64,000 nucleotides of DNA from the NCBI GenBank assembly GCA_001687465.1, contig LVLI01000172.1, forward strand, positions 62,001 to 126,000, in the 5' to 3' direction. This document shows, piece by piece, positions 1 through 64,000 of the stretch. The notes under the pieces were generated by a model. The model saw nothing but the letters and a program-made list of their open reading frames with translations, was not told the DNA's origin and did not search any database. The position numbers were made by a program, and so were the translations under genes. Positions within the stretch are counted from its first letter, which is position 1. Every line of letters starts with the position of its first letter. The stretch is from Halocafeteria seosinensis (lineage: Eukaryota).

Positions 1-423
1 TTGCATGATTCCATAGTGGATGGAAAGCGAATGCACGTTCCTTGCAATCTAGTTATTCTTTTTCGATGCGTTTGTCGAATGGAATGTTCTCAACTCGCAA
101 CTATTATCATATACTATGCTTGAGTATGTATTCCGCTCTTGGAAGTACCGACAGGGCTCACTGGGTTCACTCTGTTGGCACGCATGGATTGAACGAAGAT
201 ACTTACTTCATTTTCACCAGAGATGCTTTGCTGAAACATTAATATGACGATACCTTGGGCCATGGATAGAATCCAGTACGTATTTAATTACTGTTTTTGT
301 ATCTAGCTGAGAGTTATTTGGATTATCTGGCGCGCTTTTCCGAGTGTGTCAGAACAAGTATCAGGGTGGCACCAGCCTAACAGAATTGGGCGGGCAAGCG
401 AGTGTTTACTTGGAGTTCAAACG

Positions 424-1096
424 ATGGCGGCATCAGAACATAAAGCAAGGAATTCACCGTCCGTTAAACGAACCCGAGGTACGGTTCAACGAGCATGCGA
501 GCCTTGTAATAAGCTCAAAAAGCGGTGTGACTCTGGGAGACCGTGTGAAGTGAGTGCGCTAGAATCAATTCATGATGAAGAATGTACGCTACAAAGGTCT
601 ATCTTCTATACAGCGTTGTATACGTAGGGGTATGGAATCGGAATGTAAGGATATAGTGACGAAGGCGGAAGAGAAACGCAAGATCCGCCGAAACAGAGTG
701 ATCGAAGCCGCAAGATCTGGCCTCTGGGGATATGAGAGTAGCCAACGGCTTTTACAGCAATTGGAAGAACCATATATAGCTACAGACGTGAATAGCCTTC
801 TACAAGTGACCAATTCGCGAACAACCGCTGCGGTGCCGACCACGACGTACAGCACCACTACCACCCCCACTTCTTCCCTACAATCCCTAGCCGTATCTTC
901 GGCGACTTCCGCTGAGGCATCTATATCAGAATTCATACCTCGAAATCGGACACTAATGGATGAGATTAACTATGAACTAGAGTGTCCGCTTTTTCCAGCA
1001 ACTGCTGATTCGGAAACGGAAACTTCTGGGGAATCCCGCGGATCGGTGACTCAAACGAGTCATGGGGTTCCTCCATCTGGAGGCGACTCACTCTGA
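424..1096 (+). CDS. Zn(II)2Cys6 binuclear-cluster transcription factor-like protein, copy 1 (2 exons: 424-549, 614-1096)
   Basis: Splicing the GTGAGT..TACAG intron (550-613) gives CEPCNKLKKRCDSGRPCE|RCIRRGMESEC = C-x2-C-x6-C-x5-C-x2-C-x8-C. It is preceded by a basic patch (KRTR) and followed by a S/T-rich tail. Confidence 0.8.
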
Positions 1097-2664
1097 CGAT
1101 GCCAATAAACCGTCGTAATGCAAAGTCAGCCATACATTTGTATTTGGTGTGCTACACTAGTATGCACATTAAGAGACAAACAGCTGCATCTACCTTGTGT
1201 GCACCATTCGGCCATGAAACGGCGTGCTGTACGACTCCTGGGCTCCGGCGGACAGACTGGACGACGTCGCCGGCTGGTTTAGAAAAAATACACACGCTTG
1301 TCTGTCGCTTGTACTGGTGCTTTCTCTCGGACCGAGCCTTCTCTTTCATTCTGTCTAATTTTGCGTCACGGGCTGGGGATAGGCTAGACCGACATATGTA
1401 CCTTGCTAACGACAACAGCGAAATATCAATCCACAGAATCACAGTGGTACAGAATATATTTTACGATCTCATTCCTCTGAGTTAATCCATCGTCGATACA
1501 GTACAGTGTTATGCAGACCGTCACCACTAGCTTCTTGTGGAAGCTTCGACTGTTCATGGTATACTCCGGTCAGTCCGGTGTACTGTACCTGTTAATCGCC
1601 CTGACTAACAACTGAACCAAGGAGTATTACGTATCATACAAAATCAAATACCACATATTTAAGAGAGCATCGTGATATCTACTATCTGTTTAGAGACGAA
1701 AGTCAAATCTGGTGGTGTTTCGCGGGCGATGATGAATTTGAACATTCGTGCTACGGTGTAGTGACATGTGCGCTTGTACTCCCTGTCGGAGCATCCTTTG
1801 CCTAACGACCTTACCAAGTAGGAATATCAATGTCTTCTAAGATGTCAGCATGATTCTTCCGATAATGTTGCTCCCATCTGTTGGTCCAAAATCTTGGAGG
1901 ACATGTGACACTGTACCTACCGGCCTACCCATTGTTCCTTCGTACCCGTCGTTCACTGACCCGCTTGATTAATCAATCCCTGATATGATGTTGCATCTGT
2001 GATGTTGACCTAGCGCTCTTGGCGGGAGGCGTCAGTTGTGTGGAATTCTGCTGGACTCCTGCGCTTCTGCGCCCTCAGTAGCTGAGGCTGTCATGCACGA
2101 CGATAAGTAGGAGATAGAGAGCGTTGTCGCAACGACTTGTACTGGCATGGGTCACCTTTAACTGGTGTGAACATATGGAACCATTATAACAAACGATGAT
2201 GTCCGGCGGGGTAGCATTTGCTGAGTCCCCTGAGATCGAGTTCCAGAGTTCTGGACATCAAGTTGGCTGGTGAGGTAAAGCGCAGCATAGGGAATAAAAT
2301 GAGGGCGAAAGGTATGCATGTCTTTCAGGAAATGAATATTCCTTTCTCGTTTAGAACAATTCGCGGAAAGAACCCTTTTGTAAAAATCTTTCGTACTCCG
2401 CAACTAGGCGTACATTGTCCAGGTTTCGACGGGTTGATATTCCATCTTCTGCTAAAGCCTAGGACCAGCGATATTAAGAGGCAAATTGAGGATGAGACGA
2501 AAGTTTATGCTTAAATAAATTTCCGGTCATAGGGAGGTCAGGGTTGCTACTTATACTAGAGTTCAATTTTGATTATCTTCTCGACCTACCCAACCCATCT
2601 CTCATTGGCCCGCGCGCGCATAGTGCTGGCTTGTGTCTGCACTGGATGGCTGTTCGTAAATACA

Positions 2665-3319
2665 ATGGAAAGCAATGCCAGTTCTCCTGGATCGGCGTCC
2701 TCTTCTGCAAAGAAGCGAGGCACTAAGGGGATCCAACGTGCATGCGTGCCATGCAGCGTCCTGAAGAAGCGGTGTGACTCAGGCCGACCCTGTGAAGTGA
2801 GTGATCGCATTGTATATAAAGCGTTTGTGAGCTGCTAGACTCTAAGGATACTCTTGCGATGTCCCCTTACAGCGCTGTATTCGTCGAGGAATAGAATTGG
2901 ATTGCAGGGATAAACCTACGAAAGTGGAAGAGCGCCGTCAGATCAAGAGACAGAGAGTTATTGAAGCAGCGCGCTCGGGCGTGTGGGGGAAAGAAAGCAG
3001 CGAGGCCTTACTACAGCATATGCGCGAGCATCCAGAGGTTACAGAGATTAACAGTCTTCTGCACCATAAGGAATACCCCCACTCGGAACAGATGCCAGAG
3101 TCATGGCCACCCGCGACTTCTAACGCCAGCCACTCCGCTTCTCCGGAGGAGTGTAGGACTACGCACACAGAAACGACCGTAGAAACAAGCATACCTTCGG
3201 TATACGAGCACCCGCCATCTACCGCTCCAACAACCTCCGAGCATTCTGTCTCTACCCAGCGATCATCCGGAGAGTGCCGCCATGTAGGAACTCCGGCAGA
3301 GTCAATGAGCCGCTCCTGA
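2665..3319 (+). CDS. Zn(II)2Cys6 transcription factor-like protein, copy 2 (2 exons: 2665-2796, 2873-3319)
   Basis: CVPCSVLKKRCDSGRPCE|RCIRRGIELDC, with the intron (2797-2872) at the same codon as in copy 1. Shares RVIEAARSGxWGxESS with copy 1. Confidence 0.8.
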
Positions 3320-4028
3320 CATATGACCAGCAGGACACCAGCTGCAAGCATGCCTTAACAAGGTTAAGAAGTTCTCAGCTGTATCAATACGTAGAGGGCA
3401 TATGACTGTTTGCCTGATTGGGTGATCATCTTTGTCGAAACCAATTGAACTGAAAAAGTAGAGCGTGTAACTGTCTGTCTGCTGAGACTGCTGAAAAAAT
3501 AGCCAGTGCACAGCACAGAGTCAACCCGTGAAATACTCCGGCGACGTTACAGAATGTGCGAAGTGAAGAAAAGAAGTATTTCAGCCTTCATAGGGTGGGT
3601 TGCCATTCTTATGACTGTTACTATATTTCGATGAACAACTGATAGTTCGTGGAAAGCGCTCTTGGTAGCGGAATTGAGGTTGTAGGGCGTTGGATACTCC
3701 CGGATATCCTCACTTTTCGCCATGACAGCTCCCTATGTACTTGTCTATATGCACCAGTAATCATTGTCATATTCTATTATTGGTCAACATAGAATAAGTT
3801 AATTAAACACGACTGTGTGTAGCAGCGCAACGAAGGTATATGCTCTAGGCTTCTGACAGAGCCGGGACTTGCCAACACGAAGGCCCTGCGTCAGCGGCGC
3901 AGGGCCAATAGCGCGATAAACGTACCCCTATTAAGCAAACCACATATATAACATACACATATGGGATTCAAGTGAATTCACATGATTTACCTTATTCGGA
4001 TATTAGGTTTAGCAATCTAGCAAATGTC

Positions 4029-5184
4029 TCAGCTTGTCGAGACATCGGAGACAGGAGGCTCCCATCTAGTCTCCCGGGTAATTTCATGCCACCAGTATTC
4101 TCTCCCTTCTTTATCATGAGCCTTCTTCCAATACACAGAAGGATCTTCCTTCTTTTTTCGCCCAACAATTTCAGTATTTCCATCATGGTGTCTGGTTTCC
4201 AGAGGACTCCCGCTGAGTACAAGGTCCAGGATCTGGTCGTCGTGTACGAACACCTCATCATTTCTGAAATCTAGGATCATATGATGCATTGTTTTTTGCT
4301 GTCCTGGATCCTTATCACCTTCCATAGTGAAGAGCCTTGCCTTCGATGCTTTATCAGAGCTTTGCCGCTTTTCTCGCAGCAGTCGAATGGGCACAGTTAC
4401 ATCTGGTTTTCCTGGCCTGCCAGCTATATTAAATGGACGCATGCGCACATGAGTGCCTCCACTACAGAGTACCATGCTTTCTATTTCTCCTTTCTGTTAT
4501 GTTCCGTATCAGGAGAGAGCATATGAACAGTGTCTCAAAGCAAGCAGGAGCGACGACATACCATTGCTCTCCAAGACATCCCGTACAAGACAATGGACGA
4601 ACCAATTCCTAGGGTAATTTGCCAAGGAGGTAAAGGATATTGTGCTCCGGATAAATTCATAACTAGTTCTAAAATCCCAAAGATACCAGGGACAGCACCG
4701 GTAACCACCAAGACTTTATACTTTCCCTGCATACTATGAAAAATGTGTAGCATAGAAATTCCTATGATCATTAGGAACAGAAAGCACTCACTGGTTTTCT
4801 TGTTTGGAATAACAAGACCTCATCGTCCTTCATCGGCGGCGGACTTAGTTTATTGGTGGCATACCTGGCGAATGCATCCTCTACGACGCTTCCTCCTCCT
4901 GGTCGACCAAGAATTGTTTCGTGTTCGTTCTCCTTGACCGCGTCAGTGGAATCCATGGCCGCGGTACCAGATTCTAAGTTTTGTGCAGGTTTATTGTCTG
5001 GATCTTCCTTGGATTCGTATTGTTTCACTCGATCCTTCCTGAATAGTTTCGGAGCCGACCGCGCCTCGGAACTCTGAGAACTGAAGCCTTTTGCGGATCT
5101 GATTCCCAAGCAGTCCATGTGTGGTTGACGCATGGCCATCAGCCTCCACCAGATACGATTGGTTCTGTTGTTGAATATCCTCAT
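4029..5184 (-). CDS. TMEM223/TMEM70/TMEM186-like two-TM protein with C-terminal WW domain, probably mitochondrial (3 exons: 5184-4792, 4726-4562, 4493-4029)
   Basis: R-rich N-terminus and two hydrophobic segments, then EIESMVLCSGGTHVRMRPFNIAGRPGKPDVTVP. WW motif YWKKAHDKEGREYWWHEITRETRWEPP. Canonical splice sites keep the frame. Confidence 0.6.
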
Positions 5185-5355
5185 CCCTGAATGTGCTTCC
5201 CGTGTTCCAATTGACACCCTATTAAAGTCCTTGAATGAACTCAGCCTCACTGCACCACGTAGACAACACTTCTACTGGAGAGTTGATTTCCCTAATTTTG
5301 TTCTCTTATATAATTGAATATAATTTTGCTTCTTATAAATACGACCGAATCAACA

Positions 5356-6509
5356 ATGCTTTCGCGTTCGATTCTCTACAGTGGACGATGGCGTCTCTCG
5401 GGAACTCTACGCAACACAGTCACTCCTCTTCGGAGTAGCTCTGTTATGATGGCTAGACCATTCACGACCTCTTCTATACGGCACCAACAGAGTATGTCAA
5501 TGTGCATCTTGCATGAACCAGATATGGCACTCACACCATGTGTTGACTGCACAGGCCGACATGAACCTCAAGACGATGAGCTAACGAGGTCGTGGAAGAA
5601 CGCTATAGTGTCCAAAGGCTTTTTCGGAAGCGCGAAGCCGGAGGATGAGAGCACCTTACGACAACGAGGAGAAATGCTCCTGTACCGAACCACGAATAAG
5701 GTAAAGGGAGCATGCAGTTGGAAGAGTGTATTGTGGATGAGTTCACGAATGAGTTTGGATGCAGAATCGTATCTGGATGGCTGCCTCATCGGGTTTATTA
5801 CCGCTCATCTTTGGCACGACTGGATTGGTACTGCGTTTATTCGACTTTGTACCCATGGAGCAACAGTTCAGCTACCTCACTGTGTCGCTACTGTATGTTA
5901 CCGGAGCATTCTTTACCAGCCTCAGCATGAAAATAGCGAACTTCACAGTTCGGGAGATTGTCTTGACCGACAATGGATCCAAAGCACGGCTTAGAACTTT
6001 TAGGCTTTTTTGGGTGAGTGTTACTCATAACAATGAGGATTCAACTAACGGTATATTGTATGAGAATGCTTCGCAGGGATACGGTCCGAGCGTGACGGTA
6101 CCTGTGAGCTTGCTTATGGAGAAAATCCCTGACAAGGAAGATAATTTCCGCTATATTGGTATTGCTGAGGACCTGGGCCACATGATGGTAGGTTGATATG
6201 CCCCTGTGTTTCTGGCTTTTCCAAGACGTCTTACCTATACGTATACGTGCACAGATCCACAAACGGGGCCAAGTTTATAATGAAGAGTTGTTCGAGAGGA
6301 TTTTGCAAGGCCAGCCTGTGGATTTATCTGAAGCGTCTTCTACGAAAGATGACAGTAGTTACGAGAGCGCAGGCAATGTCGCGGTCAACCCTGATGATTG
6401 GGAACGAGATGTAGATGACAGAGGAAGGGCGTACTATAAGAATAAGCATACTGGCGAAACTCGGTGGACTAATCCTTCGTTCTCGGCCTCGGAAGACCAA
6501 GACAAGTAG
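5356..6509 (+). CDS. TMEM223/TMEM70/TMEM186-like two-TM protein with C-terminal WW domain, probably mitochondrial (about 5 exons)
   Basis: Presequence-like MLSRSILYSGRWRLSGTLR and two TM segments. TVREIVLTDNGSKARLRTFRLFW|GYGPSVTVP...MM|IHKRGQVYNEELFERIL resembles the TMEM223 C-terminal region as I recall it. WW motif WERDVDDRGRAYYKNKHTGETRWTNP. Confidence 0.65.
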
Positions 6510-6682
6510 CTGCATCCCCTCTTCTCTTTGAATACATTGGGAAGAGAGTGTATCATCTATACACCACAGTCAACTGAGTGGAAACGTGAACCACGGATTT
6601 GCCACAAGTAGCTGGTAACTATCAGCGATGGTGCTTCCGGCAATGTCTTCGGGAACGAAGGCTAATACATATTGGCACGATT

Positions 6683-6703
6683 AGCAGTTCCGACGGAACT
6701 GCT
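6683..6703. other. Perfect 21-nt inverted repeat AGCAGTTCCG-A-CGGAACTGCT upstream of the VWA gene
   Basis: 10-bp arms around a 1-nt centre, extendable by GCACG/CGTGC at 6675-6679 and 6705-6709. Confidence 0.6.
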
Positions 6704-7135
6704 CCGTGCTTTGAAGATTAATCATCTCGGTCTACACGATGTAGACTACATGGTGCCCGCGATGGCTCTCATGCCTCAGTCGATCGGGTTAAACAATACA
6801 TCACAATTACTCTGTACGTCTAATAGGATGAAAAAAGTCTGCATATAACAAGGGCGCTGTCTTATCTGGATGTGAACTTCATTGTGAAGTTCCGAGATTC
6901 ACACTCGCTGGAGATATCCAAAACAGCATAAAATTTATGCCATAAATGTGATAAAAGGTTTCGGTTTGATTCGAGGACGAATTTTACATTTTGCCTTCAA
7001 AAAGTGAACAAGTACCCCTTTTCCCCATTTAACTAAAAGAACATTTGCTCATACCAGCGTTCGAGCCAAGAGTTTTGTTGTCCTGTGCTTCGAACGAGGT
7101 GAATTTTCTTCTACTTCAACTGAGCTCGGAAAACA

Positions 7136-8908
7136 ATGGATTTCAAGGCTGCACGCTTATGTGTGAACGATCAATCGTTTCTGAACTTTTCATGGAGCTG
7201 TCCGGAAGTGCCGAATACAGGATCAACCAGCAATGGCGAGGGAGACGGGGCACCCGGCGACAGCAAACCGCAAGAGGTTGAAGAGGAATCCCAACAAACT
7301 TCTCAGGAGGACCCATCCGATCCTCGAGAAGCTCGAAATGCTGGAAAAGAGAAGGAAACTGGCTTCATGGAAAAGATTTCCAGCTGGGTGTATGGCAACT
7401 CATCGACGAACAAGAGCATTGAGGTTCCGAAGAACTGCAAACGACACTACGTCTTTGTAGTGGACTGCAGCGGCAGCATGAGTGATACACCCATCGAAGT
7501 GGTTCAGGAAACGTTGATTTCTTTTTTTGAGATGCTCCAGCCTACGGATTTGCTCAGTGTTGTTACGTTCAGTAACAGCGCGAATCTGGTCTTCCATTGT
7601 AGAACCCAAGCCGACTCAGCGGAACTCAACGCATCAGTTCAGCAGATCAGGGCGGGCGGTGGAACCAATCTTTGCTCCGGACTTGTAGAGGGAATAAAGG
7701 CAATGGAGCCCTCACATTCCTCCAGCCGCGAAATCCAAAACGTTATGGTTCTCTTGAGCGACGGATGTGCCAACATCGGCATCACCAGCCCCGCGAGTAT
7801 ATCCGCAGAAATACAAGCGGACGCAGACCGACTGGAAGCAGTCGTCTATTCCATTGGAATTGGACATTCCTACAACAATAACCTCCTCCAGGAGATTACC
7901 ACGAATTTTTCAGGGATGCATTATCACTTGGATTCTTCGGAGAACATCCCGTATGTGATTGGTAACATCATCGGAGACATCCAACCTATCTTGTTCAAGG
8001 ATGTTACGCTAACACTGTTGCTTCCACCACAGTGTGTGAAGGAAATTCAGTCTCCCACGCATCTAACATGCCAGAAGAATAGCAATGGGGTTGAGATCCG
8101 TATGCGATCGCTTCGGGCGCGCGACAGCCATAATGTAAATCTTCGCCTCAACGACGCCGAAGTCTCCAGACTCCCTAATCCGTTACCTGTTCAAGTGCAA
8201 GCGAAGAGCGCAGCAGCAGGAGTTTTCGAAGTCACTAAGAAGGACGTGGATGTCTTTGATGTAGAAGATACGAATCCTGAGCATGACATTTATCGTTCTA
8301 ATCTAGCAAGAATGCTGTTCGTAGAAGGTACCAAGGGCAACTCGGGCGACCACTCTGTCGAGCGACTCGAGGAATTGAGGGGAACACTGGCCAAACTTCC
8401 GAGGGCGTCGGAAAATGCGACGGTCACAAGCGTAGTGGATGACTTAGACGATCTGGTCAATGGCCTTAGGAATCATGATCTCGGGGCTTCCTATGACTAC
8501 ATTTGCTCGAACGCTCAGAATATGCACAGCAAGGCCCGTGGATTGAAGTCCAAGGGGGGCGCATGTCTCAGCGCCTATGAGAGTCCAGTTCAGGCAGCCA
8601 GCAGTGCGACAATGTCAGCCAAGGTGAGGTTCAAGAGGGCCAACAAGCGGCAAACTTCAGGGACCATTTCCGGTCCACCAAACATGGCTCGCCCGCAGGC
8701 ACCTCGCAAGCCTCCAAGAAATGGTTCCGCAGCTGCACAGACGGCGGTGTGGGGATTCGCTCCGCCTTTCCATGATGAACAGCAACATACGCAGAACTAT
8801 GAGCCGTTTGGTGCAGCCATCCAGCAGCAGGAATGTCAGTTTCTTGAGGAAAGCCCGGAGCAAGCAGACGAAGACATGGAGTCTCCCGAGGATCAGCGAT
8901 CAGTGTAA
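7136..8908 (+). CDS. von Willebrand factor A (VWA) domain protein, intronless, 590 aa
   Basis: MIDAS motif VFVVDCSGSM, plus GGGTNL, VLLSDG and SIGIG. The C-terminal HSKARG...SAYESP loosely resembles the Vwaint-type tail. Confidence 0.85.
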   Translation: MDFKAARLCVNDQSFLNFSWSCPEVPNTGSTSNGEGDGAPGDSKPQEVEEESQQTSQEDPSDPREARNAGKEKETGFMEKISSWVYGNSSTNKSIEVPKNCKRHYVFVVDCSGSMSDTPIEVVQETLISFFEMLQPTDLLSVVTFSNSANLVFHCRTQADSAELNASVQQIRAGGGTNLCSGLVEGIKAMEPSHSSSREIQNVMVLLSDGCANIGITSPASISAEIQADADRLEAVVYSIGIGHSYNNNLLQEITTNFSGMHYHLDSSENIPYVIGNIIGDIQPILFKDVTLTLLLPPQCVKEIQSPTHLTCQKNSNGVEIRMRSLRARDSHNVNLRLNDAEVSRLPNPLPVQVQAKSAAAGVFEVTKKDVDVFDVEDTNPEHDIYRSNLARMLFVEGTKGNSGDHSVERLEELRGTLAKLPRASENATVTSVVDDLDDLVNGLRNHDLGASYDYICSNAQNMHSKARGLKSKGGACLSAYESPVQAASSATMSAKVRFKRANKRQTSGTISGPPNMARPQAPRKPPRNGSAAAQTAVWGFAPPFHDEQQHTQNYEPFGAAIQQQECQFLEESPEQADEDMESPEDQRSV

Positions 8909-9170
8909 CTCCAAGCATAGCGTTTGCGATGGAACATAGCTCTTTTTCTTCAAGTAATGAATAGCCATGTACATGTACAATACAGAATAATCTATCGTTG
9001 ATATACTCTTGTCTATTGTTGCAATAAGATAGTACGCATTCGCCCGTATACCCCCTCTGTCATAGTGGATGGCCCTGCAGAGAGTAGGACCCAAATGCAA
9101 CCAGCTCGCCAACTCTGTATTCCGACGGAAGTTCTAGGGAGAGATGCCGTACTTCTCAGTGGCTCGCCCA

Positions 9171-10607
9171 TCAAGTAGAAGAGGATAACGTTCGTTGAAC
9201 TGACTCTGTGATTTCATCAACACTTGCCATGGCTCCCGACCCTGCAGCAAGACGAGATTCAAGGTGCTATACTGCTAAAAAATGTTTCGAGAATCATCCG
9301 CACGTACCTTGATCCCCACAAGCAAGTATCTTATCCATTGGGTTTATAATCTCCATTTGCAAGTCCTTCTGTAAGGTCCGTAAATGTTTCCGCGTGAACG
9401 GATGTTCCCACATGTGGGTGTTCATCGCGGGAGCAAGTAGAATGGGTTTTCTAGCGTTGAAGTCCCACGCTCTCACAACAGAAGTCTGAGTATTCAACGG
9501 AACAAAGTTTATATAGACTGTAGATACCAATTAGTTCTGATAATAGCCACCAGGAATGCGCTTACAAGTAAATTGTCACATTGCCCCGTTGCCATCTTGG
9601 CGATTGTGTTCGCAGAAGCCGGAGCAATTATCATTAAGTCTGCCCATTTTCGCATCTCTATGTGAAGCACAGGGTCCTTGTGCACATCATGATACTCTCG
9701 CCACTCATCCTCATCCGAATACACCGATATCTTGCCGCTTTGTTCCATCTCCCTAAACTGCTTGTATGATTCCTGATCATACGAGGGGGAAATATCTAGA
9801 AAATGCTTCGACCGATAAGTTGTAATAATTTTCACCTGCACCCAATCAACAATTTTATGAAATTCGCCATGTAACCGCCTTACTGGCGATTTAAAATGAA
9901 GGACTCACATTAGCAAAGCAGCCTAATGAGTGCGCCAATTCATGGCATTTCACGCTCGCTACACTACCTGTCACTCCGAGAATGACGTTCTTTACCCTCG
10001 TTCCTGTCATCGCTTCTTCTGAGGCCGCGCTCTCTGCCGAAGCGAAAAACTGTTTGCTCTCGTTTGCCGAATGGTTTCCTTTTCGCGATTTTTTGGAGCT
10101 GAGCTTGGCTAGGAAGTCTTGCCAATGGCTCTTCCCTAACACGCTCAGCGGTATTCCTTCTTGTGCAAGGTTGCTGATCAAGTGGCTCTGGATATCACCT
10201 GGCAGATGGCTGACATCCTTAGTGTGGCTTGCAGAAGAACGCTTCCGCTTTGTTGGCTTAGGTGCTGCCGGCGAGAAGTCTGCAAACGCGTCTTGGTACA
10301 GGGGTTCAAAGGCGGCACCAGCGTCCGAAGGGGGAAATTGGCTGTCTGATTCAGGTCTCACTGCTCCTTCAAACTTTGTTTCTGGTCGTACTTGGTCAAT
10401 ATTCTGTTCGGCTTTCTCTCTCCACCCTGGGTGCCTTAAATTTAAATGGGATCGTAGAGGCGAAGTCGAGTATCCACTGGTTCGAACGAGTTCATTGCAA
10501 ATTGAGCCATCTTCTTTGGGAAATTTGCATACGCAAGTCCCTCGACCTTCAACCATATGGTCATGGCGAAAGAAGACCCACACGGGGGAGCACTCACTTC
10601 CAGGCAT
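9171..10607 (-). CDS. PPCDC: Phosphopantothenoylcysteine decarboxylase (PPCDC/HAL3-type flavoprotein) with N-terminal BED zinc-finger extension (4 exons)
   Basis: Motifs VILGVTGSVASVK, VLHIEMRKWAD, APASANTIAK, PAMNTHMW and LACGDQG|SGAM (catalytic Cys). Three GT-AG introns; stop at 9171-9173. The N-terminal SPVWVFF..C..C..TSPLRSHLNLRH lies in the same open exon. Confidence 0.85.
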
Positions 10608-11067
10608 CGTTGGTTCGGAAACCGAAAATTTCGTTCGTTCGGGTTCTCCTTTGCAATCTATGCGTTTTCGTGTCAAGCCACCGAAAATCCGGATTCCCCC
10701 CAAAAAAAAAAAAAAAGAATATTTGGTGGAAGTGTGCCTACGGATGCAGCAATCATTTCGCACTTTTGGCGAATGTCAGTTACGAGCGTAGGGATCTTTC
10801 AAAGGGGAAATCCAAGGGGGACAAAAAAGGTCCCCAAACCTCCTTCAACTTGCGCCCACACTCCAAAACCTGCCACAGCTGTAACAACTGTTCTTTTGAG
10901 GTTGTTTGAGACACGAGAGCCACCAGAACGAGACCAATACTTTCTCCGCAGGCAGCTGCATAGAAGAGCAAGGCTTCAGGAACCGCATATATTGTGAATA
11001 TATGTCTTCGGACCTATCGACGCCATTGAGTGCATCTAACCCTGCAAGGTATCCTTACGCAAATACA

Positions 11068-13634
11068 ATGGGTAACGACGATAAGCCCAACAAGGGAGCT
11101 GACGAGGACGATGAGGAGGTGCTCCTGCCCTTGCACAATGACCGAGGGAAGCGCAAGTGCACGGACGTGCTCTGCCTCATCCTCTTTATCGTGGCCATGG
11201 GAGCCATGTTTGGCGTGTCTATCTTCGCTTGGAGCGAGGGAGAGCATGAGAAGATCACCAATGGCATGGGTACGTACTGTACATAGGTATTCTATTGCTG
11301 TCCAATGAACATGTCGTCGTTGCACCTCACTGTTGTTGTTTTCTTGGTGAACCAGATTATCGAGGATGCATTTGTGGGCTAGAGTGCGACGAAGCTGGAA
11401 ACAAGCAACTCGGAGACCTAGCTGTAGAAGGGAAAATTGGCGGTAGTCTAGAAACCCTTTGTGCGGATAAGTGTCCGGGCGAGTCTCCAATATGTTACTC
11501 GAAGACCAATCCCGAAGTGTTACTGTCAAAGCCTTCGCCTGGTGAATGTGTTCAAGATGAAGATGGAGACGAAGTAAAATTCGTACGTGGTGAATTTTTC
11601 TTCCGTGATTGTACTCGTTAATTTCAATGCTACCCCACTGTTCTTAAACAGACCACGGTACCGTCGAGGAAAATTTTTACCCGCTGTATCCCTCAGGAAG
11701 ACAGTTCGGATTTTGGCGGCGGGGACTCGAAGTCATGGACCGAAGCGTTGAATAGCGTAAGCCTTGGAGCTGGGTTTCTTTTTGCATTCTCTTGTATGCA
11801 ATGGTTAAAATGTGCAGGTGGAGAACGGTGCTGAGGTGATCGTGGCCTCCGCGGTGGTGGCTGTAATCGTCGCGTTTCTGTATTTGTAAGTATATACGAT
11901 CAAAGGACTCGACGTTTGATGCTGGAAACAAATGCCATATTCTTCACAGAGTTTTCCTTCAAGCATGCGCAAAGGTGTTCACTTACATTGGAATGGGCTT
12001 GGTTCTTATTGCGCTGCTTGCGTCGGGCGCCTTCATGTTCCAAAGGTAATTTGCAGCTGTTTGAGTTATGGGTATGTTGCACGTTGTATCCACGCTATGT
12101 GGCTCAATGCTCACAGCTCCGAAGACTTTAAGGAAAAATACGGTGACAATGAAGACTATAAGAGCGATCCGAACTATCAGATGAGACTAGGGGGATCCAT
12201 CATCGCGTTCATTCTTGCATTTCTATATATTTGCTTCCTTCTGTTCATGTGCAAGCGGATCAACTTGGCGATCAAGGTTATTCAAATGGCCTCTAGGGCT
12301 GTCCGGTCGGCGCCCTTTTTGCCCGTGGTTCCGGTACGCATAAGTTTCCACTAGATAGGATCAGTGATCTGATGACATGTTTGTCTGGAATTTTCTTTTG
12401 ACTTCAGACTTTACTGTTCCTTCTGACTTTGGGGATTGCTGCGGTGTGGGCAGTCTCTTCTGTTTTGCTCTTCTCCATTGCCGATGTGAACAGCACGACC
12501 GTGAATGGAGTTACGGTGCGAACCTTAGAGGTCAACGACAACATCAGATACGCGTTCCTCTACATGCTTTTTGGCTTCTTTTGGGTAACTATGTTTATCG
12601 TTGCACTGGTAGAAATGACCACAGCGTTTGTGGTCACATCGTGGTATTTTGCGCCCCGCGAAAATGGGGAACGGAAAACAGCTGACAATCCTGTCCGGAA
12701 GGCGTTCTGGTACAGTTTACGATACCACTTTGGATCCCTCGCATTCGGGTCTCTTTTGATCGCCATTATCAAGACAATGCGCGCTGTCTTGGAGTATGTT
12801 GAGCAAAGGTAAGTGTTGATATGCAGCCCCAGGTCGCCTTGCTTAACTATAATAACTGGCGGTATCCTACTGGCAGAATTAAGAAATCCGGTCAAGAAAC
12901 CAAGTTCGTCAAATGTGCTTTTTGCTGTTGTCGATGCTGTCTTTGGTGCCTAGAAAAGTGCATGAGGTTCATCAACAAGATCGCCTACACCATCATCGTG
13001 CTCACGAGCAAACCGTTCCTTACCTCGGCATTCAAAGCGGGAAAAATGATTTTTAATAATTTTGCCCGAGTTGGAGCCCTAGCGGTAAGAAGAACGAGTC
13101 CCCACTGAGCGGATGTAATGTTTTGTTTCACCGTTCGGTCCCTCTGCTTCCAGATCGTCTCGGCTGGATTCCTCTTGCTTGGGAAGATCGTCGTAGCAGC
13201 CGTAAGTACGTTGGTGGGCTATGCCATTCTGACGAAGGCGGACAGATATGCAGATGAGGTAAGTCACTTTCGAAAGTCATACGATATACCAAATTTGTGT
13301 GTACTGTTGGTGCTGTGTCCAGACAAAGGATACTGCCGTTGCTAATCCCTTGCTTGTAGCTGTGATCATCTTCCTTGTTTCGTGGACCGTCGGTTCCCTC
13401 TTCATGAACATCTTAGATTCTGCAATGGACTCAATGCTCGTTGCATACATATATAACGAAAAGATGGGAATAATCGATGATGCCGAGTCCAAGGAGCTAC
13501 AAGATGTCAATGAGGAAGCTAAACAAGCAGGGTATGGAGAAAAAGACACCCAGCAGACGAACAATGCATACAAGCAGAAAGAGGGGCAGGTTGCGGGCGC
13601 ATCAGGAACAAATGAAGCCAACTACGGAGAATAG
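11068..13634 (+). CDS. Choline transporter-like (CTL/SLC44) multi-TM protein, multi-exon
   Basis: RKCTDVLCLILF, LRYHFGSLAFGSLLIAII and CCCRCCLWCLEKCMRFINKIAY are CTL family hallmarks. Confidence 0.9.
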
Positions 13635-13724
13635 TTACATCGCGATACATTGGCAACGAATAGTGGTAGGATGAAAATATGACAAATAAGGGTTTAGAGT
13701 TGGATTTTGTTTCTCCTCTCCTTG

Positions 13725-14982
13725 TTACTGCCCGTCTTGCTGGCTTTGATTCGCTCTGTTTTGTTCTTGTTCAGCGATCAACTCGTTCATCATTAACTCG
13801 TTGAGGATGAGCGCACAATCATCCTTGGATACATCTACTTCGAGTACCTCGCGCATTACTGCGCTAAGAGTGTCCCATTTTTCCTCACAGAAACTGATTG
13901 CCACATCTACTGTCGTTTTGCTTGCCTGTAGAAATATTGAATTCGTTCTTTATCTTCTGAAAGTGCAACGGTGGCTAAGTGCGATGCTTACCGGAAAATC
14001 CACATCGTAGCTGGTGCCTGCCACCTGGATGTTGAGAGCCCTAGACTCCTCTGTTGCCTCACCGAATTTCAAAGTCAACTTTTGCGTTTCTTCCGAGAGA
14101 ATTTTCGCCCGAGAGCGTGCAATCGCCATCTGAGTTCGAATGTTCCTCATCCTTGTGGCGTGTTCCTGTAGAAAGAATCATTGTGCGTCCCAGCTCCGAC
14201 GTCTTGGTCGGACCATGAAGTATCTTACTATGGCAAGTTGCTTTTCTTCCCCAAGGGCTTCGATCCTTTGCTTGATATTTTCGGAAACCGCATCGCTCAT
14301 GTTTTTCAAAGACTCATGATCCTCCTGCAAGAGAAAGATAGAACGTTCTGAACTTCACTATCGAGTGAGCGGGGCATAAGAAGTTACGTACAGGTACTCC
14401 TACTGCCTTCAAGAATTCATATGCTACAGCTTCCTCGTCACCAATCCGATCTGAGTAAACATTAAGGAAGTTGGTGCTGTTGTCAATGGTCACTGGCATC
14501 TGGAAGAGGACATAAGGAGCATCCTCTGACGAAACCTTCCTCATAATTGAAGCAGACAAAGGCAGTGCATTGTCTAAGGAGAGATTATGCCTGAAGCAGA
14601 ATTCCTCTGCAGCAGTTTGAGCATTTTCTCCGTCGTGGACTCTGAATTCTATCACCTTGTCCTCTCCTAGATTGACTGAAATAGAAGCAGCAACTGGTTT
14701 CTCTAACCAGCTCAAATCGACGGATTCGTTTCGTCTTCGGCGTATATCGAGTGAGATTGCTCGCAGATGAGTGTCATAGTTCACCTGCTTGTCTAACCCT
14801 TTATCTTGTAAAAAGCTTCGAGCGGCAGCTTCTGGGGTGTTCTCCCCACTGTAATGAAGTATTGATTCCTCTCCATCTACAGTCACTGAGACGTCGAATG
14901 CGCTGGGAAGAGCTTCCTGCGCTGAGGCAGTAAGGGCAACTGACCACGCAGCAGCCACTAATAGTGTTCCGAGAACGCGCAT
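13725..14982 (-). CDS. Secreted/luminal protein with about 4 divergent ~40-aa repeats (PFU-like), multi-exon
   Basis: Signal peptide MRVLGTLLVAAAWSVALTASA; repeats ending AARSFL, AAEEFC, VAYEFL and VAISFC. Stop TAA at 13725-13727 after splicing. Middle exon boundaries are approximate. Confidence 0.6.
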
Positions 14983-15584
14983 TTTAGTAATTTTACTGTA
15001 GTATATATGGATTTATACTTCTGCAAATACGGGGGAAGACAACACATTGTATACCAGCATATATAGAGCAAAAAGAACCGAAATATCCGAAGAACAGTTC
15101 CTTTTTTTGTTTGAAAGCAAAGATACTTACCAAAATCACCCTGTAAATATGTACCAATTCGCCTACAAACGAACTTGGTACTCCAATGTTTTCTTTTAGG
15201 TGTGTTCGAAGCTGTTCAATTTATACACGGTTACATATTGTATAGAATTGACAACACAGTGAAATTCCTCTTGAATTCTTTTTTGTGCCTCGGAGTCACT
15301 GATGCGTTGCACCACCTGAGCGGTCAGGCAGGAATTGAGCGCACCACTGGAACTTAACGTCGCTCACGCCATTGTGTGGAACTTCAATGAATCAGATCAG
15401 TAGTAGCTAAGAACAACATTATGGGAAGAAGCACCCGAGCATGAGAATCAGGCTTGTGAGAGCTGATATTAACGAGCTAGGATAGCCCTTCATGAGACTT
15501 TCGGATTTGGGAATTTAGGAATCCAAAAATTTAAGGCTCTTATGGTATGGTATGTTCGGTTTATTTTCAGTAAGAAAAGGCGAT

Positions 15585-16882
15585 CTACGCTTTCCCGTAC
15601 GTGATTGGCCTCTCACCTTCTAGGCTACCTAATATCTTCTCGACGCCGTCGTCAATCATTTGCCGAGCAATCGACGCACCAAAGTGTTCGGCACATGAGT
15701 TAAGCTCATCGTCCACTTCCAGCGAACAAAGTCCCGTCAAAGAATGACGACTTCCTGATTGGTGCGATTTGAAGTAATTCCTCTGTGCCATAGCATTGCG
15801 CAAAGTATCTGTTATCCCTGTGATATCACCTTGTTTCTCACATGTCATCCTTTCCTTCCCATCTCTCGATAATACAACAGCCGAAAAACTAATTCGCAAT
15901 GAATCTGTAGCACTGTCTCCTTGAGGACACGATACCGAGGTGTGTACTCCGATGGGAATCTGGCATCCGCCTTGAAGCGTCTTCAGAAAGCCGCGCTCAG
16001 CCAAGCACCTAGCTGTTGATTCTAAATTCATCGCGGCTTTGGAAACTGCAATTGCCTCAATATCATCGATTCGGCATTCGATACCTAACGCTCCCTGGCT
16101 AACTCCGTAAGGGAACTCCTCAGCTGGTAGCTTCCTGGTGATTCTGTCGTAGAATTCGAGTCGCTCTAAACCGGCTGTAGCTAACACTATAGCATCGTAT
16201 TGGCCAATAGGGTCATCCAACTTTTTTAGCCGAGTGTTCAAATTTCCTCGTATTGTATCTACTCTAAGTTGGGGATAATAATGTCGAATGATGGCTTCGC
16301 GGCGCAGTGAACTAGTCCCAACCAAAGATCCATTAGGTAACTCTGCTAGCGACGGAAACTTTCCTTCATGCTTTGAGGAAAGGACGAATGCATCCTCTGG
16401 AGCCGCGCTCTGGATAACATCATACAAAGTCAATGTCTTAGCAATTATTGTACATGAACGCAAGGTCGGGGTACTTACCTCTGATATGGCCGAGAGTATC
16501 AAGCCTTCAGGAAGCGAAGTTGGGACATCCTTTAAAGAATGAACCACCATATCCACCTCTCTCGCCAGTAAGAGTGCTTCCAGTTCCTTCGTAAAAAGCC
16601 CAGGATTATTACCTACTAGTTTCGCCAAATGCTCCTGCAATTGCTCATCTCCCCGGGTAGGTTTAGTTTTGATTTCGAAAGTAAGTTCCGGGTAAGCACT
16701 CTGCGGTGCCAATCACAGGAATCATTTCGGAATCATTGTAAGTTCCATCCACTGTTAAGAAGCATTGATGTGTAAATAAGGGGCTCACATACCTCTAATA
16801 ATGCTTTTACAGTTCTTGTTTGGGCGAGGGCAAGGTTGCTCTCCCGCGACCCAAGGACGAAGTGTTTTCTCGTGGTGCTCAT
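15585..16882 (-). CDS. hemC: Porphobilinogen deaminase (hydroxymethylbilane synthase), multi-exon
   Basis: Exon 1 MSTTRKHFVLGSRESNLALAQT; then HSLKDVPT, GTSSLRR, IRGNLNTRLKKLD and LQGGCQIPIG (cofactor-binding Cys). Confidence 0.95.
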
Positions 16883-17243
16883 GACGGGCTGGCTTATGAA
16901 GTCTTCACTATTTACGGCAAGGTCAATCCCATACTATCTTATCACTCCATCATAAGACGCCATGCTGCTTGTACGCAAAGTGGGGTCACTGATTGGCGTA
17001 CTACTGCGATGCTTCACGTGCGCTTCAAGTTGAAACTAGGGCTTCACAGACCGATTCACAGTTCGTACTACGTATGGACACCAATCTTACAGATTGAACA
17101 AATGCACTGGTTTGACTCACGAGGCTGAAAGACAATTGCATGAAGCAGAGAAGAGTGAATTTAAACGATTTTCTAGTCCTAACAATCAAGACAGAAACGA
17201 CCTTGTTCTTCAAAGAGAGAGTTGTTTGTCCCGCTGAGTAAAA

Positions 17244-19312
17244 ATGACGGTATTTTCCGTGGTGCAGCACTCCTTGGAGACCTTTTGTGGGTTCTTTTCC
17301 TGGCAGCTCACTGTAGCTTCGCTAGTGACGCTGGTTGTGGGTGCATTGACTGTCCTTGTGCTCATTTTGAAGGCTAAACTCGCCCCGCCTTTCGACCTTT
17401 ACCAGCCTGTAAATGGCAAGGCGAGATTTGAGTAAGTCCTGTCCGCACGCCCCTACCCACGATGTCTTTCGAAATTAAGCTACTGAAGCACCTTATGAAG
17501 CGTCATTAGCTTCAGATAATGAGGGTTTTATCTTTCTGGTGGGGGTCCGCCCTAAGAAACGCTATATGCGAATTGTGGTATACGCCTTCAACCTGAGCGG
17601 TTCAACTGAAGGTCACCAACATTTCACTTCACATTTTCTGCTTCGAACTTGCAGAAACGACCGTGACAGAGCGCTGGTAGCAATAATGGAAGAGTCTCAG
17701 CATAAAACTATCAACTTTGAGGGAATCATGGCAACGTGTGACCCCGAATTGGTTAAGGAGATTATTCCCAAGCCCGTCCACTCTAAGCCGCGTTCTATAC
17801 TCTACCGCATACTGGCTAACGTCTTGCCGTATTCCGATGGTTTATTGTTTAGCGCCAATGAGAATTGGGAAAAGCAACACCGCATGCTCACACCAATCTT
17901 TCAATCGGGCAATTTCGAGAGGTTGTCGAAAGTGTCAATGGACCAAGCTGAAGCCGTGTGCAACCTCATGGCACCAAACTCTCCATACGCGGAATCTGTT
18001 GAGCGCCACAGACAACGAATGAGGAACATTGAGGACTCAAACGGCCCACGCGTTGCTCCCTACGCTCCTGAAGAGTGGAAACATGAACCTGTGGGTGTTG
18101 ACGGGGCATACGACCTGTGGACAACACTCCGGTATTGCGCCGTCAGGTTCGTGGCTTACTGGGGTTACGGGCTTGATCCAGAGAGTGAGCTCGGCCGGCT
18201 TCTGGCTCGACAGACAGATTGGTACTCGCGAGTGAGCATTGACATACTGATGACTCTACAGAGTATCTTAGGTACGGCGCTTGTCGTGGATATTGCTATT
18301 TGCTCATGGTTTGAACACCATGCAGATGTGTGTCTCTTTGCAGAGAAACTGAAGTATTACCTAAAATTGCGGGCAGTAGGAAAAGACATTAGGGACTCAG
18401 TAGCCACACTCTGTGAACAGCAACTGTATCTCGAAGATCCCCACAACCCTGGACGCAGCCGGGGTGGAGGTGCTTATCCTAATTTCGTTTCAACAATGGT
18501 TGAGCAGGGACAATCTGTGGAAGAGATTGCAAGTCAGATTAACCACATACAAGGAGCGCATAAGGCTATCGCATTAGCCACTGCGCTCACTTTGTTTGAG
18601 TTGGAAAAAAACCCTACGTACAAAGCTGCAGTGAAAAATGAACTTGGGAGAGTGAGTGCACATAATTTTATGTTTGAAGGATCTTTGCTGCCAATAGTAT
18701 CACGTTGATGCAGAAGTTCAATGATAACGACCGTCTCCCTTCTTCGAAAAACATGAACTCGGATGACTTGCCGGTTACACACAATGTGTTCCGAGAAGCT
18801 GTGAGGCTCCATCCAGTTACAATGGCTGTGACGAGGAAGTAAGTGATGTATCGACTGCTATCCCTTGTTTGAGTAAAGCCCACGTTTTGTGGATGAAATG
18901 CAGGACCGGGGAACCGATTGCTTACCAAGGAAAGACGATTCCCAAAGACACAGAAATTGCAGTATGGATACAGGCGCTTCATCAGCACAGGGACTTTTGG
19001 AATGAGCCGCAAACGTTTGATCCCAGTCGTTGGGAGAACAGACCACAAAGGAACACGTATATTCCTTTTTTGGAAGGCACCAGGTATGTTTGACGTTCCA
19101 CTGCATTCGTGCGGCAAATTCCGAAACCTAGCTGGGTCCTTTGCAACAGAAAATGTGCGGGGTATTCTCTTGCTCACATGGAGTTCTTGTGTATGATGTA
19201 CGTCTTTTTGACAAAAAATAATGTCAAGGTTTACAGAGAAGATATCACGAAGGCAGCTAACATGTTTACCGGTATAGAAGAGTCCATCCCGTATACTTTG
19301 AACCAAGAGTAA
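17244..19312 (+). CDS. Cytochrome P450 with atypical I-helix, multi-exon
   Basis: N-terminal TM anchor, ExxR (FREAVRLHP) and FDPSRW. Heme motif PFLEGTR|KCAG is split by intron 19084-19149. 5' exon junctions are ambiguous. Confidence 0.9.
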
Positions 19313-19389
19313 TATACTTCGTTTGGGGTATTCGCCTGTATTCTATTGGGTTTTTGGCACCGAATATCGACAGTTTTTCATACAACGCC

Positions 19390-20310
19390 CTAAAAGGAAA
19401 AGCGTTTGGAAGCGTTCGATCCATTTGAGTACGGGGTGCCTCCAGAGTTCAAACTGGTGGCATCCATTTCCAAATTTGAAGTAAGGGATTCTTCTAGAGC
19501 CCATGTGTTATGGTCATACAAGGCTACTACTGAGGTAGAGTCAGCAGTGGGGAATATGGGCTGCCCGACGTTTCGTCTGTTCTTGATTTCGAAGGCGGGA
19601 TACAACGTCATAGTGCTCTCTTCAGGAGGTGGTGTACCTGGTCGATTGTGGCCCCATAATTCCCTGCTTTTATCCGACCCAAATGAACTTGAACTATGCA
19701 CTTCCGAAAACTGAGAATGCGAAGATGAAACCGAAGGGTCGTTTGTACCGCTATATCGCTTGCTTGGCAGAGTTTTGTTGTCTTCAGAGTCCGCAGGATT
19801 TCGAGGATGCCAATGTTCGGACGAGTCATTGACTTTCAAAACCCTGACGTTGACGGGCCGGGGAGCAGACAAGCGCTTTCTATGGTTCGCCTGCCGCTTT
19901 CTACCCTCTTGCCTTCGTTCTTCAAACCCTGAGGGCTGCTCTTTCACACTCTGCCATACACACAGAAATAGATACTTGTAGGAACTCCGGTGAAAGGAGA
20001 GTAGGTTTCCTCGCTGCTTTCACCAGGCACTTACACTTTTTTGCTCTACTGCGGTTCCAGTACAGCAAAATAGATCCTTCCAACTGTGTTTCACTTTCCT
20101 TGACTCCCTATGCTTTCGTCTCTCTATTTGCTTTCCCTCGAGTTGCTCGGCATGGCTTGTATGATGCCGAGATCCCTCGCTCTCCATGGTCAGCCCGATA
20201 TCTGAAGCCACCGCACTATGTTGTGAGGACGAATGAGGGTCTCCAGCAGAAGGGAAGACCTTGCTCTCGCCAATGGCATTTGAGCTAACTGAGGCGCTAA
20301 ACTTTTTCAT
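19390..20310 (-). CDS. Hypothetical low-complexity protein (2 exons: 20310-20035, 19950-19390)
   Basis: A phase-0 GTAAGT..CAG intron joins two ORFs in frame. Contains RPGTPP and LEMDATSL. Confidence 0.5.
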
Positions 20311-21736
20311 CGCTATCGTGGACTATATAAGATGCAAATATGTCAGGAATCGAGTGCGAACCTATTACTATTCCGTTTGAGTCACCCAAAAAGCGGTTAC
20401 AATACCAATTATTCTACCCTGCGGATAGACTGCAGGCATAAGACAATCGTGGTACGAACATGTATTCCTTTAGAGGATACAACGCGAAGAACGGTGCGTA
20501 CCAATGCCACTGCGATGTTTCTACTTTATAGACTGTTGAAGCACCATCGTACCTGCAACGGCTTTTTGTGTCTTTCCGCTTATCTCCGGTGCACTTTCCC
20601 GAGTCAAGTGCTATGCAAACTGCCGCAACAACCAATGTCTCTCCCCTGACTACGAGAACATGTTTCAGTCTTACAAAATGAGCCCTGACCTTGCTTCGAA
20701 CTGGATGAGGACTTGCGATATCCGCGTAAGTCAACAGAGTACAGTACCACCACTATCGAACCGATTCCTCACTTCCTACTTTGCGCAGCTTCCGGAAACA
20801 TCCGAATGCGGGTTATACAGAAGCAGCCGAGGGCTCAACACGAGAAGCTACCCAACGAAGATTCTTTCCTGGAAACATCAGCTCGTGTGAGCCGGGATAG
20901 ATCCGAGCACACACACACCGAGCCGAATCGCCTGATTCTTGAAGGTGGACAACGGACTTGGCAAGACTTCAACAAGTTGCGCCCATGTCCTCGATTCGAG
21001 GATCTTTGGAAGCACTTCTGTTAACCATTGTGCTTTGTTACGGCAGTTCATTGCGAAACGGTGGGTGGAGAGCGAGATTGGGATTTTCTTAGTGCACAAG
21101 GCTTGACTCACCACACGGACAGCATGAGTCAAAGGAATCACCGCAACAAAATCCTCATATTCGGCGATGTCTGCTATCATAGCAGTGCTATGCCAGAGAC
21201 TTCACATGACATGGATTGGATCGATCAACATGAGCGTTGGACGGCAGCGACATGGTAAACGCAGCACAGCGAAAGCACGGGGTAATGCAAGTGTAGCCGA
21301 GGCACCGAGTCCACTCTCACCTCTTTTCAGGGCTGTGCCGCGTTCTCTTGCACCTTGGCATTCCCTATTCTCCGAAATGTTGCGTGACAAAAGCAGTGTT
21401 CTCCTCAGAATGGTGAGAAGGCTGCAGATGTTGACGCCGTAAGAGATGAACCGAGGCCACGTTGAAGAGCGAACAGGCAGGTGGGAACCTCAGGGGGAGG
21501 TATGTGTAACGTCGACGGTCGAGAGAAATATGAAAGACGCAGATATTGTAATGCTACATGAATTTGGTAGATATTCATATCAACAGCAAAGGGGTCCTTT
21601 GTTTTCTGTGCGATATCTAATACAAGCCGCTCTATACTGATACATTGGTGTCCAGAACCTAACTCCGGTTCGCGGTACTTGTATGTGGTATTACGTACGA
21701 TATAAGAGCGAAATTGATCGTTAGTTGGGCACAAAA

Positions 21737-22308
21737 ATGGCTGCCCAAACATCAGATGAGTCGCTCCTAACCAAACTGTCAGTGAAGATCAAACCAAACA
21801 AGCGATACCCCTCGAAGAACAGCCTCTCGGGTGTAAGTGAAACAGACTTCGGTTGGATGTGTTATCAATGGCTGTCATTGGCAATTTTCATTGAGTGTTT
21901 CTATCCCTTATACAGACCGAGGATAATGAAGGCAAGGAGGATGAAGCATACAGAGCATACGGTACGGTTCCCTGGACAACCTGCGTTGTAACTGAGGCGG
22001 TCGATAGAACGGAGATTACTGAGTCAGGACCACTGACAAACTCTATAGGGAACCAACAAAAAGGCACCGAAACCAGCAATGGTCCACCACTGCCAATACT
22101 CCCTGAACCTAGTTTTCCCCCGGAAGATTTCGTAATACGTCCGTGCACTACTCCCAAAGATGGGGATTTCGGAGGGCATACAGAACGGTGGCACAGCTCT
22201 TTTGGAACTAAAGATCTCGAGCATGATATGACAAGTCTAAGTACTTGTGATGAAGAAGATGAGTCTTTTTTTTATGGGACCAAACGTGAGGCCCCCAGAG
22301 AGCAATGA
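21737..22308 (+). CDS. Hypothetical low-complexity protein (2 exons: 21737-21832, 21916-22308)
   Basis: AAAAATGG start context and a phase-0 GTAAGT..TACAG intron. Contains RPCTTP and DLEHDMTSL. Confidence 0.5.
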
Positions 22309-22433
22309 TATCTGTAGGAATCGCGCCTAAATGCCTTCATTGGATGATTCCATGACACAACCGATTGCTATCTTAACTAATGCAACGCCAAGAAAAATCA
22401 GTATATCGAGACAAGGATAATCGGCTATCCTTG

Positions 22434-23951
22434 TTAAGGAAGGTGCGCTTTTGTAACCTTCGTGTATGCTTTCCAGCCCCATACCGCCAAGCCTCCCACT
22501 AACAAAGTCAAGATAACGAAAGGGATAATCCACCCTCCTTGCTTACTTTCTATGCGTTCGTCTATGGAAGGCCCAATCTCTTTATCAAAAGTTTTCTGGA
22601 CGTTGCTGCTCATGCTCTTTTCGAGTCTTTGAATTCTTTCCTCCACCGATTCCTCAAGTTTATTGTCCATCCGCTGGTTCAGATCCTTCTCTATTTTGTC
22701 TATTCGCTTCATGCTTCTTTCTTCCTGCTCTTGAAGCTTCCTAAGAGTAGCTCTGACTTCGCCATGCATTGACGTCAACTGATGTTCAAAGTTGTGATGC
22801 AAGAATTCGATTCGTTCTAGCAATTCAGCCTTTTCTTGTTCAACAGCAGTCGTGATAGCCTTATCTACATCATCATTCCCGCTCTTTACGTCCACCTTCT
22901 CGGGTCTACTAAACTGGTACCGCTCATTCGGATCATTGCTAACCATCAGAGCCAAAATATCGTGGTTGTCCGCAAGTTGGCCAGTAGTAGCAGTGAGTCC
23001 TAAATGTGCCTGTTCATACCACTTGTCGGGCAGAGGAATGTCGACATCCTCGAAACAGGTCTCCCAAAATCCAAGCCCTTTAGCATCGATATAGAGACTA
23101 GCCTTGTTGTTTTCGAATTTCAAATGTGCTAAGGAATGGCTGTTGACACTGAAATCATCGCGTCGCTCGTAAAACCTGTAGATCATACGACACGTCTCAA
23201 GAAACCCAATCAGACCATAGGCAGTAACTCGGTCACCTACCTGAAATCGGCGTCGCAGCCTACGCTTCCTTCGGGGATTACACCCCCATGGGGTACATCC
23301 AAGGCCTCTTGGCCATCGTTCGTTACCAAAGCTATATCTTTGTGGGAGTGTCTGGCTTCTTTGTTGACAAATGTATCAAATATAATTCCGAAGCCCTTAA
23401 ATTGTTCGGCATATCCGTGTAGCTTCCCCTTGCGGTACTCCGGATCTTCCGTAAACCATAGAGCAAATCCATCCCCAAACAGCCTGCACTATACAGTAAA
23501 GAACGGTGAGTACCACTTGTCCCCGGACTGCCCCATAGGAAAGTCTTACCTCTCTCCTTGACCAGAAACTCGAAACTTAAGCGTGGCGCTCCACTGGTTC
23601 AATCCCACAGGTTCCTCCGACCACGCCCATCCCTTTTTCGACTGCATCAGCGCAGAAGTAAATACGCATGCACAGAGACGAAAGGGGGTCATACTCAGAA
23701 CTTACAGCCCGATCCATCGTCAGTCGTAAAAAGTTGTTGAAAACCTCGGCATCCCCGCCGACGTCCCATTTGTCGATGATGCGATTGCCGGATTCATCGT
23801 ATTTTGTATAAGGAGGCTGCAAGGACAGACCTTTCTGGAATGTGGATACTACCGAATGCACATGGAAACACAGCAGAAGAGCTATCGAGAGCAGAACAGG
23901 AACAGCAATAGTCTCGCGGCGTCTGCGAAAAGTGGTGTCTCTCAATATCAT
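22434..23951 (-). CDS. L-type lectin cargo receptor (ERGIC-53/VIP36/LMAN family), multi-exon
   Basis: Signal peptide; LQPPY, WDVGGDA, GDGFALW, FKGFGIIFDTF and GLTATTGQLADNHDI; then a coiled-coil stalk, C-terminal TM and short tail. Confidence 0.9.
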
Positions 23952-24218
23952 AATTGCTCCTTTCTAAACAGATACGATAACAAAAGAGTTTAGGGTTTCT
24001 TAAATAATACTACGGGCTGTGCTCTATCCTCTCCGCGTACAGCCGGATACGCATCAATCCTACTGGACTCTCTAGCCTACCAAGATGCTCGTAAAGACAC
24101 TTACAGACTCTCCGTCGCAAGGCGAACAAAGGCCTTTCAGTGACGTTATCGCACTTTACTAAGAAATGAAGTCATTGAAGAAATTAAGTGCATCATAGCG
24201 GTGTATTGATGTGCTAAA

Positions 24219-25614
24219 TTACGATTGGAGAGAATGTCCGGAACCTGTGGCAGCAGATCCGCCACCACCAGAGGCAGGTCCTGATGCCTCCTCTTCGTCG
24301 TCCTCAACCTCCAAAGGTTCTACAAAGAGAGCCGCCTGAGAAGGTACTTCAGCTTCAGCGATCGTAACATCCCAGCCAGGGTCTTCTCTCGTCCATTTAC
24401 GCTTTGGAAAGTTATTAGAGAATTCTACATCTCCTGCTAAAACGCCGCACTGGTTCAAGATCGCCAAGCTATAGTCTCGCATCAGCTGCAGTCGCTCGTG
24501 TTGTCTAAATCGCCTTCCCAATCTACTGCCGTTAGGAAGGGTAAAGCGTAGGCTAATCGTCGATCCTTCAGACTTATCAGGTTCTGGATGCTCTACCACT
24601 CTTTGATGAGCTTTTTCAACTTCGTTGCGTTTCGCCTGCATCCATGAAATGAGGTAACTTGATGAAGTCGGCAGAAACGCTTCTGTCCAGAATGTACTTA
24701 CGTCTATGCGGGACTGCTTTTGGGCCTCCTCTAATTGCTTCCTTTCCTCTTGCTCTTGTTTTTGCCGCTCGCGTTCTTTATCTCGCTCCAACGCCTCCAT
24801 ATATCTTCTGTTTTGCTCTTCCCGGATAGTTCTGTCATGCTCCATTGCTATCTGTTCCGCCCGCATCGATTCTAGCGCTGGCCTGGCACTATTTATTGCC
24901 CTTTGTATCACATCTACTAGTTGTTCCTTTGTTAAAAGGCCTTCATTAGACACCATTCTGTTGAAACTAGAATTACCGGAAGGGCGATAAACACCAACGA
25001 AAGGGAAGGAATTTACAGCGAACTCGTGCATTGCCATGAACCCTTGCGGGCTCATAACATCACCACCCCAAATGGCACAATTCTCTTGTTCCAGAACATT
25101 ACGCACCGCCTCCGTACATAGAGTATTTCTGCGTTATACAAAGAACCGAAAATGAGTACTACAACCGGAGACAAGACCCACTGGCAACACCTGCTACGTA
25201 CCTGCAAAACTCCTCCGTATCCTGATGCTCGGAGGAATGCAAATAAACAACAAGAATTTGAAAATTGTCTCGGGCCTGCGTAAGAGCATTTTTGTATGAC
25301 GTCTCCAAGAACTCAGGGCAATTTCGGCCATATTGCGTGTTCATCATCTGCCGAAATTGCCGTGCTTCAGCTTCAGGGTGCAAGGGGCTACCTCCGTTGG
25401 ACGAAAAAATCGAGTTCCATAGGGACGAGAGCATGCTAGTCTGTGTGTGATCCTCTGATCCTGCGTTGCGTCTTTGCGCATCATCAGCTGTAGTGTTCGT
25501 AGCATTTGGGCTTCCACTGGACTCCGAGGATGCATGACGTCGGCTTTTCGGCGAGTTGTGTCCCCCGTTATTATTATCCGAAGGGATATTTGAGTTCACA
25601 GCGGCCGCTGCCAT
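24219..25614 (-). CDS. UBX-domain p97/Cdc48 adaptor (FAF1/FAF2-like: UAS + coiled coil + UBX), multi-exon
   Basis: UAS motif LVVYLHSSEHQDTEEFCR; coil IREEQNRRYMEALERDKER; UBX motif LRFTLPNGSRLGRRF...NNFPKR. Confidence 0.85.
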
Positions 25615-26037
25615 TTTGTTGAGTATTGATCAGGAGTTCAACGATTACACTGAAATATCAATCATGGAGAATAAGGCCCATTGAAGGCTCATAAAACTGG
25701 TCTGCTGAGCTTGGAAGGCAAACAAATCTTTCACTTTCTATTTCTCGTGAGAAGCAGCAAACCAACCAATTACGGTAAACTCCTCTCCGCTGTGCGAAAT
25801 GCAGACAACATTGGTAATGTTCGATGCCTCTTTCGTTTCCTTGCATTGTGGCTCATATCATGAGTTATATGGCTTTCCCCAGTCCCGATTCACAGCTTCA
25901 ACTTCCATGGAGGGACCCTCAGGGACCACTATTACGGCATTCTAGGGATTGATAGCGTGATATCTCTGTTGTGGTGGTGGTGACACAGTATCGGTTTGAG
26001 CAGTTTTGACTAGGAAAAAAGGAACAGCGCAATAGAA

Positions 26038-26613
26038 ATGGTGGTGGGAGCTCCTGTGGCCCTGCTGGCCTACAGTCGCCGGGCTCGAGACTTTGTCAAG
26101 GCCAATAAACAAGGGTTTTACAACCTGTTCATGGGGACTATGGCGTGTCTAATGTGTCTCAGGAACATCAAGTATCAGTATAACATCTCGACTCTCCAGA
26201 AAAAGTTGGATGAAAAGGATGGAGAGATCCAGTACTTATATGACTCCTTATGTTCAGAGCAGGGAACTCGGTGGATTATGGAGCAATTACTATCAAGAAA
26301 TAAAGAGGAAGATGTCAAATATGTATTTCAGTCGTTATTTAAGGCCGCCCAAACGGAAGCTAAACTGCGCCACCAAACAAAGATAGAAAAGGGGAACTCA
26401 ACCAAGGCCACAGAGGGTAGTAGCGAAGAAGAGGATCAACTGATGGAAGCTCTTGGAGAAGGCATGAGACAGGGAGGCCAAGCATCGCAATCTAATTTAC
26501 AGTCTTCCTCCTCAACACATACAGTAAACGACACTCGTGATAGTCAGGCTGCTGCCAAGTCAGAGAAGACAGATGAAAAGAAATCTTTGAACAACTACAA
26601 AGGGTGGCTGTAA
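26038..26613 (+). CDS. Hypothetical protein with hydrophobic segment and coiled coil (191 aa)
   Basis: Intronless ORF with an ATG in good context, filling the gap between two genes. Confidence 0.55.
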   Translation: MVVGAPVALLAYSRRARDFVKANKQGFYNLFMGTMACLMCLRNIKYQYNISTLQKKLDEKDGEIQYLYDSLCSEQGTRWIMEQLLSRNKEEDVKYVFQSLFKAAQTEAKLRHQTKIEKGNSTKATEGSSEEEDQLMEALGEGMRQGGQASQSNLQSSSSTHTVNDTRDSQAAAKSEKTDEKKSLNNYKGWL

Positions 26614-26631
26614 TGGCCGACGAAGATTTAA

Positions 26632-29145
26632 CTACTCCATTAGCGTGTCCTCTTCCATGCTCCAGCGAGTCATACGATATGAATTCGGGTTTTCTTTCGA
26701 AAAATCGTCATGACCTTGACGATCGGAATGTGCCCCTCGAAGTTGAACGGCGCCTTGATACAAGTCTTCAGAGTTGCCGAAAGACCTCCCATGGAAGTAG
26801 CCTGCACGATTATCTTCAACAATAGTTGCAACATCCTTTCCGTATCTATCAGTGTCGTAAGATGTACCACTCTTGTTGTGAAGTATTGCCGCCGCTCCAC
26901 TATTGACGGGTGCGCCAAATGCATAGCGCAATTGGTTTCGGTTGGATTGCGAGTCCCCCCATGGATCGTGCCTTACTGGACCACGGTCACTTTGGCTTCC
27001 CCCAGTAATATTGACCACGGTTTGGACTGGTGAGTTTGGCAACCCAGCCCTAGTGTTTCGAATGTGCTCAGGAGCCGAAGGGAGAGGCTTGTTGGGAGGG
27101 CGACTACGGGGTCCACTACTGGGACTAGGACTCGAGTTCGTCAAACTTGGGGACCTGCAGTGATCGGAATTGCGACCGAAGTCAAAGTCATTGCTTCCAT
27201 GGGAAAGCGGTGTCGGCGACGTATCCGCCGGTGTCTCCAGGACCATGTCGCAGCTCCCGGCGGTGGAAGCCGTAGACCTCTCAGAGTGATACGCGTTGGC
27301 CCATAAACGGGAGGTGTCTGCAGTGGCCCATGCATTGGTGTGTTCAGTGTTCCCACCGGGTACTGAAGAGAAGTTGACATTATGCTCCTCGTTGTCCCCT
27401 ATTTGCGCTAAAATATTTGCCAGTCGATCACCGTTGGTACTTGGGTTCGTCTGATCTTCTTTTACTTTATCCAGTGCTCCTTTCACACTCTCTTGTGCGG
27501 CTCGCCAATAATGAGAATTCGCTTCTTGATCGATTGCCGAGTCGACGGAGTTGTAGAAGGTGGCCGATCCCTGCTGTTGATTCTGTTCCCTTGATATTTC
27601 CTGAGATACTTGTTCAGATTCTCTATCCATGTCGAGATCTTCACTATCTGTGCTCTCCTCGTCGCTGGTTGTACCGCTCTCATCCCACGGTTCATCGCTG
27701 CACAGAATTTCGGCAAACTTTGTTTTCAACTCTTCCACCCCGAGGGTGGACAAGCGCGCTCCTACACGGAACGTGTGTATGGCATCAAACTCGTGAATGT
27801 GCTTCCGAGAAGTTCTCACTCGTTTAAGAAACTCATGCCGCAAACATTCTTCTACTGTAATCCGTTGTGTTGGATTGAAGACAAGCATGCGCTTTAGTAA
27901 GTCTAAGACTGGACTCCTTATGTGAGGAAATAGCTCGCGAAAGTCCTTTCGCTCGTATTCCGGCATGGATAAAATGAACGCTCTAGCTTCTTTATCTTCG
28001 ATGAAATCCAAATCCTTGGCTGAAGGCTTGCCGGTTACTTTCGCGATGAGGTGCAGCTGATGCAAATAGTCCTTTCCAGGAAAAAGAGGTTTCCGTTGGA
28101 GCATCTCTGCCAGGATGCATCCAGCCGCCCACACGTCAATGGCGCCTGTGTATCGCCCTTTGCTGAGCAATACTTCCGGTGCACGATACCAGCGTGTTAC
28201 AACGTACTCAGTAAGTGCGGTGGACAGCGTGACATCCGTTTCGCGTGCTAATCCAAAATCACACACTTTCAAGGAACAATCTCCGTTTACCAACAGATTG
28301 CTGGGTTTTAAGTCACGGTGAAGAACTCGCGCGCTGTGCAAGTGTTTAAGCGCACATAGTATCTGATAGATAAAGTAGGAAATGTGATCGGAAGTGAGCG
28401 CCTGAGGTCCGTGAATAACTCTGTGTAGGTCTGTTTCCATAAGCTCTGAAACAATGTATATACCCGCAGTCCGAATATCTTTTTTCGGGGGCAGTACATC
28501 CAGCAGGCGAATGATGTTAGGGTGTCCCACAAAGTGCTTCATGACTTTAATCTCTCTGTATAGCCTTCTGGCGTCCATTGTGCTGGTGAAGGCGTTTACG
28601 ATATGCTTTACGGCTACTTTCGTTCCCGAGCTATCCTTGGCGAGGTAAACCGCTCCAAAGCCTCCTTTTCCAATGCAACGGATCAGCTCATAGTTCTTCC
28701 CTTTATCGCTGTATTTCTCTAATACAGCTTGAGCTTGCCCGATTTCGTTAGGATAAATGTTTGTAATTTTTTCTCGATTCTCGTGGGGCTTTCGCGTGCC
28801 ATCTGCTGCTCTGCTTTGCTGAGTTTGAGTAGGAGCCTTGGGGAGTGCTTTCCGTGGAGGTGGTGAAGTTGGGCCAGTGCTTTGTTGGTCCTGAGCACGG
28901 ACTAGAGAGCTTTTTCGGGGTTTCTTTTTCTCATTCAGTTGATAAGAGCTATCGGGACTCTCTCCCTGATTACTGTTGTTTTCTCCCGTCGCCCTACTAG
29001 CATCATTTTCATCGTTCCGGGAAGCATGCTTATTTTTTGGGGGTTTCTTTCTGCTTTGTACCACTTTAGTTGAACCTTGATAGGCTGAATCTTGCTCCTC
29101 TGGCTGAGGAGTAGGCTGTACAGCCTTCACCTGGGCGTTTCCCAT
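26632..29145 (-). CDS. Mitogen-activated protein kinase (TEY type) with long disordered N- and C-terminal extensions, intronless
   Basis: GKGGFGAV, VAVKHI, HRDLKPSNLL, CDFGLAR and TEYVVTRWYRAPE. The first ATG gives MGNAQV. Confidence 0.95.
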   Translation of the reverse strand: MGNAQVKAVQPTPQPEEQDSAYQGSTKVVQSRKKPPKNKHASRNDENDASRATGENNSNQGESPDSSYQLNEKKKPRKSSLVRAQDQQSTGPTSPPPRKALPKAPTQTQQSRAADGTRKPHENREKITNIYPNEIGQAQAVLEKYSDKGKNYELIRCIGKGGFGAVYLAKDSSGTKVAVKHIVNAFTSTMDARRLYREIKVMKHFVGHPNIIRLLDVLPPKKDIRTAGIYIVSELMETDLHRVIHGPQALTSDHISYFIYQILCALKHLHSARVLHRDLKPSNLLVNGDCSLKVCDFGLARETDVTLSTALTEYVVTRWYRAPEVLLSKGRYTGAIDVWAAGCILAEMLQRKPLFPGKDYLHQLHLIAKVTGKPSAKDLDFIEDKEARAFILSMPEYERKDFRELFPHIRSPVLDLLKRMLVFNPTQRITVEECLRHEFLKRVRTSRKHIHEFDAIHTFRVGARLSTLGVEELKTKFAEILCSDEPWDESGTTSDEESTDSEDLDMDRESEQVSQEISREQNQQQGSATFYNSVDSAIDQEANSHYWRAAQESVKGALDKVKEDQTNPSTNGDRLANILAQIGDNEEHNVNFSSVPGGNTEHTNAWATADTSRLWANAYHSERSTASTAGSCDMVLETPADTSPTPLSHGSNDFDFGRNSDHCRSPSLTNSSPSPSSGPRSRPPNKPLPSAPEHIRNTRAGLPNSPVQTVVNITGGSQSDRGPVRHDPWGDSQSNRNQLRYAFGAPVNSGAAAILHNKSGTSYDTDRYGKDVATIVEDNRAGYFHGRSFGNSEDLYQGAVQLRGAHSDRQGHDDFSKENPNSYRMTRWSMEEDTLME

Positions 29146-29613
29146 GGTACATAGAGACACGCAGAACTAGACAAAATGATCGATCCCTCAATGGAGCGAG
29201 ACGTGAAAGGCAACTGTAGAGCGTCTCCAAAGCACGCTTTGCAGCGTGTGTCCTGTATGGAACTTCGATTCAAGGCTCTAACTGTTGTGTGAATTGTCTA
29301 CTAAAATAGCAGTTTTACACAAAGACATTGACTGCCATGAGCGTGCATGGATTATCAAACTTGCTTTGGGAGCATTGTAATCGCCTTATTGGACGTGGAT
29401 GCCTTAGATTCAACTTTGGGCCTTGTGGACAAGTTGTGGCGGAATCCGTTACTGAGACTGGCGCATTCAACCTACCTCGTCATTTTGTAGCCCGTTGCTC
29501 ACTTTTCCCAAAGTTTGATTCGTTATATAGGGGCTCTTTGAGTGTATGCCCATACGACGAAGTCGTACGTAAATAGTATTTCTTGGGCGACATGCGTGCG
29601 TAAGATAGAGAGC

Positions 29614-32538
29614 ATGGGAAGCAGAGATAGGAGGTATCGGTCGTATACCGATACTATCGGCAGTACACTGCGTCTGCATGGGGATCTTCGGGATAATGAA
29701 GCAGAAGTCAAACATCTTCAGGGCATGGGGGCCATCGAATCCGCAGACCAAGAGAAGCCAGACATCTCCGTGGACTTTAAGAGATGGAATATGCACACTT
29801 TGGCAGGAAAGTATCATACATTTCATATTAAGAACAAATACCCCATTCCCGGAGCTGCTATAGCGGATGACTTCTACAGAAAGCATCAGATAGATGACAC
29901 GACCAAAGTACTTGAACGGCTTCGAGATGAAGACACTGTTATCGCTCGAAAAATCGACTCGAAGGTGCAGGTGCACGAGATGACGGAGTTGTCAATGCCA
30001 CAACCTCATTGGATGACAGTAGCAGAACAAACGGAAAAGGTTCTTCAAGATAGACAAAAGCGCTACGAAAGCATAATTGACAGGAAGACCGAATTCATCG
30101 GAGAGCCAAAACTAGTGGCCAGAGTGTTTACTTTGATCAAAGAGAGGAATATCGAGGAAGTAAAGACTCTGTTGACGCAAGGAGAACTCAATGTTAATAT
30201 GTGTGATGAACGTATGCATACAACCTTACTAATGCAAGCATGCAGTGCAGGAGTTCTGCCGCTGGTTGAGGTAAGCAGTTTGGTGCATTCTAGATTACTA
30301 AAACACTGACAGCTAAACCTGCTGCTGCAGATATTCTTACAATTTGGAGCGGATCCTGATTTAGTGAATATTTCAGGGAACTGCGCGCTGCATTTTTCGT
30401 GGGATTCCTGGCTTCAGGTAAATCCACACTTGCCACGGAAAAAATATCAATATAAGGTGGTTTGCAAAATCGTAGAATTATTGGCAAGTTTCGGTGCTAA
30501 TCCTAATATACAGCAATGCGACGGATGGTCGCCGCTGCATTTCGCGGCAATGTATGGACACGAAGAAGCAATTCTTACTTTGCTGAGAACAGGAGCAGAT
30601 GTCACAATCAAGGACGACGATGGAAGAGATGCTCCCGGAATTGCATCCACATTAGTTGAACGGGGATTTGGAAATCCGAAGAAGAGAGAAGCTGCCATTG
30701 GGCTGTTGAACAATTGGCAAGTTATCCAAAAAGAACAGGAGATACGCAACTTTCGCTTAGCTTGGCAGCTGACGTTAGAGAAAAACATACGGGAAATAAA
30801 ACATGCTAACGACATTTCACAGAGAGAAACACAAGTTGGATCTCCTCCCAAAGCCGGTTCAATAGACTTGATGTCGCGCGAAGGAGCTGGAGGACCTGTT
30901 TTCGTTGCTCATCGCGACGCTGATGAGCGGATGTGGGGAGAGAGTACCAACATCAAGCAAATGTTCAAAGATTTTGAGCTAAATCGCAAACTAAAAGGTT
31001 TAGAACATAAAGAAGGTCTGAAAGTAAGCGAGTACAACAAAACACTTCCTGTCCTGCCAAATCAGCAGCAACGGAGGTACGAGCAGGAAACTCGAGAAGT
31101 AGTCTCCTTTGATATTACGTCAGCTTCACCAGGTAGAATGGGCTCTCGCAAAAATACGAAATCGAGTTCAAAAATGCATGATCCGACAATAGAGGACGAA
31201 GAAGTCCAAAAGAGAAGAGCTAGGGCTCAGTGGAAAGAGCACTCTACCTCGACTGCTCCGTCTACAAATGAACTGGTTCGCAGACAAGCCAATGAGGCGG
31301 CCAACATGCTAGCTAGTCAAAATAAAGTAATCAGCGCTGTTAACATGGCAGAGAACGAGTCAGAGAAAGATATTATGAAAAAAGTAAATTTGATGGAAGA
31401 AACCCAGGATGCAATGGAACGCCACCACAAGAAGCAGAAAGCTCAGCTCAAGGAACTTGAACAAGCTAGCGAACAAGTGTCAATAGAAGCTGTTGAAAAG
31501 GATGCAAGCATTCCGAAGAGCCACAGAAATGCTTTCGTTGCTGTTCGCGGTTTATCGAACAGACTAAAGAACGGGGCGAGGAATGTGCTAGAAGACACGT
31601 ATGGCTCTGAAGTTTCCAAGAACATCATGGAGATGACAACAGGTGAAGTGTATCAGCGGAGAAAAACGCAAAATTCCATCCTAAGAAAACCTTGGAGATA
31701 CAGATGTGACCATCGAACGAAAATAGGCTTACCAAATGAGCCAGTGGAAGGATCCATTCCGGGTGTCTCTGCAAATGCCCGAGAAAAAATTAAAGCAGCC
31801 CGACAGGAGAAAGCAGAAAAAGAAGCCGCCTTGGAGGTCGATAACGCCAGTCTCCGCGTTGTACCGCCCGAAGACAACGTTCGCCGAAAGAAACAAACGA
31901 CTCAAGACGATGCTGTCAACAGTGATAGTTTATCCTCCATGGTAGGGGCATATTCCCTGGAGCATAAACGGATGATGGACGGGGAGTTCAAGAAGAAGTC
32001 AATGGATAGTGCGCTGTTACCCTATGAAGGAGACAAAGACCAGCAACAGCTGAAAAAATCAGCAGAAGAGCGCAGCAGGGCATTGCAATCGCTTGGGTCA
32101 GGGTCTAGCGATGTCCCCACTCCATCGGTTGCCTCACAACCATCTGAAACAGCACCACTGAAACGAAAGCCTCCACATGTTCCGAAACTAGTGCCTGCTA
32201 AGCTCCAGGATCAGCTATATGGTGATGCGAGTATGCTGAACGACGAGCCGAGTGCGCTTTCTGCGCAGTCGTTGCATGATCGTGGAGGACTCAAACTCGG
32301 AGAGGGGCAGAGCCTGATGGATCTCGCAAAATTTGACACCGTCGAGTTAACATCGGTAAACCGTGAGGCAGTGACCCCAAATTACGGAAAACGATACGTA
32401 AGGAGGAACACTAAAACGAAGAAGAACTACTACAACCTCGTTCACAAGCAGCCAAAGAAGACAACGGAGATCTTCGGAAAGATTGAAGAACCGTGGGAAT
32501 ATGACGTCTTCAATGCGAAGCTGGGTAACGTCGATTGA
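29614..32538 (+). CDS. Ankyrin-repeat protein with long charged C-terminal region (intron 30271-30330; true start uncertain)
   Basis: Ankyrin motifs TTLLMQAC, GNCALHFS and GWSPLHFAAMYGHEEAILTLLRTGADVTIKD. Confidence 0.75.
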
Positions 32539-35500
32539 CCTCTCCGAGCGTCTGCGCTGTAAGTCGGAACACGGAGATGAACGACCCTCCAGACGTGTCG
32601 TAGAGAAGCCGCTTGTAGCACTGCTTCACCGTTTCAATTGCTTTGGCTCGAGGATCTGTTTTCGTTAGCTTAGTGAGGAGAGACTTCACAAACAGTGTAC
32701 AGCAATCTCTCATCTCAGCGGCCTTGTTTGCTGATTCCTCGCTGGTCTCACTATCAGGTAGCACCTCCTTAAGCTCACTTTGTTCAAACACACGTACACA
32801 TTCAACCAGTCTTTTATGGAGTATGGAACCTAGCGTGTGTAGCGTTCCCATGTCGGCGTTCGACAGAATTCGAGAAAAAAGGCTTTTACACGATCCAAGG
32901 TCGGCATTGGAAGCAAGATCCCGCGCAATCATCAAACGCTCCACAAGTAGGGCCACAACGCAATCTAAAAGAACGGAGTCAATGAAGATACTGGTTGAAC
33001 GGAGCATTATTCCCGCAGTTTCAGGAGATTTGCTTTGCGACATATTTAAAAACATACGCCGACACTTTGTAAAGTATGTACTCGAAAGGCGCAACGCTAC
33101 GAATGCCTTGTTGCTCTGAATGTTCCTTGATGATCCTTCGTTGCCATCGAGAGCTGACCTCAGAAGCGCATAGAAAAAATGCATCCGAGCGACGTGAAAA
33201 TGAGTGGTGAATATCTGCATATCAATATTGGCCCTACAATCTCCTTGAGCGAGGGAAGGGACAGATTCACTGGCCACATTGTGCGCCTGACCTGCGCGCA
33301 CAGTACCTGCCTTGTACAAATCCTCCAGGTGAGATCGTAGTACCTCGTTAACTTGAACGAAACTACCCTCAGCATCCCGAAGAGTTTGAACAGCTCTTAG
33401 CGAGAAGCTCCATATCTGAGATACTGCAAGTATGTAACATTTAAACATGCATTGTAACACTGCATAAATAACATTTCGATCGCCGAATCCATTTGTCGTG
33501 CTGAGCGCTTCCTTTATGATGGATGTTCCAATGTCAATGATCGAAATCTCAATAAACGTATACCTCAAGTCTTCATACAGAGCCGAAGTTATCCCAGAAT
33601 CGTCACTTGTGAAGTCTCGGAGACTCCTTCCTATCAACAGAACAGTATTTACCATGTTGCAACGGACTAAGGCAGAATTGAGGCTATCCCCGCATCTGTC
33701 AAACGCTCTGGCCGCTTCAGCATAGTACCTTAAAGACTCTGTGAGAGACGACTCTCCCAGTACAAGTGCTTCGTCTTCCGGGTGTGTCATCCAGACGTGC
33801 GGTGAACCTGTCTCATGAAACTTTTGCCTACCGTACCGGTTCAGAGCGTCAGCGTACTTTCTGCAGCAACGGACATAGACCGAGTGAAGGTTTGTACCTT
33901 CGCATCTCCACATGACGGCTCGGTAACTGGCTATAACGGACTGAAGAAGACTGTGTTCACTGTCATAGTCGGCGGACCAACACTCGTCCCATCTCGGCAG
34001 AGTGGAGCCGATCATCAGCTTTTGCACTTGAACACAGCAGCGAGATATATAATCATTAGTTTCAGGTTCAAAATCATTTTCGGTTTCAATTGACACAGGA
34101 ATATCCTTTCGAAAATAGGTAAATACGCTTCGCAGAGAATCCAGTTTCGACATCGCCGATTTCTGAAGCTGTGTTTCCACATCGCTTTTCTGATTTAGAA
34201 TGGTAAAGAACATATCGCCGACCAACTCCATAAGCTCAACATCTGCATTCGTCTTCTGCTGGGAATCCGCGGATTTCCTTTGATAGAGCAGCTCTGTAGT
34301 ATCGTTGACTATAACCACAGGAAGTATATCGTCGCATAGAGAAGCGATAGAAATAGACGAGTCAAGATACTCCTTCAACTCCAAAATGGTATCACGAAGT
34401 ACAATAGAAAATTGTTCATCATAAATGATCTTGTTGTCGCCGGCACAGTGATCTGATTCCTCCATCAGCACTCTCGGTAGCTCTAGCATAACCTCACTCT
34501 GCATTTGTGAACAATGAAACAAATCCGGTTGCCCAGTCCCACCCTTCACGAACGATGTATCGTCGAACCGCTCTGCTGCCAGAAACGTTCCTAGCGACTG
34601 GGTCCCGATAATGATAGCATCGTTCAAGGATCGCAATCCCAAACGAGGCATTGATTCCCGTTGCAACGCCCGGGAAATGAGGAGCGCCACCTGGAACACT
34701 TGTTTACGCAGCTTGAGAACTTTCTCCATACAGTCCGATAGTTGCGGTCGACGTAAAACATTTTCAGCTATTTCTGAGGCCACATTTCCGCGTATTCCAC
34801 ATCGGATCTCTTCCTCTTTTGTAGCGACAATCGAAGCAATAGAAGAAGCAATAACATTCCGAACTCCTTCGGCGAACAACTGCAGAGATGCAAATATGTG
34901 CCGCATTGCTTCATTTAGATACTCTACAGATTTCGGCAGTCCATGCCCAGCCGTGTCCGAATCTCCTTGAGTGCTTTGACCCTCAATCAGGAAAATCCCC
35001 GAGCAAAGACGATTCTCAGCCAATTCTTGATGGACTGCCGCGCGCATAAACGCATTTTGCTGACGATTAGATCGACTAATACCGCGGCGGTTCCGTTCAA
35101 TATTATTTTCACCTGATAGGCCGCTATCTGCCCCGATTTTGGGCGGTTGTTGATCCTCGGCGTATTGGGCCTCTTCTTCTAATTCCAACAAAAGGGAACT
35201 GCATCTTCTCAACAGTTCACCCCTCTTGGAATACAGCTGAGAAATATAGTGAGAGGAGACATGTGCGTTGTCCCGTGAGCAATAGATTTCTTGGTCTAGT
35301 TGTTTGGCGAAGCGATAGCACATCATCGCAAGCATATATCGCCACTTCCGCCTCCTGGTAGGATTGGTGGCGTCTGAAGACAGGGTGTACAGTCTGAGTA
35401 CTGATTCATTTGCTTCACGCAGTAACCAGTAGCTGCTGTTATCCTCCGAACAATTCACGCGTAGGAAATCCAGCAGTTCTTTTGCTTGGGCTTTGAACGT

Positions 35501-37195
35501 CTCCTCTGAGAAGCTAGTTGCCTGAGAGCCCACGTTTGCCAAGTTTAGAACTTGGGAGGTTGGCACTAGCTCGTATCCTTGTATATTTCCAGCTTTATGG
35601 TAGCAGAACGCTACATCCGATACTCCAGCAAGTTCATTCTCAAGGTACAGGTCTAAGCATTCATCTCTACTGAGAGGGACAGAGGTATCACGCAGGGCCA
35701 GGGACATTATACCACTGTCTGGATCGTTGCAAAACGTCATCAAATCCGAGCCTAGCACGATGGAATGACTTCCAAATTGCCATCGCGTCACACGTTGGTA
35801 TCTTCGCAAAGATGCTGGAGTAGTTACTGGGGTATTCAGAGACTCTTCTACGTTTGGCCTAGCAGATTTACCCTCGCCTTTATAAGCGGACGCACTTGCT
35901 ATGGCTTCAATTTCATGACCATCCAAATCACTCCGAGGAAAGGAGTTAGAGACGAGAGCCGTTTCGGAGGATTCCATTTCTGTTTGCCTGATACGTGTTG
36001 GGCTATTTCTACTATCCGGTTCGGGCTCCGTAGGGGCACGAAGGAGTATAGTGCTCCTTTCGTTTATCGAGTCATCTGGGAAACTCGCTGACCTACGAGT
36101 TGTGCGAGGCCTATCCTCGCCTTTGCTAAGGGACGGATCAGTATCATGACCAATGCGTTTCACTGCCTCAACGTATGAGGAGCTCTTTTCAGGTCCTAGC
36201 TGAGAGTTAGAATACTCAAGTATACCTCGGATTAGATTTTGGTTCACCTGCTCATCAGCCTTTCGAATAGACGGTGTAGAGTTCTGTTCCTGGGATTCTG
36301 AAGTGTTTACGACGAACATTGCCGCTTTGCTAGCCTCAGAAAGACTTGGCGAAACATTAGAAGAATTATTGCCAAATTCAGATGCAGCGGAGTCTGCTAA
36401 TAAATTGTCCAGTGACTGCATATCTAAAGCACTAGACCCATTATCATCCTCCAAGTCACCCTCACTGCTGTGGTCTCCATCATTTTGTAGTTTAAATTTT
36501 TCTCCCTCTGGAAGAGAATGCCGAACACCATCGACGAATTCTTCAAGGACATGCTGATACTGCTCCTTTGACGGAGGTGCCTCAACAAGAATAGTTCCTC
36601 CAATTCGATGCAACGAGAGCGAAACAGGGTCTCCGGTGAAAGGGGCCTTTAAAATATTCTTGAAATAACTTGACGGAGCGAGGAAATCTGATTCTCCGAC
36701 GTGGTTTGCAAGAAAGGAGCCAAGGGGTCGTCGCTCCAGCGTAGGAACGGAATTCGTAGACGCCTGTTGTATTTGATCTCCACTTGTAGATGACTCCTGC
36801 TGTTGTTGCCTAGACTGTTCCTCCTGCATATATTCTGTATAGCGCTTCCTGAGTTTGTTCGGGAAAATCATTTCCGATACAGCCTCTATGGCAGCCTTAT
36901 TAGGCTGTATGCGCTTTCCAAACCCTCCATGTTGATGCCTTGGTGTTCCATGGTGAGAAGTCTGTTCAGTGTTATAGCCAGGTCCGCGTACAAGGGCATT
37001 GTTGTCCGCGGGAACTACAGGCTCATTCTGCTCCGGAGGACTTGGAGTCCCTCTCCCAGTTTCCTTTCCTTTAGCTGCAGCCCGTGGAAGACGCTGTAAG
37101 TGCTTTGCCGGAGCAGCATGAAGTACAATGGAGCTATAAGCGCCGGTGCCGCTTGAAGCCCCTTCCGAGGATAGCGTATTAGTCTGATTATCCAT
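32510..37195 (-). CDS. EDRF1: EDRF1 (erythroid differentiation-related factor 1)-like protein, intronless, 1561 aa
   Basis: KNILKAPF..VSLSLHRIGGTILVE, WQFGSHSIVLGSD and LDLYLENELAGVSDVAFCYHKAGNIQGYELVPT match the EDRF1 N-terminal motifs as recalled; helical C-terminus. Confidence 0.75.
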   Translation of the reverse strand: MDNQTNTLSSEGASSGTGAYSSIVLHAAPAKHLQRLPRAAAKGKETGRGTPSPPEQNEPVVPADNNALVRGPGYNTEQTSHHGTPRHQHGGFGKRIQPNKAAIEAVSEMIFPNKLRKRYTEYMQEEQSRQQQQESSTSGDQIQQASTNSVPTLERRPLGSFLANHVGESDFLAPSSYFKNILKAPFTGDPVSLSLHRIGGTILVEAPPSKEQYQHVLEEFVDGVRHSLPEGEKFKLQNDGDHSSEGDLEDDNGSSALDMQSLDNLLADSAASEFGNNSSNVSPSLSEASKAAMFVVNTSESQEQNSTPSIRKADEQVNQNLIRGILEYSNSQLGPEKSSSYVEAVKRIGHDTDPSLSKGEDRPRTTRRSASFPDDSINERSTILLRAPTEPEPDSRNSPTRIRQTEMESSETALVSNSFPRSDLDGHEIEAIASASAYKGEGKSARPNVEESLNTPVTTPASLRRYQRVTRWQFGSHSIVLGSDLMTFCNDPDSGIMSLALRDTSVPLSRDECLDLYLENELAGVSDVAFCYHKAGNIQGYELVPTSQVLNLANVGSQATSFSEETFKAQAKELLDFLRVNCSEDNSSYWLLREANESVLRLYTLSSDATNPTRRRKWRYMLAMMCYRFAKQLDQEIYCSRDNAHVSSHYISQLYSKRGELLRRCSSLLLELEEEAQYAEDQQPPKIGADSGLSGENNIERNRRGISRSNRQQNAFMRAAVHQELAENRLCSGIFLIEGQSTQGDSDTAGHGLPKSVEYLNEAMRHIFASLQLFAEGVRNVIASSIASIVATKEEEIRCGIRGNVASEIAENVLRRPQLSDCMEKVLKLRKQVFQVALLISRALQRESMPRLGLRSLNDAIIIGTQSLGTFLAAERFDDTSFVKGGTGQPDLFHCSQMQSEVMLELPRVLMEESDHCAGDNKIIYDEQFSIVLRDTILELKEYLDSSISIASLCDDILPVVIVNDTTELLYQRKSADSQQKTNADVELMELVGDMFFTILNQKSDVETQLQKSAMSKLDSLRSVFTYFRKDIPVSIETENDFEPETNDYISRCCVQVQKLMIGSTLPRWDECWSADYDSEHSLLQSVIASYRAVMWRCEGTNLHSVYVRCCRKYADALNRYGRQKFHETGSPHVWMTHPEDEALVLGESSLTESLRYYAEAARAFDRCGDSLNSALVRCNMVNTVLLIGRSLRDFTSDDSGITSALYEDLRYTFIEISIIDIGTSIIKEALSTTNGFGDRNVIYAVLQCMFKCYILAVSQIWSFSLRAVQTLRDAEGSFVQVNEVLRSHLEDLYKAGTVRAGQAHNVASESVPSLAQGDCRANIDMQIFTTHFHVARMHFFYALLRSALDGNEGSSRNIQSNKAFVALRLSSTYFTKCRRMFLNMSQSKSPETAGIMLRSTSIFIDSVLLDCVVALLVERLMIARDLASNADLGSCKSLFSRILSNADMGTLHTLGSILHKRLVECVRVFEQSELKEVLPDSETSEESANKAAEMRDCCTLFVKSLLTKLTKTDPRAKAIETVKQCYKRLLYDTSGGSFISVFRLTAQTLGEVNRRYPASH

Positions 37196-37483
37196 CTCTC
37201 CTCAGACTCAGGCGAGAGAAATTTTATTCACACAGCACACAATCAAACGCATTACACTCAGGGTACTGGAACGGTCTTAACTCTCACGAATACAACAGAA
37301 TGTGAAGTTCGGACGTTGGTCCGTACCAAGTGCCATGCTCCATCGATTACGAACGGGGAAAATTGTAGGTTTGTTCTTGTCATTGGGTCGTTAAATGATC
37401 ACCCGGGCAAATGTGGTTTATTTTATAGCACACAGATTTTTGGCGGAATATGAATTGCCACGTCATATACATAGAAGTGTAGG

Positions 37484-38763
37484 ATGTCTCTTCCCACCGA
37501 TGACGTCCACATGGGCGAAGAGAGCTCTTTTCGGTCCCGTACAGCGCAAGAAGAAGCTCGTAGTACTCATGAAGAAAGGACAGAGTCAGATATTACACGC
37601 CTGCGATTGGTCGTCATTGCTGATGACTGTGGATACGACGCCGTCCGCGACACGGGTATTGTAAGCATCTTCATTCGAGTCCTATCACATCTTGAAATAT
37701 ACGCCCTTCCTCTTTTATTTTACAGCTGGAGTGTTTCGAAGAAAGTGGTGTCATAAGTGGGGGATCTCTGTTGGTAAATGGCAGCTCGGCCGCCCAGTTC
37801 GTGGAGAAGGCCGTTGGGCTCAAGCGAGCTCCCGCAGAACAGGATTCGGGAGAGGTTTATCAAAAGGCAAATCCAGAGACAGACACCAAGTTTGTGCCAC
37901 AAGTCGAGCGAGAATGCAATGACTCAGCATTCTCTCTGGGTTTGCATCTCAATTTAACTGAAGGGGTACCGTGCTCTTCAAGCTGTTTCTGTGAAGAAAA
38001 CGGACTGACTGTTCCAGAGAAGCAAACCGACGGCAGCTTCATCCAATGCTTTCGAGGCAAATATGGTTTTCGGAGGGCACTTCAAGCAGGAAGCGTATCC
38101 GATGACAGTGTAAGAAGCCTCGTTCACTAATCGTTTGCGCTCTAGGGATATCCTAAACTCTGTGTTCGATGGAATCCTTTGCAGATGATATGTGAAATGT
38201 GTGCCCAAATTGATCGATTTGTATATCTCCGTGGTGGCCCGCCGTCGCATCTTGATGGTCATCAACATATTCACGTCATACCAGAAGTTGCGAGCTGTAT
38301 CATACGTGCTTTATCGAGGTATTCTTGGGCGAACGGGCTGTGGATACGTGTGCCACATATGATGCCTGAGGAGCTTGACCACTGTAGTAAAACTCAGCCA
38401 TGTCATGTATCTGATTTCCTGCACAACGTCTCCTATAATGCGTCAGTTACCAAGGCAATGTTTGCCGAAGTAAAGCTACGTACCTCGGACTACTTCATGG
38501 GGTGTGGTGTCATGGGGAAGTGTATGTCGACGGATACGGTGCTCAACCTGCTCAAGTGTGCAATCAACAGAGCAACCAGGAGCCGTAAAAATGTACTGGA
38601 GTTTATGTGTCATCCTGGAAATGCTAGCTCAGGAGAGGGAGGATGTGGTGTCGGTCCTGATGAATTCTCCATGGCCGCTGACCGAGAACACGAAACACGT
38701 GTACTAAAAGGTGAGTCACTGACGAAGCAGAAGATTGCTTATTATTCGCGCCCCGAAGTTTGA
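37484..38763 (+). CDS. YDJC: YdjC-family carbohydrate deacetylase (3 exons)
   Basis: LVVIADDCG, LGLHLNLTEG, HLDGHQHIH and EFMCHPG. Confidence 0.9.
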
Positions 38764-39159
38764 GGCAAATGCTGCAGAGTTAGGAAGAAAACTACATCAT
38801 TTGAAAAGGAACATGCGGAAGGACAATGTGCACTTAGAGGTTGCATATTTTCCTGACCCATGACACTTGCCGCATCTGCCAACTCCGCACGAGTGAGCTT
38901 CACACGAGCAGACGCCCCAGCTGGAGCCGAAGCCAGCACCGCGGAGATTGCAGTATACAACGCACGAAAAGCATTGTTTCTTGTTTGCATATCAGACGTA
39001 TTCAGTTTCAATCGATTACAGAGGGGTTGTGTCCTGAACAGATAGATATTGCGACGTGTTTGCTTTGACAGCGAGTACATACATACTACCATAACTCCGA
39101 TCGATCGCGGGAAAAAGCGAGGAACTTGTGCTTGTTCAACTGGGCTGCTACCGAACAAT

Positions 39160-39850
39160 ATGCCGGAAATCGAGAAAACAAAAGCACCTGCAGGGGGGCA
39201 TGCGGAAGCAAACCAAAAGGATGGGGCGGAAGCGACCCCTGTTAGCGCTTCTCAAGATGTGAATCTGCTTTTGACCCCGTCCGAGTTTTTCCCGACGGAT
39301 CACCACCTGCTTCACCAGGCTTTGAGGTACGTCACTCATTATTGCTCTTCTCGAGCTAGCATATGTCTGTAGGTTTGTCTATGTGACGTTGTTTGTATAC
39401 AGTGGTTCGGAAAAGTTAGAACGCTATGATATTGTCTGGTTTCCGGAGCACAAAGTTGTTCAAGCCCGAGTACTGTTTGGCCAAAACTTGAGTGGTCATC
39501 CCGGCATTGTACACGGGGGAGCCATCGCAAGTGTGTTCGATGACGTATTTGGTGTGCTATTTTTTGCGTTAAGGATGGGGACAGGCTTTACTGCTAACCT
39601 TAATGTAAACTATAAACTTCCAATCCCGGCGGGAAGAGACGTGCTGTACCAAGTTGAGTTGCAGAAGGTAGAAGGTAGAAAGGTGCAACTCAAAGCGTTT
39701 ATTTACGATGCGGACAATACCTCAAGGAAGCTCGCTGATGCCACTGCATTGTTCATAATGAAGAATGTCCCATCGAGTGGCGATGCCATTCATAGAATGG
39801 AGTCTCACCTAGCGGACCTGGAAACGGAGGCGTATCGCCGCCATTGGTAA
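39160..39850 (+). CDS. Hotdog-fold acyl-CoA thioesterase (THEM4/PaaI-like), copy 1 (2 exons)
   Basis: GHPGIVHGGAIASVFDD, FTANLNVNYK and EGRKV; intron after HQALR. Confidence 0.9.
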
Positions 39851-40246
39851 GTGTTTACGAACTTCCGTAGTGGTAATTGACCGAAGCTAAATCTTATCAT
39901 CGCGACCACCGAGGGCGTTGCATGTGGGCACAAGTGGAAATATACTACCTTCCACTGGCTGTGTTTGAGGCGGCGAGTCTCAGATACACCCCGTTGCTGT
40001 TTCAATGAACACACCATCTGTTTTCCGTTCGGTGTTTAGACTTTTTACACTTCTTCCGTTCATTCTCACGCAAGTTCCAAGTCTCCGAGGAATGATTGTT
40101 TGCTCGTTCAGATAGACCTTGGAGGGAGCAAAAATACTCTTGTCAATTCGTGCAGTTGTTATTTTCGGCTGAAATATGCAACGTCTTTATATCCCCTTGT
40201 TTGTGCTCGGTGGCCATTTTGCTCCGTAGCTTGTTTTAGGAGAACA

Positions 40247-43200
40247 ATGGAGAGGCCTTATCGCCTACTGGGGCGCCAGACACTCTTGGCGGAGGTGAGG
40301 AAGATACACGGTGTCATTTGCCGCAAGGAAAGCGCGAGACGGCGTATTGACGCATTTCTGAAGAAGTACTCCATCCAACATGTAGACAACATTCGGAGCG
40401 AGTCTGTACGTATACTTCTTGGCTTTGAGGTGGCGTGCAAAGAAATTTCGCAACGTAGCATGTACAGAAGGGTGGAACGCTGCTGCACTACGCTCTTCTT
40501 CTGGAATTCCTCGATCTTGCCCGGCTCCTAATCGATGTATACAAAGCAGATCCTCATATCCGAATTTGGGTACGTCGTGACTCAATTATGAAATGGGGAT
40601 GGACACGTAGTGGTACCAATCAGTGCTGCCCGGCAGACGGGGGATACATCAGTACACATTGCCAGCCGGACGGGCAACTGTAAGGCTCTCACAATGCTTG
40701 TGGATGAATACAAAGTCGAGCCGAACACCCCAGCCTCGGTAAGTAGCATTGGGACAGAGTCCACTTGATCTAGCCCACGTGGAAGGATTACATGCACTTC
40801 TTCCAGAATGGGAAGACTGCGCTACATCATGCGGCTTCAAGCGGTAAGATGGAATCTGCAAAATTGCTTATGGAAAACTATAAAGCTGACTGCAAACTGG
40901 GCGACAACGTGAGTCCATGATATGAAGCTTGGTAGGCTGGTAAAAAAATACATCGCTCTCCGTGGTCTCAGTTCGGCTGTACTCCATTACATGATGCTGC
41001 CGCACATGGAAGGAAGGAATTGCTCCAGCAACTGATCACAAGCAGTGATGCTGCTCTTTGCACTAGTAGGACACAGGTACGATGGTCTGTTATCTCACTA
41101 CATACTCGTGAGTCTTAATGGGTTGACTCTTGGCAGGAGGGTCTAACACCGTTGCATTTGGCATCCAAGGAAGGACAGACAGCAGTGGTTGACCTCATGC
41201 TTAAGTACTACATCAAAGATGCTAACATTAAAAGTCAGGTTAGTCTAAGGACGTGCAGATTGAATTTTAGACTGATGTGGTGCTCTACTTGTCCTTACTA
41301 TGGTGGTGCAGCATGGCTGGACCCCGTTGCACATGGCCGCTCGAGCCGGACACATGAAAGTCATTCAAACACTGATAGATACGCATCAAGCAGATAAACA
41401 GTGCCAAAGTGTGGTACGTGGCCACTTGTGGATACAAAGATTCGCTTGAGAACCGGTAGTACAGTATGCTCATCTGTGGCCCTTTCAATTTACAGGATGA
41501 GTTTACACCTTTGCATTTAGCGGCACTGAACGGGTATAGCCATGTTGTCCAGTTGTTTGCGGGAGATTACAAGGTGGATGTCAACGTTGTGTCTCAGGTA
41601 TTTTCATGAGTTCAGTCGTGTAGACAATGGTCCAGAAGTGCAACCTGACATTTTATTTCATGTATGTCCAGGGGGGATGGACTGCTCTTCATCTAGCATG
41701 TCAAAATGGGCATTCGAATGTAGCACGAATGCTTACGGAGAAATACTCGGCGAATAGCATCCCGCGAAGCCAGGTAAGAGAGGGCCCCATTTTCGCTTCA
41801 GGTACCGCTGAATTGAGCTGATCATCTTTACATGTTGAGTCTTCAGCTTGGTTTGACTCCATTACACTTGGCGTCTGCGGGCGGCCATCAAGACACCATA
41901 AGAATGTTAATAGAGGAGTTTGATGGGGACGTCAATAGTACAAGTTCTGTAAGTTGAAATTGCTGCTGATGAGCTGTCTCCGCACATGCACTTGCCCATT
42001 TTGCACTCACGAGACAGTTTGGGGCTACACCCTTGCATTTGGCATCTCAAGGAGGTCATAAGAAAGCCATAAGAATGCTTGTTGATGAATATAGGGCGAG
42101 CCCAAAGGCAAAGGTGGTACGTTGCATCAAAACCTGTTGGCGTCAAACGGAGCAGTGCTGCATTTGGGATCGGATTGCAGAACGGCTTGTCCTGCCTGCA
42201 TTTGGCATGTATCCGTGGACATTCGGATTCTATCCGCCTTCTTATAAATGAGTATAGCGTGGATCCGCATACACCGGAAGAAAACGTTAGTCGGAGTATT
42301 GGAACCTTGATGTTGTGTTGCGATGCTATGGTTAAGAGTACCATGTGATGTGCAGTGCTCGAAGACACCCTTACATCTCGCTTGCGAGAATGGGCATGTG
42401 GCGGTCGTTCGACTCTTGATTAACGAATATGGTGTTGATCCATGTACTAAGGATAGTGTGAGTGAGCATCCACTTCTCATTGGCAATCGTGAGTCCCTCT
42501 TTTATTGTACTACTCCTATATCCAGAGTGGCTGTATCCCGTCCGATTCTGTCACCGGTAGAGACTCCAGTTCTATAGTGGCGTTCCTGACACCTGTAATG
42601 GAAGACGAAAGACCCCTATCTGCTATATCGCGTAGCCAAACAATGCTGTACTCCCGGCATCCGAATTGCTCCAGAGAAATCTTGGATCTGGTTGCCAATA
42701 TATCGAGGAAAGGCAGACATGCCATCCAGGAATTCTTAGCCTCAAGCAATGAAGTTCAAGCACTTCGCTCCCTGGAAGAATTGGAAGATTATCTCGTTCG
42801 TAGCCTTCTTGATGATCGAGGCGAACGTGAGCAGTTATTAACGGATATTATCAAACTTGGAACAACAGAAGACAATATTGCAAACGTTCAGGGTGTCCTA
42901 CGGCAAGTCAGCAACTGTAACGGTTCGCAGCTCGCTGCAGTTTGCGAGGAGAGAGGACTTTTTCTGAAAGCTGCTCAGATGTACGTCAGTGTTGATGACG
43001 TGGGGCGCTGTCTACAAAAGGCGGAAAACGTTCCCTACAGTGCCTTATCCAATCTCTTGTCAAAGTACAACTCCAGAGAAGCGAAGCAACTTCTTTGCAT
43101 GATAGCTCAAGCTGACTCATTTGACATTTGTGGGTTTCTTATTAAATTCATTCAGGAGAATGGACCCTCTGCGTGTGACTCCCTCGTGGGGCTATGCCAG

Positions 43201-46200
43201 GACGAGACGAGCGCACAGTGCCTTATTGGAAGTGCCGAACATGAGCCCAATGGTAGCCCTTGTCCCAAGCAACTTAATTTGTCTCGCTTGGAAAGCTGTC
43301 ATTTCGAAGCCCAAGAATTGCGTCGAAGCCTTTCAGAGCAAGATTTCCTATATCCAATTTTACTGCACTGTCTTAAGATATTCCAAGATCTTAGAGCAAG
43401 CATCGAGCGGGAGAAGCGAATGTTGGGCGAAGGACGAACCATCCTGCAGAGGGCGCAAGCAGAATTGGCAGATCGCCGCCACCATTTGCATGAAACCGTT
43501 CGATGTAATTTAGAAGCCCATGAGTCACATCTTCAGCCAGACGAGATCGACAAACTGGTGGCTCAGAGAGAGCAAGCGGCTTTGTACTTGCGCACCACTC
43601 TGACTGACATGATTGAACGAGCACAACAGCTCCAAACACTGGAGCAAAAAGCTGTGACACTATTTGATTTCCTGTCACGGTTTGGAAAGAAAATGGGTGA
43701 GCCTCTGGATGAGGAGCTTCGAGGCGAACAGGATCAACATACCGTAGTCGGAGATGAAGGGCATTCAAGAGGGAAGGAAGATTGCATTCAGCAGCTTGAC
43801 ATAAAGGTGCACTTGGAGAAAATTCATCATCTGAGGCATCGGCAGGAGGTGTTGGTTAACTATTGCGAAGAGAAATTGAATTCTGAAAATGTGAACCTTC
43901 GGCAACTCTCTAGAGACTTTGCACACGCTAGGCGTTCGGTATTAAGTCTTACTGAGTGCTCTTATCAGTGTCTTGCAACGTTCAAAACTGCATGGACAGA
44001 AACCTGGGACCCTCGTAACGGTGGTCTCCTAGGGGATGAAAAAGTGCCACAACTGTTGGCGGACTGGGATATAAAGTTGAAACAAGAGCACAAGATTCTA
44101 GAGCAATTTGAAAACGCAAAACAACAATTGAAGACGCTGAAGGAGATCGAACCGAAACTCCAGCAGTTGTATGATGAACGGGATGACTTGCAGAATGAAC
44201 TCAACAAAGCACGGAGAAAGCAGCAACGGTCGAGAGTCTCTCTGCTGCAGGAGAAATTAACTGCCATGAATGACGAAACTGATACAGCTGAGAAACACAA
44301 AGAAGAGATCTATGAAATGTTTTCTACTGGTCCCATCCAGGGATGCTTCCCAGAACTATCATACCAAGCTGCACATATCAGAGACGTGGCGACTAACCTT
44401 GCTGAGGTAGATGTGGATGGCCTGGATTGGAATGTTTCCTTGGAGGACTTTATTGTGGACAAGGAGATCTATTATGGTGGGTCCCGTCTATTAATTTGTC
44501 GAAACTCGATTGGGGTGTCATCACGAAACTGGGCGTTGAAGGAGATTCCATTAAGTATGGGTAACTCCAATTCTTTCAATAGTCGGTTCCGCAGGGAGTA
44601 TCGCGCACTGCGTGCATTCCGTCGCCATCCGCTTCTAATGCAGGTAGAAAGAGCTTTTATTGATGAACGAACGAATAATGCGTATTTGCAAATGCCGTAC
44701 TACGAACGTGGGAATCTTCGCTCATGGGTCGAAGGGATGCAGGAAGAAGTGAACAGTCATCAGCAGCAGGCTGGTGCTACTTCAGAGGAATGGTGGCAAA
44801 ATCTTCAAGTGTATTTTCGCCAAATCCTTCATGCATTGAGCTATGTCCACTCTTGTGGCTTTGCCCATCGGGATATGAAACCTGAGAACGTATTAATAGC
44901 GGAGGAAGGGAGACTAGTTATCACTGATTTCGATGTCTGCCGACCGACGCACACCTGTGCCGGCGCGAACATGACGACAACAACGACCACCAACTTTGGT
45001 ATACAAGGCACAATGGGATATGCAGCGCCTGAGTCCTTCCATGTTGAGAAACGACACCAATATCCAGAAGCGTTAGACGCCTGGTCAGTCGGAGTCATGC
45101 TATTGGAAGTAATTTGTGGAAAGCGGTTCGAGTGGCATAATGATCGCCAACAGCTTGTTGATCGTGCCAGCGGAGTTCCCTTCAAGCTTCCTTCGCATCA
45201 TTTGGATGAGGTCCAGATGGAAGCGTTCGATATTGCTTCTAAACTGACGAAACCCGAAGCTCAGAACCGTATGACAATCGACGAAGCCCTCTGTTCCTCC
45301 TTTTTTAGCGGGCCATTATTCTGCAGAGGGGCAATGGAAAAGAGCAGTTTAGATACCACACTTGAAATGGTCACGGATCATTTTAACATACTAAGGAAAA
45401 CGCGATCCACTGCGTCAACGCGTAAGATATCAATCCAAACCCACAGAAAAACATCTGGAGAAGATGCCGACGATGCTTCTGAGAGAGAAAAATCATGCTA
45501 TGCAATACTTCGCAAAATTAATGAAATGGAGGGTGCAGACATTACCAAGAAATGGGAATTTGTGATGGAAGAAGAGACATGGATGCTGTCCTCAGTTGTG
45601 CGCCAGGTAGTTGTTCCCTCCGTAGTTAGAAAGAAGTTTGGTCCCCTGTTAGTTTGTGGAACTGCTGAAGCCGAAGCAGAGGAGCAATCAGAAACCAAGG
45701 AGAGTGACTCCTTGCAACTTTTTGGATTTTACTCAGTTCCAACCGATAGCACCATCTCTGGGGAAAGGCGATGGCTGTTTCGTGCTCTTGGGCGTCTTCT
45801 ATACAAATGTATGCTTGAAAGCATTCTATTTCCGGTATCCTTGGCACCTTCCGTCTGCCGATGCCTCCTGGGACTCGACAAAATTGAGAACCCGTTGTAT
45901 ATTTCGCTTGGGCAAGCTCACGTGATGGCTTTACTGAAAGCGTTCAAGCCAGACTTCCTTAACTACTACCGCTCTATCCTGATACATTCCTATGGAAAAG
46001 GCTCTGAACACTTAACTGTGGACATGGTTCCTGGCTTCGATGCGAACATGGCGGAGGAGCACCTAGTGGAAGATACGCCTTTATCGGACGGGAACAAGGA
46101 GCGTGTCATTTTGGGAGCTATCGAGCAACAACTCGTTCGTTCAAGGAGGGATAATCTGTTGGAGCTCACTCAAGGATTCAGAGAGTGGGCGGAAGAGTGT

Positions 46201-46890
46201 GGTAGCCTTTCGGCATTGAGCCGCCTGTCAGAATGGCATATTAACAGCCTCTTTTTTGAAAATGACTTTATAGACCGAAAATCCTTAATGAAGACGCTAG
46301 AGTGGGACGATTCCTGGGTAGAGAAAGAGCGCAGTATAATGCAGGACCACTTTAAGTCGCTTTTCGAGAAACTTCCTGAGACAAGCATGCGTATGTTTCT
46401 TTTGAAGTCGACAGGGTCTTTGCGGATGGACACCTCAAACGCGTCTTGGACTCTAATTGTCCGAATTCCCAGATGTAAGACAAAGAAGGATACAGCAAAC
46501 ATATATTTTTCGTCTGCAAACAAGGCCATGTTTACTCCTTTTTTCTCAAACGTTGATGATTTTGGTAATGCTCTCTTGAAATCGCTCTCTCAGAGCGACG
46601 TTGAAACAGATTCTGAAAGCATGAATGTTGCAGAACAAGCCCGGCTGTTTCGAGTCCTGCGGGAAGCTGGAGATATTCGCTCCGGAGCCGTTTTTAGCTG
46701 CGGCAACTGTGGGTTCGCTTATGCTGTAGGTGAATGCGGTGGTCCTATGGAGATTGGATCATGCCCCAAGTGCGGTTCTCACATCGGGGGGCAACAACAC
46801 AAAGCTGTAGCGGGGAATTGTTATCGTCCTGACCTCGGTGATGCTGCCGCCGCTGCCTACCCCGGTGCAGCTCCTGCTCAAGAAGAATAA
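40247..46890 (+). CDS. Multidomain ankyrin(x12)-coiled coil-protein kinase-HECT-like-RZ finger protein, about 1916 aa, 14 exons
   Basis: Exons: 40247-40405, 40468-40569, 40637-40738, 40807-40908, 40972-41076, 41137-41238, 41312-41413, 41496-41597, 41672-41773, 41847-41948, 42018-42116, 42181-42285, 42356-42457, 42526-46890. All junctions are GT-AG and phase 0. Contains TPLH ankyrin motifs, kinase HRDMKPEN, HECT-like FRALGRLL..KSTGS and the C-terminal CGNC..VGECGGPM..CPKC..IGGQQH. Confidence 0.85.
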
Positions 46891-47212
46891 ACCACACAAA
46901 AAAGTTTGGTATCCGCCCTCTTTGGACCACCGAGTGGTTTTAGGCCCCCCAGTCGCCGTGTTGACTCGGCCCGGGGGCCCCATTCATCTTCACAAAGTCG
47001 AATACACAGTAAAACGGGGTATGTGGTAGTTTATAGAGCTAACTGTTTGTATAGCACCGGGGAGATAGTACATATGCCGAAAAATGTCCCTGTAGGGTAG
47101 AATTCGAGGTCTGAGTGAGGAGTGTATACTGTCAAATACGGACCTGTTCTGTGTCACTAGTAGTGTGTTTTTCCTGTAACCCATTGTTAGTGCTTCCTAA
47201 AGGCAGTCCACA

Positions 47213-48156
47213 ATGGCGAGCAGGACCTATGGGCTGCTGAGCAGCTTGAGACCCATCGTGGCGGCTGGTACTGTGGCGACGACAACGGCATGGACGAGCA
47301 CCTCCAGGACTCAGGAATCGCAGAAGAATCTACCCAGTGTCGTTCGACAAGACGTGAATATCTCGAATCGTGAATGGCTGCAAATTGCTGAAGTTCTGCT
47401 TGATAACGATAAACTAGGCGATACCTCGAAAAGGAAGCAGCTGGCAACGCAGATATGCCGTCATGTCCAATCACAAATACCGTCAGCGGACACTTCCAAG
47501 AAGCGTCCGGACAAGTCAGTGCCTTCGGCTAACACTACAGTGGATCCAAAGAGAGACTTTCACCTTTCATTGAGTATGTCAGAATTCTTTCCCACCCAAC
47601 AGCATTTACTGCACCAAGCCTTAAGGTACCGTTTTGTTCCTCAAAATAAGCCGAGTTCGCACCTTCCGCACTGATGTTTTCTGCCTACTGCAGTGGTTCC
47701 GACAAATTAGAGAAATACGATGTAGTATGGTATCCTCGGCAGCAGCTCATTCAAGCTAAGGTTCGCTTTGGGCAGCATCTCAGTGGACATCCCGGTATTG
47801 TTCATGGGGGAGCTATTGCCAGTGTGTTTGATGATGCCTTTGGTGTACTCTTCTTCTCTCTTAGACTGGGCACAGGCTTCACTGCCAACTTAAATGTCAA
47901 CTATCGAAGCCCTATATATGCTGGTAGAGATGTGCTTTATCAAGTGGAACTAGAGGAGGTAGACGGCAAGAAAGTCAGGCTGAAGGCCTCAGCTTATGAT
48001 GCTAATGACACTTCCCACAAGTACGCTGACGCAACAGCTTTATTTATAGTGAAACATGTACCGTCTAGCAATGACGTCTTAGGAAAGATGAACGAGTATC
48101 TTAGTGAATTAGAGGAGGAAGCTCTACAGAGTAGGAAAGAGAAAGGAGGGCAGTAG
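47213..48156 (+). CDS. Hotdog-fold acyl-CoA thioesterase (THEM4/PaaI-like), copy 2, with presequence-like N-terminus (2 exons)
   Basis: Identical catalytic segment GHPGIVHGGAIASVFDD and the same intron position as copy 1. N-terminus MASRTYGLLSSLRPIVAAG. Confidence 0.9.
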
Positions 48157-48186
48157 ATTTTGGAACTACTACCCAATTTGGTTACA

Positions 48187-49679
48187 TTAGATGGACAAAG
48201 TATCCTGGATGCCGTGCAATACTGAAGCAGACTGATGAAGTTTCTGCAGCTCGTCATCGTTCAAATGCATTTGAACCACTTCGTGGATGCCTCCGGCACC
48301 CACAAGTGCCGGTACTGATAAGTACACTTCCTTGTCAACTCCATACAGACCCTGAACAACCGTGGAGACGGGAATGATTCGCTTCTCATTCCTCAATATT
48401 GCTGTAGAAATGTAGGCCACAGTCAATCCTGCAAGGCGCAATGATTCATAGCTCAATGTACAATTGCATCAGTGAGTTCTCCAACAGTGCATAAAAGCAT
48501 ACCTATCGCCCAGTTAGTATATCCTTTCCGACTAATAACGTCTTCAGCGGCGGAGACGACACTCCTGTATACAGCGTCCCAATTCTCCGAGTCGGATTGT
48601 GGGTCTCCCATGCTACTATTCAGGTTCTTCAATGATACTCCACCGATGGTAAGCTGACTCCAAGCGGGAACTGCAAAAGATTGCGTTGCAGGAATGAATA
48701 CCTCGCAGTAGCAGTCTTGAAAGGACTTACCGCTGGAATCCCCATGTTCACCGAGGATATACCCATGCACGCTGCTAGATGCCACACCAAGGCGCTTGGC
48801 AATTAGCGTTCTGAATCTGGAACTGTCCAATGCAGTCCCACTCCCGAACACTCGGTTCCACGGCAATTTAGATAGTTTCCACGTGACCCACGTCATAATG
48901 TCGCTGCGCAAAATAGAGCAAGAAACGCGATTGCCGTGCACACAATCCGACAACATCAAGAGCTCCAAATAACACTTCAACTCACCAAGGGTTAGAAACC
49001 ACCATGATACAGGTATGAGGGGCATACTTTACAATTTCCGGGACCATCCCTGCAAATTCATCAAGCAAGCCTTGAACACACGCACACACACACCTCTACA
49101 ACTGGATATCGATAGCGACATCGTGTCATTACCTTTAAAAATATCAACATTTCGCTGCACCAGGTCACGCCTGGACTCACCCAAGCGCTGGCGTACTCCT
49201 GCTGTAATGATCACTAAATTGGAGTCTTTGCACAAGGAATACTCCGTTCCGCCACTGTGTAATGCGGTAGGAGCAGGGTAGAACAAGAGGATCTGGCACC
49301 ACCAAGGAGGGAATAGAGCTTACATGATGGTTGTTTGCTTGCAAAAAGCCGATCCATGTTGCAGATCCATTACCTCTCCCTCAACCTTCTCCTTGGCGAC
49401 GTCAATGAGAGCGAGTTCAGAGCATACTCCCTGCAAGAGAATGGGCATGTCAGGCAAAAAAGCTTCAATAATGAGAAAAACCGCACCTACTTGGTTCAAG
49501 ATCGAATATGCACAGGCCAGTCCCACTGCTCCTCCTCCACCGACGATGGATATTTTCGTGTGAGATCGACGCAGGAAAGCATTCCCCTCTGCTTCTGCAG
49601 ATCGGCCTTGGCTGCTTGCCTCCTCGGAAAGTTTGGGACGGACGAAGAGTCCGGGGAGATACTCATCTGATGCCGACAT
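48187..49679 (-). CDS. ldh: L-lactate dehydrogenase, multi-exon
   Basis: [37 protein letters not shown] (Gln at the LDH-vs-MDH specificity position), [18 protein letters not shown] and KGYTNWAIG. Confidence 0.95.
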
Positions 49680-50441
49680 TGTTTCCAAATCGTCATCAAT
49701 GCAAGAATGTTTGATATAAAACGCCCCTCAGTTGATCGAGCTCAATCAACTCGACTAACATACAATGTGTTGTATCAGCTTGGCTGCCGCCATCTTCACA
49801 AGGTGACAGACAGGATTTCCTCCAGACGGCCAGTATGCGTTGTACGAATATGGAGAAGGTAGATCGAAGTACCTATTCTAATCCATCAATGACGGGTAAA
49901 TAAAGAAGTTGTGCTTGGCACAGTACCAGCGGACGGAGAAACAAGCACTGGCACAGTAGTACACATACCAACGTCCGTACACAATTCACTCAGAATTTCC
50001 ATGTGGTTGGAAAGCAGCTAGGAATTTATATTAGCAGCTCACAGCGCCCTACATATGCCATGTATGCGAGGTCCGCGCGCATGGCAGATGATTCGCATTC
50101 AGACATTCAAGAAATTCCAATCGCAGCTACTCTGCAAGTAGAACGTAGATACCGGCGAGTGAGGGGCATTCGCCCTAATTTTTATTTTATTTTTGTATAT
50201 TGGGGAATGAACGCCTGACACAGTGGTCTGTCTCCTACAATATTAGGGTGCGAGAGGTCAAAGTGAGGTGGGCAGGTTGACTCTCCACGCCGTCGCGTTC
50301 ACTCATAAAATAAGAAAGGATTGTCAGCACAACTAGCAATATGAACCCACCATGTATGATTCGATAGTATCAAAATTTGGTTTTGCACACGAACCATTGC
50401 CGTATGGAATGAGAATTCTGCTCGTATTCCCATGAGACTGA

Positions 50442-50920
50442 ATGGAGCAGGACGGAAAATCTCCTGAAAAACTCCCGCACCGGCTTTTCACGCCGTCCGG
50501 CGAGAAGGAAGTGTCCGTAGGCGATGTTGTGAATATCTTACAGAATCAGGTAAGCAGACTGCCAACCTGTTATTCATTAGGCAACAGCATCAACCATCCA
50601 GCTGGTGCGGACCGTGGGTAACGGTCGCGTTGACCACTACGAGAGTAGTGTTCTTCATATTTGCAGAGGGCTCACTCATTTGTTGTCGATTATTCCCGCA
50701 GAGTTGTCATAATTCAAGATTTATGGACCTAGCTGTTCCAGAACCTGTATTCAACGCTGCTCGTAGAGCTCTTTATGGGTGTTCTTTGGACACTGTTCTT
50801 CCCTGGCTGCAGGGAGCAACTGCGCATACTGCGGTTGTGCCCAGGACGACCGAAGACTCAGCTGCACGCCCATTTTTCGATACAGAAGCCTTAGAAAAAG
50901 ACATAACTGATATCGAGTGA
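50442..50920 (+). CDS. LENDLTD-family orphan protein A (3 exons)
   Basis: MEQDGKSPEK...GDVVNILQNQ|ATASTIQLVRTV|EGSLICC...LAVPEPVFNAARRA...ALEKDITDIE*; canonical introns keep the frame. Confidence 0.55.
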
Positions 50921-51981
50921 ACGATCAGATAATGAATGAGGCAACATGCAAGTCGAGGATCTCTGCAGAATTATCTGCCGCATGCTGAATCATTGCTGAT
51001 GGAGAGTCCATTGGAGCCGCAACGATAGCTGCGGTCATGCGTCTTCCGGTAGGAGTAATACCAATACACACGTCATGCCTATGGAGATGGAGCACCACGA
51101 AGCGAACTAGATGTGAGTCAAAGAGCGATTTCGATCTGCCCCACAAACGTAATCGAGGGTTGTTCCAGTGCCAAATGAGAAACCCCCAACCATTCACATT
51201 TGGATTTTCATTGTTTCTCCATTGATCCGTTTGATTAAACCAAGACTGACAGTCTGCATAGTGAAACATTGAAGTTCCTGTGCTATAAAGTTAAAGAGAA
51301 TTGAATTTACTGACTCTATGTGATTCCATTGGATTTGAGACCTCTGCAGCTCCTGAAGTACTGATTGAGCAGCTGACCCTGCTTCTGTGATGACTCAGTA
51401 TAGGCATGAGTCCGCGAACGTGAATCCTCGAGCAATAAATATGTGAGGCTGCAGCGCTGGTATCTAATCTAGGTCTATACAAGGCCTGTCACGTCCGTCG
51501 TCTTCGCTCAGAAATCAGAGGAGGCGATACACACACAGCCGAACAAAGTGAAGACTATCGACTCGCTGTCCTGACAGACAGAGCCAGTGATGGATACCAG
51601 CAGGTACTGCGCCGATGATATTGTAAGGATTATCACAAATTCAAGAGTGATAACAACTTAGGAAGTATAGTATGTATTTTGTGTAGACCATTGTGCCTGC
51701 GCCACGGAGTTACGACCATCCGGTAACCCGGTTATTTATACAGAAGTATGTTGCACTCTTCTCAAGATTATGGCTTGAACGGTGTGATTGCCGTTTATTA
51801 ATAAAAAACAAGCAGTCTTGGTTGTGAATGCTCGCGCTCTATTAGCACGGCAGGATTGTGTGTGTGTGTGTGGATTCCAAACAAGCGGGATTTGATCAGG
51901 GTATTACGGCAAAATCGTATTACGGGCAGCAAGCCAACAATCTGCGTTGATATATTTGCAAACGCGATATTTGGTAGCAAA

Positions 51982-52553
51982 ATGGAAGCCTATAATATTC
52001 GAGGGAAAGGGGAAGCGACAGTTTCCGAAGGCTCTAGGCCAGCTCTCGCTTGGAGTGACAAGACCACCACAGAAGCCCTGGTGTGGAAAGTTGAGAGCAC
52101 CATTCCAAATAGCCTTGACTCCATGGCTCCGGCTCAAAATAGTCACTCGATTAACGTAAGTGCATCGTTGTTGTTTTCATTCAAAACAGAATCTACAGTT
52201 TTATCTTCACGAATTTGCGTCGTGTATGATCTCAGCCCTCTACACCCAGACGAGAATCCTTTGGAGAAGCGGTTGAAAGAGACATGGCGCAATTCGTTAC
52301 AAACTTACTAAAACGAGACAGATCGCCAGAGCCTGCCGTGAAAATGAGCCCTTTATGTTGTACTTCCTACTTGTCCATCCCGGAAGCTACTGTCATGGCA
52401 TGCTTAAGAAGAGCCAATGTCGAGGAAGAAGAGGATCCGCATCTTCTTAAACATAACCAGCTCTGGGAAAAAGACTCAACCGTGAAGCTGATAAAAGCAC
52501 AATTTGATCTGGAAAACGATTTGACAGACCATGTAGAGGATGACACCTCGTAA
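51982..52553 (+). CDS. LENDLTD-family orphan protein B (2 exons: 51982-52155, 52236-52553)
   Basis: Phase-0 GTAAGT..CTCAG intron; FVTNLLKRD...LSIPEATVMACLRRA...DLENDLTDHVEDDTS*. Confidence 0.6.
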
Positions 52554-53139
52554 TTGCATTGGTTCCCTACGTTCCTTAGGCCAGCAGGCAACGTTAACGT
52601 ACCCGCTTACTTCAATAGCGGTACCCGGTCTCGGCAAACACGAAACTGCAGTACGGTATGCAACCGACGGGATCCGGATTCAGTTAATAGCGAAAGTCGA
52701 CTAAGGAGCAAAGGTCACTACAGTCACTCGCAGTGCAGTGCAGTGCAGTTTTTACCCCCACATCGGGATATTACGATCGTCCGCACAGTGGATACGCACT
52801 GATGGGATACATGAGTATAGTACGATATGGCAATAATGGTGATGTGCTATATGGCATACACACCCCGCAGTGCTAATAGTGCTATTACTCCCTGTCAGGC
52901 TGGCAGTGTCAGCCTCTAACTGAAGTTGAACCACTTTGAACTGAACCGACTTCAACTTTACTACCGATAGTGTGACGTGGACTAACGAAGAAGCCAGTCC
53001 AACCGGCAGAAGAAGAATACTGAACACAGAACAGATTCGTGGCCGATTTGTCGAGTATTCAAAGGGATACATCTATATGCACTGAATAAGAAGCCTATAC
53101 CGAGCTTCGCACGAACACCAAATTACTGATGAGTTCATC

Positions 53140-53755
53140 ATGAGATTCGAAACAAACAACAGCAACGGATACTCAACTGACAGACAACTGAAGGTACCGA
53201 GCATTAGAGATAACTGCTAATGCGATACCGTGAAAATCCCTAGTAGTATAAGAGAGAGAGATAGCGATGGGCGTTACTCTTCTGAAGCACTCAGTACTCA
53301 TTCTGGCGAAACGAAGTCTCAAGTAGTGTTTACGCCACATAGCTATGGAAGTGTGACGGTAAGAGCTTTTTGACACTTATTGTGATCTCTGCTTACTTGA
53401 AATGCGATTGGCGCTTCCAGGCTGGTCCGTTGACAAGGGATGGAAACGAGAAAGAAACCGCTGGGGGGACAGCGTTGAGCTGGTAAAGACAGGGCTGTCA
53501 TTCGAGCACGTAGAAAGAAGTAGAAAACGAAGCTATCGCGACTTTATTGAACCCCGGAGAATCCAACAGGAGTAGCCACTTGTGTCCTCTTGCAATATCG
53601 GAATTCGCTCTTAATTCGTATTTAAGGAGAATCGCAAATGAAGAACGAGTACTGAAACCAGCAAAGTACTTAATCCGACCAATGACAGGAGTTTGGACTC
53701 CACGGATACGGTTGATTTAGAGAATGATCTTACAGATTCCTGTAGCACATACTGA
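53140..53755 (+). pseudogene. Disrupted LENDLTD-family copy C
   Basis: Retains AIATLLN...LAISEFALNSYLRR and DLENDLTDSCSTY*. Has in-frame stops (53218, 53484, 53511) and a frameshift near 53645. Confidence 0.55.
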
Positions 53756-54789
53756 GGTAAACATTTCCCTGCGATACATAAGAAACACTGTGCATTTGAA
53801 GTCCTCTGGCATCAGCGACACGGTTACCGAAGCTGACGGCATGTCAGAGAATGAGGAAGCATTTTCGCTATTTTGCGTGCCAGCAACTCTATTAGCTAAG
53901 ACAAAAGCAAAAATGAAATGGGTATAGTGTATGCAGACATTGATGCCTAACTACATAACTCATTGTTACCGTATCACGTGATACCGCGGTGCAGGACACT
54001 GCACTTATTTAAGTCTTATTAGACAAGAGCGTGCACTGAAACATAGACGACCCAAAGTTGTATGGATAACTTCCATTAAATGTAAGCGATGAATGGTTAA
54101 CATAGTTGAGCCATCTGGACTCCCGCCGGTAGACGACTCCCTGGTGTACACTACATACTCAAGGAAACGAACGGCTGCGTTGTACGCTTCCACCTGTTTC
54201 TGGATTAGTATGATTTTATCGTAATCTATGTTTGCATCGTAGCAGCGAAGTTGCGTTGCTAACTGTGGCAATGGCGGCATGCATAACCTCGTTGCGGAGT
54301 TTGAAGTCGGCTTCTAGAAACTCACCGTTACGAGTGACAACAGCGCTGACACTCGTCTCAAATTGCTTGTCTCTCCATCCAAACAGAATGATTCCCTGTT
54401 GGCACTGCTCTTACTGAAGTGGTTACCTTGACTGGTTGTGTCACCGTCTCACCTCCTTGCCTTCGCCCGTTGGGTATGTGCTGCACGGAGTTTAGGCTCT
54501 ACAGGGTGTGACGTGGTGACTAAAATTCCGATTGAGGACAGGTATACTCCTACCATACTTCAGTAGTGTTCAATTTTATCACGATTTGATACCACCTGAC
54601 TTAGGGATTGCCACTTTAAGAACCCCTATACCATCGGGAATCCTGTACGCAGAGGCCAGCTAACAGAGCTGCTGCTGGATTGACAAGCTGCACATTGCAC
54701 TTACGTGCACAACACCATAGAGGTACATGCGTGGACGGAACAGTACCTGGTATACACAAGGCTCTACCAATTTGTCGAGTGCTGGTACA

Positions 54790-55266
54790 ATGGAAGGAAA
54801 AGAAATACCAACTAATGATAGTCACACTGTAGCTGCACATAGATGTATGCATACATGTACAAACAGGAGGGAGAAGAACCCAAATCCGATGGACAGTGAC
54901 GATGACGTAAGTGCACACGTGGTAATCTGTCAACTTGAGGAAAGTTTATCACAGACTTCGTTTATGCAGCCAGTTCCTACGGGTCGGCAATATAAAGCAA
55001 AAACAGCTGACGATGTAATAATTGAGCAGTTGTTGAACAGGGAAACTGATATGCCTCCAAGGTACCCGCTGTCACCCCCCGTGTTCATTTCGGAACGGGC
55101 ATTCAATCAGTATTTGAGGCAACCTGACGCCGAGGAAGGCCCACGGGCTGTGGAGGATAAGCAGCCAAATTGTTTTGGAATATTTACGATACTATGTTCT
55201 GGAGCAGACAAAGGACCAGACGATGGTTTTGTGCTTGAGAATGACTTAACAGACAGCTTGGCATAA
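54790..55266 (+). CDS. LENDLTD-family orphan protein D (probable in-frame 63-nt intron 54907-54969)
   Basis: MEGKEIP...VIIEQLLNRE...VFISERAFNQYLRQ...VLENDLTDSLA*. Confidence 0.6.
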   Translation: MEGKEIPTNDSHTVAAHRCMHTCTNRREKNPNPMDSDDDVSAHVVICQLEESLSQTSFMQPVPTGRQYKAKTADDVIIEQLLNRETDMPPRYPLSPPVFISERAFNQYLRQPDAEEGPRAVEDKQPNCFGIFTILCSGADKGPDDGFVLENDLTDSLA

Positions 55267-55884
55267 TGCACTAAGAGCTTACTGGAACTATAGCATGTCA
55301 GTAGCGGTCTTGAGATCTTTCGTTTCCCAGTCCGTCAAAATGCCCTATGCTACCTGCTACCGTACAGTGCTACGGTATGCGTAGCTACTAAGTCTGTGTG
55401 CTGGATCCCTGCTACTGAGTTGTAGTGAGGTCTCCCGGGTTCGGCATCCCACGCGTGTACGTACATATCACGCAAGTCATTTCACGGGATGTTTAGGCAA
55501 ACTGAGGTCACAGCCGGAGGATTGGTTGATGTCAGTGAAACAGTGCGGGTTGGAGAAGGTATCGATTCTATTAGCGCAGTACGAGAATTCTTTTTCCGTG
55601 TTCGAATCTTTACCTCTTTCAACCAAATTAATACAACAAAGGCTGAGCTATTTGGTATCCTGCATTGTAGAAAGTCTGTATGTATGCGGACTGCATACTC
55701 GTACCTATTCTTGTCCAAGACGACAATCTTTTCGGAGTGTTACAAAATTCAAACAAAAATCGATTCAAAAACGCTGTTTCTATCGATGGTATACGCACTA
55801 CTGCGAGAGTTTGACAGGCCGATACCTTGTGAGATAATTCGTATCTTTCGCTCATTCTATAGTAGAGCTTTAGACTCCGCGAAA

Positions 55885-57217
55885 ATGTCTTCATCTGCTT
55901 CTGCAGCGGCCGCGGCCTCGGGAGGCTCACAAGACCAAGACGACGATATCGCCATGTTCGAGAGCAATAATGGCTCCAAGGGCTCTCATACAGCACAGAA
56001 CAACGATCAGCCCGGATCTAATGCTGACAATATCTTGGAGGCTCCCTTCGTAGAGAAATACAGACCGATCAAACTGGACGACATTGTGGGAAATGAGGAG
56101 ACATTGGAACGCCTTAAACTCATTGCCAGCGATGGCAATATGAATAACCTTATCATTGCAGTATGTACTACTTGGGAGTACCGCCACTCACGTATCGAGA
56201 CGGTGTGCTTGCTTGTTTTGTGTGATCTGAACAGGGGCCTCCTGGGACTGGAAAAACGACGTCGATTCTTTGCTTGTCCCATGAGATGCTTGGAAGTGCA
56301 TATCATGACGCGGTGTTGGAGATGAACGCCTCGGATGATAGGTATGTTGATACAACATAGAAATATACTACTGGGTACATGGGAGAATGTTAATGTGGGT
56401 TCATTGCAGGGGTATTGATGTCGTACGGGAGAAAATAAAACACTTTGCCAAGAGGAAGGTAACATTACCTGCTGGGAAACATAAGATCGTTATCCTAGAT
56501 GAGGCTGATAGTATGACGTCTGGTGCACAACAAGCAATGAGAAGGATCATGGAGCTATACAGTAACACGACTAGGTTCGCCTTGGCGTGTAACAATTCTA
56601 CCAAAATCATCGAGCCCATACAAAGCCGCTGTGCCATTCTTCGCTATTCAAGACTCACGGATGAGCAGATTCTTCGACGACTTGTTGAGGTATGCGATAT
56701 GGAAAATATCCCTAGAACTGATAAAGGGTTGGAGGCCATTTTATTTACTGCCGAAGGAGATATGCGAAACGCGTTGAACAATTTGCAGTCGACGTATGCT
56801 GGGTTCGGGCTTGTCAACGAGACGAATGTCTTCAAGGTTTGTGATCAGCCTCACCCTTATACTGTACGAGCGATTGTCCAATCATGTGTCGATGGGAAGC
56901 TTGACGAAGGGCTAAATTATCTCAAGGAGCTTACTCATGAAGGCTATGCCTCCGTCGACATCGTCGGGACCATTTTCCGAGTTGTCAGATCTATGGATAT
57001 GGATGAATCACTAAAGTTGGATCTCTGCAAGGTATGCTGATCATTATCTTGTTAGCTTGCGACATTTGTAAGACCCCAACATGAGTTTCTGTTCCTGCAG
57101 CAAATAGGACTCTTTCACATGAGAATTGCTGATGGAGCCGTATCGGCCCTTCAACTGCAAGGTCTGTGCGCTAGAATGTACTCAGTGGCTGAGGAAAGCA
57201 CACGGAAAAGCAAATAA
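55885..57217 (+). CDS. RFC2: Replication factor C small subunit (human RFC2 / yeast Rfc4 type), 4 exons
   Basis: [49 protein letters not shown] and IQSRC. Confidence 0.95.
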
Positions 57218-57286
57218 TACATGGACTGAACGAACGCATATGTATATAAGTTTCCATGAATCTACATTAAGTTTGCTAACCTAGCG

Positions 57287-59539
57287 CTACCTTAGAGAAA
57301 GGGGTGCTAAAAACTCCCTACCTTCTTTCAGGGTCAGCGTCCATCCGGAATCAAGATGGTCACCTCCATATTTTTGAAGGGTAGTACCAGTAGGTTTCGA
57401 TAGTTGTCGAGCCTCTCTGGGAGTACCACCATTGTTGGAAGGAAGACCAGATGTCCTAGGAGGCGGAAGCGGTTGTGCGGTAGGCTCCATTTCCCGAGGA
57501 TAACGGTCAGTTTTCTCTCTAGCATTGGAAACCTTGTGTGTATGTATCCGGGGAGAGATGCCTCGAGGTGACACATCCTTAGACAAACCGTTTCTTCCAC
57601 TTGTTGGCTTCGACGAGCGGCCGCTCAGTGCGGCATCTGCTTGATGAGCTTGTTGTATCGGTGAGTGCAACTCGCGAGCCCGGTTATGCTTTCGAGGAAA
57701 TCGTTCCTGGGCTTCGTTCCTCGCGACGTCTTCTTTGGCAGCGGCAATTACGTTACGTGGTCCTAAGCCTCTTGCTGACCCGTGTTCATCGTCTGAAGTC
57801 CGTTGAGAAATCTGAGATGACTCCTCACCGCGACGAGGTGAGGATTCGACGCTCTTCTTGTTGGATGGAGAGTCCTGTTGGCCGCCAACACGTTGGTTTA
57901 CGGTCCTATGTACCAAGGGCTTTAATTGCAAAGGTGGCACTTGAGCGGTGGTAAGCTTGCCCTCATTCTTAGTACTTTGAGCAGCCGGTCGATTCTCATC
58001 CGGGGTATCTTCGGATGGCTGATTGCTATCTGCCAGGGCAGACGCTGCACGTTCAACTGTTCGAAGGAGATGTACGGGGGCCTCTTGAATCCACGGATGC
58101 TCGCGGGCCTTTTCTGGAGGAGCACGAAAACCCCCTACATTTACTATCCCCATCTCAAACCAAGTGTGCCGATGACAGTACGTACCTGGAGTTAACCGCT
58201 CTGTTGGGTCCCATTCCAAACAGCCTCGAATAAATGAAAGAAAGTTACCATCTGAGCAGCCTGAGAGTTCTTCTAGCGTCTGTTACACCACCCAAAATGA
58301 GACTACGTAGAAAGCTAGTAGAATCCACAAGGTACTCGATGCCACTTACTGTTGACGAGGGAAAGCGATAACGCCCCTGAGGATTTGGGCGTATAAAAGG
58401 TTGCAGGTTTGAGTCAAAAAACTGAGTTCTACGTTTGCAGCTTTCTCTCATTTGAAGCGGTGGAGGACCGAAAACTTCCATTATGCACGCAAGCTGTTCA
58501 CTTTCATCTTGTCCTGGAAATAACGGATAACCGGTGAATATCTCCACCAGAATCAGCGCAAAACTCCACATATCTATTCCCATCCCATATGATAGGCCTA
58601 GTATCACTTCCGGCGCTCGATAGAACCTTGATTGTATGTAACTGTACTTCCTTTGAGATTCGAAACATCCACTCCCAAAATCTATAACCTGCATTGCAAA
58701 AATAACTTAAATAGACTTCTTGCATTGGACAAGACGCATTAACGAATCAGTTTACATACCCAAAGGGAGTATCGATTAGGATACCGCAGCAGTACGTTCT
58801 CTGGTTTTAGGTCGCAGTGTACAATGTTCAAACTGTAAGCGGGTACGCCCTCGTAAACCAATGTCGATAGTCTTCCACTTGGAACAACTTGGTGAAACAC
58901 TTACCTTCGCATGAAGCACAGCGTAGTAAGCATTTGCGCGGCAAACTTAACCACAAGGGACAGGTTGAATCCTCTGAATTTATACTTCTTAATCAGCTCG
59001 TATAGATTCAAGCTTGCAAGAGGAAATACAATACACAAATGCTCCCGAAACGTAAAATTATTGTGCACTGGTATCACATTACTAAGTCCCTGAGGATCAT
59101 TTTCCTGCAAGGTAGTAAGTAGCTGTACTTCCACTTTGGCTTGCTTGTGGAAACGCCTCTTGTTCCGGATAATCTTGACAGCCACTTTGCTGTCGTCTTT
59201 GTGGTCTCGACATTCTGCCACTTGTCCAAAAGAACCTGAGCCCAGTTTCGTCAATACTTCATACCGGTAGAGAAGATGGTCGCGGATGGCAACCTTGTAA
59301 TCCCCTCGTTTATCGTCATAACCAAAATTATGGGGTGCATCAGCACTTGCGCTTGTCTTCTTAGGAGCTCTGGATCCCCAATAGTATACCTCCGAGTATC
59401 CCAGGATTTCCTCTTGCTCGTACGGGACCAACTCATGGTAATGGTCCTGCAACACTTTGTAAGGTGACATGGCATTGGAGCCGGCATCTGCGTTCTGCCT
59501 CCCAGACATGGCGTTCAAGTCATTGCCTTCGTCCGTCAT
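57287..59539 (-). CDS. Class-2 DYRK dual-specificity kinase (DYRK2/3/4-like), multi-exon; 5' end may extend further upstream
   Basis: NAPA-like YEQEEILGYSEVYYWG, DH-box YDDKRGDY, GSGSFGQV, HCDLKPEN, IDFGSG and YSYIQSRFYRAPE. Confidence 0.92.
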
Positions 59540-60553
59540 GCTTGCAAGGGCTGGTTCCCCCCTCCACGTGGAAATCGAAACCAACTTCTCCGCCAACCGA
59601 GAACTCCAACAGAACTTCTACAATAGCGACATCCACCCTGAAGGCAACATCAAATGCTAAAGGGCGTTAAGAGGTGTACGTAAAGGGCATTGGACTCTCC
59701 ACGCTGGTTTAAACAGCGGAGATCTAAAAGGCGGGCAGTCGGGAGAATATCTTGGACAACTTCCTCCTCCGCTGCCTTCTACCTCGTCGCATACAGGGCT
59801 ACCAGTCAACTGAGTACCCCATCAAGATGACAAGCGATGCATACACCCAGACGGAATGTATCTACGTGGTACTTACTGGTTTCGCGTGCTGTGTCGACGT
59901 CTCGCTTTGTGCTTAACGACTACGCCGTCTGTTGAAACACAAAACCCCAAGACCTCTATTCACACACAAATAGTGAGAGACAATAGTGTCTCATGACTTA
60001 GGAATGCCACACGTACAATCTGAATCGACCTGGAAGTAGTATACTCCATCTAGATCGCGCACTGAAGGTTGCGACTGCTCTGGGACGCACCGGCTTCCCG
60101 AATCCAGGGCCTTGCGTCGCCTGCGACGGAGCTGCCGCCGAAGGCGCCTTCAACCGATAGACGATAAACACTGCAGTTGGCGTATGGACGCAGAGTGGTG
60201 CGCGGTATACACTACATTTTGTGTGTTTGTCAACACTGCCGACGCGAAAGTGTAATTTGGCTTGGAGTGTAAGAAGCAAGTGAATACGACCTTGCAACCG
60301 CCTTACCGGTAACTGTGGATGACTTCCGGGATCTGTTTATACAACTAGAAAACGAAGCAATACAGGCACTTCCATGGCCCATTCGAGGGAAGCAGTTTCT
60401 GTACTAATTCATTCAAACCGAATAAGCGGTGAGGTATGTCAAGAATCGGAAACAGGGGGTTGTGGAAGGCTTCTTCCACACAGGAAGCGTGCTGGAATGT
60501 GCCAATATAGTTGTACGTCATTCCTATATGCGTTTGTTTCCTTCAGGGAGAAA

Positions 60554-61822
60554 ATGCCGCAGCGAAAAGAGAAAGGGCGAAGTACCTCTGGGGACCAAGG
60601 AGCCCAAGCAAAGAGCAGTGAGAAACATCCCCGTATGAGCTCTAACCTCCTCTGGCAGTGGCGACTTTATCACAGGAGGCGATTCTTCTGGTATCGCTTG
60701 TTTGGTAGGTCTAGTAGGCGACAATTGGCTGCGCCATTTAGTTTTCACTGGATATGGAATTAATTGTTGCAGCTGGTCTCATTGCGGGGATGAACTTCTT
60801 GTTGACAGCATTCGCAACTGCGCTTCCAGCCTGGCTGCTTGCCGAAGTTCCACAGCAGGGACGTCTGAGGCCTGGCCGTGCGGGCTTATTCAATTTTTGC
60901 CTGGATGTAAGTTGTCCCGAACGTACTTAAGGTATGTAAGTGCATTCAGTTTGTACCCTTACTTGCTGCAGGAGGATCCCGAGACTACCCCTGTGCAACT
61001 GATTTCTCAAGACAAATGCAGTACCGTTAAGTGGGTTCTTCGTGCTCGTAAGTGGGTTCAACAGCTTGCGTGCTATCGCTGACGATACTGATACGCCTTC
61101 TGTTATATATCAGAAAATGAAGAGGTATCTAATGACGTATCAACGATTTACATCCTGTACACGGTATCGCGAATAGCTATGCTTTTTTGTCTCCTGGACA
61201 TGCTCATTGTGGTAATTCGCTGTGCCTTTTTCAAGAGTACCGTGCGGTTTGCACCCGACCTGGTTGTAACTGGTAAGGGAACGTTCTCACCATAGCGGAA
61301 GTATTCTTGCTTTTAAGATTTCGACCAAGATGAAATGCAGGAATGATGTACGCGCTCGCCAATGGTTTGTTCATCCATATGGAAACGAAACCCTTTGCAA
61401 CTTTACGGATGTTCCACTTCTTGGGCGCAATCCAATACACTGAAGCAGATAGCGGACAAGGAAGTCTGACGGCTCAGCCGGGTATGCAGTATGATGTCTC
61501 CTGGTATCTGACATGGATGACTATCATTATTCTAATATTAGTGTCCGTGTTCATGTTTTACGCGGGCAAGCATTATGATGAAATGAAGAAAATGGACTTG
61601 TGGTTGGAGTTGAGTGACGCGGTGGATCCCAACCACATCAACAACCCTATACACGGCGATAACCAGCCCTCAGCACCCCAGCAAGCTTCGCACTCGCAAG
61701 GCAACGCATCCCATCAACAAGAGGACAATGCGGAGTCAAAGCAAGTAACGCCAGTCGAGCAAGAGCACGCTCCTGAGGAACAGCGCGCTGAAGAAGGACA
61801 AGCGGCTTCTGCAGAGGCATGA
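60554..61822 (+). CDS. Four-TM claudin/PMP22-superfamily-like membrane protein, copy 1, multi-exon
   Basis: TM1 followed by ALPAWLLAEVPQQGRLRPGRAGLFNFC (W..GL..C pattern); YTVSRI; YDVSWYLTW before TM4. Confidence 0.55.
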
Positions 61823-62107
61823 TTCGGGGACCACCGTAGTTAAATGCTCATATACACGCATTACAGTAATGCACCTCATATTGTTTTGATATGCCGGCGA
61901 CGTGTCTTACCGGATGTAGCCTCTAGACTGTACACTTTACTACGTATTAACATTTAAGCAGTTTCTATGTTATTTCCCTGGCGGAGTTCATTACTCCTGC
62001 TTGCTGAGACAACGTTAAGAGCACGCTAGCGTTGACTGGGTATTATAGAGGCCCGCTTCTCATTGTCTCATCGAGTGGTTCCTGTGGTTCAACGAGGCGA
62101 GTGTTAA

Positions 62108-62223
62108 ATTTCCACTTAGCCGGTAGGCCATAAATAATATACACTACTACCACTGGTACTAGTGCAACTACATTTCCACATAGTCGGTAGGCCATAAATA
62201 ATACACACTACTACTACCCTGGT
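62108..62223. repeat. Two imperfect ~50-nt direct repeats, period 64 nt
   Basis: ATTTCCACTTAGCCGGTAGGCCATAAATAATATACACTACTACCACTGGT (62108) and ATTTCCACATAGTCGGTAGGCCATAAATAATACACACTACTACTACCCTGGT (62172). Confidence 0.85.
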
Positions 62224-62664
62224 GGTGTTGAATAGGAAGATCCCATTGCCAGATTGCATGTACAAAGTGCGGCAGAACAGGCAGATACATACCATGGGTA
62301 TATTTATATACCATCCAGTAAGCGTACATTCCCACAATGAGTAAGGTGACTGCAGATTTAGAAACATCGCCATGTAAAGTTTGATTTGTGGCTGAGGGCA
62401 AGCAATGCAATGCGCCTCCCACTCCGACCGTTTCAGCTTGCTATTGCCCGCGCGGCGCACCGGGGAGCCCGCTTTGCCTTTATGAGTTGGCAAATTGGAC
62501 ATACGTCTAGTAGCAGGCATAGTATAGACTTTGATAGAGTGCAGTTTTTATTTCAGTATTACCAGCCCTTACTGTTGTAGATCTAGAGCGTATAGTCCTT
62601 CCTGAATCAAGGAGGATCAGTGTGGTGTGGCCAGGGGGAGCACAGAGAAGTTGCATTAAGTATA

Positions 62665-63848
62665 ATGGCTCAACAAGAAGAAAACGCAGAAAATGGAGGC
62701 GAGAAGGAAAATAAATCAGGGCATTTCGTTCGCTTATTAGGTATGTGCTGCGTAAGTGTCTCCTAGTGTGAACGTCGATGGTCTATCGTTGTCTTTTGTG
62801 CTGCAGGCATCGTCTTTGCACTACTGTTATTCGCATTGAACGTCATTACTCTCGGTTTACCAGCTTGGTTTGAAGCGGATGTACCCCAAAGCGGGACCAT
62901 CTTCCCTGGGAGGTAAGCATCCACTGTTGATTGCAAGCATGGATGCAACTTATGATACCGGGTATGCACCACTAGAGCAGGGCTGGGCTCCTGCAATTCT
63001 GTGAAGACATTCAAAGGAACGATTCCAACATTGCCGAATTCAACGTAAGCGAGCTTAGTGTAGGGGTCCAAATCATCGTTCTTTTGAAAAATTATCACTG
63101 CACGATGCAGGAGGACACGGACGTTGAGGCTTCCATGACGGATCTTCTGCAAGATTGTAACACCGTTGGTTGGACGCTAGCCTCGGACAAGGATGTCTCG
63201 TCAACTACCCGGCGCATGTACATCCAATACACTGTATCTCGTATCACAATAATCATCGGTATGGTTGTGACGTTCATATCATTCATTCGGTGTATATTCT
63301 GTAAGAAACAACAAGGTTTGCCGGGAGAGTTCCTGCTAGCAGGTAAGTGAAAGCGAAACGTGAACTAGGCATTGGGAATATTTTTCCTCGTTTCTGCGGG
63401 ATTGAGAAAACAGTTATAGCCTATATCCTGACGGGAGCTCTCATGACAGAGATGGAAGCAAATCCTCGGGAAGTACTGCAAATGTTTGACGGTAAGTTGA
63501 ACAGCACTATTTGCATGCCAACATGGATTGCTCAGTAATGACTCTCTGGGATTGGCAGCTCTGGATGCGTTGCACTATGATCCCAGCGAAGACGATGGCG
63601 ATGTGAGTCCTCAACTAAAGTTAGATGTATGCTGGTATATCAATTGGTATGTAGCATGTCCGTTGTATCTATGTCGCCTCGATACGCCTCCCATCCAATA
63701 CGTGTGTCCTGATGACAGGGTGGCGCTCCTGGTATGTCTTCCTGTTATTTTCTTTATGCAAAGAATTGGTAGAAAGAAGAAACATAAAACGACGGAAGCA
63801 AACAAGACTACCCAGGAATCTAGCACTCCGACGATATCTCAAGTTTAA
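62665..63848 (+). CDS. Four-TM claudin/PMP22-superfamily-like membrane protein, copy 2, multi-exon
   Basis: After splicing: GLPAWFEADVPQSGTIFPGR|AGLLQFC, YTVSRITIII and LDVCWYINW. Clear paralog of 60554-61822. Confidence 0.55.
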
Positions 63849-64000
63849 TCCCCAGCCTACGTACTTCTTCGGCGTAACAAACCACAAACGCACAGCATAT
63901 GATCGGATCACTATCACATGATGTTGACGTAGTAACCTTTTCATCATTAGGATGCGCATGGTGGAGTCCCTGCGGCTAACGCCCAGCGTGTTTGTGCCCC

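Follow-up and report, generated by a model that had tools for sequence, protein, structure and literature searches.

The window, the whole 64,000-nt stretch of Halocafeteria seosinensis DNA that was analysed, carries a 14-exon gene on the + strand (40247-46890) in which an array of ankyrin repeats, a Ser/Thr-type kinase, a complete HECT fold without its catalytic cysteine and a C-terminal RZ finger are joined in one chain of 1,916 aa. The product probably acts as a transthiolating ubiquitin ligase, the dead HECT active site having been replaced by Cys1866 and His1887 of the RZ finger, and has a probable role in cell-autonomous defence; taken as a whole, this reading stands, in our judgment, at about an even chance. 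A chain of ~1,916 aa with ankyrin, kinase, HECT-like and RZ parts had been proposed from the letters of the DNA alone (the sequence-only reading). The gene model, Pfam and the fold searches agree with it, and each of the four domains (Ank, Pkinase, HECT fold and zf-RZ) was found.

Gene structure and splicing

The gene model was assembled from GT..AG splice sites and gives a coding sequence of 5,751 nt with no internal stop, divided by 13 introns, each in phase 0 and 60-82 nt long. Exon 1 (40247-40405, +; aa 1-53) contains the start codon, with contig cover from 40158 and a joint at 40405->40468; exons 2-13 (40468-42457, +; aa 54-462) hold the 12 ankyrin repeats, one per exon, as placed by Pfam and the joints; and exon 14 (42526-46890, +; 4,365 nt; aa 463-1916 and the stop) sits inside an open frame of 1,465 codons (42493-46890). 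Four public runs contain the stretch (X1-X4), of which X2-X4 come from one sample of one study and are not recorded as RNA. Contigs of runs X2 and X3 contain spliced joints for 10 of the 13 introns (1-4 and 8-13), and contigs of X4 give evidence for introns 1 and 2; the support for introns 5-7 consists solely of loose contig ends, 8-14 nt long, that match the adjacent exon. In the genomic run X1, by contrast, the whole stretch lies unspliced in one contig and the splice joints are absent; the stretch may itself derive from that run. That the ankyrin exons are spliced to the exon at 42526, as the sequence-only reading held, is borne out by the joint 42457->42526, from the last ankyrin exon to exon 14, which is present in both X2 and X3 and absent from X1. 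A single full-length transcript is inferred by piecing together overlapping contigs, none of which reaches from the ankyrins to the RZ finger.

Ankyrin array, helical middle region and kinase

A Pfam ankyrin family is matched at E<0.01 in 11 of the 12 repeat exons; exon 3 was missed and fits by pattern. Each of these phase-0 exons is 99-105 nt long and encodes one repeat, and their pairwise nucleotide identity is only 37-60%, which gives no hint that repeats are still being shuffled in the window gene. Recent exon shuffling is ruled out on these values, and the ankyrin exons are, by their divergence, old.

Within exon 14, a helical stretch (42769-43029, +; aa 544-630) resembles the clathrin/VPS heavy-chain repeat and is offered as a lead only: Pfam family PF00637 matches it with E 1.8e-5 and 25 bits, under the cut-off of 29.6, and the ESM Atlas gives it a score of 0.93 as clathrin-repeat-like. 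A sequence search of the PDB returned no clathrin match to the helical region, and its weak match there to proteasome AAA lids (E 0.0018) was taken as chance. Of the helical or coiled-coil region that had been claimed, the helices were seen at 43350-44325 (+), in a single-sequence model of low confidence (pLDDT 42.9), and the coiled coil is probable, its basis being that model and a simple heptad scan only.

The kinase occupies 44440-45306 (+; aa 1101-1389) according to Pfam (E 2.8e-37 on exon 14), the structural model and the alignment. Its catalytic residues are kept (K1134, E1153, the HRD aspartate D1245, K1247, N1250 and the APE glutamate E1298), and the DFG motif reads DFD (1263-1265), with its Asp kept. 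The GxGxxG loop is degenerate both here and across the family, and kinase motifs are damaged in three relatives. In the AlphaFold model of the part from the kinase to the end (the last 833 residues; pLDDT 74.5, pTM 0.49), the kinase part matches kinases with Z about 25.

A complete HECT fold without its cysteine

The HECT domain is placed at 45337-46587 (+; aa 1400-1816) because the model matches the AREL1 HECT over 343 residues (Z 25.2, rmsd 4.2, 15% identity). HUWE1 is matched nearly as well (Z 24.4, 349 residues aligned, rmsd 5.2) and is also in the Foldseek list, and Pfam recognises the domain on exon 14 with E 4.9e-9 and 36.7 bits against a cut-off of 23.9. The pair of HECT-like lobes expected at ~45500-46590 is therefore correct as to fold and begins a little earlier than had been thought. 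The domain had also been called a pseudo-HECT, and rightly, since Ala1793 (46516-46518) occupies the column in which four relatives have the catalytic Cys; the nearest cysteine, Cys1779, is 14 residues off. Nor does the HECT domain end the chain, for 100 residues, the RZ finger included, trail it. A stretch of the N-lobe that we take to be the E2-binding subdomain is kept in the alignment by the window protein and by most members, and part of it is missing from one relative (P0009). In model and alignment the two-lobed fold is preserved whole across distant members. The HECT-RZ part finds only generic HECT clusters in the ESM Atlas, at scores below 0.9.

The RZ finger

The C-terminal motif (46681-46818, +; C1854, C1857, C1866, C1875, C1878 and H1887), which had been read as an RZ finger, matches the ZnF_RZ-type profile (PF20173) with 50.8 bits, well above the curated cut-off of 27 (E 1.3e-13). 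In the alignment with RNF213, C1866 and H1887 fall on the nucleophilic cysteine and the base histidine, which in the available parts of the published accounts are C4462/C4516 and H4483/H4537 in RNF213 and C1860 and H1881 in ZNFX1. For mouse RNF213 the zinc ligands are given as C4451, H4455, C4471 and C4474, the nucleophile as C4462 and the base as H4483 (PMC12075652, 10.1101/2021.05.10.443411, in the parts available), and the spacing from the nucleophile to the last two zinc cysteines (+9 and +12) and to the base (+21) is identical in the window protein.

The C-H-C-C zinc set is incomplete: three cysteines are kept and Phe1859 stands in the histidine column. That histidine is described as essential, its mutants being inactive in both RNF213 and ZNFX1 as far as the available text goes. 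Here Cys1857 probably takes its place. The window protein, 5 of the 17 RZ relatives and every one of the 12 algal loci examined have a cysteine 2-3 residues past the first ligand, and none of them has lost the nucleophile or the base; the exchange of Cys for His thus looks like a conserved all-Cys variant and not like decay.

The finger also aligns with a ZNFX1 homolog, at 39% identity over 82 aa. A helix precedes the finger in the AlphaFold model (46600-46665, +), and V1839 aligns with an Ile that lies 14 residues ahead of the first ligand in the ZNFX1 homolog; it likely corresponds to I1835 in human ZNFX1, the Ile that binds ubiquitin. ZNFX1 is reported to have a ubiquitin-binding helix ahead of its RZ finger (10.1101/2025.10.14.682297, in the part available).

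Relatives of the window protein

A HMMER scan of 1.84 billion representative proteins with the kinase-to-end part as query was carried out and the best 150 matches were considered. A HECT-like region is present in 35 of the 150 matches listed; 5 of these are fragments or truncated models and were set aside, and the other 30 were examined. Of the 30, 17 have an RZ motif that is complete, both catalytic residues included; the HECT cysteine is absent from all 15 of these that were aligned. The four matches listed that keep the cysteine (Leishmania HECT12, Phytomonas, Gloeochaete and a Cymbomonas protein) all end at the HECT domain and have no RZ. The kinase-pseudoHECT-RZ core is also present in Mesostigma, Myrmecia and metagenomic eukaryotes, and the window protein is not alone in its architecture. 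Mesostigma viride accounts for eight gene models: in six the RZ finger is intact, in one it is degenerate, and one model is truncated; four of the six with an intact finger have the order ANK...kinase-HECT-RZ. The other named members are [Myrmecia] bisecta and Cymbomonas (RZ degenerate), the remainder being metagenomic. Relatives are expanded and variable, and the family does not look like a widespread single-copy housekeeping gene. Degenerate fingers occur in P0014, P0018, P0019 and P0067. In some Cys-less members the position of the RZ finger is taken by a RING (P0025, P0028) or an RBR-like module (P0026), which indicates that the C-terminal slot holds an E3 module.

In trees of 30 rows, the 26 Cys-less rows separate from the 4 Cys-bearing ones with support of 100/100 for the HECT domain and 100/97 for the kinase. 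The dead HECT would have a single origin only if the root falls among the Cys-bearing rows. A long branch leads to the window protein, which lacks any close sister, and the HECT tree shows the Cys-less HECTs to evolve fast. Since the RING-ending members are nested among RZ-bearing ones, the RZ finger looks ancestral within the Cys-less group and to have been replaced or lost at times. No close paralog of the window protein is among the 150 matches listed, the best of which are about 30-35% identical, and this is weak evidence that the gene is single-copy in Halocafeteria seosinensis. Word-index protein searches, which are nearly blind to the family, gave 1 match (a ZNFX1) and then 2 matches. 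A viral origin was considered and set aside, no family relative having been found in viral contigs with either P0005 or the window HECT-RZ part as query.

With P0017 as query, a scan of metagenomes found 37 loci, 13 of which carry HECT-RZ parts of the core. On four loci compared, the trebouxiophyte protein P0009 was the top scorer of ten family queries. Two metagenome assemblies have 3 loci each, 66-94% identical in nucleotides and several with stops or frameshifts; these apparent paralogs could reflect a mixture of strains or faults in assembly. Ankyrin repeats lie in separate exons upstream of 4 of the 7 loci scanned, and the intron there is offset by one codon from its position in the window gene. 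Four RZ-only loci that were scanned proved to be ZNFX1 homologs. The N-termini also vary in automatic gene models of Mesostigma: P0161 begins with a clathrin propeller and ankyrins, and P0006 and P0057 with a copy of USP7 that lacks the catalytic Cys and His boxes, judged against what we take to be the canonical boxes. The family consists of a fixed core with exchanged N-termini.

Comparison with known ligases and receptors

The window protein resembles RNF213 in three ways: its RZ finger has both the nucleophilic Cys and the base His, its chain includes a module that uses a nucleotide, and its conventional E3 domain (a HECT, where RNF213 has a RING) is not where transthiolation would take place. 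However, it has no AAA+ core, E3 shell, CTD dock or His ligand, and the likeness is limited to the finger of ~45 residues. With ZNFX1, which likewise occurs in unicellular eukaryotes, it shares the C-terminal RZ finger and the helix before it, but it has a kinase and a dead HECT in place of the helicase, the NFX1 fingers and the Z-RING/Miz E2 site. No Pfam match to a dynein-like AAA+ core, or to an SF1 helicase with NFX1 fingers, was found on any exon, and other domains account for the chain. By its domain content, the window protein is neither an ortholog of RNF213 or ZNFX1 nor an active HECT.

In organisation, the family recalls plant NLRs with integrated decoys and the exon-modular repeat receptors of brown algae. 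The shared features are a fixed signalling core, swapped or captured N-termini, one repeat per exon and, among the relatives, birth and death of copies. In contrast to those receptors, the window family has no NB-ARC, NACHT or ROC module, and its predicted outputs are a kinase and a ubiquitin ligase.

The closest systems by architecture are kinase-HECT ligases (Leishmania HECT12/LmjF.35.4000, and those of Gloeochaete and Cymbomonas), which have a repeat or other N-terminus, a coiled coil, and then kinase and HECT in that order. In these the catalytic Cys is retained and the HECT domain comes last in the chain, whereas the window family has lost that Cys and acquired an RZ finger. The zinc fingers of G2E3 lie at its N-terminus. 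They are PHD/RING-like, and G2E3 has neither kinase nor RZ finger; its likeness to the window protein is a non-functional HECT beside ligase-active zinc fingers (PMC3673628, in the part available). Kinase-bearing "GL-Bikonta" HECTs appear in the same source (PMC3673628) and may belong with the kinase-HECT ligases. RZ fingers in unicellular eukaryotes are likewise already known, through ZNFX1 (10.1101/2025.10.14.682297, in the part available). A search of openly accessible full texts found no description of the kinase-HECT-RZ core; the architecture is already in automatic annotations and is therefore undescribed rather than unseen.

Proposed function and alternatives

Given that the HECT fold was kept, its cysteine lost and an RZ finger gained, the simplest account is that the active site moved: a C-terminal RZ finger would have been added to an ancestral kinase-HECT ligase and would now be the acceptor of ubiquitin. 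That the finger makes an active RZ ligase we regard as quite probable. In the mechanism that we propose, the ankyrin array and the clathrin-like stretch would bind a trigger, which could be a protein or surface of a microbe, or else an effector that targets a host protein mimicked by the N-terminus. Binding would join the coiled coils and switch the kinase, and the kinase would gate the ligase, a step modelled by analogy on the AAA+ core of RNF213 and the helicase of ZNFX1; control of both characterised RZ ligases is ATP-dependent in the available parts of the published accounts. The HECT N-lobe would hold the E2~ubiquitin, from which ubiquitin would pass to Cys1866, on a helix just past the dead C-lobe, and then onto the trigger or the protein itself, marking it for removal.

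In those same accounts, as far as their text is available, full-length RNF213 and ZNFX1 each have a separate E2 dock; in the window protein the HECT N-lobe stands out as the candidate. As a putative dock we place it slightly on the doubtful side of even. The isolated RZ fragment of ZNFX1 auto-ubiquitylates alone (10.1101/2025.10.14.682297, in the part available), and a HECT dock may therefore be unneeded. The RZ finger would then work without the HECT domain, and the latter would be a vestigial spacer or a scaffold for ubiquitin or substrate, for which G2E3 offers the precedent (PMC3673628). The RING- and RBR-ending members, in which the dead HECT persists beside a module that brings its own E2 site, argue against docking and for this alternative, as does the fast evolution of the Cys-less HECTs. 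The incomplete N-lobe subdomain of P0009 likewise tells against a dock. However, the whole two-lobed fold is kept in distant members, and the window protein has no other evident dock of the kind that RNF213 and ZNFX1 use; HECT-independent catalysis holds, on our estimate, a sizeable minority share of the probability.

Returning to the RZ ligase with a role in defence, the second half of that reading is somewhat favoured, by analogy with the immune roles of known RZ ligases and by the expansion, decay and domain capture seen in relatives. Both characterised RZ ligases are immune factors in the published accounts, as far as these are available. The marks of conflict are all in relatives: the eight Mesostigma models, the broken metagenome loci, and the clathrin and USP7 N-termini. 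The same chemistry could instead belong to an RZ ligase under kinase control that works in ordinary signalling, in membrane traffic or in protein quality control, with the clathrin- and USP7-like N-termini as targeting modules rather than decoys. Clathrin is a traffic protein and USP7 a proteostasis protein; the window gene is transcribed in the sampled material; and the protein searches found no paralog of it among the 150 matches listed. The age of the ankyrin exons in the window gene also speaks against a role in defence. Moreover, the Cys-bearing relative in Leishmania, HECT12, a TPR-kinase-HECT protein, has phenotypes in growth and differentiation and not in defence (PMC7647121, in the part available). 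Patchy distribution, lineage-specific expansion, broken copies and dead captured domains nevertheless fit conflict genes better, as does the immune role of every RZ ligase characterised in the accounts available, and a role outside defence is, to our mind, the less probable. That the window copy has ceased to be a ligase, its finger crippled by loss of the His ligand as in the inactive RNF213 and ZNFX1 mutants and paralleled by the degenerate fingers of P0014, P0018, P0019 and P0067, so that an ankyrin-targeted kinase or scaffold is left, is improbable, because the Cys variant recurs in relatives and algal loci with nucleophile and base kept.

The defensive RZ ligase could be drawn more broadly, and more speculatively, as a third and ancient class of RZ ligase, with an RZ active site grafted onto a dead, E2-docking HECT and gated by a kinase, whose members would be polymorphic immune receptors of algae and other protists with exon-modular ankyrin sensors and integrated decoys (dead USP7, clathrin); in this full form we think the proposal rather unlikely. 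Both RZ ligases characterised so far are large immune enzymes of animals, switched on by an ATP-using module, and the family provides a third chassis, of kinase and dead HECT, that is compact (about 830 aa from the kinase to the end). It offers a way to ask how an RZ finger receives ubiquitin, whether an all-Cys finger is functional, and whether ubiquitin can be handed from a HECT lobe to a foreign active site. Should the role in defence be real, algae and other protists would have a named family of intracellular receptors, and RZ-type ubiquitin immunity would extend far beyond animals.

Genomic context

The gene is flanked by tandem 4HBT thioesterase paralogs, one upstream (39160-39850, +) and one downstream (47213-48156, +), that are 69% identical over 174 aa and have the same strand and the same intron. 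This position between two paralogs suggests that the gene was inserted into, or captured by, a tandem duplication of some age. A gene for porphobilinogen deaminase lies nearby; its product gave a match at 94% in EukProt, then one at 70% to a metagenomic sequence and others of 53% or lower to cyanobacteria. An ordinary GC3 (0.47 in exon 14, against 0.44-0.55 in five neighbours) speaks against recent horizontal transfer and against a mobile element, and so do the flanks, which have no terminal repeats and, in their two intergenic parts, share only matches of <=10 nt.

Variable ends of the kinase-HECT family

Many of the kinase-HECT proteins that lack the catalytic HECT cysteine end in an RZ finger, and their N-termini vary. 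P0006, P0057 and P0161, relatives recovered by HMMER with the kinase-to-end part of the gene, are Mesostigma gene models. In P0006 and P0057 a family member is fused to an entire copy of USP7 from which the catalytic motifs are absent, and in P0161 to the terminal-domain propeller of clathrin; both kinds of fusion are candidate integrated decoys. The opposite end varies as well: P0025, P0028 and P0026, likewise kinase-HECT proteins without the HECT cysteine, have no RZ, and the C-terminus is a RING in P0025 and P0028 and an RBR-like module (RING1-Rcat) in P0026.

In the metagenome scan, an algal member (L002:2700-4000) has 3 ankyrin exons; the next exon looks by eye like a PH domain, for which there was no Pfam match; this member carries an in-frame stop at about 9114. 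A C2 domain (L027:86-457) lies upstream of another kinase-HECT-RZ locus, possibly within the same gene. L026, L028 and L013 are RZ-intact ZNFX1 homologs, each within a single long ORF, on microbial-eukaryote-like contigs, of which those of L026 and L028 are AT-rich (GC 18-28%). Giant-virus contigs (L038 onward) often carry UBE2D-like E2 genes, in an estimated 370 or so stretches, and these could counter, or make use of, host ligases of the kinase-HECT-RZ kind.

Genomic surroundings in the window

The gene is flanked by two 4HBT thioesterase paralogs, upstream at 39160-39850 (+) and downstream at 47213-48156 (+), that share strand, an intron position and 69% amino acid identity; both are spliced in public sequencing runs X2-X4 (not on record as RNA). 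Another ankyrin gene (29542-32538, +), unrelated to the kinase-HECT-RZ gene, has a long low-complexity charged tail and no Pfam domain found besides ankyrin. The closest named relatives of a porphobilinogen deaminase gene (15585-16712, -) are cyanobacterial, at about 50% identity, which may be of interest for the origin of the heme pathway. Self-BLAST of the window also returned two repeats: a 49-nt tandem duplicate at 62105-62217, whose copies are 90% identical, and a dispersed one of 70 nt (487-556 versus 2734-2803, 79% identity).
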